Shown here: piece after piece, positions 1-64,000 of the stretch
Numbering within the stretch: position 1 is the first letter of the stretch
Layout: the number at the start of each line of letters is the position of its first letter
Virus record (IMG/VR): IMGVR_UViG_3300032562_000006
Direction: 5' to 3' (one strand)
DNA: 64,000 bases
DNA from: an uncultured virus (IMG/VR IMGVR_UViG_3300032562_000006)
Lineage: Duplodnaviria > Heunggongvirae > Uroviricota > Caudoviricetes
Notes under the pieces: generated by a model
Told to the model about the DNA's origin: nothing
The model's input: the letters and a program-made list of their open reading frames with translations, nothing else
Databases searched by the model: none
Made by a program: the position numbers and the translations under genes

Positions 1-11
1 TCCCTGGGGTG

Positions 12-32
12 GGGGCGGGCGCCGCCCGCCCC
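12..32 (-). terminator. GC-rich hairpin downstream of leftward gene 55..345
   Basis: GGGGCGGGCG/CGCCCGCCCC inverted repeat. Confidence 0.45.
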
Positions 33-54
33 CTCACTATAACCCGCGCGCCGG

Positions 55-345
55 TCAGCCGCGCGTCACCCGGGCGGTCACTGCCACGCCGCTGTCCAGG
101 CGGACGTCCGGCAGGACGTCCACTGCATGCCGCACCGCGTTTGTCATGAGCGCGACAGCGGCTGACCGCAGTACTTCGTCTGATTGAACCGCTGACGGGC
201 GCACCACCAGAACCCGGAACGTGGCGGTGACAAGCATATCGACGGGCGGCACATCATCCGGCAGCGGCGGCATCGGCGACTGAGACCGGACTGGCTCCCG
301 ATCCGGCTGACCAGCCGCAGGCCCGAACACTGTCATGTCAGACAT
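55..345 (-). CDS. hypothetical protein (paralog-like to 1124..1345)
   Basis: ORF with upstream GAGGA RBS; part of a tightly packed leftward operon. Confidence 0.7.
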   Translation of the reverse strand: MSDMTVFGPAAGQPDREPVRSQSPMPPLPDDVPPVDMLVTATFRVLVVRPSAVQSDEVLRSAAVALMTNAVRHAVDVLPDVRLDSGVAVTARVTRG

Positions 346-380
346 GTTTCCTCATCTCTCCTGGCTATCGAACTGATGTT

Positions 381-1127
381 CTAATCCGGGTCCGCTTCCG
401 GGTCCCGGGCTGGAACAGCCGGATGCGGGAACACCTCTACCCGGACGTGTGCTTCCCTGTCGGCATAGAGCGTGCCGTCGTAGGTGGAACCATCACCAGG
501 AAGCCGTCGCAGAGCCGCGAGCAGGCGCTCGCGCTGCTTAGCCTGGTAAGCGACCGTGTCTTCCGGAGTGCCGTTGCCAGGACGCGGGATGATGTAGTCA
601 AACACCACCTGGAACACCACTCGCATGTAGTCCTGCGGTTCCGTCAACCGGAGCTGCGGGAGCACCTGGTGCAGCCGGTCTAGCGAGATGTAGCCTCTGC
701 GGTGTTCTTCGTTGAGCTGCGCGAGGAACGACCGCTTCCAGTTAGCGTGCGCAGACTGCAGCGTTGTCAGGCGCTTGGCTAGTCCAGCGTCAGTATAGTC
801 TTCCATGACAGTATCCGGCCCGAGTGCCTGCGTGACACACCAGTCGCGAATGCGGTCGCAGGCGGCGGCTGCTTCGTCTGGTGTTTCCTGAGTGGGATGC
901 CTGCGCGCATGCGGCATTCCGGTCACCGGCTCCAGGCGTGCGCGCAGCATGAAGTCAGATACGCCGTCCGTACAGTGCTGCCGGGTGCGCACTTCTGACG
1001 TTTCCAGCGTGAGCCGCCGCGCCAGCAGCATGCGCTCCTGGAATTCCAGCAGCTCTGCGCGGAACAGTTCTCCGGGGCTCAGCTCCGGCTGCGGCTCGGG
1101 CGGTACTGGAACAGCAATCTCGGTCAC
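381..1127 (-). CDS. hypothetical protein (paralog-like to 1375..2133)
   Basis: GTG start at 1127 overlapping the stop of the upstream gene, preceded by GGAGGA. Confidence 0.75.
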   Translation of the reverse strand: MTEIAVPVPPEPQPELSPGELFRAELLEFQERMLLARRLTLETSEVRTRQHCTDGVSDFMLRARLEPVTGMPHARRHPTQETPDEAAAACDRIRDWCVTQALGPDTVMEDYTDAGLAKRLTTLQSAHANWKRSFLAQLNEEHRRGYISLDRLHQVLPQLRLTEPQDYMRVVFQVVFDYIIPRPGNGTPEDTVAYQAKQRERLLAALRRLPGDGSTYDGTLYADREAHVRVEVFPHPAVPARDPEADPD

Positions 1128-1345
1128 TGCGCGTCCTCCTGCTCCTGCACCATGCTGCACACGACGGCGATGTCCCCGGTGATGAATGCCGCCGGATGCG
1201 TGGTCATGACCTGGCGGATCATAGCGGTGATCATCTCCTCGGTCGCCTCCAGCAGCGGACGTTCCGGGGCTTGCAGCAGCGGACCGCCGATGATGACCTG
1301 AAACGTAGCGCTGATCTGCATTTTGTCGGATACTTGCTCGGGCAT
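1124..1345 (-). CDS. hypothetical protein
   Basis: ORF with GAAGGA RBS, coupled to the next gene. Confidence 0.7.
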   Translation of the reverse strand: MPEQVSDKMQISATFQVIIGGPLLQAPERPLLEATEEMITAMIRQVMTTHPAAFITGDIAVVCSMVQEQEDAQ

Positions 1346-1374
1346 TCGGTTCCTTCGGCGGGGGTTAAGAGGTT

Positions 1375-2133
1375 CTAACGAGTGATGCCGATGCTGAACG
1401 TGATTTCGTCTTCCAGCTGCAGGCCGAGTGAGGAGCGGACACTGCGGCGCAGCGCGTCCCCCAGCTGGGACCGGATAGTTACGCGGATGGTCTCGTCCTG
1501 CAGCAGTTCATCCTGCCGGGCGGTCAGCTGCATCCGCAGCGGCATCGCGATGAGCACTTGCAGCGTTACGAACGGTTCCGGCTGCGCCGGGCGCTCCTGA
1601 ACTGCCACCGCCTCCACAACAGGCGCAGTCGCGTCCGGAAACGGGGCGGCTGCAGCCGCCGCCTCCTCTGCACCGTTCAGTACGGCGATGAGTTCCTCGA
1701 CGGCGACGGGCGGGATTCCGCTCCAGTCGCTGGCTGCGATGTGCAGCTGGGCGATGAGATTATCCCGCCAGTCTTCGCCGCGCTTGCGGAGCGTTAGCAG
1801 ATGCTGTTCCAGCTGGATGTCGTTCAGCTGGGCGATTTCTTCCGGAGTCAGCCAGACGGTGGAGCTGCGTGCTTCTAGGCGAGCTGCTTCCTCATTTCCG
1901 ACGACTAGTCCGTTGTATCCGTTGACATCCGACCGGCTCATGCGCGGGACACAATGATAGCTGAGCCAGCGGGCTACCCCCTCCGCGCACGGTGTGCCAG
2001 TGTAGCGGTCGTGAAAAATCCGGGCGGCGTAGCGCCGGACGGCCAGCTTCCATTCTACCCGGCGGTCACGTTCCGTCTCCATTTCCGTGAGAAGCCTGGC
2101 CCGCTCATCAGTTACGACATTGATGCTAGACAT
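1375..2133 (-). CDS. hypothetical protein
   Basis: 252-aa ORF with GGAAGGA RBS; upstream TGc-TACTAT -10 on the minus strand at ~2184-2189. Confidence 0.75.
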   Translation of the reverse strand: MSSINVVTDERARLLTEMETERDRRVEWKLAVRRYAARIFHDRYTGTPCAEGVARWLSYHCVPRMSRSDVNGYNGLVVGNEEAARLEARSSTVWLTPEEIAQLNDIQLEQHLLTLRKRGEDWRDNLIAQLHIAASDWSGIPPVAVEELIAVLNGAEEAAAAAAPFPDATAPVVEAVAVQERPAQPEPFVTLQVLIAMPLRMQLTARQDELLQDETIRVTIRSQLGDALRRSVRSSLGLQLEDEITFSIGITR

Positions 2134-2224
2134 TCCTGTTCCTTCCGGTTAGCGCCCGGCTTGCGGGCGCGCTGCACAGTTAATAGTAGCATGGTGGAAC
2201 GGGTACGTAAACAGCTAGCAGGGG

Positions 2225-2253
2225 TTTGCGCGGCCCCTCGGATGGTGTATGCT
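2225..2253 (+). promoter_or_regulatory. SigA-type promoter for the ncRNA/tRNA cluster
   Basis: TTTGCG/TTGCGC then 16-17 nt then TATGCT (2248-2253). Confidence 0.5.
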
Positions 2254-2259
2254 GTACCT

Positions 2260-2438
2260 ATGGCCGCCGGGCAGCCGTTCTCACACACAACGCCCGGCAG
2301 CCGTGAGTGACGCCGCCCGGCAGGTCGAGTACCGTCCAGGGCTCCGGGATCTCCCTGCACCGCATGCCAGTGCGGGTCGGTTGCGGGCGTCACGCTGACC
2401 GCCGTCTGTACCTTCCCCAGATGCGGACGGCGGTCAGC
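2260..2438 (+). ncRNA. candidate structured non-coding RNA upstream of tRNA-Met
   Basis: three consecutive stems: GCCGGGC/GCCCGGC, GTGACGCC/GGCGTCAC (branched), and a 17-bp stem 2394-2410/2422-2438. Confidence 0.45.
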
Positions 2439-2442
2439 ACGT

Positions 2443-2516
2443 AGCGGGGTGGAGCAGTTTGGCAGCTCGACGGGCTCATAATCCGTAGGTCGCGGGTTCA
2501 AATCCCGCCCCCGCCA
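2443..2516 (+). tRNA. tRNA-Met (CAT), initiator-like
   Basis: cloverleaf; anticodon loop CTCATAA; TTCAAAT T-loop; mismatched 1:72 pair and GGG anticodon stem as in tRNA-fMet; CCA not encoded. Confidence 0.93.
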
Positions 2517-2608
2517 CTAGCAGGCAGCAGGAAGGAAAAGGAGAAGCATTCGCGTTTGCGAGCGTCCGGGCGAGGAACCGGTACTCATGAAGTTCTTCTG
2601 ACACGCAC

Positions 2609-2688
2609 GGCGGGTTGCCCGAGTGGCCAAAGGGAGCCGACTGTAAATCGGCTGCAATGCTACGGAGGTTCGAACCCTCCACCCGTCA
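2609..2688 (+). tRNA. tRNA-Tyr (GTA)
   Basis: acceptor stem GGCGGGT/ACCCGTC, anticodon arm GCCGA-CTGTAAA-TCGGC, long variable arm, TTCGAAC T-loop. Confidence 0.93.
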
Positions 2689-2733
2689 CGCAAGACTACT
2701 GAGGGGAGACAATAACGTGATTCCTAATTTCAC

Positions 2734-2923
2734 GTACCAGCGTATCCGGTCCGGTGCGGGCACGCCAGATCCCTGCTAACTGCGTCATCCCTTGTGAGAG
2801 GGCTCTGACACCCGGATCAAGCGGGCTCCGGATCGTTGGAGTCGAGTTAAAGCCCGCCCAGGACGGATGATGTAATGAACATGTCGTGCCGACCGATCCC
2901 CGGCGCGAATCTGCTGGCGCGTA
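2734..2923 (+). ncRNA. candidate rod-shaped non-coding RNA
   Basis: nested pairings 2737-41/2912-16, 2759-64/2885-90, 2781-90/2865-74, 2821-27/2851-57. Confidence 0.45.
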
Positions 2924-2939
2924 CCCAGCTCCGTCCACC

Positions 2940-2969
2940 GAGCTGCCGGACTGCGGGATCCGGCAGCTC
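2940..2969 (+). terminator. hairpin after the RNA cluster
   Basis: GAGCTGCCGGA/TCCGGCAGCTC perfect 11-bp stem followed by CTT. Confidence 0.5.
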
Positions 2970-3023
2970 CTTAACGCCCCGCAGAAACAAGAAACAAGAA
3001 GAGGAAGGGAAGGGAAGGTCACA

Positions 3024-3257
3024 GTGCCGCCATCAGTCAGCGCACTCACCCCCAAGAAGGCACGGCGGGCTCGCAGCTGGAATCGAGGCCAGGCGCGCAA
3101 GCAGCTCCGTGTCCAGAAGCAGGCGGAGGCCGAGGCCCGGAACAAGAAGCTGCGCTCGCGAGGGGAACTCACCCCCTGGGAGAAGTCAAAGGCAGCAGCG
3201 AAGGCACGGAAGGCTGCCGTCGCGGCCGAAGCCAAGCGAGGAGGAGCGAGCGGATGA
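3024..3257 (+). CDS. small basic (Lys/Arg-rich) hypothetical protein
   Basis: GTG start after a purine-rich GGAAGG RBS; helical basic sequence. Confidence 0.6.
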   Translation: MPPSVSALTPKKARRARSWNRGQARKQLRVQKQAEAEARNKKLRSRGELTPWEKSKAAAKARKAAVAAEAKRGGASG

Positions 3258-3403
3258 GCACTCACTCTAGGGGACGGCCTGCACATGCCCGAGCAGGGGA
3301 GCGGGAGCGTGTCTCCCTGATAATGCCGGGACTTGCCCTGGCAGCAGCGGTTATCGCTGCCATTATCATGCTCGGATTCTTCTACGCGTGATATAGTTAA
3401 TGC

Positions 3404-4042
3404 GTGACGGGTAGTGAATCTGGGAGTGCAAGAGCCAGGATTTCAGCGCTGCGCGCAGAGATCCTGGCTCTTGACTTGCGCCTGGCCGCCCTGGTTCCGC
3501 ATCCGGAGGAAGGGCGAGGTGCGGGGAGCGGGAGCGGAGACGGCCGGGGAGGAACGCAGAAACCGCGTTCCTCCCCTCCGTGGCACGCGAGGGCGGCGGA
3601 ATGCCGGATGGACCTGCATGCGCTGACGCGCCGGATTGAAGCGGAATGGCGGGCGGCAGCCGGGTTTACGCTGCGCGTGCGCGGAGGAAGTGATTCGAAT
3701 ACTTATTCGAGTTTGGAAGCACTGGAGCGGCTGGCGCACGCTCGGGACGTCGAAGCGCGCGAAGGACTACGCTCGCTAGAGCGGTGGATCAAGGGGGCTA
3801 GGATGCTGCTAGGAGATGCGGAGCGTCCCCGGCGGATTCCCGGAGCGGAGAAATGCCCCTGGTGCGGGGTACGAAGCTTGCGCATGTGGACTGGTCAGGG
3901 TACTGTGAGGTGCGTAAACCCCTCCTGTGCTACCCCATCCGGGGAGAAGGCGACGGCCACATTTGACTACTCCGCTGCAGCCGGGCTCCGGCTCACCTGG
4001 CAAGACGGAAGCAGCCTGCAGTATCCGTCCTCTGCCGATTGA
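3404..4042 (+). CDS. hypothetical protein with C-terminal zinc ribbon (possible transcription regulator)
   Basis: CPWC...CVNPSC motif; leaderless start behind TGn-TATAGT at 3392-3397. Confidence 0.7.
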   Translation: MTGSESGSARARISALRAEILALDLRLAALVPHPEEGRGAGSGSGDGRGGTQKPRSSPPWHARAAECRMDLHALTRRIEAEWRAAAGFTLRVRGGSDSNTYSSLEALERLAHARDVEAREGLRSLERWIKGARMLLGDAERPRRIPGAEKCPWCGVRSLRMWTGQGTVRCVNPSCATPSGEKATATFDYSAAAGLRLTWQDGSSLQYPSSAD

Positions 4043-4355
4043 GATAGAATCCTGGAAAGACATCCCGCAGCACGCCTGGAGTACGAATCCGGGTGAGCAG
4101 CATCTCTACCGATTCGCAAACGGGTACGGGGCGAGTGTCGTGCGAGGCCCGTACACGTACGGCGGCCGGGAGGGACTGTACGAGCTGGGTGTTGTCAGGT
4201 GCCTTGACGATGACACCTGGTCACTGACGTATGACACGCCTATCACCGATGATGTGCTCGGCTACCTGACGCTGACTGAAGTAGCAGACCTGCTCATCCG
4301 CATCGCCGCACTCCCGGATGGCGGCGAGGAGAGCGATGCAGCCGCAGCCTGGTGA
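3927..4355 (+). CDS. conserved phage hypothetical protein (true start probably ~4030)
   Basis: YRFANGYGASVV...GLYELGV...DDVLGYLT motif typical of a small phage protein family. Confidence 0.65.
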   Translation: MLPHPGRRRRPHLTTPLQPGSGSPGKTEAACSIRPLPIEIESWKDIPQHAWSTNPGEQHLYRFANGYGASVVRGPYTYGGREGLYELGVVRCLDDDTWSLTYDTPITDDVLGYLTLTEVADLLIRIAALPDGGEESDAAAAW

Positions 4356-4866
4356 CTTCTGCGTCCGGCCGGTTCCGGGGATTGCGGGGCTGGGGATAGC
4401 GGCGGGGCAGTGGCTCAACGGCGAAGGCTGGAGCAAGCACGACCACGCCGAGATATACATCGGCGGAGCGGACGAGAACGCCCCGTGGGGGCTTACCGTC
4501 AGCTCGTACCCCAACCGGCAGGGGATTAGAGCACTGACGGGTCCTCCGGACGGAGTCCGGGGGGCTGTCTGGTCGAGCGGGGCTATCGAACTGACGTTCG
4601 AACAGCGGACGGGGATTGTCAAGTGGTGCCGGGAGAACTTCCGGGTTCCGTATTCCGAGATGGATTATGTGGCTCTGGTGGCGCATCGGCTAGGGATTCC
4701 GGTGCCCGGACTGCGGGCGTACATTGCTTCCACAGGACATGAAATATGCAGTCAGTTCGTGGATACGGCGTACCTGCTCGGAGGCGGAATTCATCTCTTT
4801 TCTGACGGGCGCTGGCCGGGGGACGTGACTCCTGGTGATCTGGCTGCGCTGGTGACGGCTGCATGA
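4336..4866 (+). CDS. permuted papain-like (NlpC/P60, YiiX/YebB-like) amidase
   Basis: PGD, HAEIYIG (His), G-x-PY-like VPYS, ICSQFV (Cys), VTPGDL in permuted order. Confidence 0.75.
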   Translation: MQPQPGDFCVRPVPGIAGLGIAAGQWLNGEGWSKHDHAEIYIGGADENAPWGLTVSSYPNRQGIRALTGPPDGVRGAVWSSGAIELTFEQRTGIVKWCRENFRVPYSEMDYVALVAHRLGIPVPGLRAYIASTGHEICSQFVDTAYLLGGGIHLFSDGRWPGDVTPGDLAALVTAA

Positions 4867-5183
4867 GCTGGAAGTCCGAGGGGCTCCCGATTGTCGGCTG
4901 GGGAGATGGCGGGGCCTGGTCTGTGGCGGACGCGGAATGGCTGCTGGACGTCCCGGCGCGGAAGGTACGGGAGGCGCTCCGCGCCGGGGGGATAGAAGCG
5001 ATGGGGCTGCGGTTCGACCGTGGTCGAGGCACGCGGCACGTCCGCGTGTACCGGGCTGAAGATGTACTGCGAGTGCTGAGTATGGCTGATGAGGAAGGAG
5101 CTGAGAAAAAACTTCAGTCTCCTCACCTGCGGTTACGCGGTTATTTTTGGTTTTGGGTGGTCAAGAGTTGGCTTTGGCGCTAG
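4863..5183 (+). CDS. putative HTH DNA-binding protein
   Basis: WSVADAEWLLDVPARKVREAL...RVYRAEDV, MerR/excisionase-like HTH. Confidence 0.55.
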   Translation: MSWKSEGLPIVGWGDGGAWSVADAEWLLDVPARKVREALRAGGIEAMGLRFDRGRGTRHVRVYRAEDVLRVLSMADEEGAEKKLQSPHLRLRGYFWFWVVKSWLWR

Positions 5184-5202
5184 GCTATGCCATACTAAAG
5201 CC

Positions 5203-5333
5203 AGCGGGGGTTCTGTATCCCCGGTGTGACTGGCTTAGTGTCCAGTCCCGCCGGAGACGCTCACCTTGACCCCGTGCGCTGAACCGGAAACCGGGACGCC
5301 ACGCTCCTACGGGAGCTGACACCGGAGTCCTAG
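5203..5333 (+). promoter_or_regulatory. structured 5' leader of the Rpf-like gene (riboswitch-like)
   Basis: -10 CATACT 5191-5196; closing stem 5221-27/5319-25 overlaps the GGAG RBS; internal hairpins. Confidence 0.4.
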
Positions 5334-6029
5334 ATGAGGTTGAAGTCGTCACGTCGTAAGACTAGCGGCATCGGCATCACAATTGCGGCAGCAGCCGCAA
5401 CCGCTCTCCTGACCGGGGCTAGACTCGCTCCGAATGCGGCAGGAGCGCAAGCGCAGGAAACGGCGAAAGTGACGGCAGTCACGCCTGTATCTGCGGCTTT
5501 CCTCCGGCAGCCTGCGGCAGCCGGAGGTCAGTACACAGTGCGGAGCGGTGACACGCTCGCTACTATTGCAGGGAAGGAATACGGGTCAATGTACTGCTGG
5601 CCCGGGATTTACCAGACGAATAAGGATCGGCTTAGCAACCCGAACCTGATCTACCCGGGGCAGGGCCTGCGGATTCCCGGAAAATGCGACACGCAGTCGC
5701 CGCCGGTGGTGACAACCGTCACCGCTACGGTCGCGTACCAGCCTCGGCACGCGCTTGCGGCTGCTACGGCTGCTCAGAATTACAGCGGAGGCGGAGGTAC
5801 CTCGTTCCAGGAGTGCGTGATCCGCACCGAGAGCGGGGGAAATCCCGACGTCTGGAATGCATCGGGACACTGGGGACTCTACCAGTTCTCGGAGTCGACG
5901 TGGGTGGAGTACGGCGGCCCGGCATCCGAGTTCGGGAGCGCTAGCGTCGCGGAGCAGAACCAGGTGTTCGACAACGCGATGGCGACGCCAGGCGGAGCTG
6001 AAAACTGGTCCCCCTACGACGGATGTTAA
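5334..6029 (+). CDS. secreted LysM + Rpf/SceD-like lytic transglycosylase
   Basis: signal peptide; LysM (YTVRSGDTLATIA...NPNLIYPGQGLRIP); ESGG...GLYQFSESTW...EQ...W transglycosylase motifs. Confidence 0.88.
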   Translation: MRLKSSRRKTSGIGITIAAAAATALLTGARLAPNAAGAQAQETAKVTAVTPVSAAFLRQPAAAGGQYTVRSGDTLATIAGKEYGSMYCWPGIYQTNKDRLSNPNLIYPGQGLRIPGKCDTQSPPVVTTVTATVAYQPRHALAAATAAQNYSGGGGTSFQECVIRTESGGNPDVWNASGHWGLYQFSESTWVEYGGPASEFGSASVAEQNQVFDNAMATPGGAENWSPYDGC

Positions 6030-6052
6030 CATCATACGGTCCATGCCTCTGA

Positions 6053-6107
6053 TATACAGCGTCGCGGAGGCGGGCGCTTGCGCGCCCGCCTCTGCGGGGT
6101 GTATACT
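6053..6107 (+). terminator. hairpin terminator containing a promoter (TTGCGC in loop, TATACT at base)
   Basis: CGCGGAGGCGGGCGC-TTGC-GCGCCCGCCTCTGCG; TTGCGC 6078-83, 18 nt, TATACT 6102-07. Confidence 0.6.
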
Positions 6108-6155
6108 GGTGCTTAGCACAGCACAGTGGCACACGGCCTCGACGGAAGGAATAAC

Positions 6156-6287
6156 ATGAATGACAAGAGCTTCGCCAACGGCAACTCTCCTGCCGTAGTG
6201 AGCAAGGAACAGCGAGACAGCGGCTGGCTTGCAGTCATCCGGCCGGAGTCGCACTGGACGCTGACGATCGGGGTGCTCCCCGCGTAG
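6156..6287 (+). CDS. 43-aa hypothetical protein (not in ORF track)
   Basis: GGAAGGA RBS, ATG 6156, TAG 6285-87; own upstream promoter. Confidence 0.5.
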   Translation: MNDKSFANGNSPAVVSKEQRDSGWLAVIRPESHWTLTIGVLPA

Positions 6288-6300
6288 CAGTCGGCAGTAC

Positions 6301-6345
6301 CTGCAGCCCCCTCCGCTTGACAGCGGCAGGGGGCTGCAGTATACT
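6301..6345 (+). promoter_or_regulatory. consensus SigA promoter embedded in an inverted repeat; leaderless start at 6352
   Basis: TTGACA 6317-22, 17 nt, TATACT 6340-45, 6 nt, GTG. Confidence 0.85.
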
Positions 6346-6351
6346 CGGGGT

Positions 6352-7065
6352 GTGAGTGCTGACGAGATTACGCGGGTGAGCGTCGACCAGCTGACGACCT
6401 GGCCGGGAAATCCGCGCCGGGGGAACCGGGCAGCTATCCGGGAAAGTATCCAGGCTCTAGGCATTTACAAGCCTCTGATTGCCCAGCGGAGCACCGGGCA
6501 GGTGCTTGTCGGCAATAACACTCTCGCGGTAGTGCGGGAGCTGGGGATTGCGGAAGTTGACGTCATCTACAAGGACATTGATGACGATACGGCCGAGCGC
6601 ATCCTGCTCGTGGACAACAAGACCAGTGATAGTTCCGGCTACTACAACGACCTGCTGTACGATATGCTGACGGAACTGGACGGGATGACGGGGACTGGCT
6701 GGAGCCAGGATGAGCTGGATGCAATCATTGCGACGGCCGAGCAGGCTAGCGGAGACGTTCAGCTCGAATTCGACTTCGGGGTGGCAGGGGGCGAGGATGT
6801 GCTTGTCCTGGATGATGTGCGTACCGGAGCCGGCTGGTCAGAGCTGCCGCAGCAGACGGCGGTGAGAGCGGAGCGACAGGCTGCGCAGACGGTGTCGGCT
6901 GTACGCGGGGTGCGCGAGATCATGCTCGTGTACACGATTGCGGAGCACGAGGAAATGATCCTGCTGCTGGACGGACTGAAGAAGCGAGCAGGAGAGCAGG
7001 CGCGTTACCCGCAGATTATCCAGTTCCTGGTGCGGAAAGCTGCACGCGAGGCCGGTTTGGTGTAG
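6352..7065 (+). CDS. ParB-like nuclease-domain protein
   Basis: WPGNPRRG...IRESIQALGIYKPL...VLVGN...LVDN, ParB/Srx N-terminal motifs. Confidence 0.85.
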   Translation: MSADEITRVSVDQLTTWPGNPRRGNRAAIRESIQALGIYKPLIAQRSTGQVLVGNNTLAVVRELGIAEVDVIYKDIDDDTAERILLVDNKTSDSSGYYNDLLYDMLTELDGMTGTGWSQDELDAIIATAEQASGDVQLEFDFGVAGGEDVLVLDDVRTGAGWSELPQQTAVRAERQAAQTVSAVRGVREIMLVYTIAEHEEMILLLDGLKKRAGEQARYPQIIQFLVRKAAREAGLV

Positions 7066-7074
7066 GCTTAGGGT

Positions 7075-7992
7075 ATGGGTACGGGTACGCAGCTGTTCGA
7101 TGACTACGTGAAGTTCCACCAGATACAGATTGCAAACCGGGATGTGGATCCGGTGTACCCGGTGCTGCGTGAGGTAGCAGAGATACTGGGATGGACGCCG
7201 GAAGAGAGAATCCGGTCGGTGTTCCTGCACGTAGCGTACTATGACCTCGGTTCTGCACTCGCCGCGCTAGACGGAAAGAGCGGCGCGTTCCTGACTGCAT
7301 TCACGCAGCCGCGTGAGGGTCTTGCGTGCGGGACGGAGCGACGTCGGCACCGGATGGGTGACAACCTGGCAGTGCATCTGCATCATCTTGACAACATCGC
7401 CATCCGGTACAACGGATTGTCCACCTGGGTGCAGGAACTCATTACCGATGATCCGGTTAGCAACTGGACGTATGTCAGCACAAGACTCATGGAAGTCGAC
7501 GGAAACGGCCGGTGGAGCGCTTTCAAAACCTGCGAGATGCTCGCGGAAGTGTGCGGGATGCCGCTCCGGGCTCCGGATATGGGGCATGCGAACAGTTCGG
7601 GACCCCGGCAGGGACTGGAACTGCTGTATCCGGCTACGCAGTACCTCAAGGGGAACCGGCCTGGGGTGATCGCTGCGCTGAATGTGACATCGAACCTGCT
7701 AGTCTGGGAATTGCAGGCCCGAGGAGCTGAGGCGTCGCTGGAAACAGCCGAGACGACGCTGTGTGACTTCCACAGTCTGGCGGAAGGGCGATACTATCCC
7801 GGGCTGGACATCGACGTCATGCAGGAGCAGGTACAGCGCGCGCCGATGAACGAGTGGATGCGCGGGATCGCGCTCGCGGCCCGGCGGGCGACGCTGCCGG
7901 AACCGTATCTCGGGGAGCTGCACGGGCGGACAGGGCCGGACCGGGCACGCAAGCGCGTGTACAAGCTGACAGGGGAGATCGTGACCCGATGA
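7075..7992 (+). CDS. amino acid:DNA transferase (aGPT-PPlase clade 2-like, glycosylase-fold) for thymidine hypermodification
   Basis: DVDPVY, GTERRRHR, GNGRWSAFKTCEML, ETTLCDF, YYPGLDI motifs; context with kinase and TET/JBP. Confidence 0.75.
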   Translation: MGTGTQLFDDYVKFHQIQIANRDVDPVYPVLREVAEILGWTPEERIRSVFLHVAYYDLGSALAALDGKSGAFLTAFTQPREGLACGTERRRHRMGDNLAVHLHHLDNIAIRYNGLSTWVQELITDDPVSNWTYVSTRLMEVDGNGRWSAFKTCEMLAEVCGMPLRAPDMGHANSSGPRQGLELLYPATQYLKGNRPGVIAALNVTSNLLVWELQARGAEASLETAETTLCDFHSLAEGRYYPGLDIDVMQEQVQRAPMNEWMRGIALAARRATLPEPYLGELHGRTGPDRARKRVYKLTGEIVTR

Positions 7993-8597
7993 GTGACGAC
8001 ACGCTGCGGGCGTATGATGAGCACGCCGAGGAATGGGCAGCATACCGGACTGATGATGACTACTGGGCTGCGGATCGTGAGTGGCTGATCCAGCAGATTG
8101 AATCAGGGGCCAGGATTGTTGAATTCGGGGCTGGCGCCGGGAATGAAGGAGTTCATTTTATCCAGGCCGGGCTCGATTACACCGGGATAGACGGATCGGT
8201 CGGGATGCTAGCGATAGCTGAGCGGCGTATTCCGCCCGAGCAACTCCGGCTCGCTGACCTACGAGAGGTCGAGCTGGCTGATGGCGAACAGACGTTCGAC
8301 GGGTTCTGGTGCGCGGCGGTGTTGCTGCACATCCCTCGAACTGAAATTGACGGAGTGCTGCGCAGGATGCGGGGCATGCTGGCGGAGGGAGCGCCGGGAT
8401 TCATCGCGGTGAAAGGCGGCACGGGGGAGGCGTGGGACGACCGGCTGGCAGCTCCGCGATTTTTCTGCTACTGGCAGTTGGACGAATTCGCTGACGTGCT
8501 CGCAGAGGGCGGTTTCCGGGTTGAATCAATGCGCGTCAAGGAAGACGGTCGCAACGAGAAACCCCGCTGGAACTGCTACCGGGTGAGGTGCGCGTGA
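7989..8597 (+). CDS. class I SAM-dependent methyltransferase
   Basis: IVEFGAGAG, GIDGSVGML, FDGFWCAAVLLHIP. Confidence 0.88.
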   Translation: MSDDTLRAYDEHAEEWAAYRTDDDYWAADREWLIQQIESGARIVEFGAGAGNEGVHFIQAGLDYTGIDGSVGMLAIAERRIPPEQLRLADLREVELADGEQTFDGFWCAAVLLHIPRTEIDGVLRRMRGMLAEGAPGFIAVKGGTGEAWDDRLAAPRFFCYWQLDEFADVLAEGGFRVESMRVKEDGRNEKPRWNCYRVRCA

Positions 8598-9460
8598 GCG
8601 GGGGCTGGACCTACGGGGCCGAGCTGGAATGGCCTGACGTCGACGTGCTGGCTGAGCTGCCTGAGGGATGGATGTGGTCGCGGACTGACTACACGGTGGT
8701 GGGGTCGGACGCGGTGGCGAACGATCCGCTGCGAAAGACCTGGTTCCGGTCCGGGGAGCTGAACACGCCGGTGTGCGATTCACCCGAAGAACTCGCCGAG
8801 CGAGTCGCCGAGGTGCGAGCCGTGCTGAAACCGGGGCACAACTACCGCTCCAATCTGCACGTCCACGTGGGGGGAGGGCCGGAGTTCGAGGACCTGGACG
8901 CGATGAAGGCCGTCGCGGACTACAGTCATCGGCTGCTGCCCGGGGCGCTCAAGATGATGGACCCGCTCAACGGATTGTTCGAGGGGCTGACCGACCCGGA
9001 GGAGATCGCCGGGGCGAGAAAGCGAGCGGCGCACTCGGAGCGGTCGCGGCACTACTTCGTTTCGGATCACTGTCACGCGCGGCGAATGGAAGCCGAGAGC
9101 ATCGACGAGATGCTGCGCCTGGAAGTGCCCGCCTCCAAGAAAAGCGGTACCCCGTGCTGGGCGCTCAAACCACGTGAGGCCGTCAACCTGCGGAGCCTGC
9201 GCAAGCACGGGACTATCGAGTTCAGGTGCTTCGCGGGTGACTCGGATGCGCAGGGGGTGTGGGCGGCGGCGGGCTTCGCCCGGGACTGGACGGAGGCGGC
9301 GCTGAACGGGTCAGATGCGTTTGAGCTGCCGTACTTTTATGCTCTGCCGGTGCAGGCTCCGTTTGAACTGCGGCTGGAACGCGGGTGGGAGTGGACGAAC
9401 TTCGCGAAGAACAAGCGCGGGGTGGTCGAGGAGCGGCTGCGCGAGATGGGGAAGCTGTGA
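8588..9460 (+). CDS. putative amidoligase (COOH-NH2 ligase, glutamine synthetase/GCS-like)
   Basis: YGAELEW, GELNTP, LHVHVG, GTIEFRCF motifs. Confidence 0.75.
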   Translation: MRVSGGWTYGAELEWPDVDVLAELPEGWMWSRTDYTVVGSDAVANDPLRKTWFRSGELNTPVCDSPEELAERVAEVRAVLKPGHNYRSNLHVHVGGGPEFEDLDAMKAVADYSHRLLPGALKMMDPLNGLFEGLTDPEEIAGARKRAAHSERSRHYFVSDHCHARRMEAESIDEMLRLEVPASKKSGTPCWALKPREAVNLRSLRKHGTIEFRCFAGDSDAQGVWAAAGFARDWTEAALNGSDAFELPYFYALPVQAPFELRLERGWEWTNFAKNKRGVVEERLREMGKL

Positions 9461-9882
9461 CTCGCGTGGTGGTGGTCTGTACCGGGAACGTGGTGCGGAG
9501 TCCGGCGCTTGCGTGTCTGCTCGGAGCGCGACGCCCTGATCTAGCTGTGGAATCGGCCGGAGTCGGAGGGAACGCGGTCGGAGGGCTGGGAATGCGGCGG
9601 CGGATGAGTGAGTTCCTGCTTGAAGCAGGATACGGGGAGTATGCGGCTGCGCATCGCTCCAGGCGCTGGGAGCAGGTGGCTGAGCCTGACGGGATCGATC
9701 TGGTGATCGGGGTGGCGCCCGTGCACATGCGGCGGCTCGCGGAAATCGCTCCCGGAATGCGGTCGATGATGACGCAGGAGCGAATTACTGATCCGGTGTT
9801 TGGCAATCAGGCAGACTATCTGCTAGCCTGGGAGCAGATCATGGACGCGGCACGCTGGCTCGCAGAAGTGATTCCCTCATAA
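9457..9882 (+). CDS. low-molecular-weight protein tyrosine phosphatase/arsenate reductase fold protein
   Basis: VVCTGNVVRSP (CX5R) and ITDP motif. Confidence 0.8.
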   Translation: MTRVVVVCTGNVVRSPALACLLGARRPDLAVESAGVGGNAVGGLGMRRRMSEFLLEAGYGEYAAAHRSRRWEQVAEPDGIDLVIGVAPVHMRRLAEIAPGMRSMMTQERITDPVFGNQADYLLAWEQIMDAARWLAEVIPS

Positions 9883-9892
9883 GGAGCTGCGA

Positions 9893-10723
9893 ATGAGCAA
9901 GCTGATTGTCGTCGGAGCCGGGATATCCGGGTCTTCCTTTGCGCGGCTAGCGCGGGACAGTGGTCATGATGTGACGGTGGTAGGGCTGGAAGGGAAACCG
10001 GACTCGCTTGCCGCGACGGCGATTCTGCGGCGGGGATACCATGCCGGAATGGCTGAGGAGCTAGCCGCGTGGGATTATGCCGTGGAGCGGTATGCGGAAT
10101 GGGGCGTCAAGATGACGCACGGGGCGGGGGTGGCGAGTTACCGGCGGCCTCTCGGGGGTGAACGGGAGGATGCAGACTGGCTGCTGCTAGATCCGGCTGC
10201 GCCGCTTGTCAGGCGAGATGTGACGCGTGAAGTGATAAGCGTGCACGGGACGCGAGCGTGGTACGGGCGCGGGGACGGGATCGAGGGGGATGCTGTGGTG
10301 GTATGCGCGGGAGCTAGGGGAGTGCTAGCGCCGTCGGGGGATGCTACCTGGGGCGTTACCTGGATAGGGGCGGCCGACGCGCTGCGGGCACCTGACGCTG
10401 TGAAGGTGTACCAGTACGCACCGTACCGGACGATTGTCGCGGGAGTGGCAGGCGGCCGGGCTCGCGTCGGATCTTCTAGTTCGGTTACTGAAGAGGGGGC
10501 TATCGCGCAGGGGGAGAAAATGCTCGGGGTGGCGTGGGACCTCGGCTGGCTCACGACGCGCGAGGGCTGGGAGATGCGGACGGGAATGCGCATCAAGACT
10601 GCGGGTGGATGGCGACGTGAGGGTGACGGCCACTGGGAAATCGGCGGATTCCACCGGACCGGATACGCGCTAGCCCCGATGGCCGCGCGGAACGTGCTCG
10701 ACGACATCGAGAAGTCACTGTGA
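9893..10723 (+). CDS. FAD-dependent oxidoreductase (DAO/glycine oxidase-like)
   Basis: VVGAGISG dinucleotide fold; VVVCAGA; GGFHRTGYALAP C-terminal motif. Confidence 0.82.
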   Translation: MSKLIVVGAGISGSSFARLARDSGHDVTVVGLEGKPDSLAATAILRRGYHAGMAEELAAWDYAVERYAEWGVKMTHGAGVASYRRPLGGEREDADWLLLDPAAPLVRRDVTREVISVHGTRAWYGRGDGIEGDAVVVCAGARGVLAPSGDATWGVTWIGAADALRAPDAVKVYQYAPYRTIVAGVAGGRARVGSSSSVTEEGAIAQGEKMLGVAWDLGWLTTREGWEMRTGMRIKTAGGWRREGDGHWEIGGFHRTGYALAPMAARNVLDDIEKSL

Positions 10724-10729
10724 TCTGGT

Positions 10730-10758
10730 TTGACATGCGCGGGCTGGTCGTGTAGTCT
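10730..10758 (+). promoter_or_regulatory. internal SigA promoter, leaderless start at 10765
   Basis: TTGACA 10730-35, 17 nt, TAGTCT 10753-58, 6 nt, GTG. Confidence 0.75.
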
Positions 10759-10764
10759 CGTGGT

Positions 10765-11346
10765 GTGGATCTAGTTTACCTAGCAGGAGCCCCCGCGACG
10801 GGGAAGAGCACGCTGATGGCGGAGCTGACACGCGGTGCCGTGCGAGAGAGTCGGCTTGACTACAAGCTGGTGCCCTACGACGAGCTGCTGGTTGACGGTG
10901 AGATTGTCGGCGCGGAGATTGGCAGGAAACGGGCCAACTTCCCGGGAACCGACACACTCGCCATGAACGCGCTGCCTCGGGTATCAGAGTGGCTTGAGGC
11001 GAAGCTGCTAGACGTGGTATGTGCCGAGGGAGACCGGCTCACGCACATTCGCTTCCTGGATGCGGCGGCGGCGGCCGGGTACCAGGTGAATCTGTTCCTG
11101 CTGTCAGCCCGGATGACGGTGCTGGATGAGCGGTGTGCGGCACGCGGATCGGAGCAGAGTCGCGCCTGGCGGCTGAGTCGCGGGACGATGTGCTCGCGCG
11201 TCGGGGCGATGGCAGAAGAAAAGGGATATCGGGTATTCCACCTGGATGCCGAATTGGAAACCGGGGAACTCGCTGAGTTCGTGCGCGAGAAGGTACCCGT
11301 CATGCGTCAGCTGCGGGAGCGGGCGGACGGTGCGGCATGGCGGTAG
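10765..11346 (+). CDS. P-loop nucleotide kinase of the type linked to base-modification clusters (candidate 5hmU kinase)
   Basis: GAPATGKST Walker A; GTDTLAM; AEGDRL; ERCAARGS lid. Confidence 0.75.
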   Translation: MDLVYLAGAPATGKSTLMAELTRGAVRESRLDYKLVPYDELLVDGEIVGAEIGRKRANFPGTDTLAMNALPRVSEWLEAKLLDVVCAEGDRLTHIRFLDAAAAAGYQVNLFLLSARMTVLDERCAARGSEQSRAWRLSRGTMCSRVGAMAEEKGYRVFHLDAELETGELAEFVREKVPVMRQLRERADGAAWR

Positions 11347-12590
11347 TGCGAACCCCGTCAGTCCGAATCGGATTCCGGGTGGCGGACAGCGTGCTGGAAC
11401 GGGATGTGGTGTCGCGGACTCTGGATGAGCGTGACTATAATCTCCTTCTGAATCGAGAAGGCGGTCCGGTGATGGTCTACATGCCGGACGGGCGACCTCT
11501 GGCATGCTACCTGCCCGGGGTGCTGAATGACGTCATGGACGAAGTGGATGCGTATCGGGTACTGCATCCGCTGCACTCCAGCATGACAAACAATCGAGGG
11601 ATGGCGTCCGGATCCCGGAGGATTGAGCGCGGGGGCGGCGGCGGGACGCGCAGCGACGCGATGAACGTATCATCGGTCATCCTCGGCGCGTTTGAGCCTA
11701 GCGGCGTGTACCGGTACTGCCGGATGACGGAATGGACAGGGCGGAATCTGCCGGAGTGGGAGGCGCTAGCTCCGCTGTTCCGGGTGATAGGACGTCACTT
11801 TGAGGAACGAGTGACCGAGCGGTACAACGTGCAGATGGAACTGGCGCGCAAGACCGACACCTCGTGGGTGGTACCTGGCACGCCGTTCACGTCTATCACG
11901 GTGAATAACAGTTATCCGACCGGAGTACACAAGGACGACGGGGATCTGGAAGACGGCTTCAGTACCATCGCGTGCATTCGGCGCGGGGAATACGAAGGCG
12001 GGGTGCTGGTGTTCCCCCAGTATCGCGTCGGGGTGAATTTGATGGACGGGGATCTGCTGCTGATGGACGCCCATCAGTGGCACGGAAATACCCGGATGAC
12101 ATGCGCCTGCGGCGAGCGGATCGTGAACAAGTTCTGCAGCTACTGCGGAGCGGAGCGGATCAGTATTGTCTCTTACTTCCGGACGCGGATGGCAAACTGC
12201 GGCAGTCCGGAAGAAGAACTTGAGCGGGCGGTAGCCAACACGGAAAAGCGCTCCCAGCCGCGTCCGGTCAGCAAGACAGAATCAGCGCCTGAACCTGAGC
12301 CAGCTGCGGAGACGGAAGTCGTCCAGCTGGACGAGCCTGCGGCTGCTGTCATACTGCCCGATGCGGAGCGGCTCCCGGAGCCTGAGGTTGAGGATGCGCC
12401 TGCAGTCAAGCCGAAGCGCACCCGGAAACCCAAGGGGGCTTCAATTGCAACTGTGCCTCCGGCGGTAGAGGCGGAGCCTGAGCCGGTGAGCGCTCCGGTG
12501 AAGAAGGTACGCACTCCACGCAGGAAGCCTGCAGCGGCAGTGCCGAAGCCCGCTGTTGATCCCGTGACTGGTGAGCCCCTGGAAGGGTGA
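11337..12590 (+). CDS. TET/JBP-family 2OG-Fe(II) dioxygenase with Pro/Ala/Lys-rich C-terminal tail
   Basis: TPFTSITVN, HKDDGD (HxD), HQWHGNT, ERISIVSYFR. Confidence 0.88.
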   Translation: MAVVRTPSVRIGFRVADSVLERDVVSRTLDERDYNLLLNREGGPVMVYMPDGRPLACYLPGVLNDVMDEVDAYRVLHPLHSSMTNNRGMASGSRRIERGGGGGTRSDAMNVSSVILGAFEPSGVYRYCRMTEWTGRNLPEWEALAPLFRVIGRHFEERVTERYNVQMELARKTDTSWVVPGTPFTSITVNNSYPTGVHKDDGDLEDGFSTIACIRRGEYEGGVLVFPQYRVGVNLMDGDLLLMDAHQWHGNTRMTCACGERIVNKFCSYCGAERISIVSYFRTRMANCGSPEEELERAVANTEKRSQPRPVSKTESAPEPEPAAETEVVQLDEPAAAVILPDAERLPEPEVEDAPAVKPKRTRKPKGASIATVPPAVEAEPEPVSAPVKKVRTPRRKPAAAVPKPAVDPVTGEPLEG

Positions 12591-13147
12591 TGAGGATGGC
12601 ACGTCGACTTGAGACTGCGGACCGTGATGCGCAGATGTACATTCTCCATAAGGAGAACGTTCCGCACGAGGCTATCGCCAAACGGTTCGATGTGTCTACT
12701 GCGACAGTCGGGAAAGGTATCCAGCGAGCCATCCATGACACGTTCCGGTTCAGCGCCGATGAGGATCGCATGGTCCTGGCGGATCAAATCGACGCGCTCA
12801 TGTTCAAGCTTCGGCGACTCCTCGCGGAGCCGCAGTACATGGTCAGCGTCAGCGGCAAGGTGGTCATCAACCCGGTTACCGGGGAGCCGTTGGTCGATCG
12901 CTCGCACGAGGTACGAGTCATGGAATCCCTGCGCAAGTTCATGGACATGCGCGCCAAGCTGCTCGGGCTTAACATGCCGGTCCGGCATCGGGTTGAGATC
13001 ACTGACAAGATGGATGACGAGATCGAGCGGCTGGCGTCGGAACTCATGCTGCACGGAGCGGGCAGCGGGATTCCGGCGGAACTGCCAGCCGGAGAAATCG
13101 TGAACGGTGAGGTTGAGCATGGCAGTGCTGACGCCGGAACCAGATGA
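12587..13147 (+). CDS. terS: terminase small subunit
   Basis: N-terminal HTH (HEAIAKRFDVSTATV), RAKLLGLNMP motif, directly before terL. Confidence 0.75.
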   Translation: MMRMARRLETADRDAQMYILHKENVPHEAIAKRFDVSTATVGKGIQRAIHDTFRFSADEDRMVLADQIDALMFKLRRLLAEPQYMVSVSGKVVINPVTGEPLVDRSHEVRVMESLRKFMDMRAKLLGLNMPVRHRVEITDKMDDEIERLASELMLHGAGSGIPAELPAGEIVNGEVEHGSADAGTR

Positions 13148-15914
13148 GCCTGAAGGGGACGAAAAGGAGACCGAGCTTCCCTCCGACTGGCGGGATCTGA
13201 GTCCCGAGGCGAAGAAGGTGCTGCTCCACAAGCTGCGCGGGCGGCATGTTTCGCTGGGACTGGGGGGGCCTCGGGGGTGGCGGTCGCTAGCGAGGCCGAA
13301 GCAGCTGCCGCCGAATGACCCGATGCACCATCTGCCAGATGAGAACGGGTTTGCTTGCGGATGCGATGGTCCAGATGAGAACTGGAACATCTGGATGTTC
13401 ATGGCCGGACGAGGGTGCGTCGCAGGTGAGACTAGGATATACCTGCCTTTGGAGAACCGGCACGAGCGAATTGACGTACTTGCTCGCGCCGGGGAGCCGA
13501 TCGTCGTCTCCTCGCTGACAGAGGGGGGAGCCCGTCCGGTGCTGACCGATGGGGCTCCATTCGTGCGCGGCGTAGATCAGCTGTACCGGGTGACGATGGA
13601 CGATGGGAGAGCTATCACTGCCACCGATCGTCACCGATTCCTGACTCCGCAAGGATGGCGGCTACTCGCTGACGTGCGCGTCGGACAGCCTCTAGCCGGA
13701 GGCGCTCCCGTTCCTCCGGGGGCAGATTTCTCTTACCGATCAACGTATCGCGGAGATGCGCGGCATTGGAAGAATACAGCCGCAAGTTCTCAACTCGATT
13801 ATCCGACGTATCCCCGTTACGGTGGTCCACTACCTCATCCGGAAGCAGATAGCGGCCGAGGAAATGCTCCATCATCAGACGGTGCTGACGCACGTAGCCT
13901 GATGATGTCGCATGCGGATGATCGGGTATCCTCACCAGGATGTAACCATCTTCGTCGACAGAGTAGCCACCACGCCAGAAGTAGTTACGCTCCGGGTGAG
14001 CTTTCGCTTCCAGCCGTGGCAACTCTAGCTCTATCAGACGCTGACGCACTGTCTCCTCATTACAGCCCAGCATCTCAGCCATCTCGCGGCATGTCAGCTG
14101 ATGCGATTGGAAATAGCGCAGGCGCTCTTCATCCAGGTAGAACCGGCGCGATTCCGACATCAACTTACGGGTGGCGGGGGTTTTCTGACGACCGCGCAGC
14201 TGAACTCCGGCCTTCTGGAGAGCACGACCTACTGTCTGATAGGATACTCCGGCAGTCTTGGCTAGATCCTTCAAGTTCTCCCCGGCTTGGTAGCGCTCTA
14301 TCAGACTGGGAAGCAGCTCAGGAGGAATCCGGGAAAAACCTAGCGGCGGCATACACCCATACTACAGTATGGACGCGGGTCCTGGCTATAACCCCCGCAG
14401 GGACCGGGCTGTTCTACGATATGACAGTGCCGGGATCGGAGAACTATGCCGCCGAGGGAATGTGGAACCACAACTGCGGGAAGACCTGGGCCGGAGCTAA
14501 CTGGATCATCGAGCAAGCGCTGAAAGACCCTGGCTCGGTTTGGGCTGTTGTCGCACCTACATTCCGCGACGTTAGAGTCACCTGCTTCGAGGGTCCTTCC
14601 GGAATTCGGAAACAGCTCGAACCCGGTGAAGAGGCCCAATGGCGGAGGAATGAACTTCGTCTGGACTTGGTAAACGGCTCGATTATCTACGGATACTCAG
14701 CTGACCAACCAGAACGACTTCGCGGTTCTAACCTTTCCGGGGCTTGGTGCGACGAGACCGGGAGCTGGCAATATGAGGAGACCTGGTATGAGGGTCTTGT
14801 TCCTGCGCTGAGAATTGGCAAGCACCCGCGTGTCATGGTCACGTCTACCCCGCGACCCACGCATCTGATCCGGGACCTGTTCAACCGACGTGACGGCACT
14901 ATGCACGCCACAAGCGCCAGCACATGGGAGAATGCAAAGAATCTCTCCGCTGCCGCGCTTGATGAACTCCGGCGTCGTTACGAAGGAACACGTCTCGGTC
15001 GTCAGGAGCTTGAAGGCGTCCTGCTGGACGACCTTGAGGGGGCTTTGTGGAAGCGTTCCGATATCGACGCGGCCCGAGTGAAGCTAGCGGATGTGCCGGA
15101 TCTGGTACGGGTGGTTGTCGGTATTGACCCGGCAGTCACGTCCGGGGAGGAATCGGACGAGACCGGTATCATCGTCGCTGGTGATGACGGACACGGACAC
15201 GGCTACGTTCTCGGTGACTATTCCATGAAGGGAACGCCTGACCAGTGCATGCGCGAAGCCGTGCGAGCTTACAAGCGCCATGGCGCGGACTGCATCGTTG
15301 CGGAAGTCAACAACGGCGGTGACTTCATCGGCACCGTGCTCCGGAACGTGGACCCGGAAGTGCCGTACCGAACGGTGAGAGCGTCGCGAGGCAAGGCTAT
15401 CCGGGCAGAGCCAGTGTCAGCGCTTGCAGAGCAGCGACGGCTGCATCATGTGGGGTCATTCCCTGAACTGGAAGACCAGATGTGCAGCCTGGTCCCGGGC
15501 ATTTCCGCAGGACCTGATGACCGGGTGGACGCCTGCGTCTGGGCTGTGTTCGAGCTGCGCGGGCTGAGTCAGGCGTCGTGGCTCAGTGCCTACGGCGTCG
15601 CTCGCTGCGCGGGATGCGACCATGCGTATAGCGTCGGGCTCAAGGAATGCCCGCGCTGCCGGGCTGCCAATCCGCTGGAAGCCGAGCGGACGGTTGTCGC
15701 TGGCGAGGTGGTCGTGGATGATGGTGATGTACCTCAGCCCGGTGGATGGGCTTATGTGTACGGCATCAAGAGATGCCCAAAGGGACACGCCTACTCCGAC
15801 CGGAACGGGAATGCGGGAACCTGCCCGCGCTGCCGAGGCGGAGGGCTGGATTTCCTGCGGAGTACGGGGCGCGGGTTGACACCCGGCGGCGGGACTGGTA
15901 TGATTCAGTCGTGA
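13119..15914 (+). CDS. terL: terminase large subunit, intein-containing
   Basis: Walker A GRG|CGKT after splicing; PERLRG, WCDE Walker B, TSTP; nuclease GIDPA...DDRVDA. Confidence 0.95.
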   Translation: MAVLTPEPDEPEGDEKETELPSDWRDLSPEAKKVLLHKLRGRHVSLGLGGPRGWRSLARPKQLPPNDPMHHLPDENGFACGCDGPDENWNIWMFMAGRGCVAGETRIYLPLENRHERIDVLARAGEPIVVSSLTEGGARPVLTDGAPFVRGVDQLYRVTMDDGRAITATDRHRFLTPQGWRLLADVRVGQPLAGGAPVPPGADFSYRSTYRGDARHWKNTAASSQLDYPTYPRYGGPLPHPEADSGRGNAPSSDGADARSLMMSHADDRVSSPGCNHLRRQSSHHARSSYAPGELSLPAVATLALSDADALSPHYSPASQPSRGMSADAIGNSAGALHPGRTGAIPTSTYGWRGFSDDRAAELRPSGEHDLLSDRILRQSWLDPSSSPRLGSALSDWEAAQEESGKNLAAAYTHTTVWTRVLAITPAGTGLFYDMTVPGSENYAAEGMWNHNCGKTWAGANWIIEQALKDPGSVWAVVAPTFRDVRVTCFEGPSGIRKQLEPGEEAQWRRNELRLDLVNGSIIYGYSADQPERLRGSNLSGAWCDETGSWQYEETWYEGLVPALRIGKHPRVMVTSTPRPTHLIRDLFNRRDGTMHATSASTWENAKNLSAAALDELRRRYEGTRLGRQELEGVLLDDLEGALWKRSDIDAARVKLADVPDLVRVVVGIDPAVTSGEESDETGIIVAGDDGHGHGYVLGDYSMKGTPDQCMREAVRAYKRHGADCIVAEVNNGGDFIGTVLRNVDPEVPYRTVRASRGKAIRAEPVSALAEQRRLHHVGSFPELEDQMCSLVPGISAGPDDRVDACVWAVFELRGLSQASWLSAYGVARCAGCDHAYSVGLKECPRCRAANPLEAERTVVAGEVVVDDGDVPQPGGWAYVYGIKRCPKGHAYSDRNGNAGTCPRCRGGGLDFLRSTGRGLTPGGGTGMIQS
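13416..14474 (+). mobile_element. 353-aa intein in the TerL Walker A motif
   Basis: starts CVAGETRI; block B ATDRHRF; block F FYDMTV; ends NHN followed by Cys+1. Confidence 0.92.
13615..14352 (-). CDS. HNH homing endonuclease with two N-terminal HTHs, encoded antisense within the intein
   Basis: WRGG...DGYI...HP...GYVRQHRLMMEHFLGRYL...EVVDHRNGDTSDNRVENL; HTHs LKDLAKTAGVSYQTV and CREMAEMLGCNEETV; TAGTAT -10 six nt before ATG. Confidence 0.9.
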   Translation of the reverse strand: MPPLGFSRIPPELLPSLIERYQAGENLKDLAKTAGVSYQTVGRALQKAGVQLRGRQKTPATRKLMSESRRFYLDEERLRYFQSHQLTCREMAEMLGCNEETVRQRLIELELPRLEAKAHPERNYFWRGGYSVDEDGYILVRIPDHPHATSSGYVRQHRLMMEHFLGRYLLPDEVVDHRNGDTSDNRVENLRLYSSNAAHLRDTLIGKRNLPPEERERLRLEAVRRARQRVAAILAESGIGDDRWQ

Positions 15915-16165
15915 GTTCACTATCTGAAGAAGAGCGAGCGCAGGCCCGTCAGCTATTTGAAACTGGCGGGGAAGACAGCCGAGTCTGCTCTTTCTGCGGC
16001 GGCGTCCACACTCGGGCATGTCCCCGTGTAGCATCCTTTGAGCTGCATGAAAGCGGCAAGCTGAAGTCTGTTCAGTTCTTTGCTGAAGGCAGCTGGGATG
16101 ACTCGTTCATCATCTGGCCCGAAATGGCATTTGAAGATGACGACGATAAGGAGAGGCAGGGGTGA
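15911..16165 (+). CDS. hypothetical protein with CxxC-H-C zinc motif
   Basis: GTG overlapping the terL stop; CSFCGGVHTRAC. Confidence 0.65.
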   Translation: MSSLSEEERAQARQLFETGGEDSRVCSFCGGVHTRACPRVASFELHESGKLKSVQFFAEGSWDDSFIIWPEMAFEDDDDKERQG

Positions 16166-16171
16166 GTGCTG

Positions 16172-16336
16172 ATGAGTGAGGATCCGTTCCCGCCGCTGGC
16201 GGTGGGGGCGACCGCGCTGCACGAGAACATGATCTCGTTTATTGCGGCGGGGTTTACCCGTGGTGAAGCGCTGCAGATTGTGCTGACGCTACTGACGGAA
16301 ACGATTAGGGCAAACGGCGGCGCTGGAGGAGGTTAG
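16172..16336 (+). CDS. 54-aa hypothetical protein (not in ORF track)
   Basis: MSEDPF...LHENMISFIAAGFTRGEALQIV, resembles a small actinophage family. Confidence 0.6.
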   Translation: MSEDPFPPLAVGATALHENMISFIAAGFTRGEALQIVLTLLTETIRANGGAGGG

Positions 16337-16342
16337 GATAAG

Positions 16343-16684
16343 ATGTCGGCAACCGGTGCAGTCAGCATATCACGGCTATCGCTGCAGTACCTGACCGTGC
16401 CGGTGCAGGTCATGCGAGGCGGAACGGCGTATAACCCGACGGGGGATGCGGTGGCGTTCGCGTTCGTAGACGTGAACGGAGCGGTGCCGACGAGCGGGAT
16501 GTGGGTAGCCGGGTCGTGGATCACAGTGCCGAACTATTCATATCCTTATGCTGCGCAGTGCCTCATCGGACCGGGAGGCGGTACGGCTCCTGCCACCGGG
16601 ACATACACAGTCTGGCTGCAGATCACGGATAATCCTGAAATACCTGTTCTGGTGGCCGGTCAGCTGCAGGTGGTCTTATGGTGA
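16343..16684 (+). CDS. putative virion structural protein
   Basis: GGAGG RBS; beta-rich; GTYTVWLQITDNPEIPV. Confidence 0.65.
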   Translation: MSATGAVSISRLSLQYLTVPVQVMRGGTAYNPTGDAVAFAFVDVNGAVPTSGMWVAGSWITVPNYSYPYAAQCLIGPGGGTAPATGTYTVWLQITDNPEIPVLVAGQLQVVLW

Positions 16685-17442
16685 CATATCCGGGCACCTA
16701 CGCCGTACCCGGATCCATGTGGCCGGGAGAAATCCGGCCGGGCATGACGCTGGTCGCGGGAAACAGCGGACTTGCGTCAACAGGCGGCCTCGTACGGAAG
16801 AGAAAATCAGTCCGTGCTGTGTGGCAAAGCGGCTACGGGAAACTGAATGCTGTACCTCCTCCAGGGGGGGTTGTCACCTGGAATTTCGTCCCTGCGAGCA
16901 TGCAGCCGGGAGCGGGCGTCCCCGGACTGCCATTGTTCAGTCCGGTCAGCGGAGTCGTAAACGACGCGATAGCATACAGATCCGCGCGGAAAAGGCTGGT
17001 GCCTCGTGCGGTCTGGCACGGAAACAGAGGACTGCTCAACGCATTGCCTCCGCCGTTGGGAACTGCAGCAACCGGCGGTCTTATCCGGGGAAGAACAGCT
17101 TACCGCGCGGCATGGCGAAGCAATTACGGAACCGTCAACGCGCCGCCGCCTGCTGGCACAGCATGGACCGGATATGCGGTACCCGGAGCCATGTGGCCAG
17201 GGGTGATCGTTCCCGGAATGACGCTTGCCGGAGGGGGATCAACTCCTGCAACTCCGTTCACCTACCTGTACAATGATGCTGACGAGTACATCTTCCCGGA
17301 CTATCTTGAGTCGAGTGACGGGCTGCACTGGACGACGCTGGTAGCCGTACCGCAGATGTCATACAATTACATTATCTCGGTGTCGGCGCACACGGCGGCT
17401 CTGCCCGGCGGCGGATACACCTGGGTGCTCATACCGGGTTAG
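16678..17442 (+). CDS. hypothetical protein with internal repeats
   Basis: YAVPGxMWPG..PGMTL twice; R..RAxW..N/GYG..NA.PPP three times. Confidence 0.6.
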   Translation: MVTYPGTYAVPGSMWPGEIRPGMTLVAGNSGLASTGGLVRKRKSVRAVWQSGYGKLNAVPPPGGVVTWNFVPASMQPGAGVPGLPLFSPVSGVVNDAIAYRSARKRLVPRAVWHGNRGLLNALPPPLGTAATGGLIRGRTAYRAAWRSNYGTVNAPPPAGTAWTGYAVPGAMWPGVIVPGMTLAGGGSTPATPFTYLYNDADEYIFPDYLESSDGLHWTTLVAVPQMSYNYIISVSAHTAALPGGGYTWVLIPG

Positions 17443-17464
17443 ATGACTGACTGGAGGAGGAACT

Positions 17465-19252
17465 GTGCCAGCTGAGATCTTTGCCAGTAACCGGGCGATG
17501 ACGACGGTGTCGTCTGGCGGCACGGATGCTCCCTCATCGGGGACATCAGAGTCGTGGACGGTTGCTACCTCGGCGGGATTTCCCACGCCTGCTTCCGGAG
17601 CGACTCCGCCTACTGTGTTCCACATTGCGGATCCCGCTGCTCCGTCTGAAATGATTACCGTGACGGCGATATCCGGCACGACATGGACGGTCACGCGCGG
17701 AGCGGAATCGACGACACCCGTGACGCATACGGCAGGATTCACGGTATACCAGGTCGTGACGACCGGTGGACTCGGCGGGTTCCTGCAGTCTGCTAACAAC
17801 CTGGCGGATGTTGCTAATGCTACCACGGCACGAGCTAACCTCGGGATCACTAGCGGGACAACCGGCGGGACAGCATCCTTCGGACTGGTTCCGGTCGCGA
17901 CCGGGACGTCAGGAACCACGATCTGGGGGTTCGTCGGAGCGAAGCAGGTCAGCTTCAATGCATGGAACCCGGACTCAACCGGAGCATCGTTCTGTGACGC
18001 GGCTATGGGTTCAGCTCTTACATCTCTCGGGACGGCATCCGGAGCGATCGTGATTCCGGTGGCCGGGAAATACAAGTTCGCTAATACGTACACGTTCGGC
18101 CTGGGACAGGGGCTGATCGGCGCGGCGGGGCCGAGCGAAAACGTAGTGCTGAACTACACCGGCGGAACTGTGTTCCTGCACAGCTACGATGCTGCGTTCA
18201 ACGTTGACAATACCACGCCGCTGCAGTCACAGTGCGGACCATTCAACGGATTCTTCATTGACGGGACAGGAGCCGGGTCGGCTGCCATCGGGTTTCAGAT
18301 TGGTGACCAGAACCTGCCGAACGTGAACATCGGGATCCGGGACTTCACCGGGGCGAAGGCGGTCGGCGCGTGGATCTGCAACAACGTCGGCTGGATCAAC
18401 TACGGTCAGATCACCATCTCGACTGAAAGCTGCACGAATCACATCGTATTTGACAACACTACCAGCGGGTCCGCCAACGGCGGAGTGATTTACGCCTTCA
18501 ACCAGACTGCCCTGGAAAACCAGAACGGTGTCATCATGAAGAATGACACGCAGTCGGTTGGCGGCGCTTTCATGCTATACGGAGAGTACCTAGGAGGGAC
18601 GTCCAACTCCGGGGTCGTGCTGAACGTAGGGTCAGACAACTCAAACTCCGGGTTTACCGGCATGTCTCCCTTCATCATTAATGCGGAAGCAGCGTTTGAC
18701 ACCGGTACGGTGGGACACACTACCATCAACCGTGGCTCATCCGCTATCTTGTACGATAACTACGGTCAGCTGGTCTTCCGGAACCAGAGTGCTAACTTCA
18801 AGCCGAGCACCGGGATTGACGGTGCCTACCAGTTTTCTTTCAACGGCAGCGTCTTGTCGCAAGCGACTAGTGACTTCCTGCCTAACCCGGGTGTCAACGG
18901 TTTTGCCTCGGTTACGATGGGCGGCACCCTGGAGACGCCTAGCGGGGCAGACACCGGCGGCGGCAACATCTACAACGGCTCCGGCAGCGTTCTCGACATA
19001 CAGCTCGCCAGCGGCGCCAACGTCTATGCTATCGCTAACCCGATTACGGGAATGGCACAGCGACTCGTTGCCAACGTCACGCAGCCAGCGAGCGGGGGGT
19101 CAGCGACGCTCAAGCTCACCGGTTTCCTGACCAACGGAGGGGGCGGAACAGTTACCGGGCTGAGTGCGACGAACGGTTTCACTGACGCGCTTGACCTGTG
19201 GTCGGACGGAACCAACTGGTACGCTGCCATCAAGGGGACGCATTTCCACTGA
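17465..19252 (+). CDS. putative fiber/spike protein with beta-helix (pectate-lyase-like) domain
   Basis: NNLADV..ATTARANLG fiber linker; G/N/T-rich beta-helix-like body. Confidence 0.65.
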   Translation: MPAEIFASNRAMTTVSSGGTDAPSSGTSESWTVATSAGFPTPASGATPPTVFHIADPAAPSEMITVTAISGTTWTVTRGAESTTPVTHTAGFTVYQVVTTGGLGGFLQSANNLADVANATTARANLGITSGTTGGTASFGLVPVATGTSGTTIWGFVGAKQVSFNAWNPDSTGASFCDAAMGSALTSLGTASGAIVIPVAGKYKFANTYTFGLGQGLIGAAGPSENVVLNYTGGTVFLHSYDAAFNVDNTTPLQSQCGPFNGFFIDGTGAGSAAIGFQIGDQNLPNVNIGIRDFTGAKAVGAWICNNVGWINYGQITISTESCTNHIVFDNTTSGSANGGVIYAFNQTALENQNGVIMKNDTQSVGGAFMLYGEYLGGTSNSGVVLNVGSDNSNSGFTGMSPFIINAEAAFDTGTVGHTTINRGSSAILYDNYGQLVFRNQSANFKPSTGIDGAYQFSFNGSVLSQATSDFLPNPGVNGFASVTMGGTLETPSGADTGGGNIYNGSGSVLDIQLASGANVYAIANPITGMAQRLVANVTQPASGGSATLKLTGFLTNGGGGTVTGLSATNGFTDALDLWSDGTNWYAAIKGTHFH

Positions 19253-19277
19253 TCGCTCTTGCGAAAGCCGGAATAAC

Positions 19278-19409
19278 ATGGTAGGATTCATCGCAGGGAT
19301 CGTGCTCATGTGGGTAGGGCACATCAGTCCTGAGCATGCTATCGCGCTACTGACTGGCGCGATCTGGGTGCTCGTACTATCGGGACGCTATCTCTGGCGC
19401 GATTTGTAG
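19278..19409 (+). CDS. small membrane protein
   Basis: 43 aa, two hydrophobic segments. Confidence 0.4.
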   Translation: MVGFIAGIVLMWVGHISPEHAIALLTGAIWVLVLSGRYLWRDL

Positions 19410-19438
19410 AGTTTGCAGAGTTTGCAGAGAGGGACAGC

Positions 19439-22400
19439 ATGTCGTCACGCGGAGCAGTGCTCTCGGCTGCTAAGTACATTCCGGGAGGAGCGCGGCCGAC
19501 GCCTGCTCCGCAGGGAGCGGGGCCGTACTCCGGCATGCTGAGCCCGCTAGCGATGCAGCTGGCAAATGAGCGGGGGTACGCGAATACGTACGGACCATTT
19601 TTGCCACGTCCGACACGGACGTTTACCGACGGCGCGTTCGGTCCCTTTTCTCCGATCCTTCCTGTTCCTGTTGATGCTCCCGAGGTGGAAGACGGGCAGC
19701 CGGATCCCCGGCTGTGGGAGTACCCGGTCGGCTGGAACCTGCCAGTCGGACGGCCAGGGACTGAAGGTCTTAAGCTTGTCGACTTCGGAACGTTGAAGGT
19801 GCTCTCAGAGACCTACTCCGTGGCACGGTCTTGCATTGACCGGCGCAAGTACGAGATCTGCGGCCTGGACTGGGACATCGTGCCCACGCACGAGGCATCA
19901 AAGGCTTATCAAGGGGATAGAGCTGCGATGCGGGACTTTGGGGAACGGGTTGCGAAAGCGAAGAAATTCTTCCGGCAGCCTGATCCGGACTACTTCACCT
20001 TTTCGGATTTTCTTTCGGCTCTGCTGGAGGAAGTGTTCGTCTACGACGCGCTGGCGATTGTCATGCGTCCTAAGTGGGGTAAGGGGATGGGGAAGGGACT
20101 GCTCGGATCCGACCTGGACTGCCTGGAGCTAGTTTCCGGTTCGACCATCCGGCCTCTGGTCGGCATGCACGGTGAGATGCCGCGTCCTCCGGCACCGGCC
20201 TACCAGCAGTACCTCTATGGCGTGCCCCGTTCCGACTACATGACGATGATCACGCAGCGGGACATTGACGAGGGCGGGCTGTCCGGGTCGGAAGTGCAGA
20301 GTTTCCGGTCTGACCAGCTGCTGTACCTGCGGACTACACCACGCCGGAATACGCCTTACGGATTCAGTCTCGTAGAAAAAGCTATCGTCCCCATTCTCAC
20401 AGGACTGCGCAAGCAGGCGTTCCAGCTGGAGTACTTCTCAGAGGGAACTGTTCCGGCGGTGTACATCTCGCCTGGTGATGCGAATATCACTCCGAACCAG
20501 ATTCGGGAGCTGCAGGATGCGCTGAATGCGATCGCCGGAGATCAGGCGTTTCACCACAAGATTATCGTGCTGCCGCCCGGATCGAAGACGATGCCGCAGC
20601 GGGACGCCCAGCTCGCTGATCAGTTCGATGAAATTGTCATGGCGGAAGTCGCCATGGTTTTTGACGTAGACCCGATGTCGCTCGGCATTATTCCTAAGGT
20701 CTCGACTACTGTCTCGCCGTTTGCCGCCAAGGAAATGGCGCAGGCATCGACGACGGTACATGACAGGACGTCGACCAAGCCCCTGCTCAAGTTCCTCGTG
20801 GATATCTTCAACAACGTGCTGCATCGCGTCTGCGGTCAGGACGACATGAAATTCACGTTCGAGGGACTAGCCGAGACTCAGAACGAGTCCGCGATGACGG
20901 ATCTCATCGTCAAGCAGGTCCAGTACGGCATCAGGTCGGTCGATGAAGGGCGAGCTGAGCTAGAACTGCCGCCGTGGAACCTGCCGGAGACGTCGGGGCC
21001 GGTAGTCTTCACCCAGATGGGGCCGGTGCCGTTCGAGATGGCGCCGCAACTGCTCGCGCAGCAGCAGGCTGGTGCGAGCGGCAGCGGCAGCGGCGGGAAC
21101 TCATCCGGGAGCGGCAAGCGGACGAGGGCGACCTCGACCACCGGACGCGGGGATCAGTACGGCGGGCCGGGAGTGCCCCGGCACGGGAAGCCGATTGCTG
21201 CACCGGCGTCGACGCGTCTCAGCTCCGACGTACCGCCGGAAGGACGACGAGGCGGCGGACAGACTAGGACGCCTGCGCACTCGGCTGCTGAAGGCGCGAT
21301 GTCTACCGGGTCGTCCAAGCCGGGCGGCGGGCGTGTCGGTAAGAATGCTGAGAGCGGAATGAATCGTGCCGTTGCTTCCGAGCTGGAAGCACTTGGTCGG
21401 CATCTGCGCAAAGGCCGCGACATCGGTACGTGGGAACCACGCCACATTCCGGTGCCAGCCTTCGAGATTCTCATTGAGGATATCGAAAAAGGGCTGACCT
21501 TTGACGAGGCAGCGAGCGGGGTACTCGTGCAGGGGGTGGTGGTGAGTGATGCCCCAAAAGCTGGATCCTCGACCGGAGTGAGGGAATGGCCCGGGTGGAA
21601 GCATGACCTGGGGCTGGTTGAGGCATACACCGAGATTATCCGGAAGATGTTCGCCGACGCTGCCGATGATGCGGATGGTGCGCGGCGGGACTGGGCTGGC
21701 GGTGTCGTGTGCTGGACGCCTGCCATGTACCAAGACGCGATGCACGCCGGACTAGCGGAAACAGTTGCGGGAGCACTCGGGCCATTGTGGACTGCCGCCT
21801 GGAAACTCGGATGGGACAGTGCCGGGGAGCTAGCAGGCGGGGTGGATGGTGACGGTGCGGCTGGCCTGGAAGCTTTTCTGGGGACTGAAGGCCGCCACTG
21901 GACTGAGGTCATTACCCGGACCGGGCTCAAGGACGCTGCGCGTCGGGCGGAAATCATCGCACGGACTGAAGTGCAGCGCGCGATGATGACTGCGGCGCTG
22001 CAGTGCTACCGTGAGGCCGGGATTTCGTACAAAGAGCTGATGGTTGCCCCGGGTGACCTGGACGAAATATGCACGGATGCTGCTGCGGACGGGATTGTCC
22101 CGCTTGACGCGGCGTTTGACTGCGGAGAGGTGATGCCGCCACTGCATATCAACTGCAGATGTGCTGTCGCTCCGGCTGGAATTACGGTCATGCCACCTCA
22201 TGCGCACATTGGAAAGGGTGAGGGTGAGGGTGAGGGTGAGCCTGACGTGGCGTTCCTGCTCATCCGGACCAGGAATGATGAGGGGAAGCGGCGTTACCTG
22301 CTGCAGAAGCGAGGAGACGGATCGCCGCATGCGGGGGACTGGGGACTGCCCGGCGGGAAAGGCCATTCTGGTGAGAACGCCTGGGAAACGGCGATACGTG

Positions 22401-23521
22401 AAGCCCGGGAAGAAATGGGCGGGCTGCCCGAGCTGAATGCTGTGTGTGTCATGGAGCGGATTGACGGTGACGGGGAACGGAAATGCTCTACGTTCGTATG
22501 TGATGTGGATGCGGAGTTCGTGCCGAATACCGGAGCCGGGCTGACTCCGGAGGAGTCGGCAGGCTGGGGCTGGTTCAGCCGTGGAGAGATCGAAGATCTT
22601 CCGCTGCATCCCGGTTTTGCGGAGACATGGGCCGGGTACCTGGAACAAGTGCTCGGGAAGAGTGTACGGCGGCGCGGGCCGAAGCGTGTGCTAGTATCCG
22701 GTCAGGAAATCTACCCTGATGATGACGAAACCGGCAGCGACGACCTGAACCCGCCTAGCGGCGGCGGGGGGGAATACCCGCATCCGCACAACATCGATCC
22801 AGTGATGCAAGCATCCGGAGGACGCTCAGGGGACGAGGGACCGCACTGGGATGGCGGGGAAGCCGAACCGTACGTCGCGACAATGAACGGACCGGGCGGC
22901 GGAACTAGCATCCGGGAAGGGCGGGTACCCAAGTCACCCGGCAAGCCGAAGGGGAGCGGGACAGGTGGCGAAGATGGCGGGGAACAGAAGCCGAAAGCGA
23001 TCCCGCTTGACGGAAATGTTCCGGATGATGAGGATGATGCTGCGCAGCCGTTTGAAAGAGGCAGACCTCCGAACGGAGTCGGCAAGTCGGCAGCGGAGTA
23101 CTCGGATCCTAACCCCGTTGAAGCTGAGCACATCCTGTCTGTCATGCGGGAAAACTTCCCGGAAAAGGCACTGGGCTGGGTAAAGCGAGCGCGGTGGATC
23201 GGGCCGGTGCAGGTTCCGTGGGAACGAGTGAATACTGCGAATATAGACTCGTGGGCGGCATCGCACCAGCTGGACGGAGTGCGGCGGTTCGCTCGGGAGA
23301 TTCAGGCCGGGACAGGGCACTTGCATCCATCCATCCTCATCCAGCGTGAGGACGATGACAAGTGCGATATAGTGGACGGACATCACCGGGCGCTCGCGCG
23401 CCGGGCGCTCGGGAAGCCGGTGCTCGCCTACATCGGATTCGTGCGCGGGAAAGATGTTGAGGCTGCGTTGGAAACGCATTCCAGTCAGATTCACAGCGGA
23501 ACGGATCCGAAGAACATTTGA
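19439..23521 (+). CDS. portal protein fused to MuF (head morphogenesis), Nudix hydrolase and ParB-like domains
   Basis: portal motifs (PYGFSLVE, YFSEGTVP, IRSVDEGRAELELPP); MuF IIARTEV...PPLHINCRC; Nudix box GGKGHSGENAWETAIREAREEMG; C-terminal IVDGHHRALA. Confidence 0.88.
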   Translation: MSSRGAVLSAAKYIPGGARPTPAPQGAGPYSGMLSPLAMQLANERGYANTYGPFLPRPTRTFTDGAFGPFSPILPVPVDAPEVEDGQPDPRLWEYPVGWNLPVGRPGTEGLKLVDFGTLKVLSETYSVARSCIDRRKYEICGLDWDIVPTHEASKAYQGDRAAMRDFGERVAKAKKFFRQPDPDYFTFSDFLSALLEEVFVYDALAIVMRPKWGKGMGKGLLGSDLDCLELVSGSTIRPLVGMHGEMPRPPAPAYQQYLYGVPRSDYMTMITQRDIDEGGLSGSEVQSFRSDQLLYLRTTPRRNTPYGFSLVEKAIVPILTGLRKQAFQLEYFSEGTVPAVYISPGDANITPNQIRELQDALNAIAGDQAFHHKIIVLPPGSKTMPQRDAQLADQFDEIVMAEVAMVFDVDPMSLGIIPKVSTTVSPFAAKEMAQASTTVHDRTSTKPLLKFLVDIFNNVLHRVCGQDDMKFTFEGLAETQNESAMTDLIVKQVQYGIRSVDEGRAELELPPWNLPETSGPVVFTQMGPVPFEMAPQLLAQQQAGASGSGSGGNSSGSGKRTRATSTTGRGDQYGGPGVPRHGKPIAAPASTRLSSDVPPEGRRGGGQTRTPAHSAAEGAMSTGSSKPGGGRVGKNAESGMNRAVASELEALGRHLRKGRDIGTWEPRHIPVPAFEILIEDIEKGLTFDEAASGVLVQGVVVSDAPKAGSSTGVREWPGWKHDLGLVEAYTEIIRKMFADAADDADGARRDWAGGVVCWTPAMYQDAMHAGLAETVAGALGPLWTAAWKLGWDSAGELAGGVDGDGAAGLEAFLGTEGRHWTEVITRTGLKDAARRAEIIARTEVQRAMMTAALQCYREAGISYKELMVAPGDLDEICTDAAADGIVPLDAAFDCGEVMPPLHINCRCAVAPAGITVMPPHAHIGKGEGEGEGEPDVAFLLIRTRNDEGKRRYLLQKRGDGSPHAGDWGLPGGKGHSGENAWETAIREAREEMGGLPELNAVCVMERIDGDGERKCSTFVCDVDAEFVPNTGAGLTPEESAGWGWFSRGEIEDLPLHPGFAETWAGYLEQVLGKSVRRRGPKRVLVSGQEIYPDDDETGSDDLNPPSGGGGEYPHPHNIDPVMQASGGRSGDEGPHWDGGEAEPYVATMNGPGGGTSIREGRVPKSPGKPKGSGTGGEDGGEQKPKAIPLDGNVPDDEDDAAQPFERGRPPNGVGKSAAEYSDPNPVEAEHILSVMRENFPEKALGWVKRARWIGPVQVPWERVNTANIDSWAASHQLDGVRRFAREIQAGTGHLHPSILIQREDDDKCDIVDGHHRALARRALGKPVLAYIGFVRGKDVEAALETHSSQIHSGTDPKNI

Positions 23522-23552
23522 CAGGGAAAGGGGAAAGGGAAAGGGGTGAGGT

Positions 23553-24977
23553 ATGGTTACAGAACTGTTTGCTGATCAGCCGTCTACGACAGTCAGCTCT
23601 GGTGGGACTGATGCCCCTGCTTCAGGAACTTCGGAGTCGTGGACAGTTGCCTCCTCTTCCTCTTTCCCTGCGGCTGCTACTGGCGTGTCGCAGTTTCACA
23701 TTGCTGACGCAGCCGTGGCTAGCTCTTCTGAGATCATCCTGGTAACGAATGTATCCGGCACGACATGGACGGTCACGCGCGGAGCGGAATCGACAACGCC
23801 AGTCGCGCATATTGCCGGATTTACGGTATACCAGGTCGTGACAGCAGGCTGGCTGAACACTGTAGCGCTGCAGTCAAGCAATGCCGGGACTGCGTTCTAC
23901 GCGCTGACATCCGGCACTGCATACTCAGCTACGTCGTCTTTGACTGCGGGGACCGCCTATTATGCTTTCACTGCCGGAACTGCCTACTCTGCTACATCCG
24001 CTGCCAGCGCAGTCACAGCAGGCACAGCCTCTTACAGTCTCACCTCTGGCACCGCCTACGCCTCTACCACCAGCAGTGGCACCGTCACCTCAGCTCTGAC
24101 GGCAGGCACTGCCTACTTCGCTACTAGCGCTGGATCCGCACTGACTGCGGGGACTGCTTTCTACTCGCTATCATCCGGTACAGCGGCATACGCCCTGACG
24201 TCAGGCACAGCGTTCGCGAGTCTCACAGCGGGAACAGCTAGTTACGCGAACAGCGCTGGCACTGCGTTCTACGCGCTGACATCCGGCACCGCTTTTGCAG
24301 CGACGTCAGCGGTTACTGCCGGGACAGCTAGCTACTCGCTAACGTCGGGGACGGCATTCGCGGCGGCGAAGGCCGGCACGGCGTACACGGCAGGAGGATT
24401 GCAGTCGGCTACCACCAATGTCATCACAAGTGCGGCTGCTGCTCCGTCTACCGGCCAGGTGCTGACGGCTACGTCCAGCACGGCAGCAGACTGGGCGGCG
24501 CCGAGTGCTGCGCTCGGCTCAGGCTCTAGCGGTGCAAAGGCCGCGATTACCGGTACGGCGCTTACTGACATCGGTCCTACATACTCAGTGTCCGGAGGTA
24601 TAGCTGCAGCAGGAGTCGTGTACTGCGTGACAGCTTTTATCAACCCGACTGCCAACACTAGTGCCGACAGCGCTACTATAGGAGTGTACTGGGGTGGCAT
24701 CACCGGCACTCTCCTCTGCTTTACATCGTTCACGCCAGCTATCACTAGCAGCAACGACCCGACTGTAGCAGAGGCATACGTTTACTTCAGCAGCACGACG
24801 GCATGCACCAGCTGCATTGAAGCGATAGCTAGCAGTTCGGCATCCGTGGGCTGGGCGAGCACGACCGGTCTCAGCACCGGGGGAGCAGAAAATATTACTC
24901 TAGGCTGGTCATGGGCTAGTGTCACCGGCTCACCGTCGGCTACGCCCGAGTTTGCCATTGCGCAACGACTAGTATGA
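23553..24977 (+). CDS. putative fiber protein with TAGTA repeats
   Basis: N-terminal domain shared with 17465..19252; tandem ~9-aa T(A/S)GTAxx repeats. Confidence 0.65.
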   Translation: MVTELFADQPSTTVSSGGTDAPASGTSESWTVASSSSFPAAATGVSQFHIADAAVASSSEIILVTNVSGTTWTVTRGAESTTPVAHIAGFTVYQVVTAGWLNTVALQSSNAGTAFYALTSGTAYSATSSLTAGTAYYAFTAGTAYSATSAASAVTAGTASYSLTSGTAYASTTSSGTVTSALTAGTAYFATSAGSALTAGTAFYSLSSGTAAYALTSGTAFASLTAGTASYANSAGTAFYALTSGTAFAATSAVTAGTASYSLTSGTAFAAAKAGTAYTAGGLQSATTNVITSAAAAPSTGQVLTATSSTAADWAAPSAALGSGSSGAKAAITGTALTDIGPTYSVSGGIAAAGVVYCVTAFINPTANTSADSATIGVYWGGITGTLLCFTSFTPAITSSNDPTVAEAYVYFSSTTACTSCIEAIASSSASVGWASTTGLSTGGAENITLGWSWASVTGSPSATPEFAIAQRLV

Positions 24978-25004
24978 TGAGGCAATTGATGACAGGAGAG
25001 GTCA

Positions 25005-25481
25005 ATGGCTAACAGCGATATCTATGAGGCGAACTCCGGTCTCATCTCGGTTGCGTCAACTGGCGGCACAGTCCCTGTCATGTACGTGCAGGCTCCTGCT
25101 ACCAAGCGAACCTGGATTGTAGGAGTGCGGATCGGCATCGGCGTCACGACAGCGGCAGCCGGTAACTCCATGCTATTCGGGATCGCCCGGACGGCGACAG
25201 GCGCGGGTGGCACGTACACAGGACTCAATGCACATGACGCAGCAGCCGGCTCGGCACTGACGCAATCCTACGTGTCATCATTTTCTACCGCACCGACGCC
25301 AGTAGCAAGCGGATTTCTCTGGCAGCAGGAGCTTCCGCAAACTACCGGGTCGGCGTGGGAGGAATTCCCCCCGCTCGGGTACGAGTGGGGGATTCCGGCA
25401 GGCGGTACCGTGGCGTGCTTCGTTGTCCCGAGCGTCAATACGTCGACTCCTGTTACATTTCAGCTGATTGTCAGTGAGTAG
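25005..25481 (+). CDS. putative virion structural protein
   Basis: GGAGAGG RBS; beta-rich Thr/Gly composition. Confidence 0.6.
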   Translation: MANSDIYEANSGLISVASTGGTVPVMYVQAPATKRTWIVGVRIGIGVTTAAAGNSMLFGIARTATGAGGTYTGLNAHDAAAGSALTQSYVSSFSTAPTPVASGFLWQQELPQTTGSAWEEFPPLGYEWGIPAGGTVACFVVPSVNTSTPVTFQLIVSE

Positions 25482-25486
25482 TATCG

Positions 25487-25624
25487 ATGCCGATACCCGT
25501 ACCGGAACTGACGCTGACACTCGGTCTTATCGGATTCGAGTGGACAACTGGCCCGGTCGTGCTACAATGGCAGACAGGACAGCCTGCCACAGAATGGACG
25601 ACCGGACCAGTAGCTGCCAGCTGA
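25487..25624 (+). CDS. 45-aa hypothetical protein with W(T/Q)TG repeats (not in ORF track)
   Basis: WTTGP/WQTGQ/WTTGP at 9-aa spacing. Confidence 0.45.
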   Translation: MPIPVPELTLTLGLIGFEWTTGPVVLQWQTGQPATEWTTGPVAAS

Positions 25625-25625
25625 A

Positions 25626-25898
25626 CTAGCTGTCAGACTGCAGCCAGAGTTTCTCTATCATATCTTCTGCTTCGCTTGGATCGAGTTTCATCTTGATCGT
25701 GACACGGACGAGCCCGTCCTCTACCTGCTTGAGCCTGAATGAAGTGGGATGGTGGAGTGACTCCAGCACCTGGAGATCAAGTATCACCCGGCCGAGCGTA
25801 CCCCGGATATCGTCAAGATCTACCTGCTCCGGATCAGCATGCTTGATGCGGGAGCGAATGTTTTCCAGTTCCTGGACCATGCTTTGGCTGTAAGGCAT
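25626..25898 (-). CDS. leaderless hypothetical protein, opposite to the structural operon
   Basis: TGn-TATAAT at 25905-25910 (minus), 6 nt before ATG. Confidence 0.7.
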   Translation of the reverse strand: MPYSQSMVQELENIRSRIKHADPEQVDLDDIRGTLGRVILDLQVLESLHHPTSFRLKQVEDGLVRVTIKMKLDPSEAEDMIEKLWLQSDS

Positions 25899-25939
25899 AA
25901 ACCCATTATAACATACGTGCAGGGAATGAAGGGGATCGT

Positions 25940-28915
25940 GTGGCTGCGACGCTAACAGCAGATCAGGAGCTGGTCTACGCCTCCTTCCCGATCTCCAAGA
26001 CCGAGGAACTTCCTGACGGTAACCTGCTCGTCTACGGCAAGGCTACTGACGGAACGGTAGATTCGGATCGTCAGGTAGTTGACGTGTCATGGAGTGCGCA
26101 GGCGCTCAAGCAGTGGCTGGACACTGGTGGGAACGTCCGGGTGCAGCACCAGCCTCAGCGTGACCCCGCTGGCAAGGGGCTGCAGATTGATGTCACTCCG
26201 GACGGGCACTGGGTGAAGAGTCTCATTGTCGAGCCGGTTGCGCAGCGGCTAGTCCGGGCTAAAGTGCTGACCGCCTACAGTGTCGGCATCTCGCGGCCCC
26301 GGATTGACCCGGACCCCACCGGCAAGGCAATGGGCGGGATCATCCGGGGGAATGCTGACACTCAGATTGTTGAGGTGTCCCTGGTGGACCGGCCCGCCAA
26401 CAAGAACTGCGGCTTCCAGCTGGTGGCGAAGAGCGCAGGCGGGGAGCTGGACTGGGTGGGCAAGGTCTGGGGCGAGGAACTGCTGACGAAGGACGGGGGA
26501 GGTACCGCTACTCCTGCTACTGCAGATGACGATCCGGAAGACGTGCCCGACTACGACATGAAGCCCGACCCCGGGACCGAGCCTACCGAACCGACAGATG
26601 ATTCCGAGACCGGCAAGGGGCAGGGGCAGGGGCAGGGACAGGGGCTGAACTACATAACCGTCAGCGTTGAACTGCCGAGCGATGTGTCGGTTGCGTTTTC
26701 TCCGGCCGACCTAGCCAAGCTGCAGACGTACGCACAGAAGCTGGGTGAGGAGGATGCGGCATTCAAAGTCGTTGGTGATGCCGAGGAAGCGTTCCTCGGG
26801 AAGGCGCATCGCAAATTCGGGGCACGGCGACGCAGGCAGCTAGCCGGATCCGGGAACGCACTTGCGGACGGTTCGTATCCTATCCCGGATGCGGATGCAC
26901 TGCGCCGGGCATCAGTACTCGCGCGCAGTGGACATGGAAATGTGGCAGCCGCAAGGAGGCTGATCGCCAGGAGAGCTAAGGAGCTAAAAGTGCCCAATCC
27001 GCTCAGCGAAAACGATGCTGTCAAGGAGGAAGAGACGGTGGAAGATGTCTCCAAGTCCATGACTTGTGGCACCTGCAAGGGTCCTCTCACTGACGGCAAA
27101 TGCATGAAGTGCATGGGGAAGGCTGCGGCTGCTGTTGAAGTAGATGATGCTGCCGAAAAGGGCATCGCCCAGATGAACCATGACGACAATGACACTGACA
27201 GCGACGCCGATGAGGATGAAGGCACGGACAAGGCTGCCAAGCCGAAGAAAGGCGGAAAGGGGAAGGGGAAGGGCGGAGGGGGGAAGCCGCCCTGGCTCAA
27301 TAGTGATAAGGACAACGACGATGACGACGAAGGATCCGACGACAGCAACAAGGCGTCGATGCCTAATCCAGCGGATGGCGTGACGGGGATGACTGCGAAC
27401 GCGGTACCAATCCACCGTGAGCCGGATGGCCTGGCTATTGAATCGTTCGAACACGATGCAGGAATGCCGACGGTGCCGGATTCTAGCGTCAAGTCTGATG
27501 CTGATGCTGATGCTGTCCCGTTCACCGAGATGGATGCAGCCCTGCGACTGAAGTCGATTGGCGTGGCGCATCAGCTCGGGGTACTGCACGACCTGTGCTG
27601 CCCGGTGTTTGCTCCGGGGGATGTTGCCAAGGCGCATCCCGATTCAAACTTTGACTCGATCGACCTCATGTTCTTCGCCCAGAAGGCGATGGACTCCGCT
27701 GCGGGCGGATCGATGGAAGAGGCGATGCGGGCTACCGCCCTGTGGACGCACGCGCAGACGCTGAAAATGGTTGGCGTGAGCGGGATGCTGGCGCTGCAGG
27801 AGGAAGCGCACAAGGCATTCCGGGATGCGAATCCGGGAGTGAGTTCGTTCCCGACGCCTGGTCACATCAGTGCCGAGCGATACCGGCGGGGGGACATCAC
27901 CGCTGGCCATGCCGCTGCGAGTCCCGGTGCTGAAGGTCCGCACACGGCGGTCATTCCGTCAGCTGGCGGGATTACTGCTGAGCAGTACGGGCGCGGGTTC
28001 ATCTCGGACGGTCACGCGGCGGATTCACCTGCGAACAAGGGAGCCGGAGTTCCGTCGTCTGTTGACTACGTGCCGACCATTCAGGAAAATGCGCGGGCGG
28101 CCATGCGGGCGATGCACGACCACGTGTCCCAGACGTTTCCCGATGTGTGCTGCATTGGTCCTGGTGACGGTGCGGGCATGCGGAATCCGGTGCCGGTGCC
28201 CGCCGGAGTTCCGGCGGTTAGTGCCGCACCGATTGGGCAGTCGCACAAGAGCGAGGCGGAGCCTGCGACTGCGACTGCGACTGCAGAGCCTGACGTTTTC
28301 AAGGGCGCTGTCGCGCCGGACATCGAGAAGGCGCGCAAGAAGATGCGCAAGAAGCTCGGCAAGAAGGTGCTAGCCGGGAAGATGACGGTCGACGAAGCGC
28401 GGGCGAAGATCGGGCGGAACGTAGCCCAGAAGACCGGCGGGCAGACGATGATCGTGAGCCCGATGGGCGGCGGGATGAAGGCCGAGGAGCAGCCGGAGGC
28501 TGTCAAGTCGGCTCGCCCGGAACCGCGTGAATTCCCGCCCGGTTACACGATTGGCGGACTGCCTGCTGCACCCGGTGTGGACGCGGATGTTTTCAAGTCG
28601 CTGCTTGCGGAAGCTGTCGGACCGCTGCTGGAGCGGCTTGCCGCGAATGAGGCGGTTATCCGCGAACAGTCTGATATGATTCACAAGATGGCGGACATGC
28701 CCGACCCCGGGGTTGCGGCATTCCGTGGGATGGCCTACAAGAGTTTGAATTCTGCTGGACGTCCGGGTGGCGTTCAGACGGTAGCCGAGATCGCGGAGCG
28801 TTCTCAGGCTGCTATGCTCCGCGAAATGGAAGTTACATGGCGGACAAGTGCGGATCCCAGGGAGCGGGAAGCTGCCTGGCGGTCGATCAACAAGATGCGA
28901 GGGTTCGAATCATGA
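25940..28915 (+). CDS. capsid maturation protease fused to scaffold-like domains
   Basis: HK97-like protease motifs (VYGKAT..VDSDRQVV, VRVQH, AYSVGI, EVSLVDRPAN); acidic linkers; located before the MCP. Confidence 0.82.
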   Translation: MAATLTADQELVYASFPISKTEELPDGNLLVYGKATDGTVDSDRQVVDVSWSAQALKQWLDTGGNVRVQHQPQRDPAGKGLQIDVTPDGHWVKSLIVEPVAQRLVRAKVLTAYSVGISRPRIDPDPTGKAMGGIIRGNADTQIVEVSLVDRPANKNCGFQLVAKSAGGELDWVGKVWGEELLTKDGGGTATPATADDDPEDVPDYDMKPDPGTEPTEPTDDSETGKGQGQGQGQGLNYITVSVELPSDVSVAFSPADLAKLQTYAQKLGEEDAAFKVVGDAEEAFLGKAHRKFGARRRRQLAGSGNALADGSYPIPDADALRRASVLARSGHGNVAAARRLIARRAKELKVPNPLSENDAVKEEETVEDVSKSMTCGTCKGPLTDGKCMKCMGKAAAAVEVDDAAEKGIAQMNHDDNDTDSDADEDEGTDKAAKPKKGGKGKGKGGGGKPPWLNSDKDNDDDDEGSDDSNKASMPNPADGVTGMTANAVPIHREPDGLAIESFEHDAGMPTVPDSSVKSDADADAVPFTEMDAALRLKSIGVAHQLGVLHDLCCPVFAPGDVAKAHPDSNFDSIDLMFFAQKAMDSAAGGSMEEAMRATALWTHAQTLKMVGVSGMLALQEEAHKAFRDANPGVSSFPTPGHISAERYRRGDITAGHAAASPGAEGPHTAVIPSAGGITAEQYGRGFISDGHAADSPANKGAGVPSSVDYVPTIQENARAAMRAMHDHVSQTFPDVCCIGPGDGAGMRNPVPVPAGVPAVSAAPIGQSHKSEAEPATATATAEPDVFKGAVAPDIEKARKKMRKKLGKKVLAGKMTVDEARAKIGRNVAQKTGGQTMIVSPMGGGMKAEEQPEAVKSARPEPREFPPGYTIGGLPAAPGVDADVFKSLLAEAVGPLLERLAANEAVIREQSDMIHKMADMPDPGVAAFRGMAYKSLNSAGRPGGVQTVAEIAERSQAAMLREMEVTWRTSADPREREAAWRSINKMRGFES

Positions 28916-28956
28916 GTTCGTTTATGACTTAGCTAGAAAAGAAGGAGGAGATCTGC

Positions 28957-30789
28957 ATGGCAGATGTCCTGGAAGCTCCATCTCCTTCCCCTGCTGTGGG
29001 GGACTTCGGAGCGCCCGCGCGCGAGGCTGAGGCTTTGCTGAAGCAGCGCGGGCAGACCGGCGATGTGCTCAAGTCGCGCATGCCGGAGCTTGTCAAGGGG
29101 GCCGGGTACGCGCTCGGCAACAATGCGCCGCTGTCTGACTCCATGGAGATCATGACTAAGGCGCACCAGGCGACGATGGACCTGCGCACGGCGACGTGGA
29201 GCGGGTACAACAACAAGGCATCGGTTGTCAAGGGCCTGAACGGCGACTTCCTGTCGCAGCGGGGGTACCTGAAGACGGCACTGACTGCACCCTCGGTGGG
29301 GGAGCAGATGCAGCAGCTGTTTTCGATGCTGCCCGGCGGCGGGGACGCGCTGAAGTCGTTCACGGCCGGAAACCTAGGAATCGGGTCGATTTCGGGCCTG
29401 GTTCCGTTCGATCTGCTCGCCCCGAGCAGGCTTATCTATCCTGTTTACACGGTATTCCGCAACAAGCTGCCCCGTCCAGCCGGACAGGGTACCGCCCGGC
29501 AGGCCAAGGTCTTCACTGGTGTCTCGGGTTCCCAGACCGGCGGTCAGGGTATCATCGACATCTCGATTCCCGAGCTTGTCCAGGCGAACGGCTCGCTGTC
29601 GTCGACGGCGTGGCCGCTCAACCTGCCTCCGTCCGGGTCTCAGACTGAAGTAGACCTCAATATTCCGTATCGGTTCTTCGGACTGACGGAGAGCCTGAGC
29701 TGGCTGGCGCAGTTCGCCGGTCAGGGGTTCGAGGACATCTCAGCGCTGGCTAACCTCATCCTGCTGCAGGAAATGATGATGGGTGAAGAGTATCAGCTCC
29801 TCGCTGGTACCTCTGTCGCACTCAACGCCCCCGGCACCCCGACCCTCACGGCTCGGACCGCCGGGTCGAACGAAACCGGCCTGACCGGTGTCACCACCAA
29901 CGTGTTCGTCGAAGTGACCGCGACCAACTACTTCGGCGAGACGACGGTGTCGGCTGCCGGGTCGGTGGCGGCTACCAACGGCCAGGTCGTGGACGTGCTC
30001 ATCAGTCCGTCGCAGGGTGCGCAGTCGTATAACATCTACGTGTCGACCGGTTCTTCGGCTGGCACGTACTACCGGAGCGCGACTGGTGTCGGCGGGTCGC
30101 GGTACACAGTCCAGGGCGCGATCCCGACGTCTGGTCTCACGGCTCCGTCTGCGGACACCGGGACCGGTTCCAACACCCGGCTTGAGGGGCTTATCCCCAC
30201 GCTGACGGGTAAGAGTGCCTCCACGACAGTATACCCGAACGGCTGGCAGGGCGGGTACTACAACGCCTCGGTCGGTACGCACCTTAGCTACAACGCACTC
30301 TACACGGCGCTAGACGCGCTGTGGGAGTCGGTGTTCACCACGCCTGGCGCATTCCGAGCGGACCCGGCGGAGATCGTCGGTGACGGCGGCGACATCATGC
30401 GGCTGTCGACGGACGTGATTTCTCAGGGTTCGGCTACCAACTACCGGCTCTGGCTGGACCAGGCGGACGTGTCGGGTATCCGGGTGGGTGCGGCGGTGTC
30501 GGAGTTCCAGAACCCGATCACCCGATCGGTCCTGAAGCTGGTGGTGCACCCCTGGATGACGCAGGGCACCGCGATGCTGATGACGTACCAGCTCCCGCAG
30601 ACGTGGACGAATGTCGCGAATGCGTGGGAGATGACCTGCGTGCAGGACTATGTGTCTATTGCGTGGCCCGTGATTGACGCGACGTTCCGATACAGTATTT
30701 TCCTCTACGCCGCCTTGTGCGGTTACGCTCCGTACTACAGCGGGATACTGCAAGGACTTCAGGTGTCAGACACCACCCCCTACAGCTGA
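28957..30789 (+). CDS. major capsid protein with inserted Fn3/Ig-like domain
   Basis: AAGGAGG RBS; position; PGTPTL...VEVTATNYFGET...GAQSYNIYV Fn3-like insertion. Confidence 0.8.
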   Translation: MADVLEAPSPSPAVGDFGAPAREAEALLKQRGQTGDVLKSRMPELVKGAGYALGNNAPLSDSMEIMTKAHQATMDLRTATWSGYNNKASVVKGLNGDFLSQRGYLKTALTAPSVGEQMQQLFSMLPGGGDALKSFTAGNLGIGSISGLVPFDLLAPSRLIYPVYTVFRNKLPRPAGQGTARQAKVFTGVSGSQTGGQGIIDISIPELVQANGSLSSTAWPLNLPPSGSQTEVDLNIPYRFFGLTESLSWLAQFAGQGFEDISALANLILLQEMMMGEEYQLLAGTSVALNAPGTPTLTARTAGSNETGLTGVTTNVFVEVTATNYFGETTVSAAGSVAATNGQVVDVLISPSQGAQSYNIYVSTGSSAGTYYRSATGVGGSRYTVQGAIPTSGLTAPSADTGTGSNTRLEGLIPTLTGKSASTTVYPNGWQGGYYNASVGTHLSYNALYTALDALWESVFTTPGAFRADPAEIVGDGGDIMRLSTDVISQGSATNYRLWLDQADVSGIRVGAAVSEFQNPITRSVLKLVVHPWMTQGTAMLMTYQLPQTWTNVANAWEMTCVQDYVSIAWPVIDATFRYSIFLYAALCGYAPYYSGILQGLQVSDTTPYS

Positions 30790-30897
30790 TCTGTTTGCAG
30801 TTACGCACCTTAGTTCGGCTTGAGCTAGTGTAGTGTGAAAGGAACCTCCGTGCTAGCGAGGCTAGCACGGAGGTTCCGCCCCGGCACCGGAGGCACA

Positions 30898-31326
30898 ATG
30901 GCCTGGTTCATCAGCCAGCAGAACTACGAGAAAATCGTTCAGGAACTGGCCGAACTAAGCCAGCGTCTTACTACAGTTGAAACAACCCTAGGGAGAGTCA
31001 TGACGGCTCAGAACGACATCAACGCAGCGGTCGCGCAGATCAGCGCGTCCATCAACGACATCAGCACCCAGATCACCGCGCTCGGCACGGATGTCACCAC
31101 GATCCAGACCGAGATCGCCACGCTCCAGCAGCAGGGCGTGGACACGTCCGCTCTCAACGCGGCTGTCGCCTCACTCGCCTCCACGCAGTCGAACCTAGAT
31201 CAGGCTGTTGCAGCTGTCGGCACTATCGCCGCGTCGGTCAATCCGGTTCCGGCTCCTCCGACGGGTACGACCACGACCACGACCACGACTCCGTCGGAGC
31301 GCTACGGCTACGGCAGCCAGCGTTAA
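30898..31326 (+). CDS. coiled-coil hypothetical protein
   Basis: GGAGG RBS; heptad pattern. Confidence 0.6.
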   Translation: MAWFISQQNYEKIVQELAELSQRLTTVETTLGRVMTAQNDINAAVAQISASINDISTQITALGTDVTTIQTEIATLQQQGVDTSALNAAVASLASTQSNLDQAVAAVGTIAASVNPVPAPPTGTTTTTTTTPSERYGYGSQR

Positions 31327-31396
31327 TTCCGTCTTGCTCATTTAGGTTACTGCACGACGCCGTCGGTTGGCGGCTATAGCATGAAAGGTCAGGCAT

Positions 31397-31783
31397 ATGC
31401 CTATCTTCGCACAAGGACCGTCGTACCAGAAGTACACGGTCGGCACCGGTCCCACCCTGCTTTACTCGACGCGCGGTCAGGCCGGTACCGCTATCGGTAC
31501 CGCCATCTCCGTCAAGAACCCGACGCTGTTCAATGCCGGGTCCGTCACGGTGTACATCCTCGCCGGAGGTACCGCGCAGGCGACCGGCGGCACCGCCACT
31601 GCCGCGAACATTCTCCTGTACGGCATCGGCCTGCTGCCCGGCAACCAGATGACGTTCACCGGCACTGCTGTCACCACGACTACGAGTTACGGCGGCGTGT
31701 ATGACATGTTCGGCTGCGTAGCCGGGTCTGGCACGACGGTTGTCGTCGAGGGCGGCTACGCTACCCAGACGCTCGTCAGCTAA
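31397..31783 (+). CDS. putative capsid decoration/structural protein
   Basis: small beta-rich protein after the MCP. Confidence 0.6.
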   Translation: MPIFAQGPSYQKYTVGTGPTLLYSTRGQAGTAIGTAISVKNPTLFNAGSVTVYILAGGTAQATGGTATAANILLYGIGLLPGNQMTFTGTAVTTTTSYGGVYDMFGCVAGSGTTVVVEGGYATQTLVS

Positions 31784-31807
31784 CAACTCTGCTGCTGAGA
31801 GGGAACT

Positions 31808-32338
31808 ATGGTCACGTCACCACGGGCAGCGTCCCAGACGACAGGCGTGGACCCGCCTGTCGCCAGCCCGGGCATCACTCAGGTCTACGTCCCGGCATCT
31901 GTCGGGACTCCGCACTGCGTCCTGTTCAACAACGGAGCTAGTCCTGCCTACATCGGCGGCTCGTCCGTCACGGCGGCAACCGGGCTGTTCTTCCCGCCGA
32001 ACGCGCAGCTGTCACTGCCCTACGCACCGTTCGGCATCTGGGCGACTGACAGTTACGTACTCGGCACGGCCACGACTACCATCTCAGCGAACGTCCTAGC
32101 CGGAGGCACGACGCTTGCGGCCGGGTCGCTAGCATCCATGACGGTGGGCGGGCTGATTCAGCTCGGCAATGCGGGCAAGCCTACCACCTTCGAAGTGGTG
32201 GCTATCTCGGCGTTTGTCAATGCCGGGACGCTGACAACCACGACACCCGTACTGTACGATCACATATCCGGCGCGACCGTGACAACCGTCGCAGCGCAGT
32301 CGGCTACGTCGCTGTCGGTGAACGTCGGGACCACGTGA
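31808..32338 (+). CDS. putative structural protein
   Basis: small beta-rich protein; LFNNG...YIGG...GL motif shared with neighbours. Confidence 0.6.
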   Translation: MVTSPRAASQTTGVDPPVASPGITQVYVPASVGTPHCVLFNNGASPAYIGGSSVTAATGLFFPPNAQLSLPYAPFGIWATDSYVLGTATTTISANVLAGGTTLAAGSLASMTVGGLIQLGNAGKPTTFEVVAISAFVNAGTLTTTTPVLYDHISGATVTTVAAQSATSLSVNVGTT

Positions 32339-32342
32339 TACT

Positions 32343-32624
32343 ATGGCGTCGACCATTGAGCCATTCACTGTCACATCAGGCAGTGCTACACTTATCACGT
32401 ACCTCACCCCGGGGCCTAGCTCCATCTACATTTCTGCAGGTGCAGGAACTGCGGGCATGTATCTCGGTCTGGGGACGACGACTTCGGCGGCTAACGGCCT
32501 CTATCTGCCGAGTGGTTACCCTCCGTGGGAGGCATCACGCTATCCTGGCCTCGGATCGCGTCCACTATACGGCATCGCTGCCAGCGGCACTGTGACAGGC
32601 GCATGCCTCATCATTCACCCGTAG
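32343..32624 (+). CDS. putative structural protein
   Basis: YLG...ANGLYLPSG motif shared with neighbours. Confidence 0.55.
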   Translation: MASTIEPFTVTSGSATLITYLTPGPSSIYISAGAGTAGMYLGLGTTTSAANGLYLPSGYPPWEASRYPGLGSRPLYGIAASGTVTGACLIIHP

Positions 32625-32648
32625 CAGAATATGCGGTAGGATAGAAGC

Positions 32649-33002
32649 ATGAGTCAGAGAGTTCAGCTCCCGCCCGGTTGCGCCGGATTCCGGTGCGCGG
32701 ATGGATCGGTTTACTCCGCTAAGGCGGGGACATCAGTAGTGCTTGAGGACCGGCACGCAAAAGCTCTCTCCAGCAGTCAGCACCAAAGTATCGGGCTGGT
32801 GAAGGCTGGAGAGAGCTTCGCGCTCGGAACTAAGAAGGGGAGGTACTGCTCCGGATGCGCCAGGATCTGGCAGGCTTGGTCTCTTGAATGTCCAAAGTGC
32901 GGAGAAGAGACGTACGAGTTGCTACCGGCGTCTGCACTGGAGTCGGATGAGACCTCAGCCAGCACTCAAAGCAGTTTGCCCACTCTGAACGGAACTGCTT
33001 GA
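32649..33002 (+). CDS. zinc-ribbon hypothetical protein
   Basis: CSGC...CPKCG; leaderless, TAGGAT -10 at 32637-42. Confidence 0.65.
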   Translation: MSQRVQLPPGCAGFRCADGSVYSAKAGTSVVLEDRHAKALSSSQHQSIGLVKAGESFALGTKKGRYCSGCARIWQAWSLECPKCGEETYELLPASALESDETSASTQSSLPTLNGTA

Positions 33003-33075
33003 ACGGTACTTTGCATGACGAACAGTGTGACCGTTGGTAATGTAGTTCCACCCCATGTAACCTCTCGGTGATGAT

Positions 33076-33119
33076 CCCGGCCTGCTCGGGTCTGCCTGGC
33101 GGGCGTCGAGCAGGCCGGG
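33076..33119. terminator. hairpin between convergent genes
   Basis: CCCGGCCTGCTCG/CGAGCAGGCCGGG 13-bp stem. Confidence 0.65.
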
Positions 33120-33135
33120 GGTCTGGGTCGGGCTA

Positions 33136-33510
33136 TCAGCCCTTCTCGGGATAGATGCTGTCAGTGGGGCCGGGGGTGACGTTGTAACCGTCCCGCCAGC
33201 CCTTGCGACGGGAAACGAACTCCCTGCCGTTCTCGTCTGTCCCGTACTGGGCGTCGCCCAGTCCGAAGCGGATGCGATTTTGGGCTAGTTCTTTCTGGGA
33301 GCTGGCGTAGGCTTCCATTGACAGCCAGTACTCGTACGTGGTACGATCGGAGTCAGGGATCACTTGGCGCTTGCTCGGCACGAAATCCGGGTAGGTTTCC
33401 TTGAGTTCCTTCCGCTCCGCCTCGGCGTTATTCCCGAACATGGGGAAGATCATCTCCGGCATGGCGGCGGAGTGTACTAGCGCAGCGTGCTTATCCGCAG
33501 ATAGTGACAC
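33136..33510 (-). CDS. hypothetical protein
   Basis: GTG start behind AAGGA RBS; resembles the C-terminal region of YqaJ-type phage proteins. Confidence 0.6.
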   Translation of the reverse strand: MSLSADKHAALVHSAAMPEMIFPMFGNNAEAERKELKETYPDFVPSKRQVIPDSDRTTYEYWLSMEAYASSQKELAQNRIRFGLGDAQYGTDENGREFVSRRKGWRDGYNVTPGPTDSIYPEKG

Positions 33511-33602
33511 TGTATTCCTTTCCTTTATTCCTTTTCCCTGCCCCTGCTTGCGGGCATACCTAAGTGTACCGCACGGGGCGCGTCTACACAACTGGAGATA
33601 CT

Positions 33603-34214
33603 ATGGGACGATATGGCCGCAACGACGTGGTAAGCGTCGCTGTGCCAGTAACTGCCGGAGGATGCGGAGCGACACACTCGCGACCCGTTGCCGACGGCGT
33701 GGCAGCTGACGAATGGGACCTGGAGCAGGCGTGCCTGACATGCTCGACTGCTCTCCAGGGAGACCCGCTCTGGGCATCGATGCCAGCGGAAATACCAGAG
33801 ACTCCCGACGAGCGCATGATTCGCGAGGATGCGGAAAAGCGCGGCGAGCGGCAGATTAAGAAGTCGCAGGAGCGACTCAGCGTCCAGCAGGGGGAGCTGA
33901 ACGAGAAGCTCGTCGAGCTGCTAGCGCGCAGCAGCGGCAGCGAGGTGGCGGTTCCGGATCAGGAGCTGATCGCGCGGATGGTCGCGGAGCAAGTGCAGAA
34001 AGTACTAGCTTCCATGCGGGGGGCTCCGGCACCGGCGCCGGATGTCGTCGTGCCGGTTGACGAACTGACGGATGAAATCCCTATCGCGAGTGGTGTGGAC
34101 CTGACCCGGCTGCACGTGCGGACGCTGGGAAAGATGTGCCGGGACCGGGGAGTGGATGACAAAGGCGGCAAGGCGGATCTTGTCGCGCGACTGACAGCTG
34201 CGACTGAGGACTGA
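33603..34214 (+). CDS. hypothetical protein with C-terminal SAP domain
   Basis: LTRLHVRTLGKMCRDRGVDDKGGKADLVARL. Confidence 0.7.
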   Translation: MGRYGRNDVVSVAVPVTAGGCGATHSRPVADGVAADEWDLEQACLTCSTALQGDPLWASMPAEIPETPDERMIREDAEKRGERQIKKSQERLSVQQGELNEKLVELLARSSGSEVAVPDQELIARMVAEQVQKVLASMRGAPAPAPDVVVPVDELTDEIPIASGVDLTRLHVRTLGKMCRDRGVDDKGGKADLVARLTAATED

Positions 34215-34217
34215 CGT

Positions 34218-34625
34218 GTGGCTCCGGGCAGCGGGTCCTGTGCGTCGTGCGGAGGAGCTAAACGAGGACGCGCTGCCCGGAATCGCGTCAGTCGTGCTAC
34301 ACTGAACTGTGATGTGTGTGCGAACGGTATGTGCGGAGAGCACGCAGTGTGGTCCGGGGGGCGGTACGTCTGCCTGAAGTGTGCACGGGATGAGGGAATG
34401 ACAGTGCGGAGGAAACCAGATGACCATGCCAGCCTACGGACCGGTGAGCCCGTACGTGACTCCGCAGATGTTGATCTCGGCTCCGACGGGCATATCGTGG
34501 AACACGATTCCGCCGGGATCGGGAGTGACTCCCATCCAGCGACTAGCGGAACAGGCCAACATCTGCGGCCGGGCGACGTCGGAAGCGGACGGAGTCATCA
34601 ACCAGATCATCCGGGCGACAATTGA
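34218..34625 (+). CDS. Cys-rich hypothetical protein (C-terminal part overlaps next gene)
   Basis: CASC, CDVC..CGEH, CLKC. Confidence 0.45.
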   Translation: MAPGSGSCASCGGAKRGRAARNRVSRATLNCDVCANGMCGEHAVWSGGRYVCLKCARDEGMTVRRKPDDHASLRTGEPVRDSADVDLGSDGHIVEHDSAGIGSDSHPATSGTGQHLRPGDVGSGRSHQPDHPGDN

Positions 34626-35376
34626 CACTGAGATCTACCACGGACCCGGTGACTACCGGGTGAACGTGCAGCAGTACACGGGGAACACGCGGATCATCCT
34701 GCAGCGGTGGCCGGTCGTGGCTGTCAGCTCAGTGAAAGTAGCTCCGAATGCGATTTTCCCGCGACAGTGGACCACGCTGCCTACCGGATACTACGAGATC
34801 GAGTATCCGGCGTCTGGCATTTTCGGGTCCGCGCAGCCGACCGGGTCTGGTGACGGCGGCCAGGCGATCATCCTCGCACCCGGGTACGTCAACTGGGGCA
34901 TGGGGAGGCAGGGATGGGTCATCCAAGTGCAGTACGTCAACGGCTGGCCGCATGCGGGGCTGATTGCGTCGTGCGTCGCTGGAGCTACCACGCTGACGGT
35001 TGATGACTGCACCGGCTGGGCAATTCCGCAGGCCGAGACCGGACTGGTCGGGGCGACTGCGACTATCTATGACGGCGGCCAGCAGGAAGTTATCCAGGTG
35101 ACTGCGACGTCGGTGACAAGCGGCCCGGGGACGCTGACGCTTGCATCAGGGACTAGTTTCGCACATGACTCGAATGTCGGCATCATTATCTCGACTATTC
35201 CCCGTGACCTGCAGTGGGCGACCATCTTGCTAGCAAGTGCTGAGGCGCTAGCGCGCGGCGCAACATCGACCACGGTACAGGAAGTGTCCGGCAAGGCGCA
35301 GAACTCCTCAGCACGAATGGACACTCTCCGGCATGATGCCCACCGGATCTTGTCTACGTTCAAGAGGGTGATCTAG
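34420..35376 (+). CDS. head-to-tail adaptor-like protein
   Basis: RATSEADG...IILQRWPVVAVSSV...VQYVNGW...IPRDLQWATILLA. Confidence 0.7.
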   Translation: MTMPAYGPVSPYVTPQMLISAPTGISWNTIPPGSGVTPIQRLAEQANICGRATSEADGVINQIIRATIDTEIYHGPGDYRVNVQQYTGNTRIILQRWPVVAVSSVKVAPNAIFPRQWTTLPTGYYEIEYPASGIFGSAQPTGSGDGGQAIILAPGYVNWGMGRQGWVIQVQYVNGWPHAGLIASCVAGATTLTVDDCTGWAIPQAETGLVGATATIYDGGQQEVIQVTATSVTSGPGTLTLASGTSFAHDSNVGIIISTIPRDLQWATILLASAEALARGATSTTVQEVSGKAQNSSARMDTLRHDAHRILSTFKRVI

Positions 35377-35379
35377 CCG

Positions 35380-35892
35380 ATGCCGATCGTATCCTGCCAG
35401 AACGCGATTGTCGGTATTCTGCAAGGGCTGCCGATGCCCAACGGCAATTACCTGCTGGAAGCGTACGTCACGCCGCCGGACCCCGAGACCGACTACACAA
35501 ACCCGCATATTTACATCTGGCCGACCAAGGGTATGGAGTCGCGCAACCCGATGGACGGCGGAGCAATCCCCCGGAACACAGGAGTCGGAACGCCATCAGG
35601 GACTAAACCCATCCGGCATCATATGGAGGCGTTTCTGCGGTGGTACGCCAACAATGATGACGTGAGCGCGGACACCTGGTTCCCCGGTATGGTTGACGCA
35701 GTGATGTGGGCACTTCGGACGGCGACCGATCCGCTGGTCGTCACGGATCCGTACACTGACATCGAGACGCAGCTGATCGGGATCGGTGAGGAGATGGATT
35801 ACATGATCACAATCCGCGCAACCGAAGATGAAGCGTACAATATGTATGACTGCTTGATCAGCCTCCCGCTCTGGGAGATTATTCACGCTTAG
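35380..35892 (+). CDS. putative tail terminator/neck protein
   Basis: position and size before the tail tube gene. Confidence 0.55.
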   Translation: MPIVSCQNAIVGILQGLPMPNGNYLLEAYVTPPDPETDYTNPHIYIWPTKGMESRNPMDGGAIPRNTGVGTPSGTKPIRHHMEAFLRWYANNDDVSADTWFPGMVDAVMWALRTATDPLVVTDPYTDIETQLIGIGEEMDYMITIRATEDEAYNMYDCLISLPLWEIIHA

Positions 35893-35948
35893 CAGCTGTT
35901 CGCAGCCCCTCCAAGGGGATACCTACCAGCGGAAGGGACTGGGAACCA

Positions 35949-36209
35949 GTGACCTACCAGCTTATATATCCTGGTTATCGTGACATGGCTACAGGCAAGA
36001 CTCTCGTTGTCACGCCTGGCAGTGCCTACACCATCGCTCTCACAGGGGGAGCGATCACGTCGACTCCCGCGTACCCGAATGACGGGCGCTGGACGAGCAC
36101 CACGACATTCGTGTCGATGGAAGATAAGTCCACGAAGTACGAGAAGCCGCCGAAGCCTGACGCTGAACCGGTAACGGATGCGCTCAGCACGATAAAGGAA
36201 GGGGCCTGA
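35949..36209 (+). CDS. hypothetical protein
   Basis: ORF filling the gap before the major tail gene. Confidence 0.5.
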   Translation: MTYQLIYPGYRDMATGKTLVVTPGSAYTIALTGGAITSTPAYPNDGRWTSTTTFVSMEDKSTKYEKPPKPDAEPVTDALSTIKEGA

Positions 36210-36210
36210 T

Positions 36211-37545
36211 ATGCCCGGAGTGAACCCAGTTGTCGGAGTTCAGCCTACGGCTGTTGCTCCTTCCGAGAGAAGCTGGCTCGGGGTGGGACGGGAGCTGACG
36301 GCCGGAACGGCGGTGCTGCCCACCAACACCATCCCGTCCGACCCGAAGAACTTCAGTCCTGAAGACACGCCGAAGTTCCTTCCGGATGAAGCCATTCGCG
36401 GTCAGATGGCGCTGCTGTACAACGAGATCCTCGGCCCGGCGGATGGTACCTTTTCGTTTGGCGGACCCAACTTCCTGGACTCGCACGGATTCTGGCTTGA
36501 CAACATCTTCGGCGACTTGTCCTCGGGGTACAATGGCACGTTCACGGCGACTGCCCCGACGATTACCACGGCTCCCGGCGTGGGGGCGACCGTTGTCACG
36601 GTGACAGCGGCTTCGACTGGGTATCCGGCGGGGACGTACATCCAGCTGGAGCCGTCTGCTAGCACGATTGCCGAAGTTGTCAAGGTGACTGGCACGACTG
36701 CGACCCTTATCTACTTCGGGAACAACCCGCTGCGATTCGCGCATGGAATCGGCGGGTCGGTGTACACTATCGGCACATCGCCTGGTGCGACGTTCACGCA
36801 CACGTTCGCGCTACTCAACCAGACGCTCGGCTACGCCGGAATTCCGGGTGCGCAGCCGCCGACGCATACGATTACCGACAACACTAATATCATCACCGGC
36901 ACGACGCAGACGTACGGTCCTGCCAACCCCTACGGAGCACGTGCCTACCCGATGGCGTGCGTGTCGGCTCTCGACTTCTCGGGCAATGCCGAGCAGCTGA
37001 TTGATGTCAAGGTGACGGGGAACTGCTGGCCATCGGTTGTTCCGGCAACAACCGCTACCAACGTCGTGTCCAACGTGATTCCGGTTGCGGCATGGCGGTC
37101 CCAGGTGTACCTCGGCGGAGTCGGCACTGCGAATGCAGTGTACAATGTGTCGGACTGGCAGATCAACCTCAAGCGCGAGCTGCATGTGTACTTTACAGCT
37201 CAGTCTGCTCAAACGCCGTTCATTATCGCGCGTGGGCCGTTCTCGGCTTCGGGCACTATGGCGTTCAGTGTCGCTTCGGACGACACGGATTTGTACCTCA
37301 TGCTGGAAAACATTCAGCCTCAGACTCAGATCACGCTCACTAACGGGCTCACTGGCACCAGCGCTATCACGCTGACGTTCAACATGCAGGTGACGGCCTT
37401 CGTCAAGGACAAGGTGACTCGTAACTCGGTGCTCATAGGATACGAAGCCTCGTGGGATGCAGTTGCCAACGCGATCAACGTAGGCGGAAGTGGTGGATTG
37501 GCTCCCATCTCTGTTAGTTTGACGAATGCGCAACCCACCTACTGA
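36211..37545 (+). CDS. major tail (tube) protein
   Basis: SWLGVGRELTAGT N-terminus, ISVSLTNAQPTY C-terminus; followed by terminator and chaperones. Confidence 0.8.
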   Translation: MPGVNPVVGVQPTAVAPSERSWLGVGRELTAGTAVLPTNTIPSDPKNFSPEDTPKFLPDEAIRGQMALLYNEILGPADGTFSFGGPNFLDSHGFWLDNIFGDLSSGYNGTFTATAPTITTAPGVGATVVTVTAASTGYPAGTYIQLEPSASTIAEVVKVTGTTATLIYFGNNPLRFAHGIGGSVYTIGTSPGATFTHTFALLNQTLGYAGIPGAQPPTHTITDNTNIITGTTQTYGPANPYGARAYPMACVSALDFSGNAEQLIDVKVTGNCWPSVVPATTATNVVSNVIPVAAWRSQVYLGGVGTANAVYNVSDWQINLKRELHVYFTAQSAQTPFIIARGPFSASGTMAFSVASDDTDLYLMLENIQPQTQITLTNGLTGTSAITLTFNMQVTAFVKDKVTRNSVLIGYEASWDAVANAINVGGSGGLAPISVSLTNAQPTY

Positions 37546-37568
37546 CGTTCCGCCTCTCACTCCAGCGC

Positions 37569-37597
37569 TTGACACTACTCCTCGATCGTGCTAGACT
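37569..37597 (+). promoter_or_regulatory. SigA promoter upstream of tail chaperones
   Basis: TTGACA 37569-74, 17 nt, TGc-TAGACT 37592-97. Confidence 0.75.
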
Positions 37598-37627
37598 CTT
37601 CCATGGTGGACTCCCTCTGGTTCACTC

Positions 37628-37662
37628 GCCCGGGACGGCTCCCCACCGTCCCGGGCACTTTT
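37628..37662 (+). terminator. intrinsic terminator
   Basis: GCCCGGGACGG/CCGTCCCGGGC stem followed by ACTTTTT. Confidence 0.75.
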
Positions 37663-37688
37663 TCCATCTTAGCACAGGAGCGTAGCGA

Positions 37689-38099
37689 ATGCCTGAAAAA
37701 ATCAGTGCCGTCGAGCCCGTCGAGCCCGTCAAGCGCGTGCTCAAGCCGATTGAGCGTGTCGAACTCCCGTCTGGCGGCTGGATCGAGTACCGCACCGGCC
37801 TCAAGGCAAGCGACAAGTTCGCCGTGCAGGATGCGGTGGTGCTTGAGTACACCGACGGTGAGGCCCGCAAGATTCGCGGCGGGACCACGAACGTGATGCG
37901 TAACGCCCTCCTCGCTCGCATCATCACCGCCTGGTCATTCGAGGGCATCCCGATCCCCGCTCAGAACATCGCCGGGGTGGACACTCTCGGTGACACGCTA
38001 GACATCGACGACTACAACGTCCTCGCGGAGGACGTATCCTCGCTGCTGGACAAGGTGGCGTTCACCTCGTCCCCAAACCAGCGGAAGTCAGGCAGCTAA
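37689..38099 (+). CDS. tail assembly chaperone (G)
   Basis: position; slippery heptamer C CCA AAC at 38072-38078. Confidence 0.78.
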   Translation: MPEKISAVEPVEPVKRVLKPIERVELPSGGWIEYRTGLKASDKFAVQDAVVLEYTDGEARKIRGGTTNVMRNALLARIITAWSFEGIPIPAQNIAGVDTLGDTLDIDDYNVLAEDVSSLLDKVAFTSSPNQRKSGS

Positions 38100-38329
38100 C
38101 CTCCGTTTTCATGGCGGACGGACGGGGCACGCTGCCTGACAGGCTGCATCCGCGCGTAGTGACGTCGCGCTGGTACGCAAAGGCTTACGGCTGGACCCCC
38201 GATCAGGTAGCTGAGCTGCCGATCGAGGAATACGAGTGGCTTCCGGCGATCGAGATGGCTGAGTCCGACGCGATAGCCGCGCGGCAGAAGCAGGACGAAG
38301 TGCGGAATCGACCGAGAAGGAGGCGGTAA
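38072..38329 (+). CDS. tail assembly chaperone -1 frameshift extension (GT)
   Basis: -1 frame is open from 38072 into ORF 38111..38329; YGWTPDQVAELP motif. Confidence 0.75.
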   Translation, partial: PKPAEVRQLTSVFMADGRGTLPDRLHPRVVTSRWYAKAYGWTPDQVAELPIEEYEWLPAIEMAESDAIAARQKQDEVRNRPRRRR

Positions 38330-38331
38330 GC

Positions 38332-38844
38332 ATGGCAGATCCGGATGCCCTGCTGTCACAACTGACGGGACTGCAGCTCCGTGGCATGCGAACCTCCCCG
38401 GTAGTCGCGGCGGCGATGGGCCGTGCCTTTCACGACCGGCTGGTCAACGTCACTCTCAAAACGTACTCGCACCCGATGTACACCCGCACTCCTGCTCCGC
38501 CTGGCGGACCGCCTGCCTACATGGGGGGTGAGCTGGCACTCTCTGTCACGATGGAGGTGAAAGGAGGCATGTCCACTTCTCGGGCCTGGGTCGGGCCGCA
38601 CACTATCTATGCGGCAGTGCAGGAGTTCGGTGCGGAGATTGACGTCAAGCATACTACGACTGACCGCTGGGGACGCACGATTCCGGGCTTCATGCGCTGG
38701 TTCAACGACGGCAGTTTCTGGTACAAGCGGCACGTGTCCATTCCCCCGCGCCCGTACATGAAAATCACCCGTGATGCAATGATAGCAGACGGGTCACTGC
38801 ACCGGGCTGCGAAAGCGGCATTCCTCGGCGTGATGGAGACGTGA
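38332..38844 (+). CDS. HK97 gp10-like neck/tail-completion protein
   Basis: VGPHTIYAAVQEFG...IPPRPYM motifs. Confidence 0.72.
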   Translation: MADPDALLSQLTGLQLRGMRTSPVVAAAMGRAFHDRLVNVTLKTYSHPMYTRTPAPPGGPPAYMGGELALSVTMEVKGGMSTSRAWVGPHTIYAAVQEFGAEIDVKHTTTDRWGRTIPGFMRWFNDGSFWYKRHVSIPPRPYMKITRDAMIADGSLHRAAKAAFLGVMET

Positions 38845-38847
38845 GCT

Positions 38848-41800
38848 ATGGGTGACCTGGACCCTATCGAGCAGGAGTTTATCGCCGACGTTGCTCGCTA
38901 TCTAGCCGGTCTGGAATCGATGATCCAGATGGGGCGTGAGTTCGTTGAACAGAATGCTGAGGACATCGCCTCGGTAGAGGCGCTGCAAGTTGAAATCGAT
39001 CATCTTGAGGGCAAGATCATCGAGATCAGGACGATGTACAGCAGTAACGTTCCAGATGGCGAAGCTGCACGGCTAGATGATATCGCTGCGGCAATGGCTG
39101 ACCTGAGAAATGCCGCTGACGATTTCAACACGCATGTAAACGATGTGGGCAAATCTCTGCTCGATGCAAATCAGGGTCTAATCGACATAGCAGACTCGGC
39201 ACGTGATGCTGATGATGCACTGCGGGATACATCGGGTGCTGTAGCAGCCTTCAGCGATGATGTCGGGGATATAAGAGCAGGAGCCGTCGCTGCTGATGAT
39301 GTCCGGGATTCTTTCAAGGACATCCCTGATGCGGTTCACGACGCTGATGCTGCTGTCAGCGACATGGGAAACACTGTTGACGATCTTTCGGCTAGCATGG
39401 CGCATGCCGTCACTGATGCTGATCGCGTCGTGCAAGCGACTAATATATTCGGGGACGCTTCCCTTTCTACTGCAGATAAAATCGATCAGATTACTGATGT
39501 AATACATCAGATGGACAAGTCTGAGCGGGAATACTACGATGTAGCACGCATGATCATGAAGCTGACCATGACGTTCGGTTCTAGCATGAACGATATCGGG
39601 TCAGATCTTAACAACCCTAACATTGGCGTGCTGAACGCTCTTGCTAAGGCTGCTAGCGCTGCTGACACTGCCGACACTGCCGACGCCAACGCTGGCGCGA
39701 TAAGCTCTAACAATGCTCTTGCACAGTCCATCAATGCAGTGGCTGCTGCTGATTCAAACGGAGCTGCCGTTGCTATCGCCAAGGCAGCAAAGCTGACTCA
39801 GCTGGAACAGGCGGCTCGTGATCTCGGCCTGAGTGACCAGGATCTAGCCATGCTTGCTGAACGATCCGGCAGTGCTATCTTCGACCAGGGACAGGCTGCA
39901 GCCACTAAGACGGATAAGATCCGCAACTTGATGGCAAACGTTGACACGCTCAGCGACAGCGAGACGAGGAGCATCTGGGTTATACGCGAATCTGAAGATG
40001 CTCTAACGTCTGCAGCGGGTGCGACAGCTAAAGCCGGAAATGCGGCAGATCAGGCTAGTCATCAATTCCGCATCTGGGGGACTGGCATCCAGCTTACTGG
40101 TTACGGCCTGCACTGGCTGATCGCTGGCACGACTGAGTTCCTTGCCGTCTTCATTCCGGCGATGATCGCTGCCGGAGCGGCAGCCGGGGCGATGGCGGAA
40201 GGCGTCGGCTGGATCAAGGACACCCTGATGTCCACGTTCACCGCTACCGAGGCGACTAGCAGCATGATCGGTGAGACGACCGGCCAGGTCTACGGCCTGA
40301 AGGACTCATTGCAGGCGACGCAGACGGCAGCTGACCCGCACATCTACGAGCTGCTCGGCGCGGCAGTCAATGCTTGCAGGGAGTCGTTCGGGGACTTCTG
40401 GGCGCAGGGCGGTGAGGTCGTTGACATGCTGGACCGATTCGCCGCGCATATTGACATGGCGCTCGGTCCGGGTGGCGTGCTGGGCGGCCAGGCGAACAGC
40501 GCCATCAGGAACATGGTATCCGACTTGCAAGGTCTCGGGCAGGTGCTCGGCAACGTCGGTCATATCATTCTGAGCATTGCAGATGACATGCCGGGTGTTG
40601 CCGAGATAGTGCTGCATGCTATCGCAGGCATCACCGGCATTCTGAACGACCTGTTCCAGAACAGGTTCATCGGCTACGGCCTCACGCTCTTGATGTTCAT
40701 GGAAGAGCTGTCGCGCTGGAGTGGCCTGCTGATGAACATGTTCGCCCCGATGATCAGTGGTATCGGGGCTTTCATCGGGAGAATGGGGATCGCTGCTGCC
40801 ACAGTGGACACTGATTTCGCTGCAATAGATGTCGCTGCTGCAACCACCGGGGGGATCCTGCTAGATGTCGGTGATGCTGCGGAAACTATGGGCGGGGAAA
40901 TTGCTACCGCCGGGGCAATGACCAAGACGCTGCGCGGTACATTCGCCATGCTGTTCACCACGCAAGTTGGCGGGACGCTGCTCGCTGCTGCTGGTATCGG
41001 ATTCCTGATTGACAAGCTCGGGCTGATGAACGGGTACGTTACACAGACTGAGTCGTCCATCGCGAAGATGAATGCTACTCTCGGCAGTGAGACCCCTGCT
41101 CAGGGATTCGGCACTATCATCACCCAACTGCAGAAGCTGAGCACGATGACGATTAACCCCGGCTCTGCCGCTGGCGGCGGTTTCCTGGGCCTGGTCAAGA
41201 ATGTCGGTGATGCGATAGTCGGACTTACCGGCCTGGCTCCCGGACCGTGGGATGCGTCCAAGGATGCAGCCTACGCTTACCAGACTGAAATTAACAGCCT
41301 GATCAATACACAGGCGAACTTGATCAGTGCCGGAGTGAAAATAAACGGCACGTACTACGACGCTTACCAGACTATCGGCCTGGCGTCAGCCGCTGGCGTG
41401 ACGATGAACGAGATGTTCACCAAGCAAGGACAGGTGACCGCTCTCGCCCGGCAGATGATCGCTAACCTGCTGGCCGGATACGGGAAGATGGGACAGGTCG
41501 GCCCTGTCCTGGCGGGGGACATCAATGCCATCAACGTCCAGACGATGGAACAGCAGACCGACGTGGACAAGCTGAACCAGGCGTGGGACAGCTTCCTGTC
41601 CGGTGTGACCGGCGGCACTGGTGCTCTGGCCGGGCTGAACTCGGACCTGATCACTATCGGCAACATCACCACTGATGCTACGTCCAAGATTACTGCGTTC
41701 GCGCAGCAGACTACGGGCACGAACCTGTCTGTTCAGGCGATCTCCAAGTCATTGCAGAGCTTCAGCGGGACAAGTGCCCAGGTCTGGACGAACTACAACT

Positions 41801-43599
41801 CCGCCCTGACGCAGGCTGGCACCCTGACTGACTGGCTGCGCACCGCTGCGTCGGAAGGCGCAGTCGGCAACGCGCAGTATGTCGAATCGATCAAGGGTGC
41901 TGTGTCCGAGCTGCTGCCGTACACTGCACATAGCAAGACGGCTGTTGCCGAGCTGGACGCCCTAGCACAGGAGGCGGGAGGACCTGTCACCACCAGCTTC
42001 CAGACGCTGACTAGCTGGGTGGGCAACACCAAGAATGCCCAGAAGGACCTGAACGATACCGTTCAGACTGCGACGCAGTACATGTCCAACCTCGGGGCGA
42101 TAGCGGCTAACCTGTCTTCTACACTGGACAGTGAGGTTGACTCAGCGCTGGCTGCTGGTGCCGTCAACATCAAGGGTATCACTAGCGCGACGCAGCTTTT
42201 CACCAAGCAGCTGGAAGATGGCAACGTCTGGACTGGCAGCTTCATCAGCTCGGTAGGCGGACTGGTTGGTCAGCTGAAAGCAGCTGGCGAGCCTCTGTCT
42301 GACATCACCAAGGTGCTGGACAACCTGGCCTCGCGAGCTGGCCTCACTACCGGGCAGATCAAGATCATGAACAACGAGATCACCACCTTGTACAATAACA
42401 TGGCCAGGATTCATGATGTCAGTGCGACAGTGCGCATCGATGAGGTGGTCAATACTCCCGGCGGTCATCTGGTCGGGTCAACTGCTGGCGGTATGGCGAC
42501 CGGCGGCCGGATCCCGGGTTACGGCGGCGGGGACAAGTACCCGGCGATGTTGGAACCAGGTGAGGCAGTCGTCCCGAAGCACCTGGTGGCGGGTGTCGCT
42601 CCGTTCCTCGGGGCACACGGCGTGCCTGGCTTCGCCGCTGGTGGCGTCATGATGCCGCCAGCCGGTGGTGTCGGGCTGCATCACATCATGACTCCGATGG
42701 AGCAGGTCCTGCGGGAATGGTCAAACGAGATCTGGCGGGATGATCTCAGGCGGTACGGGCGGAAAGGCCCTATCGGCATCACGGAAATGGACCACCTCTT
42801 CAATGCTACCAAGCAGGGAAGCGGAGGCCGGTGGAACAACCCGCAGTACCGTTACCTGGAGCGGTACGAGCGTGACGACATGACCAACTACTACCTGCAA
42901 GATGCTATGTACAACAGCCTCGGCAAGGAAATGAAGTCCCTCAACGCTAGCGAGGCAGCCCAGATCGCCAAGTACCGGGAAGATATCAAAAAGGGCGATC
43001 CGGCTGAGACTAAGTACTACGACAACCTGTATAAAGGTGATATCAAGAACGAGGAAAGCAGCATCGCTTACTACCGCAAGCTGCTGAAAACGGAAAAGGA
43101 CGCAAAGCTGCGGAAGGACTACCTGGCTGACATCTCCCGGGACGATGTGCGCCTCGACAAGTACCGGAAGGATCTTGCAGACGAGAGCAGTTACTACAAG
43201 GACAAATACCTGAAAGACATCGCCTCTCTGGAAAAGAAAGACAGCCGCAAGCAGGATGAGTATGCACTGGAAATGAGCGTCCTGCTCGATGAGATGGGAT
43301 TTTCCCCTTCGCTGGGGGTGGCTGAGGACCAGTCTCGCAAGCTTGTCCCGCTCGGGCACTACGACCAGGGCGGGTATCTTCCGCTTGGACTGTCGATGGC
43401 GCTTAACACAACCGGACGCCCGGAGCGAGTGGGGGACCCGGGCGGGAGCGGAGGCGGGAGCGATCAGCCTCTTCATGTGCACCTGAACATGGACGGGCGC
43501 GAGATTGCTCAGGCGATTCTCCCGAGCATGGTAGGAGCCACGGCTAAGTACGGAATCCGCAACTCCGGCAAGGTAACCGGGCTGATGCGTCCTTCGTAA
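38848..43599 (+). CDS. tape measure protein
   Basis: 1583 aa, Ala-rich helical, central hydrophobic segments, GMATGG...PAMLEPGEAVV and MDGREIA motifs. Confidence 0.9.
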   Translation: MGDLDPIEQEFIADVARYLAGLESMIQMGREFVEQNAEDIASVEALQVEIDHLEGKIIEIRTMYSSNVPDGEAARLDDIAAAMADLRNAADDFNTHVNDVGKSLLDANQGLIDIADSARDADDALRDTSGAVAAFSDDVGDIRAGAVAADDVRDSFKDIPDAVHDADAAVSDMGNTVDDLSASMAHAVTDADRVVQATNIFGDASLSTADKIDQITDVIHQMDKSEREYYDVARMIMKLTMTFGSSMNDIGSDLNNPNIGVLNALAKAASAADTADTADANAGAISSNNALAQSINAVAAADSNGAAVAIAKAAKLTQLEQAARDLGLSDQDLAMLAERSGSAIFDQGQAAATKTDKIRNLMANVDTLSDSETRSIWVIRESEDALTSAAGATAKAGNAADQASHQFRIWGTGIQLTGYGLHWLIAGTTEFLAVFIPAMIAAGAAAGAMAEGVGWIKDTLMSTFTATEATSSMIGETTGQVYGLKDSLQATQTAADPHIYELLGAAVNACRESFGDFWAQGGEVVDMLDRFAAHIDMALGPGGVLGGQANSAIRNMVSDLQGLGQVLGNVGHIILSIADDMPGVAEIVLHAIAGITGILNDLFQNRFIGYGLTLLMFMEELSRWSGLLMNMFAPMISGIGAFIGRMGIAAATVDTDFAAIDVAAATTGGILLDVGDAAETMGGEIATAGAMTKTLRGTFAMLFTTQVGGTLLAAAGIGFLIDKLGLMNGYVTQTESSIAKMNATLGSETPAQGFGTIITQLQKLSTMTINPGSAAGGGFLGLVKNVGDAIVGLTGLAPGPWDASKDAAYAYQTEINSLINTQANLISAGVKINGTYYDAYQTIGLASAAGVTMNEMFTKQGQVTALARQMIANLLAGYGKMGQVGPVLAGDINAINVQTMEQQTDVDKLNQAWDSFLSGVTGGTGALAGLNSDLITIGNITTDATSKITAFAQQTTGTNLSVQAISKSLQSFSGTSAQVWTNYNSALTQAGTLTDWLRTAASEGAVGNAQYVESIKGAVSELLPYTAHSKTAVAELDALAQEAGGPVTTSFQTLTSWVGNTKNAQKDLNDTVQTATQYMSNLGAIAANLSSTLDSEVDSALAAGAVNIKGITSATQLFTKQLEDGNVWTGSFISSVGGLVGQLKAAGEPLSDITKVLDNLASRAGLTTGQIKIMNNEITTLYNNMARIHDVSATVRIDEVVNTPGGHLVGSTAGGMATGGRIPGYGGGDKYPAMLEPGEAVVPKHLVAGVAPFLGAHGVPGFAAGGVMMPPAGGVGLHHIMTPMEQVLREWSNEIWRDDLRRYGRKGPIGITEMDHLFNATKQGSGGRWNNPQYRYLERYERDDMTNYYLQDAMYNSLGKEMKSLNASEAAQIAKYREDIKKGDPAETKYYDNLYKGDIKNEESSIAYYRKLLKTEKDAKLRKDYLADISRDDVRLDKYRKDLADESSYYKDKYLKDIASLEKKDSRKQDEYALEMSVLLDEMGFSPSLGVAEDQSRKLVPLGHYDQGGYLPLGLSMALNTTGRPERVGDPGGSGGGSDQPLHVHLNMDGREIAQAILPSMVGATAKYGIRNSGKVTGLMRPS

Positions 43600-43626
43600 C
43601 TGAGGGACGAGGGAGGAAGAGAGCGA

Positions 43627-46600
43627 GTGACTGCCTACACGCTGTTCAGCCAGGCGACACCGACCGGCGGCTTCACCACGTCTGAAAACGAGGTGACGAT
43701 CGGCATTACATTTGCGCTGTCACAATCGTGCACACTGAATGCTATCTGGTGGTACTCGCCCTCCGGCGCGACTAGCCTGCCGACGATCGGCCTGTACGAG
43801 GTGTCCGGGCAGGTGCTGGTCGCGACCCTGAGCCCTGCCTGGTCCGGTGCGGCTGGCTCAGGATGGGTGCGCGGACCGTTTGTCACGCCGCCGGTCCTGA
43901 CAGCAGTCACCATATACAAGGCATGTGTTTACCTGCTGGCCGCTGACAGTCTCTACGAGACAGACGATTACTGGTCAACCGGCCCGGGTGCTAGCGGACT
44001 CTCTAACGGGCCGCTGCTAGCCCCGAGCGCTAGTTCCTCGTCTGACGGTCAGGAGGACTACAACTTCGCTGTCGGGATCAGTTATCCCGGTACTACGTAC
44101 ACCTCGGCTAACTGGTGGATAGACCCGGAAGTCACCCCCGTCAGCACGGGCGGGAACACGCATATCGTGCAGCAGGTGACCGGATCGTCAGCGGGCGGCT
44201 ACGGTGTAGGCACGACAGCTATCACCTCCACGGAGGGAAACGGGCTAGTTGCGTTCATCGGGTGGAACTGCGTGACGAGCGGCAGCTACATCGGGGTTCC
44301 CTCTGCATGCGTGTCGGACAGCACCGGCAATCTGTGGAAGCAGATTGGCATATCACGCGGCGGGCCGGGCATCACTTCTACCACTCGATGCGCTATCTGG
44401 GCGACAGTGAACGCGCAGAGCGTGGACTGGGTATCTGTCGGCATCGCCGGGTACACGGCGTCGGCTGCCTGGACTATCACGGAGATAGCCGGGCTGGCGC
44501 AGGTTATTGACATTGATTACAGCATCAGTGCCAACTCGGGCGGTACCGCTCCCACGCTGACCGGAGTGGCATCCAGCAACGATATCGGGTTCGCCTTGTT
44601 CGCGTCCGGGAACAGCAGCCAGGCTCTGGCAGGTCCGGCAGGCTGGACGGCACTGACGAGTGAGGTGTCTTCTACCGGGAGTGCTAGCACCGGGATGTCT
44701 GTCTACCCGTACTGGAATACCGGCATCATTGCCGGAAGCGTGACGACTAACGGAACTTTCGGGACTGTTTCATCCTACAGCGTGGTGCAGTGCGCCTTGA
44801 TAGCAAGTGTCTCTCCACCGCCGCAGTACGACTTCCGGTTTCCGCTTATTATCACGGAAGCAGCATTCGGGGCGACGCCGGGCAATGCTTCGTCCTCACT
44901 TGATTTCACGTTCGCTAGTGAGTACGTGCCGTGGGCCGACATCAGCACCCGGGTCATCGGTGACGCAGTAGCGGGACGGATTTCCGCAGCGCGCGGACGG
45001 CAGTACGAGCTGCAGCAGGAAGAAGCCGGGCAGATGACCATCTACCTGGATAATCACGACGGAGCATTCACCCCGACCAATCCTGGTTCTCCGTACTACT
45101 CGAATGCACTGAACTCCAACATGTCATTCCAGTCGGGGATCAGCGGGTGGCGTGGTGTTTTCGGCGCGTCCTTGTCGCAGTCCCGGGCGGAAACGTTCGC
45201 ATCCGGGCTTAATGCGAATGCTCAGTATTCCATGCTGATAACGCCGGATGGTGTTACTGCTAACACTGCCATCTTCACTACTGTCGGGGCTCCAGTCAAC
45301 CAGAACTACACGTACTCCTTTTCCTGCTGGGTCATGTGCCCGGCAGGCTGGACAACTGGTGCTGCTATCGTCATCACCTGGGCTAATTCCGGCGGCGATA
45401 TATTCAGCACTAGTGGCTCTGTCTCCCCCATTCCAGCCGGGGTGTGGACCCAGATAACTTACACGGGGGTTACTCCGGCAAGCGGGAGCACTCTTATCTT
45501 CTTCGGGCTGGAGATGGGAGGAACACCACCGTCATCAACGCTATTCTACGTAGCAGAGGCAGCTGTCGTCACGGGGACTGCTGTCACCACGGGGCTGGTC
45601 GCACTAGAGACCCCGATGCGGATCAGCTGCTGGTGGCAAGGGAGGCAGTACCCGCTCTGGTCCGGGTTTGCCGAGCGCTGGCCACAGTCCTGGCCGGACA
45701 TGCCGCAGTGGGGCTTCTCCCAGGTCACGGCAACGGATGCTATCGCTGTCGCGGCGGCAGGCAGCATGTATTCTGCGCTGATAGGCGAGGTGCTGATCGA
45801 CAATCCGTATGCCTATCTGCCGTGCAACGAGCAGTACACGACCGCTACTACCGGAGCTACTCCAGCCAACCTGTTTTTCTACGCAGGCAGCCCCGCGCTC
45901 ACTCCGGTGGATGCTAACGGGCAGATCGCCCTGAACAGTGCTACGAACAACCAGGCGGTAGGCGTCTATTTCGATGGGCAGACTGTGCAGGTCAGCACCG
46001 GGCTGTCCATTAACTTCCTGGGTGACGACGGCACCGGGATGGGCGCGACCGGGTACAGTTCCCAGGTGACGGGGACACGCGGTCCTTCTCTACTTTACAG
46101 TGATCCGGGATTGCCTGCTGTCGCAGGGGTGTCGTCTTCGCTGTCGTTCACTCTTGAATTCTGGTTTTCCTGGGACGGGACCGCTACGCAGGGTACGACG
46201 CTGCTGTCCGGTTACAGCACTCCGTCAGCGTTCATAGTGCAGAACGAGACGCAGAACAACGGAGCCTGCCTGGTTGTTAACATCGTGAACGGCGGCTCCG
46301 AAGCCCTCCTGAACGTGCAAGTCGGCGATGTGTCCCTGCTAGCCGGTGCTGTCTTGCCATCTCAGTCCCCACAGCACTGCGTCGTTCAGTTCACCGGAGG
46401 AGGATCGCCTTTTTTCACGGTGTGGCTAAACGGAGTGAATGACGGAAGCAGTACGACGATATTTGACTTTGCGCTTGATGCGATAGTCCTAGGACCAGGG
46501 CGATACTCATACGATTGCCAGATACAGGATCTGGTTGCCAACTTCTACTCTTCCTTCAACTATGCAGCCGGTCATCTTGCTGTCTACTCATACATCCTTC

Positions 46601-47883
46601 CGGCGTCACGAATCGCCGCGCATTACCAGACTGGAGAGTTCGGCTGGTCAGGGGTGAGTGCAGGACAGCGATTCGCGCAGATCCTCGACTGGGCGCAGCT
46701 GGGTCTGCGACGCGGCGGATACCTGAAAAGCGGAGCCACGGGGGTTGCCGAAATCACTCAAGTAGGACCAGCCTACCAGCTGAATGGCTCGACCGCAAGT
46801 GATGCGATCAACGCGGTTGCGCAAGGTGAAGGAGGGCAGTATTACGTCAAAGCGGACGGCACCATCACCTACCTGGAAAGAACTGCTGCCTATAACCTGA
46901 CTGCGCAGGCCGTGCTTGGTGACAATGCGACGTCTGCTCCGGATATCGCCAACCCGAATCCGGAAATTAACATCAACAACGGCGTCGGCTGGTCAGCTAC
47001 CGGTGCCGGGTCTGTTACCTACGAATCAGGAATGACATACGGCCCGCTGGGCACTCTGCTGTTCCAGCCGGGGACAGCCGTCAGCACCCTGGCGGTATCC
47101 CCGTTCGGGCCGGTGACAGCCGGAGGTACCTACACGACCGGAGCCTGGGTCTTTTCCGCTGCGGGCGGGACAGTAGCGGCGGGCGGCATCGTGTGGAATG
47201 CGGGCAGCACTGTCGGCACCACTACCGTGATCCCGCCGTCATCCTGGACCTACATCCAGTCGGCTTGCACAGTGCCAGCCGGGGTGACGCGGGCCGGAGC
47301 AGCAGTTTACTCGGGTACGTCCCCGCTGTACATCGCGACGGGTGCGCTCATCCAGGTGAGCCCGGAAGTGCCTTATGAAAAAGAAACTGAGTTTGACTTC
47401 GACAACTCGTACCTGTACAATGAGGTGACCGCGACGCTGGAGAGCGGCCCTAACCAGCTGACCGTGTACGATGACCGAAATCTCGCTTCTGAGCAGCAGT
47501 ATTTCCGGAGATCCGCGCTGAGCTTCAGCTCGAATGTGGTGTCCCCGTACGACGTGTCGGACGTGACCACCTGGTCCATCGCCGAGTTCGCGCAGCCGTC
47601 CATCCACGTGGCTGCTATCAAGATCGAGGCGTCCGCTAACCCGGTTATCGCTTTCCCGGTGATCCTGAACCTGGACATCGGTGATATCGTGCAGGTGAAC
47701 CGGCGGCCGGTGGGAGGAGCGATGATATCGGAACTCGGCATCATCGAGCGCATCTCGTATGATATCGGGTCGCGCTACTTCTACGTGACGTACCAGGTAA
47801 GTCCTTACCAGCCGTCGAATAACGTGCTCTGCGCGGACACGACAGGATATGACACACCTGGAACAACGATCCTAGCCTGGTGA
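43627..47883 (+). CDS. minor tail/baseplate hub protein with DUF4082-like, CBM-like and LamG-like domains
   Basis: ANWWIDPEV, RGRQYEL..EAGQMTIYLDNHDGAFTP, FTLEFW...IAAHY. Confidence 0.8.
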   Translation: MTAYTLFSQATPTGGFTTSENEVTIGITFALSQSCTLNAIWWYSPSGATSLPTIGLYEVSGQVLVATLSPAWSGAAGSGWVRGPFVTPPVLTAVTIYKACVYLLAADSLYETDDYWSTGPGASGLSNGPLLAPSASSSSDGQEDYNFAVGISYPGTTYTSANWWIDPEVTPVSTGGNTHIVQQVTGSSAGGYGVGTTAITSTEGNGLVAFIGWNCVTSGSYIGVPSACVSDSTGNLWKQIGISRGGPGITSTTRCAIWATVNAQSVDWVSVGIAGYTASAAWTITEIAGLAQVIDIDYSISANSGGTAPTLTGVASSNDIGFALFASGNSSQALAGPAGWTALTSEVSSTGSASTGMSVYPYWNTGIIAGSVTTNGTFGTVSSYSVVQCALIASVSPPPQYDFRFPLIITEAAFGATPGNASSSLDFTFASEYVPWADISTRVIGDAVAGRISAARGRQYELQQEEAGQMTIYLDNHDGAFTPTNPGSPYYSNALNSNMSFQSGISGWRGVFGASLSQSRAETFASGLNANAQYSMLITPDGVTANTAIFTTVGAPVNQNYTYSFSCWVMCPAGWTTGAAIVITWANSGGDIFSTSGSVSPIPAGVWTQITYTGVTPASGSTLIFFGLEMGGTPPSSTLFYVAEAAVVTGTAVTTGLVALETPMRISCWWQGRQYPLWSGFAERWPQSWPDMPQWGFSQVTATDAIAVAAAGSMYSALIGEVLIDNPYAYLPCNEQYTTATTGATPANLFFYAGSPALTPVDANGQIALNSATNNQAVGVYFDGQTVQVSTGLSINFLGDDGTGMGATGYSSQVTGTRGPSLLYSDPGLPAVAGVSSSLSFTLEFWFSWDGTATQGTTLLSGYSTPSAFIVQNETQNNGACLVVNIVNGGSEALLNVQVGDVSLLAGAVLPSQSPQHCVVQFTGGGSPFFTVWLNGVNDGSSTTIFDFALDAIVLGPGRYSYDCQIQDLVANFYSSFNYAAGHLAVYSYILPASRIAAHYQTGEFGWSGVSAGQRFAQILDWAQLGLRRGGYLKSGATGVAEITQVGPAYQLNGSTASDAINAVAQGEGGQYYVKADGTITYLERTAAYNLTAQAVLGDNATSAPDIANPNPEININNGVGWSATGAGSVTYESGMTYGPLGTLLFQPGTAVSTLAVSPFGPVTAGGTYTTGAWVFSAAGGTVAAGGIVWNAGSTVGTTTVIPPSSWTYIQSACTVPAGVTRAGAAVYSGTSPLYIATGALIQVSPEVPYEKETEFDFDNSYLYNEVTATLESGPNQLTVYDDRNLASEQQYFRRSALSFSSNVVSPYDVSDVTTWSIAEFAQPSIHVAAIKIEASANPVIAFPVILNLDIGDIVQVNRRPVGGAMISELGIIERISYDIGSRYFYVTYQVSPYQPSNNVLCADTTGYDTPGTTILAW

Positions 47884-47884
47884 G

Positions 47885-49720
47885 GTGAATGACATCCCGA
47901 CACCACCGAGTACATACACTTCCGGTCCGCTGTCCGCACAGCAGCTGAACCTGGACATGTACAGTGCCACTGCCACCATCACGGGCGCGACTGGCATCTT
48001 GTTCCACGCGCACCGGCCGCTGCTGTCGGAGTCCGTGACTGCCAGCGGCACAGCCTATGCTCCTCTTGTTCAGCAGCAGGTAAACGTTTCCGGTATCCAG
48101 GCGTTTACCGTGATAGATAACACTGCCCTGTACGGGGTCGGGGCGGATTCTCCCGGCGTGAACTCCCTGTTCCACTTCCGCAACTTTGTCGGGGCCTCCA
48201 GCGGGGCGCTGGGAGGATACGCCGGACAGTGGCTGACGTGGGGATTCCCGTATACGGAAAATGTCAGCACGCCTCCCGGCGGCGTCGGAGCCGGGGTGTT
48301 CCTGAGCGGAACCGCCTTCGCCAACGGCGTGTTCCAGTACGGCACGACTACGCACAACAACTGCCCGTGGTACCTGGACCTCATCAATCCCGGGTTCGGG
48401 TCCGTCAACACCTGGCAGCCGTCCTTCTGGTGGCTGACGGCAAGCACGCCTATCATTTTCGCTAACGGGAGTGATACCGCCGGGCAGACCACCCGGATGG
48501 GCTGGCTCTGGAATGGAGTGTCTACCGGGGGCGGCACGCTCGGGTCTATCCCAGTTCCGACGACGAGCTGGGGGACGGTTACCTCTGCAGCGCTTAATAC
48601 CACGCTCGGATCCTGCCTGACGCTGCTTAACAACCCGCCCATGCTGCGCGTCACCGCAGCGAGCAGCCAGAATTTCACTACCAGCGGCACCGGAGCTATC
48701 TTGTTCACCGGGGCTCCGAACGTGGACAACTACGGCGGCTGGTCAACAGCTAACAGCATCTACACTGTCCCGCTTCCGGGCTTGTACCTGTTCTGCCCGA
48801 CAGTCGGCTGGGGCACGCAGTCATCAGCGGGCGTTCGCTACTCAGGACTAGAGACGAGATCCGGCGGAACCGGCATCGGTAACTTCTACCAGGGGCCTGT
48901 CTACAAGGCGACTCCCGTCGGGCCGGGGATAACGGGTGTCGGGATGACGGGCACGTCAGTCGTGCGGATACTCAGCCTGGCAAAAAATGACACGGTGCTC
49001 ACCTACGGGCTCCAGAATAGCGGCGGCAACCTGACGCTGCTGCCGTCTTACGGATCCCGGCTTATCGGAGCGTACATGGGACAGGTAGCCGCTACCGGTA
49101 CTGTCTTGACGTATGCAACTCCTAGTACTTCATTCCGCTGGCAGGCGGGTGCGCTGTCCGGCACGGCGCTGACGGCAGCACTCAATCAGCATCTGGGGGC
49201 CGACATCACATTCCTGATGAACAGGCCGTACTTCACCGGATACCAGCTGACGGCGCAAACCGGATTCGGCACGGCTGCGGCCTTTAACAAGGTGACAATA
49301 GACACACTCGGCGCTCCTCCCAACGGCGGTAACGGGGACAACTACGGCGGCTGGGATGCAACTAATCACCGGTACGTGTCTCAGCTGGCGGGCTGGTACC
49401 TGTGCATCGCGGACTTGTATGCCGTGCCGCCCGTCTCCGGCACTGCCGGAGTGCTGACCGCCGGATTCAACGTCAGTTCTAGTGGCAGTATCATCCCGTC
49501 ATCTTCTCCGGATCAGTTCCAGCAGGTCTACTACCCGGTATCTACCGGAGGTCCTCCTCCGGGTGCTACCGCGATCAATCTCTACTACCTGGCTCCGGGG
49601 GAATCCGTTTACCCGTCCCTGCAAGCGCAGAGCTGGGGGGGAGCCTGGGGGACGTACGTATCCACCTCAGCTAGTGCGCAGGTGTACTCGCAGTTCAGTT
49701 GCTTCTGGGTTTCAGCATGA
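47885..49720 (+). CDS. minor tail protein / receptor-binding candidate
   Basis: repeated LxNxP...DNYGGW...GxYL modules. Confidence 0.72.
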   Translation: MNDIPTPPSTYTSGPLSAQQLNLDMYSATATITGATGILFHAHRPLLSESVTASGTAYAPLVQQQVNVSGIQAFTVIDNTALYGVGADSPGVNSLFHFRNFVGASSGALGGYAGQWLTWGFPYTENVSTPPGGVGAGVFLSGTAFANGVFQYGTTTHNNCPWYLDLINPGFGSVNTWQPSFWWLTASTPIIFANGSDTAGQTTRMGWLWNGVSTGGGTLGSIPVPTTSWGTVTSAALNTTLGSCLTLLNNPPMLRVTAASSQNFTTSGTGAILFTGAPNVDNYGGWSTANSIYTVPLPGLYLFCPTVGWGTQSSAGVRYSGLETRSGGTGIGNFYQGPVYKATPVGPGITGVGMTGTSVVRILSLAKNDTVLTYGLQNSGGNLTLLPSYGSRLIGAYMGQVAATGTVLTYATPSTSFRWQAGALSGTALTAALNQHLGADITFLMNRPYFTGYQLTAQTGFGTAAAFNKVTIDTLGAPPNGGNGDNYGGWDATNHRYVSQLAGWYLCIADLYAVPPVSGTAGVLTAGFNVSSSGSIIPSSSPDQFQQVYYPVSTGGPPPGATAINLYYLAPGESVYPSLQAQSWGGAWGTYVSTSASAQVYSQFSCFWVSA

Positions 49721-50013
49721 GCAATCTAGGAGACCCTGTGGTATTTCCAGTTCCAGATGATGACCGCTCGACTAAACATTTCTTTATCATTCCTGTCGTG
49801 CTTATCGTTTTCTGCTTCCTGGCATTTGCCGGCGGTACTGTCGCGTTTGTATCGTGGTCTGTCAGCTCATCCGAGCACAAGTGGTGCTCCGTTATCGACC
49901 TGCTTGACGCGGCTCCGGCTCCGCCGAACGCGAATACATCCAATCCAAGTCGGCAGTACGATGCGCAACTGGCTAGTGACTTCAGCGTGCTCAAGAAGAG
50001 GCTCGGATGCTGA
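49717..50013 (+). CDS. membrane protein (lysis cassette)
   Basis: single transmembrane helix, two Cys in the soluble domain. Confidence 0.6.
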   Translation: MSNLGDPVVFPVPDDDRSTKHFFIIPVVLIVFCFLAFAGGTVAFVSWSVSSSEHKWCSVIDLLDAAPAPPNANTSNPSRQYDAQLASDFSVLKKRLGC

Positions 50014-50381
50014 GCCAGGTTATCCTGGCCGCGATTGCTCAGCCGGGGGCGGGCAGCAGCATCAGCAGCGTTACCGTGTACTACATTCTCGGCAGCGTCG
50101 CTACCGTATTCGGCGTAGCGGGCGGCCTGATGAAGTACTACGGCAAGCAGCGAGAGCGCTGGACGCAAGAAGGCCAGCAACGCGCCGAGCAGGCAGCTGC
50201 GGTCCGGCACAACTCCGACAAGCTGGACGAGAACACGCATGCAGTCTTCAGCCTGACTGCTGAGCTGCGTGAGTTCGTGACGAGCGTGCGGACTGAGCTG
50301 AACGGGCACGAGAACAGGATCGGCATCCTGGAGCGCTTCCGCGAGGACATGCGCAAAGGCGGGAAAGGAGCAGACACGTAA
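50007..50381 (+). CDS. putative holin-like membrane protein
   Basis: transmembrane helix followed by coiled coil, upstream of endolysin. Confidence 0.55.
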   Translation: MLSQVILAAIAQPGAGSSISSVTVYYILGSVATVFGVAGGLMKYYGKQRERWTQEGQQRAEQAAAVRHNSDKLDENTHAVFSLTAELREFVTSVRTELNGHENRIGILERFREDMRKGGKGADT

Positions 50382-50836
50382 TGCTGTTTGAACACGTTCC
50401 GCATCCGCACATCGCCAGGCGGAAGGAACAAGGACCAGTCAGTACCGCTACGGAGCGGGGTGGCGGCCTGAATGCAAGGATCGGGCTGGCGGTTACCACC
50501 GTGGTCGGCACGATGATCTGCGGCTACGTGTTCGCGCTCATCGCACTAGTGTCACTGCCATCGGCTATTACCTCACACAACCTGACGATCATCATCGCCT
50601 GGGTATCATCCAATTTCCTTCAGCTGGTGCTACTGCCCGTCATCATCGTGGGCCAGAACATCCAGGCAAAAACTTCGGACAAGCGTGCTGAGCAGACCTA
50701 CCAGGATGCCGAAGCGGTACTAGCGGAAGCACTAAAGATCCAGCAGCACCTGGCGGTGCAGGATGACATTCTCACGAAGCTGATTGCACGTGAGTACACC
50801 GATGACAAGGAGCACGACTGCCGTGATAATGTATGA
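50381..50836 (+). CDS. DUF1003-like membrane protein
   Basis: two TM helices; FLQLVLLPVIIVGQN...DKRAE. Confidence 0.7.
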   Translation: MLFEHVPHPHIARRKEQGPVSTATERGGGLNARIGLAVTTVVGTMICGYVFALIALVSLPSAITSHNLTIIIAWVSSNFLQLVLLPVIIVGQNIQAKTSDKRAEQTYQDAEAVLAEALKIQQHLAVQDDILTKLIAREYTDDKEHDCRDNV

Positions 50837-51530
50837 TGCAGTGAGCCTGGAAAACATCCCGCTGGACGCTCCGGCAGTGGCGGGGTACGTCAACGGGCAC
50901 TGGCCGACGTTCAGCGACCTGGCTCAGCGTTTCCCGGGTGCCCAGCTGCTCAGCATCACCGTGACGGCAGAAGGAAACGCGAACTGCCTGGATGTTGAAA
51001 ATGGTGACGCCACGGCGGCGCAAGTACCCGGGTGGGTACAGCGGCAGCCGGGCCTAGGGACGCCCAGGCCATGCCTGTACGCGTCTGCAAGCGCTATGGG
51101 TGGGGTACTAGCCGCGCTGCAGGGGGCCGGTATCAGCCTGAGCACCTGCCGATTCTGGAGCGCACACTACACGGGGACAGCACACATCTGCGGTCCGGAC
51201 AGCTGCGGCGCGGTGGACCGGCTGATGGACGGAACGCAGTGGACGGACAGTGCCCTGGGACGTAATCTGGATCAGAGTCTTGTTGACGACGGCTTCTTCG
51301 GAGAGTATGATGAACTCATGACGCAGATCCCCGTGATCCAGCTCGGCAGCACCGGGCAGACCGTGAAGAACTGGCAGGCGCTGCTCATCGCGCGCGAGTA
51401 CAGCCTGACGATGGACGGGGATTTCGGCCCGGACACTGAGGCAGCTACCCGGCAGTTCCAGGGGGCAGAAAAGACTTCCGAGGACGGGATTGTTGGCACG
51501 GCTACGTGGACGGCGGCACTCACCGCGTGA
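50823..51530 (+). CDS. endolysin: glycoside hydrolase (GH25-like barrel) + PG-binding domain
   Basis: LDVENGD, PCLYAS, FWSAHY, TQW, LDQS; GSTG..V..WQ..L...DGDFGPDT...DGIVG..TW. Confidence 0.82.
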   Translation: MIMYDAVSLENIPLDAPAVAGYVNGHWPTFSDLAQRFPGAQLLSITVTAEGNANCLDVENGDATAAQVPGWVQRQPGLGTPRPCLYASASAMGGVLAALQGAGISLSTCRFWSAHYTGTAHICGPDSCGAVDRLMDGTQWTDSALGRNLDQSLVDDGFFGEYDELMTQIPVIQLGSTGQTVKNWQALLIAREYSLTMDGDFGPDTEAATRQFQGAEKTSEDGIVGTATWTAALTA

Positions 51531-52294
51531 TCTGGGACTCGTTCATGTTCGGAGACGAGCTTGACGTGCTTGAGTGCCGCCTCCGTGAGCTGGAAGGCGT
51601 GGACGATCTTGTGCACGTGATTGTCGAGGCAGAGATTGCGCACCGGGGATTCCGGAAGCCGCTGCACTACATGTGGAACCGGGAGCGATTTGCCCCGTGG
51701 GCAGACCGGATCATTCACGTGCACGTGAAGGCGGATGAACTGCCCCGGGGGGATGACCCGTGGAGCCGGGAACTGGCGCAACGTGAGTTCGTTAAGCGCG
51801 GTCTCGCGGATGCCGAGTGGAACGACGTGGTGCTGCACGGGGATTGCGACGAGATTCCCCGGGCGGGCACGCTGCGCGAGATCGTGGGAGCCGGGACGTA
51901 CCCGGTTGTCCTGCAGCAGCGGCTCTGCCAGTATGCCGTGGACTGGGTGCATCCGCTCCCCTGGCATGGTACGATCGTGACGAAGGTGAGAAGCGCTGGC
52001 TCGTTTGCCAGGCTGCGCGGCGTGAGAAACTCCCTCCCTGCTGTGGGCGACGGAGGGAGTCACCTGTCCTGGATGGGCGGGACGGCTGCGCATATCGCGA
52101 AGCTTGACGTGCACTGCCACCTGGAGATGACGAAGGACACGGAAGATGCGCTGCGGTCCGGGGTGTGGCTCCGTGAGGGAATGCACTCCGACGGGCACCG
52201 GCTGGCCGGAGTGGATGTTGACGAGACATGGCCACAGTGGGTCTGGAAGCGGGAATGTCCTGCTTCGTGGTTCAGGCCGAGAGATGAAGAATGA
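51527..52294 (+). CDS. GT17-like glycosyltransferase
   Basis: IWDSFMFGDELDVLECRLREL...VIVEA...KPL...RELAQR...DCDEIP...GSHLSWMG. Confidence 0.8.
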   Translation: MIWDSFMFGDELDVLECRLRELEGVDDLVHVIVEAEIAHRGFRKPLHYMWNRERFAPWADRIIHVHVKADELPRGDDPWSRELAQREFVKRGLADAEWNDVVLHGDCDEIPRAGTLREIVGAGTYPVVLQQRLCQYAVDWVHPLPWHGTIVTKVRSAGSFARLRGVRNSLPAVGDGGSHLSWMGGTAAHIAKLDVHCHLEMTKDTEDALRSGVWLREGMHSDGHRLAGVDVDETWPQWVWKRECPASWFRPRDEE

Positions 52295-52310
52295 ACGGGG
52301 ATGGGATGGA

Positions 52311-53168
52311 ATGCGAGTACTGGTAACAGGCTCGAACGGGTTCATCGGGAAGTACACGGAAGACGCACTCGGCAAGGCGGGGCACACATGCGTGTCATTC
52401 GATGCCTGTGATGACCGGTACGTAGAAAACCGGGCGCAGCTGGACAAGTCGATATCCCGGCAGATTGATGCGGTCATCAATCTCGCCGGGGTGCTGGGCA
52501 CATCAGAACTGTTCGCTAATGGCGGAGAGCATCAGGCGGTAGAATCGAATATCATTGGCGCGCTCAACGTCTACGATGCTGCCGCTCGGGCTGGCATCCC
52601 GGTCGTGCAGGTGGGCACCGGGCACAAAGGGCAGCTGAACCCGTACGCGATCACCAAGGGGGCGGCGGAGGACCTGGGCCTGGCACGCGCTACCTGGCGA
52701 GGCGAGAGAATTACCGTGGTCCGGGCGTACCACGTCTACGGTGCCGGGCAGAAGATGTCCGCTCCGCATGGATCGGGAGGTGTCCGGAAGATATTCCCGT
52801 CGTTTGCCTGCCGGGCACTGACGGGCATGCGGATCGAGATCAACGGTTCCGGTGACCAGATGATTGACCTGGTGCATGCTGCTGACGTGGCAGATGTACT
52901 GGTCGAGGCGATTAACGGCCCGTACGGAACTGTGGTCGAAGCCGGAAGCGGAGTGGCGACCAGGGTGCAGGACGCAGCACTGGACATCATTGAGGCGTGC
53001 AAGTCAAAATCCCGTATCGTGCACGTATCAGGGCGCGCTGGCGAGCCGGAGGGTGCTGTTGTCGTAGCTGAGAATCCAGCCTGTTCTGCTGAGCATGCAT
53101 GGCCGTGGCGCGTACCGGAGACGGTTGCATGGTACCAGGCGCAGCTCGCTGCGAAGGGGATGCTGTGA
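52311..53168 (+). CDS. NAD-dependent sugar epimerase/dehydratase
   Basis: VLVTGSNGFIG, VINLAG, YAITK. Confidence 0.88.
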   Translation: MRVLVTGSNGFIGKYTEDALGKAGHTCVSFDACDDRYVENRAQLDKSISRQIDAVINLAGVLGTSELFANGGEHQAVESNIIGALNVYDAAARAGIPVVQVGTGHKGQLNPYAITKGAAEDLGLARATWRGERITVVRAYHVYGAGQKMSAPHGSGGVRKIFPSFACRALTGMRIEINGSGDQMIDLVHAADVADVLVEAINGPYGTVVEAGSGVATRVQDAALDIIEACKSKSRIVHVSGRAGEPEGAVVVAENPACSAEHAWPWRVPETVAWYQAQLAAKGML

Positions 53169-53920
53169 CTGACGTGACTGAAGCGATCAACTACTCGGAC
53201 ATGGCTGTCGTGCTCACGGCGTGGCGGCGGCCCGGGTACCTGAAGAAGGCGCTGCATTCCTGGACCGGCGTGCGTGATGTGAACAGCCTGGGACGGTTCA
53301 TTGTCTACGCTGACCCGTCTGATAGGCAGGATGAGATTCTCCGGGTGTGCGCGGACAAGCGGGAGCTGCTGCCGCACCTGGAAGCCGAGGTGAATCCGGA
53401 GCACTACGGGGTATCGATGAACCCGGAGTTCTCGATGAAGCGCGGGTTCGAAGCGGGGGCTCGGTTCGTCATCATCGCCGACGACGACATGCTCGTGTCG
53501 GATGACATCCTGCGCTACTTCAAGTGGACAGCCAACAAGTTCAAGGATGATCCAGGAGTAGCGGGGGTGTGCGCGCACACGCCGGAGCCTGCGGATGCGG
53601 GGGCTGCCGAGGATGAGGTGCAGCTGCTGCCGAGGTACCGGTGCTGGATCTGGGGGACTTGGAACGACCGATTTGAGAGCGTGTTCGAGCCGACATGGGA
53701 TAGAGACTACAGCTCGGGTGAGCCAGCAGGATACGATTGGAATTTGGATCTCCGTGTTATCCCTGGTCGTGGGCTCAAGTGCGTATTCCCTCTAGCCTCT
53801 CGCTCGCAGAACATCGGACGCTTTGAAGGTGTGCACGCTGGCCCGGCGGACTACCACAACACCCTGAACCCCTCCTTTAAGGAGAAGCGCGGGACAGCCA
53901 TGTATCGGATGGTGCCATGA
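53165..53920 (+). CDS. GT-A fold glycosyltransferase (GT13/GT2-like)
   Basis: TAWRRPGYL, ADDD (DxD), SRSQNIG..EGVH. Confidence 0.78.
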   Translation: MTDVTEAINYSDMAVVLTAWRRPGYLKKALHSWTGVRDVNSLGRFIVYADPSDRQDEILRVCADKRELLPHLEAEVNPEHYGVSMNPEFSMKRGFEAGARFVIIADDDMLVSDDILRYFKWTANKFKDDPGVAGVCAHTPEPADAGAAEDEVQLLPRYRCWIWGTWNDRFESVFEPTWDRDYSSGEPAGYDWNLDLRVIPGRGLKCVFPLASRSQNIGRFEGVHAGPADYHNTLNPSFKEKRGTAMYRMVP

Positions 53921-54372
53921 AGCGGTTGAACCTTGGTGCCGGATACGACATCCGTACCGGGTGGGTGAACTCGGACATCGCAGAGCTGCCCGGGATCGAT
54001 GTCGTGCACGACCTGGACGTAGCACCGTGGCCGTGGGATAACGCTAGCGTGGATGAGATCCGGGCGATGGATGTCTTCGAGCACGTTAACGACCCCCTGG
54101 TCTTCATGAACCAGGCGGGGCGGGTGCTCAAGCCAGGTGGTGTACTCCGGATTCGATCGCCGCACTGGCGAAGCGAGTCAGCGTACACGGACCCCACACA
54201 TCGCAGGTTCTGTACTGAGCGCACCTGGGACTACTGGGTCAAGAGCACTGAGTACAACCTCAAGTACGGTGCTGCGTACTGCTACTGGGACGTGCTGTTT
54301 GAGAAAGTGAGCCTAGAACTGACAGACGGCGGCTCTAATATCCTCATCGTCCTGCGGAGGATCGAGGCATGA
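53917..54372 (+). CDS. SAM-dependent methyltransferase (glycan-associated type)
   Basis: LNLGAG...WVNSD...VFEH...RVLKPGG...DPTH. Confidence 0.85.
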   Translation: MKRLNLGAGYDIRTGWVNSDIAELPGIDVVHDLDVAPWPWDNASVDEIRAMDVFEHVNDPLVFMNQAGRVLKPGGVLRIRSPHWRSESAYTDPTHRRFCTERTWDYWVKSTEYNLKYGAAYCYWDVLFEKVSLELTDGGSNILIVLRRIEA

Positions 54373-55148
54373 GCCTGAGCGACACCGCGATCGTCATGAC
54401 TGCCTGGAAGCGCCCGCAGTATCTCCGGCGGGTGCTTGAATCGTGGGCAGCTGTCCGGGGCGTGCACGATGTGCGGAGCTTCACCATCGGGCTGGATCCG
54501 TCCGAGCGCCAGCAGAAAATGCTGGATATCGTGCAGCAGGCACGCGACCGGCACGGCCTGAACATCACCGTCATCGAGAATCCGGAGCGGTACGACAACC
54601 TGGGGAATCCGCTGGAGACGGCCCGCGCGGTGTTCGGATCTGATCCCGGGGTGCAGTTCCTTGTGTTTGCTGAGGAAGATCTCATCGTCAGCGATGACGT
54701 TCTCGACTATCTTGCGTGGACGGATGAGCAGTTCCGTGATGACCAGACGGTGCTGATCGCCTGCGCGCACACCGAGGAGGGGGCGTCGTACTGGGCGGAT
54801 CCGCGTGACGTGCACCTGGGGACGCGGTTCCGCTGCTGGATCTGGGCGAGCTGGCGAGATCGGTGGGACACGGTGCTGGAGCCTACCTGGGACAGGACGT
54901 ACTCCACAGGCACTCCGGAGCATCCCGGGTCAGGGTGGGATCACCACATCGATGCCCGGATTATCCCCGGCGGCGGCTACCGGACCGTGCTGCCAGCTGC
55001 GTCTCGCAGTCAGAACATCGGGAAGTTTGAGGGTGTCCACGCATCACCTGGCGAGTACGCGAGCACCCTCAATCCTTCCTTCCGCGAGGTGTACGGGCTG
55101 GTGGACTATCAGCTCTCGAATATCTCGTCGAGTGCTGGTGCCCAGTGA
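54369..55148 (+). CDS. GT-A fold glycosyltransferase, paralog of 53165..53920
   Basis: TAWKRPQYL, AEED, SRSQNIGKFEGVH. Confidence 0.78.
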   Translation: MSLSDTAIVMTAWKRPQYLRRVLESWAAVRGVHDVRSFTIGLDPSERQQKMLDIVQQARDRHGLNITVIENPERYDNLGNPLETARAVFGSDPGVQFLVFAEEDLIVSDDVLDYLAWTDEQFRDDQTVLIACAHTEEGASYWADPRDVHLGTRFRCWIWASWRDRWDTVLEPTWDRTYSTGTPEHPGSGWDHHIDARIIPGGGYRTVLPAASRSQNIGKFEGVHASPGEYASTLNPSFREVYGLVDYQLSNISSSAGAQ

Positions 55149-56227
55149 TCCGTTAGTACCCGGCCGACCGAGTACTTGAGGCCGAACTCCCGGGCCGCGT
55201 CGCGTAGCGACGCGGCCTCTGTGTATGCCTTCTCGTAAGCAGCCGTGATTTCACTGATGTGCGGCTTGCACCACCACGACTGGTGTGCCGCGTTCCAGAA
55301 CGGCTCACCTTCGACGCTCCACCCGGCACCGGTCAGCTCCGGCATGCTGGAGAAGTTGGTAGTGACGACTGGCGTCCCGCACGCTTGCGCCTCGACAATC
55401 GGCAGTCCGAAACCTTCCGCGTGGGACGTGGCAGTCAGGATGTCGGCTGCCCCGTACAGCGCTGCTAGATTCTGGGGCTGGATACGGCCGGTGATGATGC
55501 CGTACTGGTCGCTGAACTTGACCTTGTCCCGGATGCCCAGGTGGTTGACGATGTCCATCAGGTTAAGTGCCTGCGGAGCCTGGGTGAGGGAGTGCACAAG
55601 CAGCAGTGCGTCGGAATGAGTTTCCGAGAACTTCGCGAAAGCGAGGAATTGCTCGGGAAAAGATTTCCGTACTGCATCCTTGTTGGCAGCGTTCATCGCG
55701 ATTACGAACGCATCCTCGGGGATTCCTAGCTCACCGCGCACTCGCTTCCTGTCATCGGGCGGACTGAAGACGGAGGTGTCCACGCCGTGCGGGACGTAGA
55801 GGCTGGAGAATCCTGCGTCTTCCAGCATGTGCTGGCCGAACTTGCTGATGGCGACCGGGATGGAGCCGGACATCTGGAAGTAATGCCGGTCCATGGCGGA
55901 CAAGGGGGCACAGTCGATCGGGGTCCAGTTGGCGACCTTGAACCCCTGTGTCTGGTTGGGGTCAATCACCCAGGCGTCCATGATCGTGAGAATCAGGTCT
56001 GCGCTGACGGCCTTGGCATGTGCCCCGAGAATGTCGTTGCCGTACGGGTCATACCCGGATGGCAGCACCGGGATGCCCTCCCACAGTGAGGGGGCTCCGG
56101 ACAGGCCGTGGAACGAGGCGATGAACACCTCATGCCCTAGGTCCCGGAAGCGCGGTGCCCACATGGCGGTCTGCTGCCCGTATCCTGTGCCTACGAATGG
56201 AGCATTTGAGCTGATCAGAATTTTCAA
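55109..56227 (-). CDS. GT4-like (GT-B) glycosyltransferase
   Basis: TGYGQQ, VPHGVDT, EGFGLPIVEAQACGTPV. Confidence 0.88.
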   Translation of the reverse strand: MKILISSNAPFVGTGYGQQTAMWAPRFRDLGHEVFIASFHGLSGAPSLWEGIPVLPSGYDPYGNDILGAHAKAVSADLILTIMDAWVIDPNQTQGFKVANWTPIDCAPLSAMDRHYFQMSGSIPVAISKFGQHMLEDAGFSSLYVPHGVDTSVFSPPDDRKRVRGELGIPEDAFVIAMNAANKDAVRKSFPEQFLAFAKFSETHSDALLLVHSLTQAPQALNLMDIVNHLGIRDKVKFSDQYGIITGRIQPQNLAALYGAADILTATSHAEGFGLPIVEAQACGTPVVTTNFSSMPELTGAGWSVEGEPFWNAAHQSWWCKPHISEITAAYEKAYTEAASLRDAAREFGLKYSVGRVLTDHWAPALDEIFES

Positions 56228-56230
56228 AAA

Positions 56231-56285
56231 GACTCCCCACTAGATCTCCTACGGAGATTCTAGCGGGGAGTCACTGCTATGTCAA
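56231..56285 (-). promoter_or_regulatory. SigA promoter whose -10 lies in the arm of a terminator-like hairpin
   Basis: TTGACA 56285-80, 17 nt, TAGAAT 56262-57; inverted repeat 56231-56272 followed by TTTTT on the minus strand. Confidence 0.75.
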
Positions 56286-56402
56286 GCTACTTGTCCTGCG
56301 TTGCCCTGCAATAGTACCATACACAGGGCATATACGCAGCTTGCTGCTAGGCTGCAGCTCGTCGCACAGCAGGGCGGCAACGGGGGGGCTAGTGCACGCA
56401 AA

Positions 56403-56434
56403 AGACGGCCAGGTGCGTGCGCACCTGGCCGTCT
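56403..56434 (-). terminator. intrinsic terminator
   Basis: AGACGGCCAGGTGC/GCACCTGGCCGTCT followed by T tract on the minus strand. Confidence 0.75.
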
Positions 56435-56453
56435 ACTGTTCTGCTACTGCGTA

Positions 56454-57506
56454 CTACGCTCCGACAGGTGACCCGGTGTACAGGTTGAAGGTACCGGGGC
56501 CGGTCTTGACCACGAGTGAGTTAGCCGGGGTCACGGCAGGCGCATCAGCGCTGGTGCCGTTCGCCGAGGACACCACCTCCTGACTCAGCCAGGTGTTGAA
56601 GATCTTCAGCGTGTAAGCGTGGTTCCGACCGTGCGTCGTGTGCGTCGCGTTGGCGGCGCGCAGCTCACTGAACATGGCTTCCTCGCCCGAGAGAGGTGTG
56701 GCAGGCGTGCGGTCAGTGATGTCAACCACGGTTCCGGCACCAGCCCAGTGCGCCGAGCCGAAGGTGCCGGGGAAGGCCACGTCCACTGGACCGCCGGTGT
56801 TGTCGTCGTTGGGGTTGGTGTCCCAGGCCGACGCGGTGAAGTCGCTGCCGTGCTTCTCCAGCTGGAGAAACACCTGCTGGCCGACAGCGATGCCTTCGCC
56901 GCTGCTGTCATCGCCGAGCACCTGGGACGTGGTGTCCGTGACGACCGTGAAGCCGTCCTGGTACGTGGTGCCCGGGGCGGGGTTGAGCGCGCCGCCACTG
57001 GTGCAGACGTTGACCTTGGTGCCGCCGAGGTACGGGTTAGTGGCGGTGGGGTCGTACGTGGTGGTGCCGGTAGCCTCCCACACGTCGTATGCCTGCTCGG
57101 CGGGGTTCCACACGAAACCCAGCTGCGCGAGATTACAGGACAGGGAGCCCGGGACGGTGCCGGGCAGGATGTTCCCGTTGGCGTTGGCACCCACCACGCT
57201 GGTCAGCTCGATGCCCAGCGAGCCGTTAGCTCCTGCCTGCTCTGCTGGGGCAAGTGGCGTGAGGTTGGTCTGCACCTCCTGGAACGCCGTACTCGCCCAG
57301 GTGAAGTACCCAGCCTCACCGTTGGAGGTGTTCACCGCACCCTGGCCGAGAGAGCGGAACATGTCTGGCGTCGCTGTCACCGTCGCCGTCGCCCTCCGAA
57401 ACTGCGGAGAGTGCGTGGAGGCGCTGGCACTGCCAGACGCGAGTGCCACACCTCCGAGGGCTGCGGCAACTGCGACCGTGGTCGCGATAGCCTTGCGAGA
57501 AAACAT
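56454..57506 (-). CDS. secreted hypothetical protein
   Basis: Sec signal peptide MFSRKAIATTVAVAAALGGVALASGSASA; strongly C-ending codon usage. Confidence 0.75.
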   Translation of the reverse strand: MFSRKAIATTVAVAAALGGVALASGSASASTHSPQFRRATATVTATPDMFRSLGQGAVNTSNGEAGYFTWASTAFQEVQTNLTPLAPAEQAGANGSLGIELTSVVGANANGNILPGTVPGSLSCNLAQLGFVWNPAEQAYDVWEATGTTTYDPTATNPYLGGTKVNVCTSGGALNPAPGTTYQDGFTVVTDTTSQVLGDDSSGEGIAVGQQVFLQLEKHGSDFTASAWDTNPNDDNTGGPVDVAFPGTFGSAHWAGAGTVVDITDRTPATPLSGEEAMFSELRAANATHTTHGRNHAYTLKIFNTWLSQEVVSSANGTSADAPAVTPANSLVVKTGPGTFNLYTGSPVGA

Positions 57507-57580
57507 GCGGTACTGTCCTTCCGGTTGCATGCCCGTTGCGGGCATGTGCTAAACCTAGCAGCTGCGAGCAGTGGATGCAA

Positions 57581-58222
57581 CTATGACTGCACGGGCGACA
57601 TGGGCGACACGGGCGGGGCGTCTGCGATCAGCCGGTCATTCCCGTACTTCTCCCAGACAAGACGGGCAAGCGTGATGACGGCAGCTTCATATGTCGGACC
57701 GCCGCAGTCCAGCTCGATGTCGTGCCAGTGGCAGTGGACGCTGCTGTGCTCGTGGTCATCGGCGAACAGGTTCCACTTGCCTGTTTCCAGCCAGACCTCC
57801 GTCTGTGTGTTCAGCGAGTCGTCCTCGTTGATCGTTCCTGTCCCGTCAACTAGCACGACCATGACATCAATGCTGTTGCTGCCGAATCCGCAATCTCTTT
57901 CCAGCATGGAAACATGATTCTTCGGCTTGTCCGAATTGCGGTGTTCTGTAAATTTCCAGAACATCGGGTGATCGTTGAGGTAGTGCCAGCTGTCATGAAA
58001 ACTGTCCGGATTGACTTCATACGCACGTGAAGTTTCATCCCAGGCTCCTTTCACTACCTCCCAGAAGTTATGATGCACGCGGGGCGGGCACAGCCATCGG
58101 TAGTGGTGCTCCCCCTCCGCTTTTTCCTGCTCGTAAATCTCATGACGCATCGGCCATACCGGGTCCCCGTCGTCATCGGACAGGTCGACTGCTGGGAACA
58201 CGATCTCCTTGTGCGGGAGCAC
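57581..58222 (-). CDS. hypothetical protein
   Basis: AAGGA RBS; promoter TTGCAT-17-TATACT at 58328-58300; HDIELDCGGPTYEAAVI motif. Confidence 0.7.
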   Translation of the reverse strand: MLPHKEIVFPAVDLSDDDGDPVWPMRHEIYEQEKAEGEHHYRWLCPPRVHHNFWEVVKGAWDETSRAYEVNPDSFHDSWHYLNDHPMFWKFTEHRNSDKPKNHVSMLERDCGFGSNSIDVMVVLVDGTGTINEDDSLNTQTEVWLETGKWNLFADDHEHSSVHCHWHDIELDCGGPTYEAAVITLARLVWEKYGNDRLIADAPPVSPMSPVQS

Positions 58223-58336
58223 TATTTTCCTTCCTGCATGCTGAGGAGCGCCCCGGCCGCCGTGGGGATGGGGTGGACGTCCGGCCGGGGCGCTCTGTCA
58301 GTATAGCGAACTACTGCCGATCATGCAAGCGGTGTT

Positions 58337-59818
58337 CTACCTGCGGGGCTGAACCACCATGTAGTCGCCCTCGTACATGGTGCGGCGCAGCACGTTCTCC
58401 ATCCGTTCTACGAGCAGTTCATCGATCCCGGGCTGCCGGTGCGATGCCTCGTGAGCAGCCTGCTGGACTTCCAGCTGCTCACGAACTCCGGCTGCTGCGG
58501 CGAGCAGGTCCTCGGTAGTGATGGTGTCCAGCCGACCGCCGGTCCGGTCTAGGCTGTAGAGGATCGCCTTTCCGGCTGCCTCGCTAGCGAAAGCCGGGTA
58601 GAATCCCTTGAAAGCCTCAGCTACCGCCTGGTAGTTGACGTCCGCAGCTAGCTGCGCGGCCGGGATGATGGACTTGACCAGGGTGGTGTACCCGTCCCCT
58701 TCCAGGCCCTCGATGGAGATGATGTGGTCGATCCGGCCTGGCCGGAGTGCGGCCTTGTCGATCTTTTCGAGGAAGTTGGTCGTGAGCAGCCCGATAACCT
58801 CCTGTCCCTTGGTGCTCACCGAGTCCATGAGGTCGAGGATCCGGTCTACTTCTTCCCTGGACTTGCCCTCGGTAAGGAGTTCGAAGTCCTCGATGAACAC
58901 GACTGCCGGGGCGTACATCTTTGCCGTCTGCAGCGCCTGCAGCGGGTCGTCCTCGGATCGGACGATGATGAACGTCCAGCCGTGTTCAAGCGCGATCTGC
59001 GCCGTGAGCACTCCGGCGAGCGACTTGCCGGTGCCGTACGGCCCCTTCAGCAGCACGGTCCGCTTCAGCGACCGGTTCATGTCACGCAGCTGCTGCGCGT
59101 ACCGGATGTGCGTCCAGACGTTGGCACTCAGCTGCCTCATGACGGCAGGCGTGTAGACGACGCTTTCCGGGCGGACCGAGAACGCATTGAAGAACCCGGG
59201 GGTGCTTGCTGCCGTAATCGCCTTGCCCCGGTATATGCTGTTGTTGCGCAGGTGCGCTTCAACAACGTCGAAGAAGCCCTCAATCTTGCGCCGGTGCTTG
59301 CGGGGTGCCTCGCAGGTAATCTCCGAGACGTAACCCAGCTCCGGGTGGGACGTGTACTTGACGGTGAACACTGCGTCGAGCGCAGTGAACCCGACCTTGC
59401 CCCACGGAGCTTCGGTGTGCTCTCCGATGCCGGTTTCGACCGACTGAATCTCCGGCGGTATGTCCCCGAACATGGTCCTGGTGACCATGCCGATCCCCTG
59501 CGCTCCGAACAGCTCGGACATGGCCCGGCTGAAGGCGACAGCTCCGTCCATCATCCGGTACGGGAACATGCGCTTGAAAACGATCTTCTTCTCTTCCGAG
59601 CGCCGCACCTCATCCAGGTGACGCATCACCCCGGCGAGGTCGCCTTCGAAGGAGGCCGGGAAACGGAACCCGGTCCCTTCGTAAACGATGGTGTCCTCAC
59701 CGGACACCTGGCCGCCCAGCGCGGCAAGATTCTCCAGTATCCTCTTCTTCAGTTCAGCTTCCGCCATCTGACGGGCGGCGGGAGTTGCGGGCAGAGCCTT
59801 TACTTCCGTGTCTGACAC
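58337..59818 (-). CDS. AAA+ ATPase
   Basis: GPYGTGKS, VVFIED, TTN...ALRPGRID. Confidence 0.9.
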   Translation of the reverse strand: MSDTEVKALPATPAARQMAEAELKKRILENLAALGGQVSGEDTIVYEGTGFRFPASFEGDLAGVMRHLDEVRRSEEKKIVFKRMFPYRMMDGAVAFSRAMSELFGAQGIGMVTRTMFGDIPPEIQSVETGIGEHTEAPWGKVGFTALDAVFTVKYTSHPELGYVSEITCEAPRKHRRKIEGFFDVVEAHLRNNSIYRGKAITAASTPGFFNAFSVRPESVVYTPAVMRQLSANVWTHIRYAQQLRDMNRSLKRTVLLKGPYGTGKSLAGVLTAQIALEHGWTFIIVRSEDDPLQALQTAKMYAPAVVFIEDFELLTEGKSREEVDRILDLMDSVSTKGQEVIGLLTTNFLEKIDKAALRPGRIDHIISIEGLEGDGYTTLVKSIIPAAQLAADVNYQAVAEAFKGFYPAFASEAAGKAILYSLDRTGGRLDTITTEDLLAAAAGVREQLEVQQAAHEASHRQPGIDELLVERMENVLRRTMYEGDYMVVQPRR

Positions 59819-59963
59819 GCTTGCCTATCCTTCCTTTGCACCGGGTTCCCGTTGCACCCGGCTGCGTTGCGGTACTAGTACTAGCCTACTGTACGGGGGG
59901 CGTCATTGTGCCGCATTGCGGGTATCAGGCGGCAGCGGAGGCAATTCCCGCAGCCGCTGTAGC

Positions 59964-60674
59964 TCACTGATGGTGACCAGGCGCTCCAGGCGCTCCTGAG
60001 TCGGCCTGGGCATCCCCCGGAATGACGGGAGCGGAGGGAGCTGCCGTCGCTGGAGGGACCTGAATGTCTGACGGAGATAGGGTCGCATTCCCTTCACCAT
60101 TTCTTTCCTGTGCTAGCTGTGCCCGCATCATTGCTACGATCCTGGTTTCTGCTACCGGCGTGAGGTCCCAGGCGTCCATGCCGATATGTATTTCCCGGGC
60201 GGATGTTCTCCGGACGGAACTGTGCGTGTGACCGTGCAGCAGCCAGTTTCCCTCATCCCGGAGGCGGTACTGGTTGTACTGCGGCCGGTGAATAGAATCC
60301 GCCGTGTACGGGAAGTGGCTTATCAGGACCAGCTGGCCGTCAATCGTCACCTGGAGAAACGGCTGGATGGAAGCAAAAACCTTCTTATACTCCCCGTGCT
60401 TAGCCCATGAGTTGGGGTGCCCGCTCCAGCAGTCGTCGTGATTACCGGTGATCAGGTGCTTAATCCCGTTCATCCGGGTGTACAGCTGGAGTGAAATGCT
60501 CCGGCGTCCCATGACGGCATCCCCTGCTACGAACACAGTGTCCTTGACGCCGACCGTGTTATTCCAGCGCTCGATTATTACCTCGTTGTGCTCCTCGACA
60601 CTAGCGAACCCCCTGATAGCGGACAGAAGGATATGGCCGACATGCGGGTCTGACGTGAACAGCCGTTTGCTCAT
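59964..60674 (-). CDS. calcineurin-like metallophosphoesterase
   Basis: SDPHVGH, GD, GNHD, SHFP, HGHTH. Confidence 0.9.
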   Translation of the reverse strand: MSKRLFTSDPHVGHILLSAIRGFASVEEHNEVIIERWNNTVGVKDTVFVAGDAVMGRRSISLQLYTRMNGIKHLITGNHDDCWSGHPNSWAKHGEYKKVFASIQPFLQVTIDGQLVLISHFPYTADSIHRPQYNQYRLRDEGNWLLHGHTHSSVRRTSAREIHIGMDAWDLTPVAETRIVAMMRAQLAQERNGEGNATLSPSDIQVPPATAAPSAPVIPGDAQADSGAPGAPGHHQ

Positions 60675-60949
60675 GCAGGTGTGAGTCTTCCTTTCCTGTT
60701 CCTCACCCCCCAGTGGGTGACCGACGGGGGGACGTACCGTGCGTACCAGTCGATAACCTCGGCGATGTTCCACTGCTTGAAACCGTCACCATCCAGGTGG
60801 TGATAGTCCGGGAACTGGCTGCGCTCACGCCGCAGCCACCAGGCTCGCACGCCCTGCCGGGAAACGCTGCGCGGCCCGGCGTCAGTCAGGCGCCGGGCCA
60901 CCTCGGTGAAGCCGCCGTACGCGGGGGGCGGTGCTAGAGTTGTAGTCAT
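60671..60949 (-). CDS. putative HTH DNA-binding protein (excisionase/AlpA-like)
   Basis: GFTEVARRL...VSRQGVRAW...FP...WNIAEVIDW; upstream TGc-TATAAT at ~60993-98. Confidence 0.65.
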   Translation of the reverse strand: MTTTLAPPPAYGGFTEVARRLTDAGPRSVSRQGVRAWWLRRERSQFPDYHHLDGDGFKQWNIAEVIDWYARYVPPSVTHWGVRNRKGRLTPA

Positions 60950-61021
60950 ACTGCTTCCTTGTCCCCGCGTACGGCGGGCTATGCCTTACTTATTATAGCA
61001 CTGTATAGCACCGGGGATACA

Positions 61022-61579
61022 CTAGAAGGGCAGTTCCGGACCCTTGCCCGCCCCGTGGTGAGCGGGGTGTGAGGGGTGCGAGGCGTGCGGAGTGACGCCG
61101 TTGCCCGGGGTCGGCATGAACACGCCGAAGGCGGTGTCGGGGATGGAGCCGGAGGCGCGGTGCGTGTTGCCGTCGGCCGGAGGACGGAACGAGTCCAGGT
61201 CGTTGCGATCCTGCTCGTTCCACTGCCTGACGGTCACCTTGCCCTGGAAGCGACGGTGCTCTAGGTCGCTGGCGATCTTTTCGAGAGACGGGTTCTTGGC
61301 GAGATACTCCCGGTCGAGGCCAAGAGCCGCGAGCTTGCGGATGAGGAAGCTGAGGGCGGTGGGATTCTCGGGACTGACGACTAGGTTCGAGAAGATTTTC
61401 GCACCTTCGTGCGGTCCGGCCTCTACCCTGGCGACGAGCTTTACCATGTCCTTGCCGCTGCTCTGCGCCTGCGTGGCCTCGGCGGACTCGATGTACATGT
61501 CGTAGTCGCCTGCGGGGATGGCGCTGAAGCCAGCCTCGTCACTCGCCGCCAACCATTCCGACCATTTTAGAACACTCAT
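61022..61579 (-). CDS. DUF669-like single-stranded DNA-binding protein
   Basis: IPAGDY...SSGKDM...GAKIF, C-terminal ELPF tail; next to Sak4-like gene. Confidence 0.75.
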   Translation of the reverse strand: MSVLKWSEWLAASDEAGFSAIPAGDYDMYIESAEATQAQSSGKDMVKLVARVEAGPHEGAKIFSNLVVSPENPTALSFLIRKLAALGLDREYLAKNPSLEKIASDLEHRRFQGKVTVRQWNEQDRNDLDSFRPPADGNTHRASGSIPDTAFGVFMPTPGNGVTPHASHPSHPAHHGAGKGPELPF

Positions 61580-61582
61580 TCG

Positions 61583-62308
61583 CTATGGCTCCTTCGTGTC
61601 GTTGTGAATCTTCTTGATTAGATCTTCGATCCTGGGATTGTCAGTGTACTCCCCGAGCTGACCACCTAGACGGTCGCCCGTCTCGTACCCCTGGAACGTG
61701 CCTGTCAGCAGCCTGTACACGATGGAGCCGTCCTCCTGCGGAGCCTTGACCATGAACCCCTCGCAGTCTACTAGGTAGGGGGCGACGGAAGCAAGCTGGC
61801 CGATGAGCAGCGGACGGTAAATGTTGTCCTGCCCGAGCTTGGTCATCGTTATCATCATCACGCACTGCAACGGCCTGGTCGGATGCGTGACAAGATCTCG
61901 GAACTTCCTGATCAGATCTGTGGAGATCCTTAGCAACTGACCGTAGTCTTGCATTTTCGGAGCGTTGATGCCGGTCAGGTCATCCAGGATCTTGGTCTGG
62001 ACCTCGCTCAGACTGTCCAGTACTACTGACTCGAAATCGTGATCCCCCGCTAGGAGCCATTCGTACGCCTTGCTCATCGTACGAAACTGCCGGACTGGCA
62101 CGATGGCAGTGTCCCAGGTGCCGTCAGCCTTCGGCGGGCGATCCCTTGTCGGGTCCCACAGGATCTTACGGCTAGGAGTGAACCGGCTGCCTGTCTCAGC
62201 GTCCAGCACTAGCCGAGGCCCCGGAGTTGTGTCTCCTAGCCAGCTCTTACCGTGCTTGGAAAACCCGTGGATGAGAAACGTCACCCCTGGCGGTGGTGCT
62301 TCAGTCAT
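61583..62308 (-). CDS. AAA_24 / Sak4-like ssDNA-annealing ATPase
   Basis: HGFSKHGKS, LDAETG, VVLDSLSE. Confidence 0.78.
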   Translation of the reverse strand: MTEAPPPGVTFLIHGFSKHGKSWLGDTTPGPRLVLDAETGSRFTPSRKILWDPTRDRPPKADGTWDTAIVPVRQFRTMSKAYEWLLAGDHDFESVVLDSLSEVQTKILDDLTGINAPKMQDYGQLLRISTDLIRKFRDLVTHPTRPLQCVMMITMTKLGQDNIYRPLLIGQLASVAPYLVDCEGFMVKAPQEDGSIVYRLLTGTFQGYETGDRLGGQLGEYTDNPRIEDLIKKIHNDTKEP

Positions 62309-62915
62309 TACCTTCCTCGTTTCCCTCCGTGCTGATATGACTGAGTGTATCAGCTTCCTGCTCCGGTAGCAAGTCCGTTTCCTGAAGAGCTGCTTTTTTT
62401 GCTCGACTTACCTCCCATCGCTGACGCATGATCTCACTTCGCTCCTCTGGCGGGATCTTGCTCCACATCCGGCGGAATCCCTGACTGATAGCTTCTATTT
62501 GCGCGGGTGTCTTTACATAACCTCCCTGTGCCCTGCGTGTTGCTACCTTGCGATAGTTTACGTCATCGTAGGCTAGGTGACACTTACGGCAGAGCGGGAT
62601 GTAGTCCGTCATCGGGTCTAGGCCATCCGTGTTGTGCACTGTCGCCCACTCCTTCGCAGGATTACCGCAATGATCACATATCTGGTCTGCGGCTCGGCCG
62701 CGTGCACGGTAGACACGATAGTGAAGTGTCGCGTAGGATGGTTCCTGTGTTGCTTTCCTCTTGCTGGCCGATCCGGTCTTTCTGCAATCTGTACTGCAGT
62801 AACGACGTCGTTTGTACTGACTCACGTACTCCCCGTCACGACGCAGTATCTCCTTGCCGCACTGCTCGCAGATTCTCGGCTCTTGCTCCACGTGACTCCC
62901 TCCGGTGCTGTTCAT
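62301..62915 (-). CDS. free-standing HNH-like endonuclease with zinc finger
   Basis: CEQCG...YCSTDC; YATLHYRV...CDHCG...LCRKCH. Confidence 0.72.
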   Translation of the reverse strand: MNSTGGSHVEQEPRICEQCGKEILRRDGEYVSQYKRRRYCSTDCRKTGSASKRKATQEPSYATLHYRVYRARGRAADQICDHCGNPAKEWATVHNTDGLDPMTDYIPLCRKCHLAYDDVNYRKVATRRAQGGYVKTPAQIEAISQGFRRMWSKIPPEERSEIMRQRWEVSRAKKAALQETDLLPEQEADTLSHISTEGNEEGND

Positions 62916-62951
62916 TCATAGTAGACCGGTTTTAGTTAAGGAGCAAGGGAT

Positions 62952-63425
62952 ATGACTGAGCAGTCAAGGTCGATGCGGGCCGCTCTGTGGGCGGATCCTG
63001 GCGGCACAACCGGACTGGCGCTGTGGGATTTCGTCGAACAGAGATTCAATAGTACGCAACTTCAGTTCCGCGAGACCGGAGCCCTTGTCGAGGACCTTGT
63101 GACACGCTATGGTAGTGACTTCTACCTTGGGTACGAGCAGTTCACGATCACGCCTGGTAGGCAGATAAAGCACGATGGATCCGCACTCATGGTCATTGGT
63201 ATGCTAAGATGGCTCACAGTTAAGCATAACGTGGCGATGCTCCCGTCCCAGCCCCCCTCGGCACGGAGGCTAGGGCTCAAGCATCTGAAAACACTTGGAT
63301 GGTACCGGGCCGGACAGCAGCACGGAATGGATGCAGCAGGTCATCTTGCGACCTGGGCTATCACTAACGATCTGCTTCCCGAGGAACTGAAGGAGCGACT
63401 GCGGGATGTCAGTAGCGGGGCTTGA
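62952..63425 (+). CDS. RuvC-like Holliday junction resolvase
   Basis: ADPGGTTGLA, YEQF, HGMDAAGH. Confidence 0.72.
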   Translation: MTEQSRSMRAALWADPGGTTGLALWDFVEQRFNSTQLQFRETGALVEDLVTRYGSDFYLGYEQFTITPGRQIKHDGSALMVIGMLRWLTVKHNVAMLPSQPPSARRLGLKHLKTLGWYRAGQQHGMDAAGHLATWAITNDLLPEELKERLRDVSSGA

Positions 63426-64000
63426 CGAGGATACCATCATCCTCACCTGCAGTTATGCGGAAAGGGATCTGGTCATGCAGATCCCCGGCTCCCGCTGGGA
63501 TAAGAACCTGCAGCTGTGGCGGATGCCGCTGACCTGGGCGGCAGCGCTCCAGCTCCGCAGCCTGTTCGGCTCCGCTCTCGACCTGACGCCGGAACTGCAG
63601 GAGTGGGCCTGGCAGGTGAAGAACACCCGGATCGACCCCGCGATGGCGCTGCGCGAACTGCTGGAGCTACCTGACAGCAGCACTGATGAAGTCGCGTTTC
63701 ACGTGAAACAATGGCTGGACAAGATCGAGGCCGGGGGTGAGCTGCAGCTCAAGCCGTTCCAGCAGGCTGACGTCGCCTTCCTGGTCACCTGCGGCCAGGC
63801 GATTCTGGGGAACCAGCCGGGATCTGGCAAGTCACCGGTCACAATCAGGACGTTGCAGGTGCTGCAGCGGATGGGTCTGGATCCGTATCCCGCCCTCATC
63901 ATCTGCCCGAACAGCCTCAAGAATACGGTGTGGGCGAAGGAGCTGGCAGCCTGGGCACCCGAACTGTCGGTCACGGTGGTCGGCGGAACAGCACCCGCCC
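63406..64000 (+). CDS. SNF2-family helicase, N-terminal part (runs off the window; not in ORF track)
   Basis: IPGSRWD, LKPFQQADV (Q motif), GNQPGSGKS (motif I), LIICPNSLK..W..E (motif Ia). Confidence 0.85.
   Translation, partial: MSVAGLDEDTIILTCSYAERDLVMQIPGSRWDKNLQLWRMPLTWAAALQLRSLFGSALDLTPELQEWAWQVKNTRIDPAMALRELLELPDSSTDEVAFHVKQWLDKIEAGGELQLKPFQQADVAFLVTCGQAILGNQPGSGKSPVTIRTLQVLQRMGLDPYPALIICPNSLKNTVWAKELAAWAPELSVTVVGGTAPA
63696..63709. promoter_or_regulatory. parS-like palindrome GTTTCACGTGAAAC
   Basis: perfect 14-bp match to the actinobacterial parS core, inside the helicase CDS. Confidence 0.6.

Follow-up and report, generated by a model that had tools for sequence, protein, structure and literature searches.

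Inteins whose homing endonuclease is encoded on the opposite strand have been described. Cases of antisense LAGLIDADG in Synechocystis dnaX and in a Chloroflexus SpoVR-like protein are attributed to work by Gorbalenya (1998) and Gogarten (2002). For actinophages, Gosselin, Arsenault and Gogarten (bioRxiv 10.1101/2025.01.02.630785) described inteins with LAGLIDADG or VSR-like genes on the antisense strand, and they listed TerL among four host protein types with non-canonical endonucleases. In a cyanobacterial dnaX intein the nuclease lies on the same strand but out of frame; selection acts on the nuclease frame and is relaxed on the overlapping intein frame (bioRxiv 10.64898/2026.09.14.751524). 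A hidden HNH insertion is known from a methylase of phage ShiLan (PMC11855218). In fractured genes an endonuclease gene stands between the halves of a split intein, in phage-like genes including terminase (Dassa et al. 2009, PMC2677866), and the TerL proteins of mycobacteriophages carry Walker A inteins that have spread horizontally among phages (Kelley et al. 2016, PMC5050341). 

The DNA analysed here (the window) is a stretch of 64,000 nucleotides from an uncultured virus of the Caudoviricetes (IMG/VR IMGVR_UViG_3300032562_000006). With a probability of roughly 0.85, the Walker A motif of its TerL holds a mobile intein of non-canonical type, the homing endonuclease being a separate antisense HTH-HTH-HNH_3 gene placed between the splicing domains. 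As in the actinophage antisense inteins, the endonuclease ORF is on the opposite strand between blocks B and F, the host ORF is uninterrupted, the in-frame stretch is without recognisable fold, and there are signs of continuing horizontal transfer; for both, it is proposed that a free-standing endonuclease originally invaded an intein. The published antisense nucleases are LAGLIDADG or VSR-like, whereas that of the window is HNH_3. In its available text the actinophage preprint lists HNH as an in-frame domain only, and an antisense HNH gene in an intein was not found in print. The locus is an HNH version of the published antisense-endonuclease layout and not a new class. The original prediction had suggested an undescribed intein class, which does not stand because antisense LAGLIDADG and VSR-like inteins, terminase included, are in print. 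HNH_3 becomes a third, apparently abundant nuclease type among inteins with a separate antisense endonuclease gene. Beyond the available text of the preprint, the window family has a fixed relative frame in 77 clusters, an overlap with block B and hosts besides TerL; the word 'promoter' has 0 occurrences in that text, whereas the window family has a conserved −10 with a leaderless start or, in a sister group, a Shine-Dalgarno sequence. The dnaX and ShiLan cases resemble the window in that the nuclease ORF overlaps a host frame that stays open. Their nucleases share the strand of the host gene but use a different frame, and splicing domains are absent from ShiLan; the window nuclease, in contrast, is antisense, has its own start signals and lies inside a complete intein.

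TerL is encoded on the plus strand by a single uninterrupted ORF of 935 aa (13107..15914), with an uncertain start codon (GTG at 13107 or ATG at 13119). Searched whole against Pfam, the ORF matched Terminase_6N (E 1.4e-20), Terminase_6C (7.5e-18) and Intein_splicing (5.4e-09). The N-extein (13107..13415) ends with the first half of the Walker A motif, and the intein (13416..14474, 353 aa, C1 to HN) is followed by the +1 Cys of CGKT, so that the boundaries read AGRG/CVAGE...MWNHN/CGKT, with slashes at the junctions. The C-extein (14475..15914) begins with CGKT and contains the ATPase and RNaseH-like nuclease domains, assigned by Terminase_6N and Terminase_6C, and a Cys-rich C-terminal extension; it matched phage TerL genes by tblastn. 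The Walker A location is shared with the mycobacteriophage TerL inteins, but the 'classic' site of these lies between Lys and Thr (GK/T, TerL1-a) and that of the window two residues earlier (AGRG/CGKT).

The intein has the block A Cys, the block B TxxH, blocks F and G and the HINT fold of a class 1 intein. Its N-terminal splicing domain (aa 1-94; 13416..13697) was delimited by pLDDT, Foldseek and homology to mini-inteins, and includes block A (C1) and block B (T70-H73; 13623-13634). The C-terminal splicing domain of 41 aa (14352..14474), delimited by pLDDT and alignment, holds blocks F and G and ends in HN. Searched alone, the 353-aa piece matched Intein_splicing as its sole Pfam family (4.5e-10), with no in-frame nuclease domain, and matched 0 PHROG families. 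In an alignment of 24 related inteins C1, T70, H73, D335, H352 and N353 were invariant; the +1 residue is C in the window and C, S or T among relatives (HN/[CST]GK[TS]). AF2 modelled both halves well (pLDDT 78-96 over aa 1-100 and 79-96 over aa 321-353). Foldseek of the intein model gave 24 PDB matches at E<=0.001, with inteins among the first 23 ranks listed; the matches include Mtu RecA, the Ssp DnaB mini-intein and gp41-1, and the N-domain matched the Mtu RecA intein splicing domain at E 8.9e-07. For the matches of the intein halves to Mtu RecA and Ssp DnaB, E was no higher than this value. Splicing of the TerL intein is inferred because its catalytic residues are intact and phage DNA packaging cannot proceed without TerL.

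The nuclease gene (minus strand, 13615..14352, 245 aa) lies wholly within the intein, is of free-standing type and was identified by ORF, Pfam, PHROG and AF2 analysis. The first HTH (aa 13-55; 14188..14316) matched HTH_58 (E 1.2e-07) and HTH_28 (E 3.4e-07), with AF2 helices at 14-47. The second (aa 77-106; 14035..14124) matched Sigma70_r4 (E 2.9e-06) and HTH_23 (E 5.8e-06), with helices at 75-108. The catalytic core (aa 156-196; 13765..13887) matched Pfam HNH_3 at E 2.2e-11, with 43.6 bits against a curated cut-off of 24.8, and the ORF matched PHROG HNH endonuclease families (best 8.4e-24). H157, D176, H177, N185, N189, N196 and H199 were invariant among 27 family members; the invariant His/Asn set is taken to comprise the catalytic His, Asn and His, the individual roles being assumed. 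The AF2 model had a mean pLDDT of 80.9, rising to 91-96 over aa 131-200. Compared whole with the PDB by Foldseek, it matched nothing at E<=0.001, the best nuclease among the matches being I-HmuI (1u3e; rank 5, E 0.16, prob 0.82), and a profile search of PDB sequences matched just two HTH proteins. The HNH assignment thus rests on Pfam and the PHROGs. The original prediction was borne out in its description of TerL interrupted in Walker A by a 353-aa intein with intact blocks, as confirmed by Pfam, the boundaries and the invariant residues, and of an antisense HTH-HTH-HNH gene read from 14352 to 13615, Intein_splicing being found on the plus strand and HNH_3 on the minus strand. Its further claims of an open, structureless sense insert, of a −10 hexamer six nucleotides before the HNH ATG, of a nuclease C-terminus running antisense over block B and of separate expression signals for the HNH gene, the last as a prediction from sequence, also agree with the results given below.

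On the minus strand a −10-like hexamer, TAGTAT (14359-14364), ends six bases ahead of the ATG of the HNH gene, an arrangement of the leaderless kind. Conservation was counted on the 24 sequences in which the HNH start lies 123 nt from the intein end, a spacing that is exact in the window and most close relatives. The hexamer was kept as TANNNT (T(−12) in 22/24, A(−11) in 22/24 and T(−7) in 21/24). It often took the form TGnTAnAAT, with the TG present in about half only. The sense wobble base facing A(−11) was T in 22/24 although the sense residue varies, and the Asp codon facing −8 was mostly GAT (third-position T in 16/24), whereas the block F Asp was GAC in 22/24. All seven sequences of a subgroup with 132-nt spacing had GGAG upstream of the HNH start. 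A simple sigma-70 scan of 12400-14800 found no −35/−10 promoter, and the TAGTAT stands alone; a terminator scan of the same region gave one plus-strand hairpin (13704-13723), at chance level. The window-wide count of TANNNT-N6-ATG (14, with 10.2 expected) showed no enrichment, and besides HNH three such sites begin ORFs of at least 117 aa; the statement that this leaderless layout is that of other genes of the phage was therefore overstated. Two runs of soil metatranscriptome data had 9% and 5% of the sampled words in common with the window, and their contigs, from which strand is not readable, covered 13107-13345 and 15108-15366, outside the intein.

The DNA of the HNH gene contains 0 stops in the sense frame of terL, and 7 and 18 in the other two frames read from that side. 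The sense frame over the window HNH would be expected to contain 3.3-6.2 stops, and the probability of its being open was 0.0145 under codon permutation, 0.006 under the codon usage of the window and 0.001 with uniform synonymous codons; the stop-counting rule was checked against direct translation. Among 77 related clusters the frame was stop-free in every one, with about 2.3 open frames expected, a mean of 3.8 stops expected per gene (sum 295) and a median probability of openness of 0.009. As these clusters are mutually related, the joint probability of openness is not a true p-value. On this sequence evidence, selection preserves the open sense frame. An open frame might otherwise be a by-product of G+C-rich antisense DNA, with terL in truth fractured and dependent on a split intein; G+C is 56-60% here, G+C-rich DNA carries fewer stops, and fractured genes of this kind are known (PMC2677866). 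Both arrangements have a free-standing-type endonuclease gene at the insertion point of the intein's endonuclease, but the published host genes are broken in two ORFs with GIY-YIG or VSR-like enzymes, whereas one ORF in the window spans both exteins and stays open through the nuclease gene. The open-frame clusters also include some at 41-50% G+C. The stop counts and permutation refute the by-product reading for the window, and its probability is practically negligible.

Changes between related loci fell mainly at third positions of HNH codons. Over the 215 linker-facing codons there were 18/16/89 changes at positions 1/2/3 relative to locus L094 and 54/47/129 relative to L097, and the second sense codon position had changed in 89/215 codons against L094. 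By this pattern, the HNH frame is under purifying selection. The sense-frame linker (aa 103-315; 13722..14360) consists to 55% of S/P/R/A/G, was predicted to be disordered by AF2 (pLDDT <50, about 30), showed no amino-acid conservation and many indels in the intein alignment, and yielded no PHROG match and no Pfam family besides Intein_splicing. Were the linker functional in itself, for example by timing the splicing as a disordered regulatory region, both strands would be coding over their full length. The maintained frame and the range of total intein lengths in relatives (281-401 aa) are compatible with this proposal, but the lack of conservation, the indels, the freedom of sense position 2, the low pLDDT and the absence of a family match all speak against it, and we hold it to be highly improbable. 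The linker is a tolerated read-through, not a second real coding sequence. Natural inteins that tolerate a disordered insert of about 200 aa may be useful to intein engineers.

The pattern of change flips where the HNH gene overlaps block B (1/6/4 against L094 and 1/8/6 against L097). From the coordinates, the last six HNH codons overlie T70-H73. The HNH C-terminal tail (aa 218-245; 13618..13701, minus strand), whose codons lie opposite those of the intein N-domain, block B among them, has an AF2 helix at 212-237 and is nearly invariant across the family. It is the only truly dual-constrained stretch. The HNH gene and the intein share coding DNA because the last 28 or so HNH codons run over the N-domain and block B. 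The original description of the element as fully dual-coding holds for these codons and fails for the 215 linker-facing ones, where the HNH frame alone is constrained and the sense frame avoids stops. A purely overprinted origin of the tail was weakened as a candidate by locus L040, a free-standing relative with a similar C-terminal helix and with antisense DNA that may be a decayed intein-like sequence. Beyond what the available published descriptions give, the maintenance of such a unit can be followed at the sequence level in the avoidance of stops in an otherwise meaningless sense frame, and apparently also in a promoter and leaderless start within splicing-domain coding DNA and in the short, truly dual-coding region.

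The HNH gene lay within a long antisense open frame at 120/123 loci, which make up 77/78 clusters, and these 77 were antisense in P-loop inteins in the same relative frame. The loci were found by HNH peptide patterns, so free-standing relatives without those motifs are under-sampled, and the 77/78 holds for the sampled clusters and does not describe all HNH_3 proteins. A family profile matched 481 representative clusters at E<=1e-30. The terminase intein with an antisense HNH gene is real and widespread in uncultured phages. Such genes are easily missed or mis-called in annotation, since gene-calling programs rarely accept a complete antisense gene within a coding sequence. The hosts were TerL in 45 clusters, helicases in 5 and phrog_5156 ATPases in 3. 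The prevalence of TerL, together with the common occurrence in phages of HNH genes adjoining terminase genes (PMC3592412), would suit a terminase packaging helper at cos or pac cutting that lodged in the intein by chance. This is very unlikely, given the DNA helicase and ATPase hosts, the tandem HTH with HNH_3 core and its weak best nuclease match to a homing enzyme, the conflict between HNH and TerL histories described next, and the existence of related TerL genes with mini-inteins that lack HNH.

Identity of the window to L094 was 86% for HNH, 80% for the intein N-domain and 52% for the C-extein; to L097 the corresponding values were 67%, 68% and 81%. The intein/HNH and extein trees disagree, each with SH-aLRT 99, and AU tests rejected the swapped clades (p 0.017 and 0.0012), the clades having been named after the identities had been seen. 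By these comparisons the history of the intein with its HNH differs from that of the extein, and the locus provides a case of extein switching through the Walker A motif. Two homologous mini-inteins without HNH (P0003 and P0005) matched the intein N-domain and were nested among HNH-bearing inteins in a quickly made tree (141 columns, limited support). This nesting led to their rejection as the ancestral empty state; they look like later losses of HNH. The proposal that HNH had invaded a mini-intein may still hold for a remote origin, but these two do not represent it.

The nested mini-inteins might also suggest that the nuclease has lost its activity and that its ORF decays as a passenger in an intein now inherited vertically. 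Homing-cycle theory expects nuclease decay. This reading is quite unlikely, however, as the ORF has stayed intact both in the window and in its relatives, with changes concentrated at third codon positions, catalytic and structural residues are invariant in the 27 sequences, the start signals are conserved, and the unit has moved between divergent exteins.

Under the preferred reading, that of a mobile intein with a separate antisense endonuclease gene, terL is read through the whole insert, as its sequence shows, and the reverse complement of HNH supplies a linker of about 210 aa that is foldless and unconstrained in amino acids, with stops selected against. The two HINT half-domains would fold around the linker loop, splice and give active TerL. 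HNH would be expressed on its own from the conserved −10 as a leaderless mRNA, its promoter apparently being written in the antisense of the intein C-terminal domain, and the sister subgroup would use its GGAG as a Shine-Dalgarno sequence instead. The phylogenetic conflict suggests that the enzyme cuts intein-less P-loop alleles of co-infecting relatives and that repair copies intein and HNH as a unit. The resident terL allele, its target site split by the insert, would escape cutting.

The single frame relation and the large metagenomic family, mostly in TerL but also in helicases and the phrog_5156 ATPase, point to one old capture of HNH by an intein and to a long joint spread thereafter. 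Such a history supports the view that splicing came first and the nuclease was captured later. More tentatively, and at somewhat less than even odds, the HNH and P-loop intein may form an interlocked unit of single origin, with the promoter and start in the antisense of the C-domain, the C-terminal helix over block B and the frame frozen. This unit would have spread through hundreds of uncultured phage lineages, jumping between unrelated P-loop proteins (two TerL families, helicases and the phrog_5156 ATPase) via the shared Walker A coding sequence. If so, mobile inteins would have an alternative and common mode of construction, in which a host-type promoter, instead of late terL expression, would set the time of homing.

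Cultured phages were searched for near-identical DNA and none was found; the record nearest to the window was an IMG/VR fragment (G001) rated 44% complete. Like I-HmuI-type and free-standing phage HNH_3 enzymes, the window nuclease joins modular DNA-binding domains to an HNH_3 core; the genes of those enzymes lie in introns or between genes, whereas the window HNH is inside an intein. Free-standing phage relatives were matched by tblastn at 26-53% identity, L040 being a further free-standing locus, and the similarity to cultured-phage HNH proteins ended near aa 207, before the tail that overlies the intein. The ShiLan methylase gene was a weak tblastn match of the window HNH (48.6% over aa 121-190).

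The TerL intein and its antisense HNH gene are genuine; the evidence for them is strong, and the arrangement is widespread. The terminase large subunit (TerL), intein included, was encoded by a 935-aa ORF (13107-15914, + strand) identified by ORF calling and Pfam (Terminase_6N, E 1.4e-20; Terminase_6C, E 7.5e-18), in which an Intein_splicing match (E 5.4e-09) was spread across residues 157-456. When the 353-aa intein (13416-14474) was screened separately against Pfam and PHROGs, Intein_splicing was its sole Pfam match (E 4.5e-10), and neither an in-frame nuclease family nor any PHROG family was detected. The junctions read AGRG/CVAGE...MWNHN/CGKT and therefore place the intein within Walker A (AxxxxGKT), ahead of the +1 Cys; splicing of the precursor would occur there. 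Entirely within the 935-aa ORF, on the opposite strand, lay the 245-aa HNH ORF (13615-14352, - strand). Its product matched HNH_3 in Pfam (E 2.2e-11, 43.6 bits; cut-off 24.8), contained two HTH regions (aa 13-55 and aa 77-106, Pfam) and also matched HNH endonuclease families in PHROGs (best E 8.4e-24). This protein would cleave DNA site-specifically. The original prediction, a TerL intein in Walker A with an antisense HTH-HTH-HNH gene, was right in every particular that could be checked by ORF calls, Pfam and PHROGs.

The C-terminal extension of TerL (15650-15914, + strand) carried two CxxC...CxxC groups, CAGCDH..CPRCR and CPKGH..CPRCR, in its last ~100 residues. Weak zinc-ribbon hints alone were obtained for these in Pfam (zf-tcix, E 0.55; HypA, E 0.58), and similar Cys pairs were present in two relatives (P0001 and L003). 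Upstream of the small-terminase-like ORF, a 417-aa ORF (11337-12590, + strand) contained HKDDGD...HQWHGN followed by a long Pro/Ala/Glu-rich tail; we take the pattern to recall 2-oxoglutarate/Fe(II) oxygenases.

For the intein model, 24 related inteins were aligned in the sense frame. Residues 1-100 and 321-353 were predicted with confidence (pLDDT 78-96), while the linker, the sense-frame read-through at residues 103-315, had a predicted pLDDT below 50 throughout (mean ~30). In Foldseek the folded part gave 24 PDB matches at E<=0.001, among them the splicing domains of the Mtu RecA intein (31% identity, E 8.9e-07), of gp41-1 and of the DnaB mini-inteins from Ssp and Npu. Residues C1, T70, H73, W319, D335, H352 and N353 were invariant in the 24-sequence alignment. 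The HNH protein, modeled with 27 family members, was predicted to form a pair of three-helix modules plus a long helix at its C-terminus (212-237), with a mean pLDDT of 80.9 and values of 91-96 across aa 131-200. A Foldseek search of the PDB with the whole multi-domain HNH model returned no match at E<=0.001; I-HmuI (1u3e) ranked fifth (E 0.16, probability 0.82).

No near DNA match to the window was found among 50,697 cultured-phage records, in which the closest TerL, that of Microcystis phage Mae-JY09, was 48% identical in the C-extein only. Among the TerL relatives in the protein collection, P0001, P0002 and P0004 had a long insert that stays open (69, 38 and 30% identity across the intein region), and P0003 and P0005 had homologous mini-inteins at the identical position (150 and 165 aa). 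The collection also contained 167 HNH relatives, mostly of 50-67% identity. Metagenome contigs, one-per-species genomes and IMG/VR were scanned with the HNH alignment (80, 6 and 35 loci kept, respectively); since loci were found via HNH peptide motifs, free-standing relatives without the motifs are under-sampled. The window's HNH was matched by tblastn at E<=1e-5 in 123 of 126 loci, and in 120 of these 123 the antisense frame enclosing the whole match ran without a stop for 340-1203 aa. The three exceptions (L038-L040) formed one cluster. Six loci that duplicated the window's own contigs or L003 were left out, and clustering of the others at 95% identity gave 78 clusters; the HNH was intein-borne in 77, and the relative frame was that of the window in 77/77. 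Junctions of the form GxxG/C ... HN/[CST]GK[TS] were present in most host ORFs. With blastp at an E cut-off of 10, the window's N-domain found 72 and its C-domain 74 of the 78 host ORFs, and of 77 host ORFs searched with Pfam, 46 matched Intein_splicing at E<=1e-4. When 1.84 billion representatives were searched with the family profile, 481 clusters matched at E<=1e-30, a count of HNH profile matches, intein-borne or otherwise.

The host protein was TerL in 45/77 clusters (the window, 35 by Pfam and 9 by PHROGs), a phage DNA helicase in 5/77 (phrog_62/16; L070, L055, L105, L104 and L122, with Helicase_C in L105), phrog_5156 in 3/77 (L087, L102 and L088, the last also with TraG-D_C) and phrog_31467 in 1/77. 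No family match was obtained for 11/77, and 12/77 were partial ORFs. Because the unit of intein and antisense HNH is found in TerL, DNA helicases and phrog_5156 proteins, it has switched host proteins via the P-loop. In some TerL relatives the Walker A intein was accompanied by another intein, unrelated to it, in the nuclease (C-terminal) half (L003:1647-5093, - strand, the same gene in L094/L006; L078, L036 and L086). Its Intein_splicing match covered residues 841-1061 in L094, 853-1141 in L078 and 812-1094 in L036; in L078 and L036 this second intein, elsewhere in the protein, was the best Intein_splicing stretch.

Chance persistence of the open sense frame was evaluated with null models that held the HNH protein sequence unchanged. 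From the coordinates, sense position 2 lies opposite HNH position 3, sense 3 opposite HNH 2, and 1 opposite 1; a sense stop therefore arises only where an HNH codon NTT, NCT or NTC precedes an A-initial codon, a rule that agreed with direct translation in 300/300 shuffles. Permuting synonymous codons within the gene gave 3.29 expected sense stops and a probability of an open frame, P(open), of 0.0145. The codon usage of four + strand ORFs in the window gave 4.5 stops (P(open) 0.006), and uniform synonymous choice 6.2 stops (P(open) 0.001). None was observed opposite the HNH gene; the remaining two frames of the same DNA contained 7 and 18. Over the 77 clusters, the permutation test gave 295 expected sense stops in total against 0 observed, with a median P(open) of 0.009 and 77 open frames against 2.3 expected, a figure that is no formal p-value because the clusters share kinship. 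The result was unchanged for loci of just 41-50% G+C. Given HNH identities of 32-86%, there have been many chances for a sense stop to arise across the clusters.

Changes were tallied per HNH codon position over the 215 linker-facing codons, with the last 30 codons tallied apart. Against the related locus L094, positions 1/2/3 of the linker-facing codons had 18/16/89 changes, and against L097, another related locus, 54/47/129. Every change at HNH position 3 also replaces the sense residue; over the linker, then, it is the sense frame that drifts and the HNH that is conserved. The pattern was reversed in the last 30 codons, which sit opposite the intein N-domain and block B (1/6/4 changes against L094 and 1/8/6 against L097); over these codons, in 29 sequences, the most variable site was HNH position 2, which is the wobble position of the sense codon. 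The element had been described as fully dual-coding. By the codon-position counts this holds for ~28 doubly constrained codons, but the rest is an HNH gene whose complement need only stay open, and the term is therefore an overstatement. At the beginning of the insert a terminator-like hairpin with a T-rich run after it was located on the sense strand (13704-13723, +), at chance level for the region (1 found, 1.2 expected).

Identity between the window and L094 was 86% in the HNH, 80% in the intein N-domain and 52% in the C-extein; the corresponding values for L097 were 67, 68 and 81%. The extein tree grouped the window with L097 (SH-aLRT 99), and the tree of splicing domains and HNH grouped it with L094 (SH-aLRT 99). 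The opposite pairings were rejected by AU tests (p 0.017 and p 0.0012) on clades chosen with the identities already known. The HNH and the splicing domains follow the same pattern and therefore move together as a unit. In a splicing-domain tree of 46 rows the mini-inteins P0003 and P0005 were nested in an HNH-bearing clade (SH-aLRT 95), and further lineages that bear the HNH branched outside it. Such mini-inteins might have represented the empty ancestor, a reading that this nesting speaks against; from the tree they look like nuclease losses, as the homing cycle predicts.

The exceptional cluster L038-L040 encoded a 127-aa HNH without HTH modules, adjoining a DnaB-like gene (L040:2974-3357, + strand). 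In the intein-type frame the complement of the L040 gene contained stops and perhaps a faint remnant of an intein N-domain, and on these grounds the gene may be an escaped copy. HNH genes of cultured phages aligned no further than ~aa 207 of the window's HNH, short of the tail over block B, which may have arisen by overprinting.

The arrangement had been suggested to be an intein class not yet described. It is not a new class, since antisense-endonuclease inteins have already been published. A 2025 preprint (bioRxiv 10.1101/2025.01.02.630785) names the terminase large subunit as one of four host types for non-canonical endonucleases, cites Gorbalenya 1998 and Gogarten 2002 for antisense LAGLIDADG, and proposes invasion of inteins by free-standing nucleases. 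Its main text lists no antisense HNH and lacks the word "promoter", whereas the antisense nuclease here is an HNH. Related cases are an out-of-frame dnaX nuclease (bioRxiv 10.64898/2026.09.14.751524), the hidden HNH of ShiLan (PMC11855218) and fractured genes (PMC2677866). The classic TerL P-loop intein site of Kelley et al. 2016 (PMC5050341) separates the K from the T and so lies two residues downstream of the one in the window. Searches of the freely accessible full-text literature gave no published case of an intein with an antisense HNH.

In the window and most close relatives the HNH start was exactly 123 nt (41 codons) from the last codon of the intein, a spacing that was constant despite the unequal length of the HNH N-terminal regions; in other subgroups the distance was 126-132 nt. 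Upstream of the HNH, the 24 sequences with 123-nt spacing had T at -12 (22/24), A at -11 (22/24) and T at -7 (21/24), giving a TANNNT motif, often TGATAGAAT, that ends six bases ahead of the ATG. No Shine-Dalgarno sequence was found upstream of the HNH in these 24, and a consensus sigma-70 scan detected no -35/-10 pair near the HNH start. The base opposite A(-11) is a sense wobble and was T in 22/24, though the sense residue varies (S 8, L 3, C 2, Y 2, others). The sense wobble opposite -8 was T in 16/24 (residue Asp in 15), whereas the block F Asp was GAC in 22/24; the T share of third positions in this stretch was 25%. The motif is more than a by-product of the sense coding, and the HNH would be transcribed from this -10 on the - strand. 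In Actinomycetota, leaderless genes usually have a lone TANNNT this far upstream of the start codon. One relative, L086, came from a Kineosporiaceae MAG. All seven sequences of the 132-nt subgroup (L089, L077, L042, L047, L041, L037 and L045) had GGAG 7-10 bases upstream of the HNH start, probably another way of getting the antisense gene expressed, in place of the -10/leaderless layout.

Across the window, TANNNT-N6-ATG was not enriched (14 found, 10.2 expected). Three sites besides that of the HNH opened ORFs of 305 aa (ATG 7075-7077, + strand), 117 aa (ATG 32649-32651, + strand) and 363 aa (ATG 57543-57545, - strand). Though the pattern overall was not enriched, these are possible further candidates for leaderless genes. 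Each of the three had an in-frame stop 1-3 codons upstream of its ATG.
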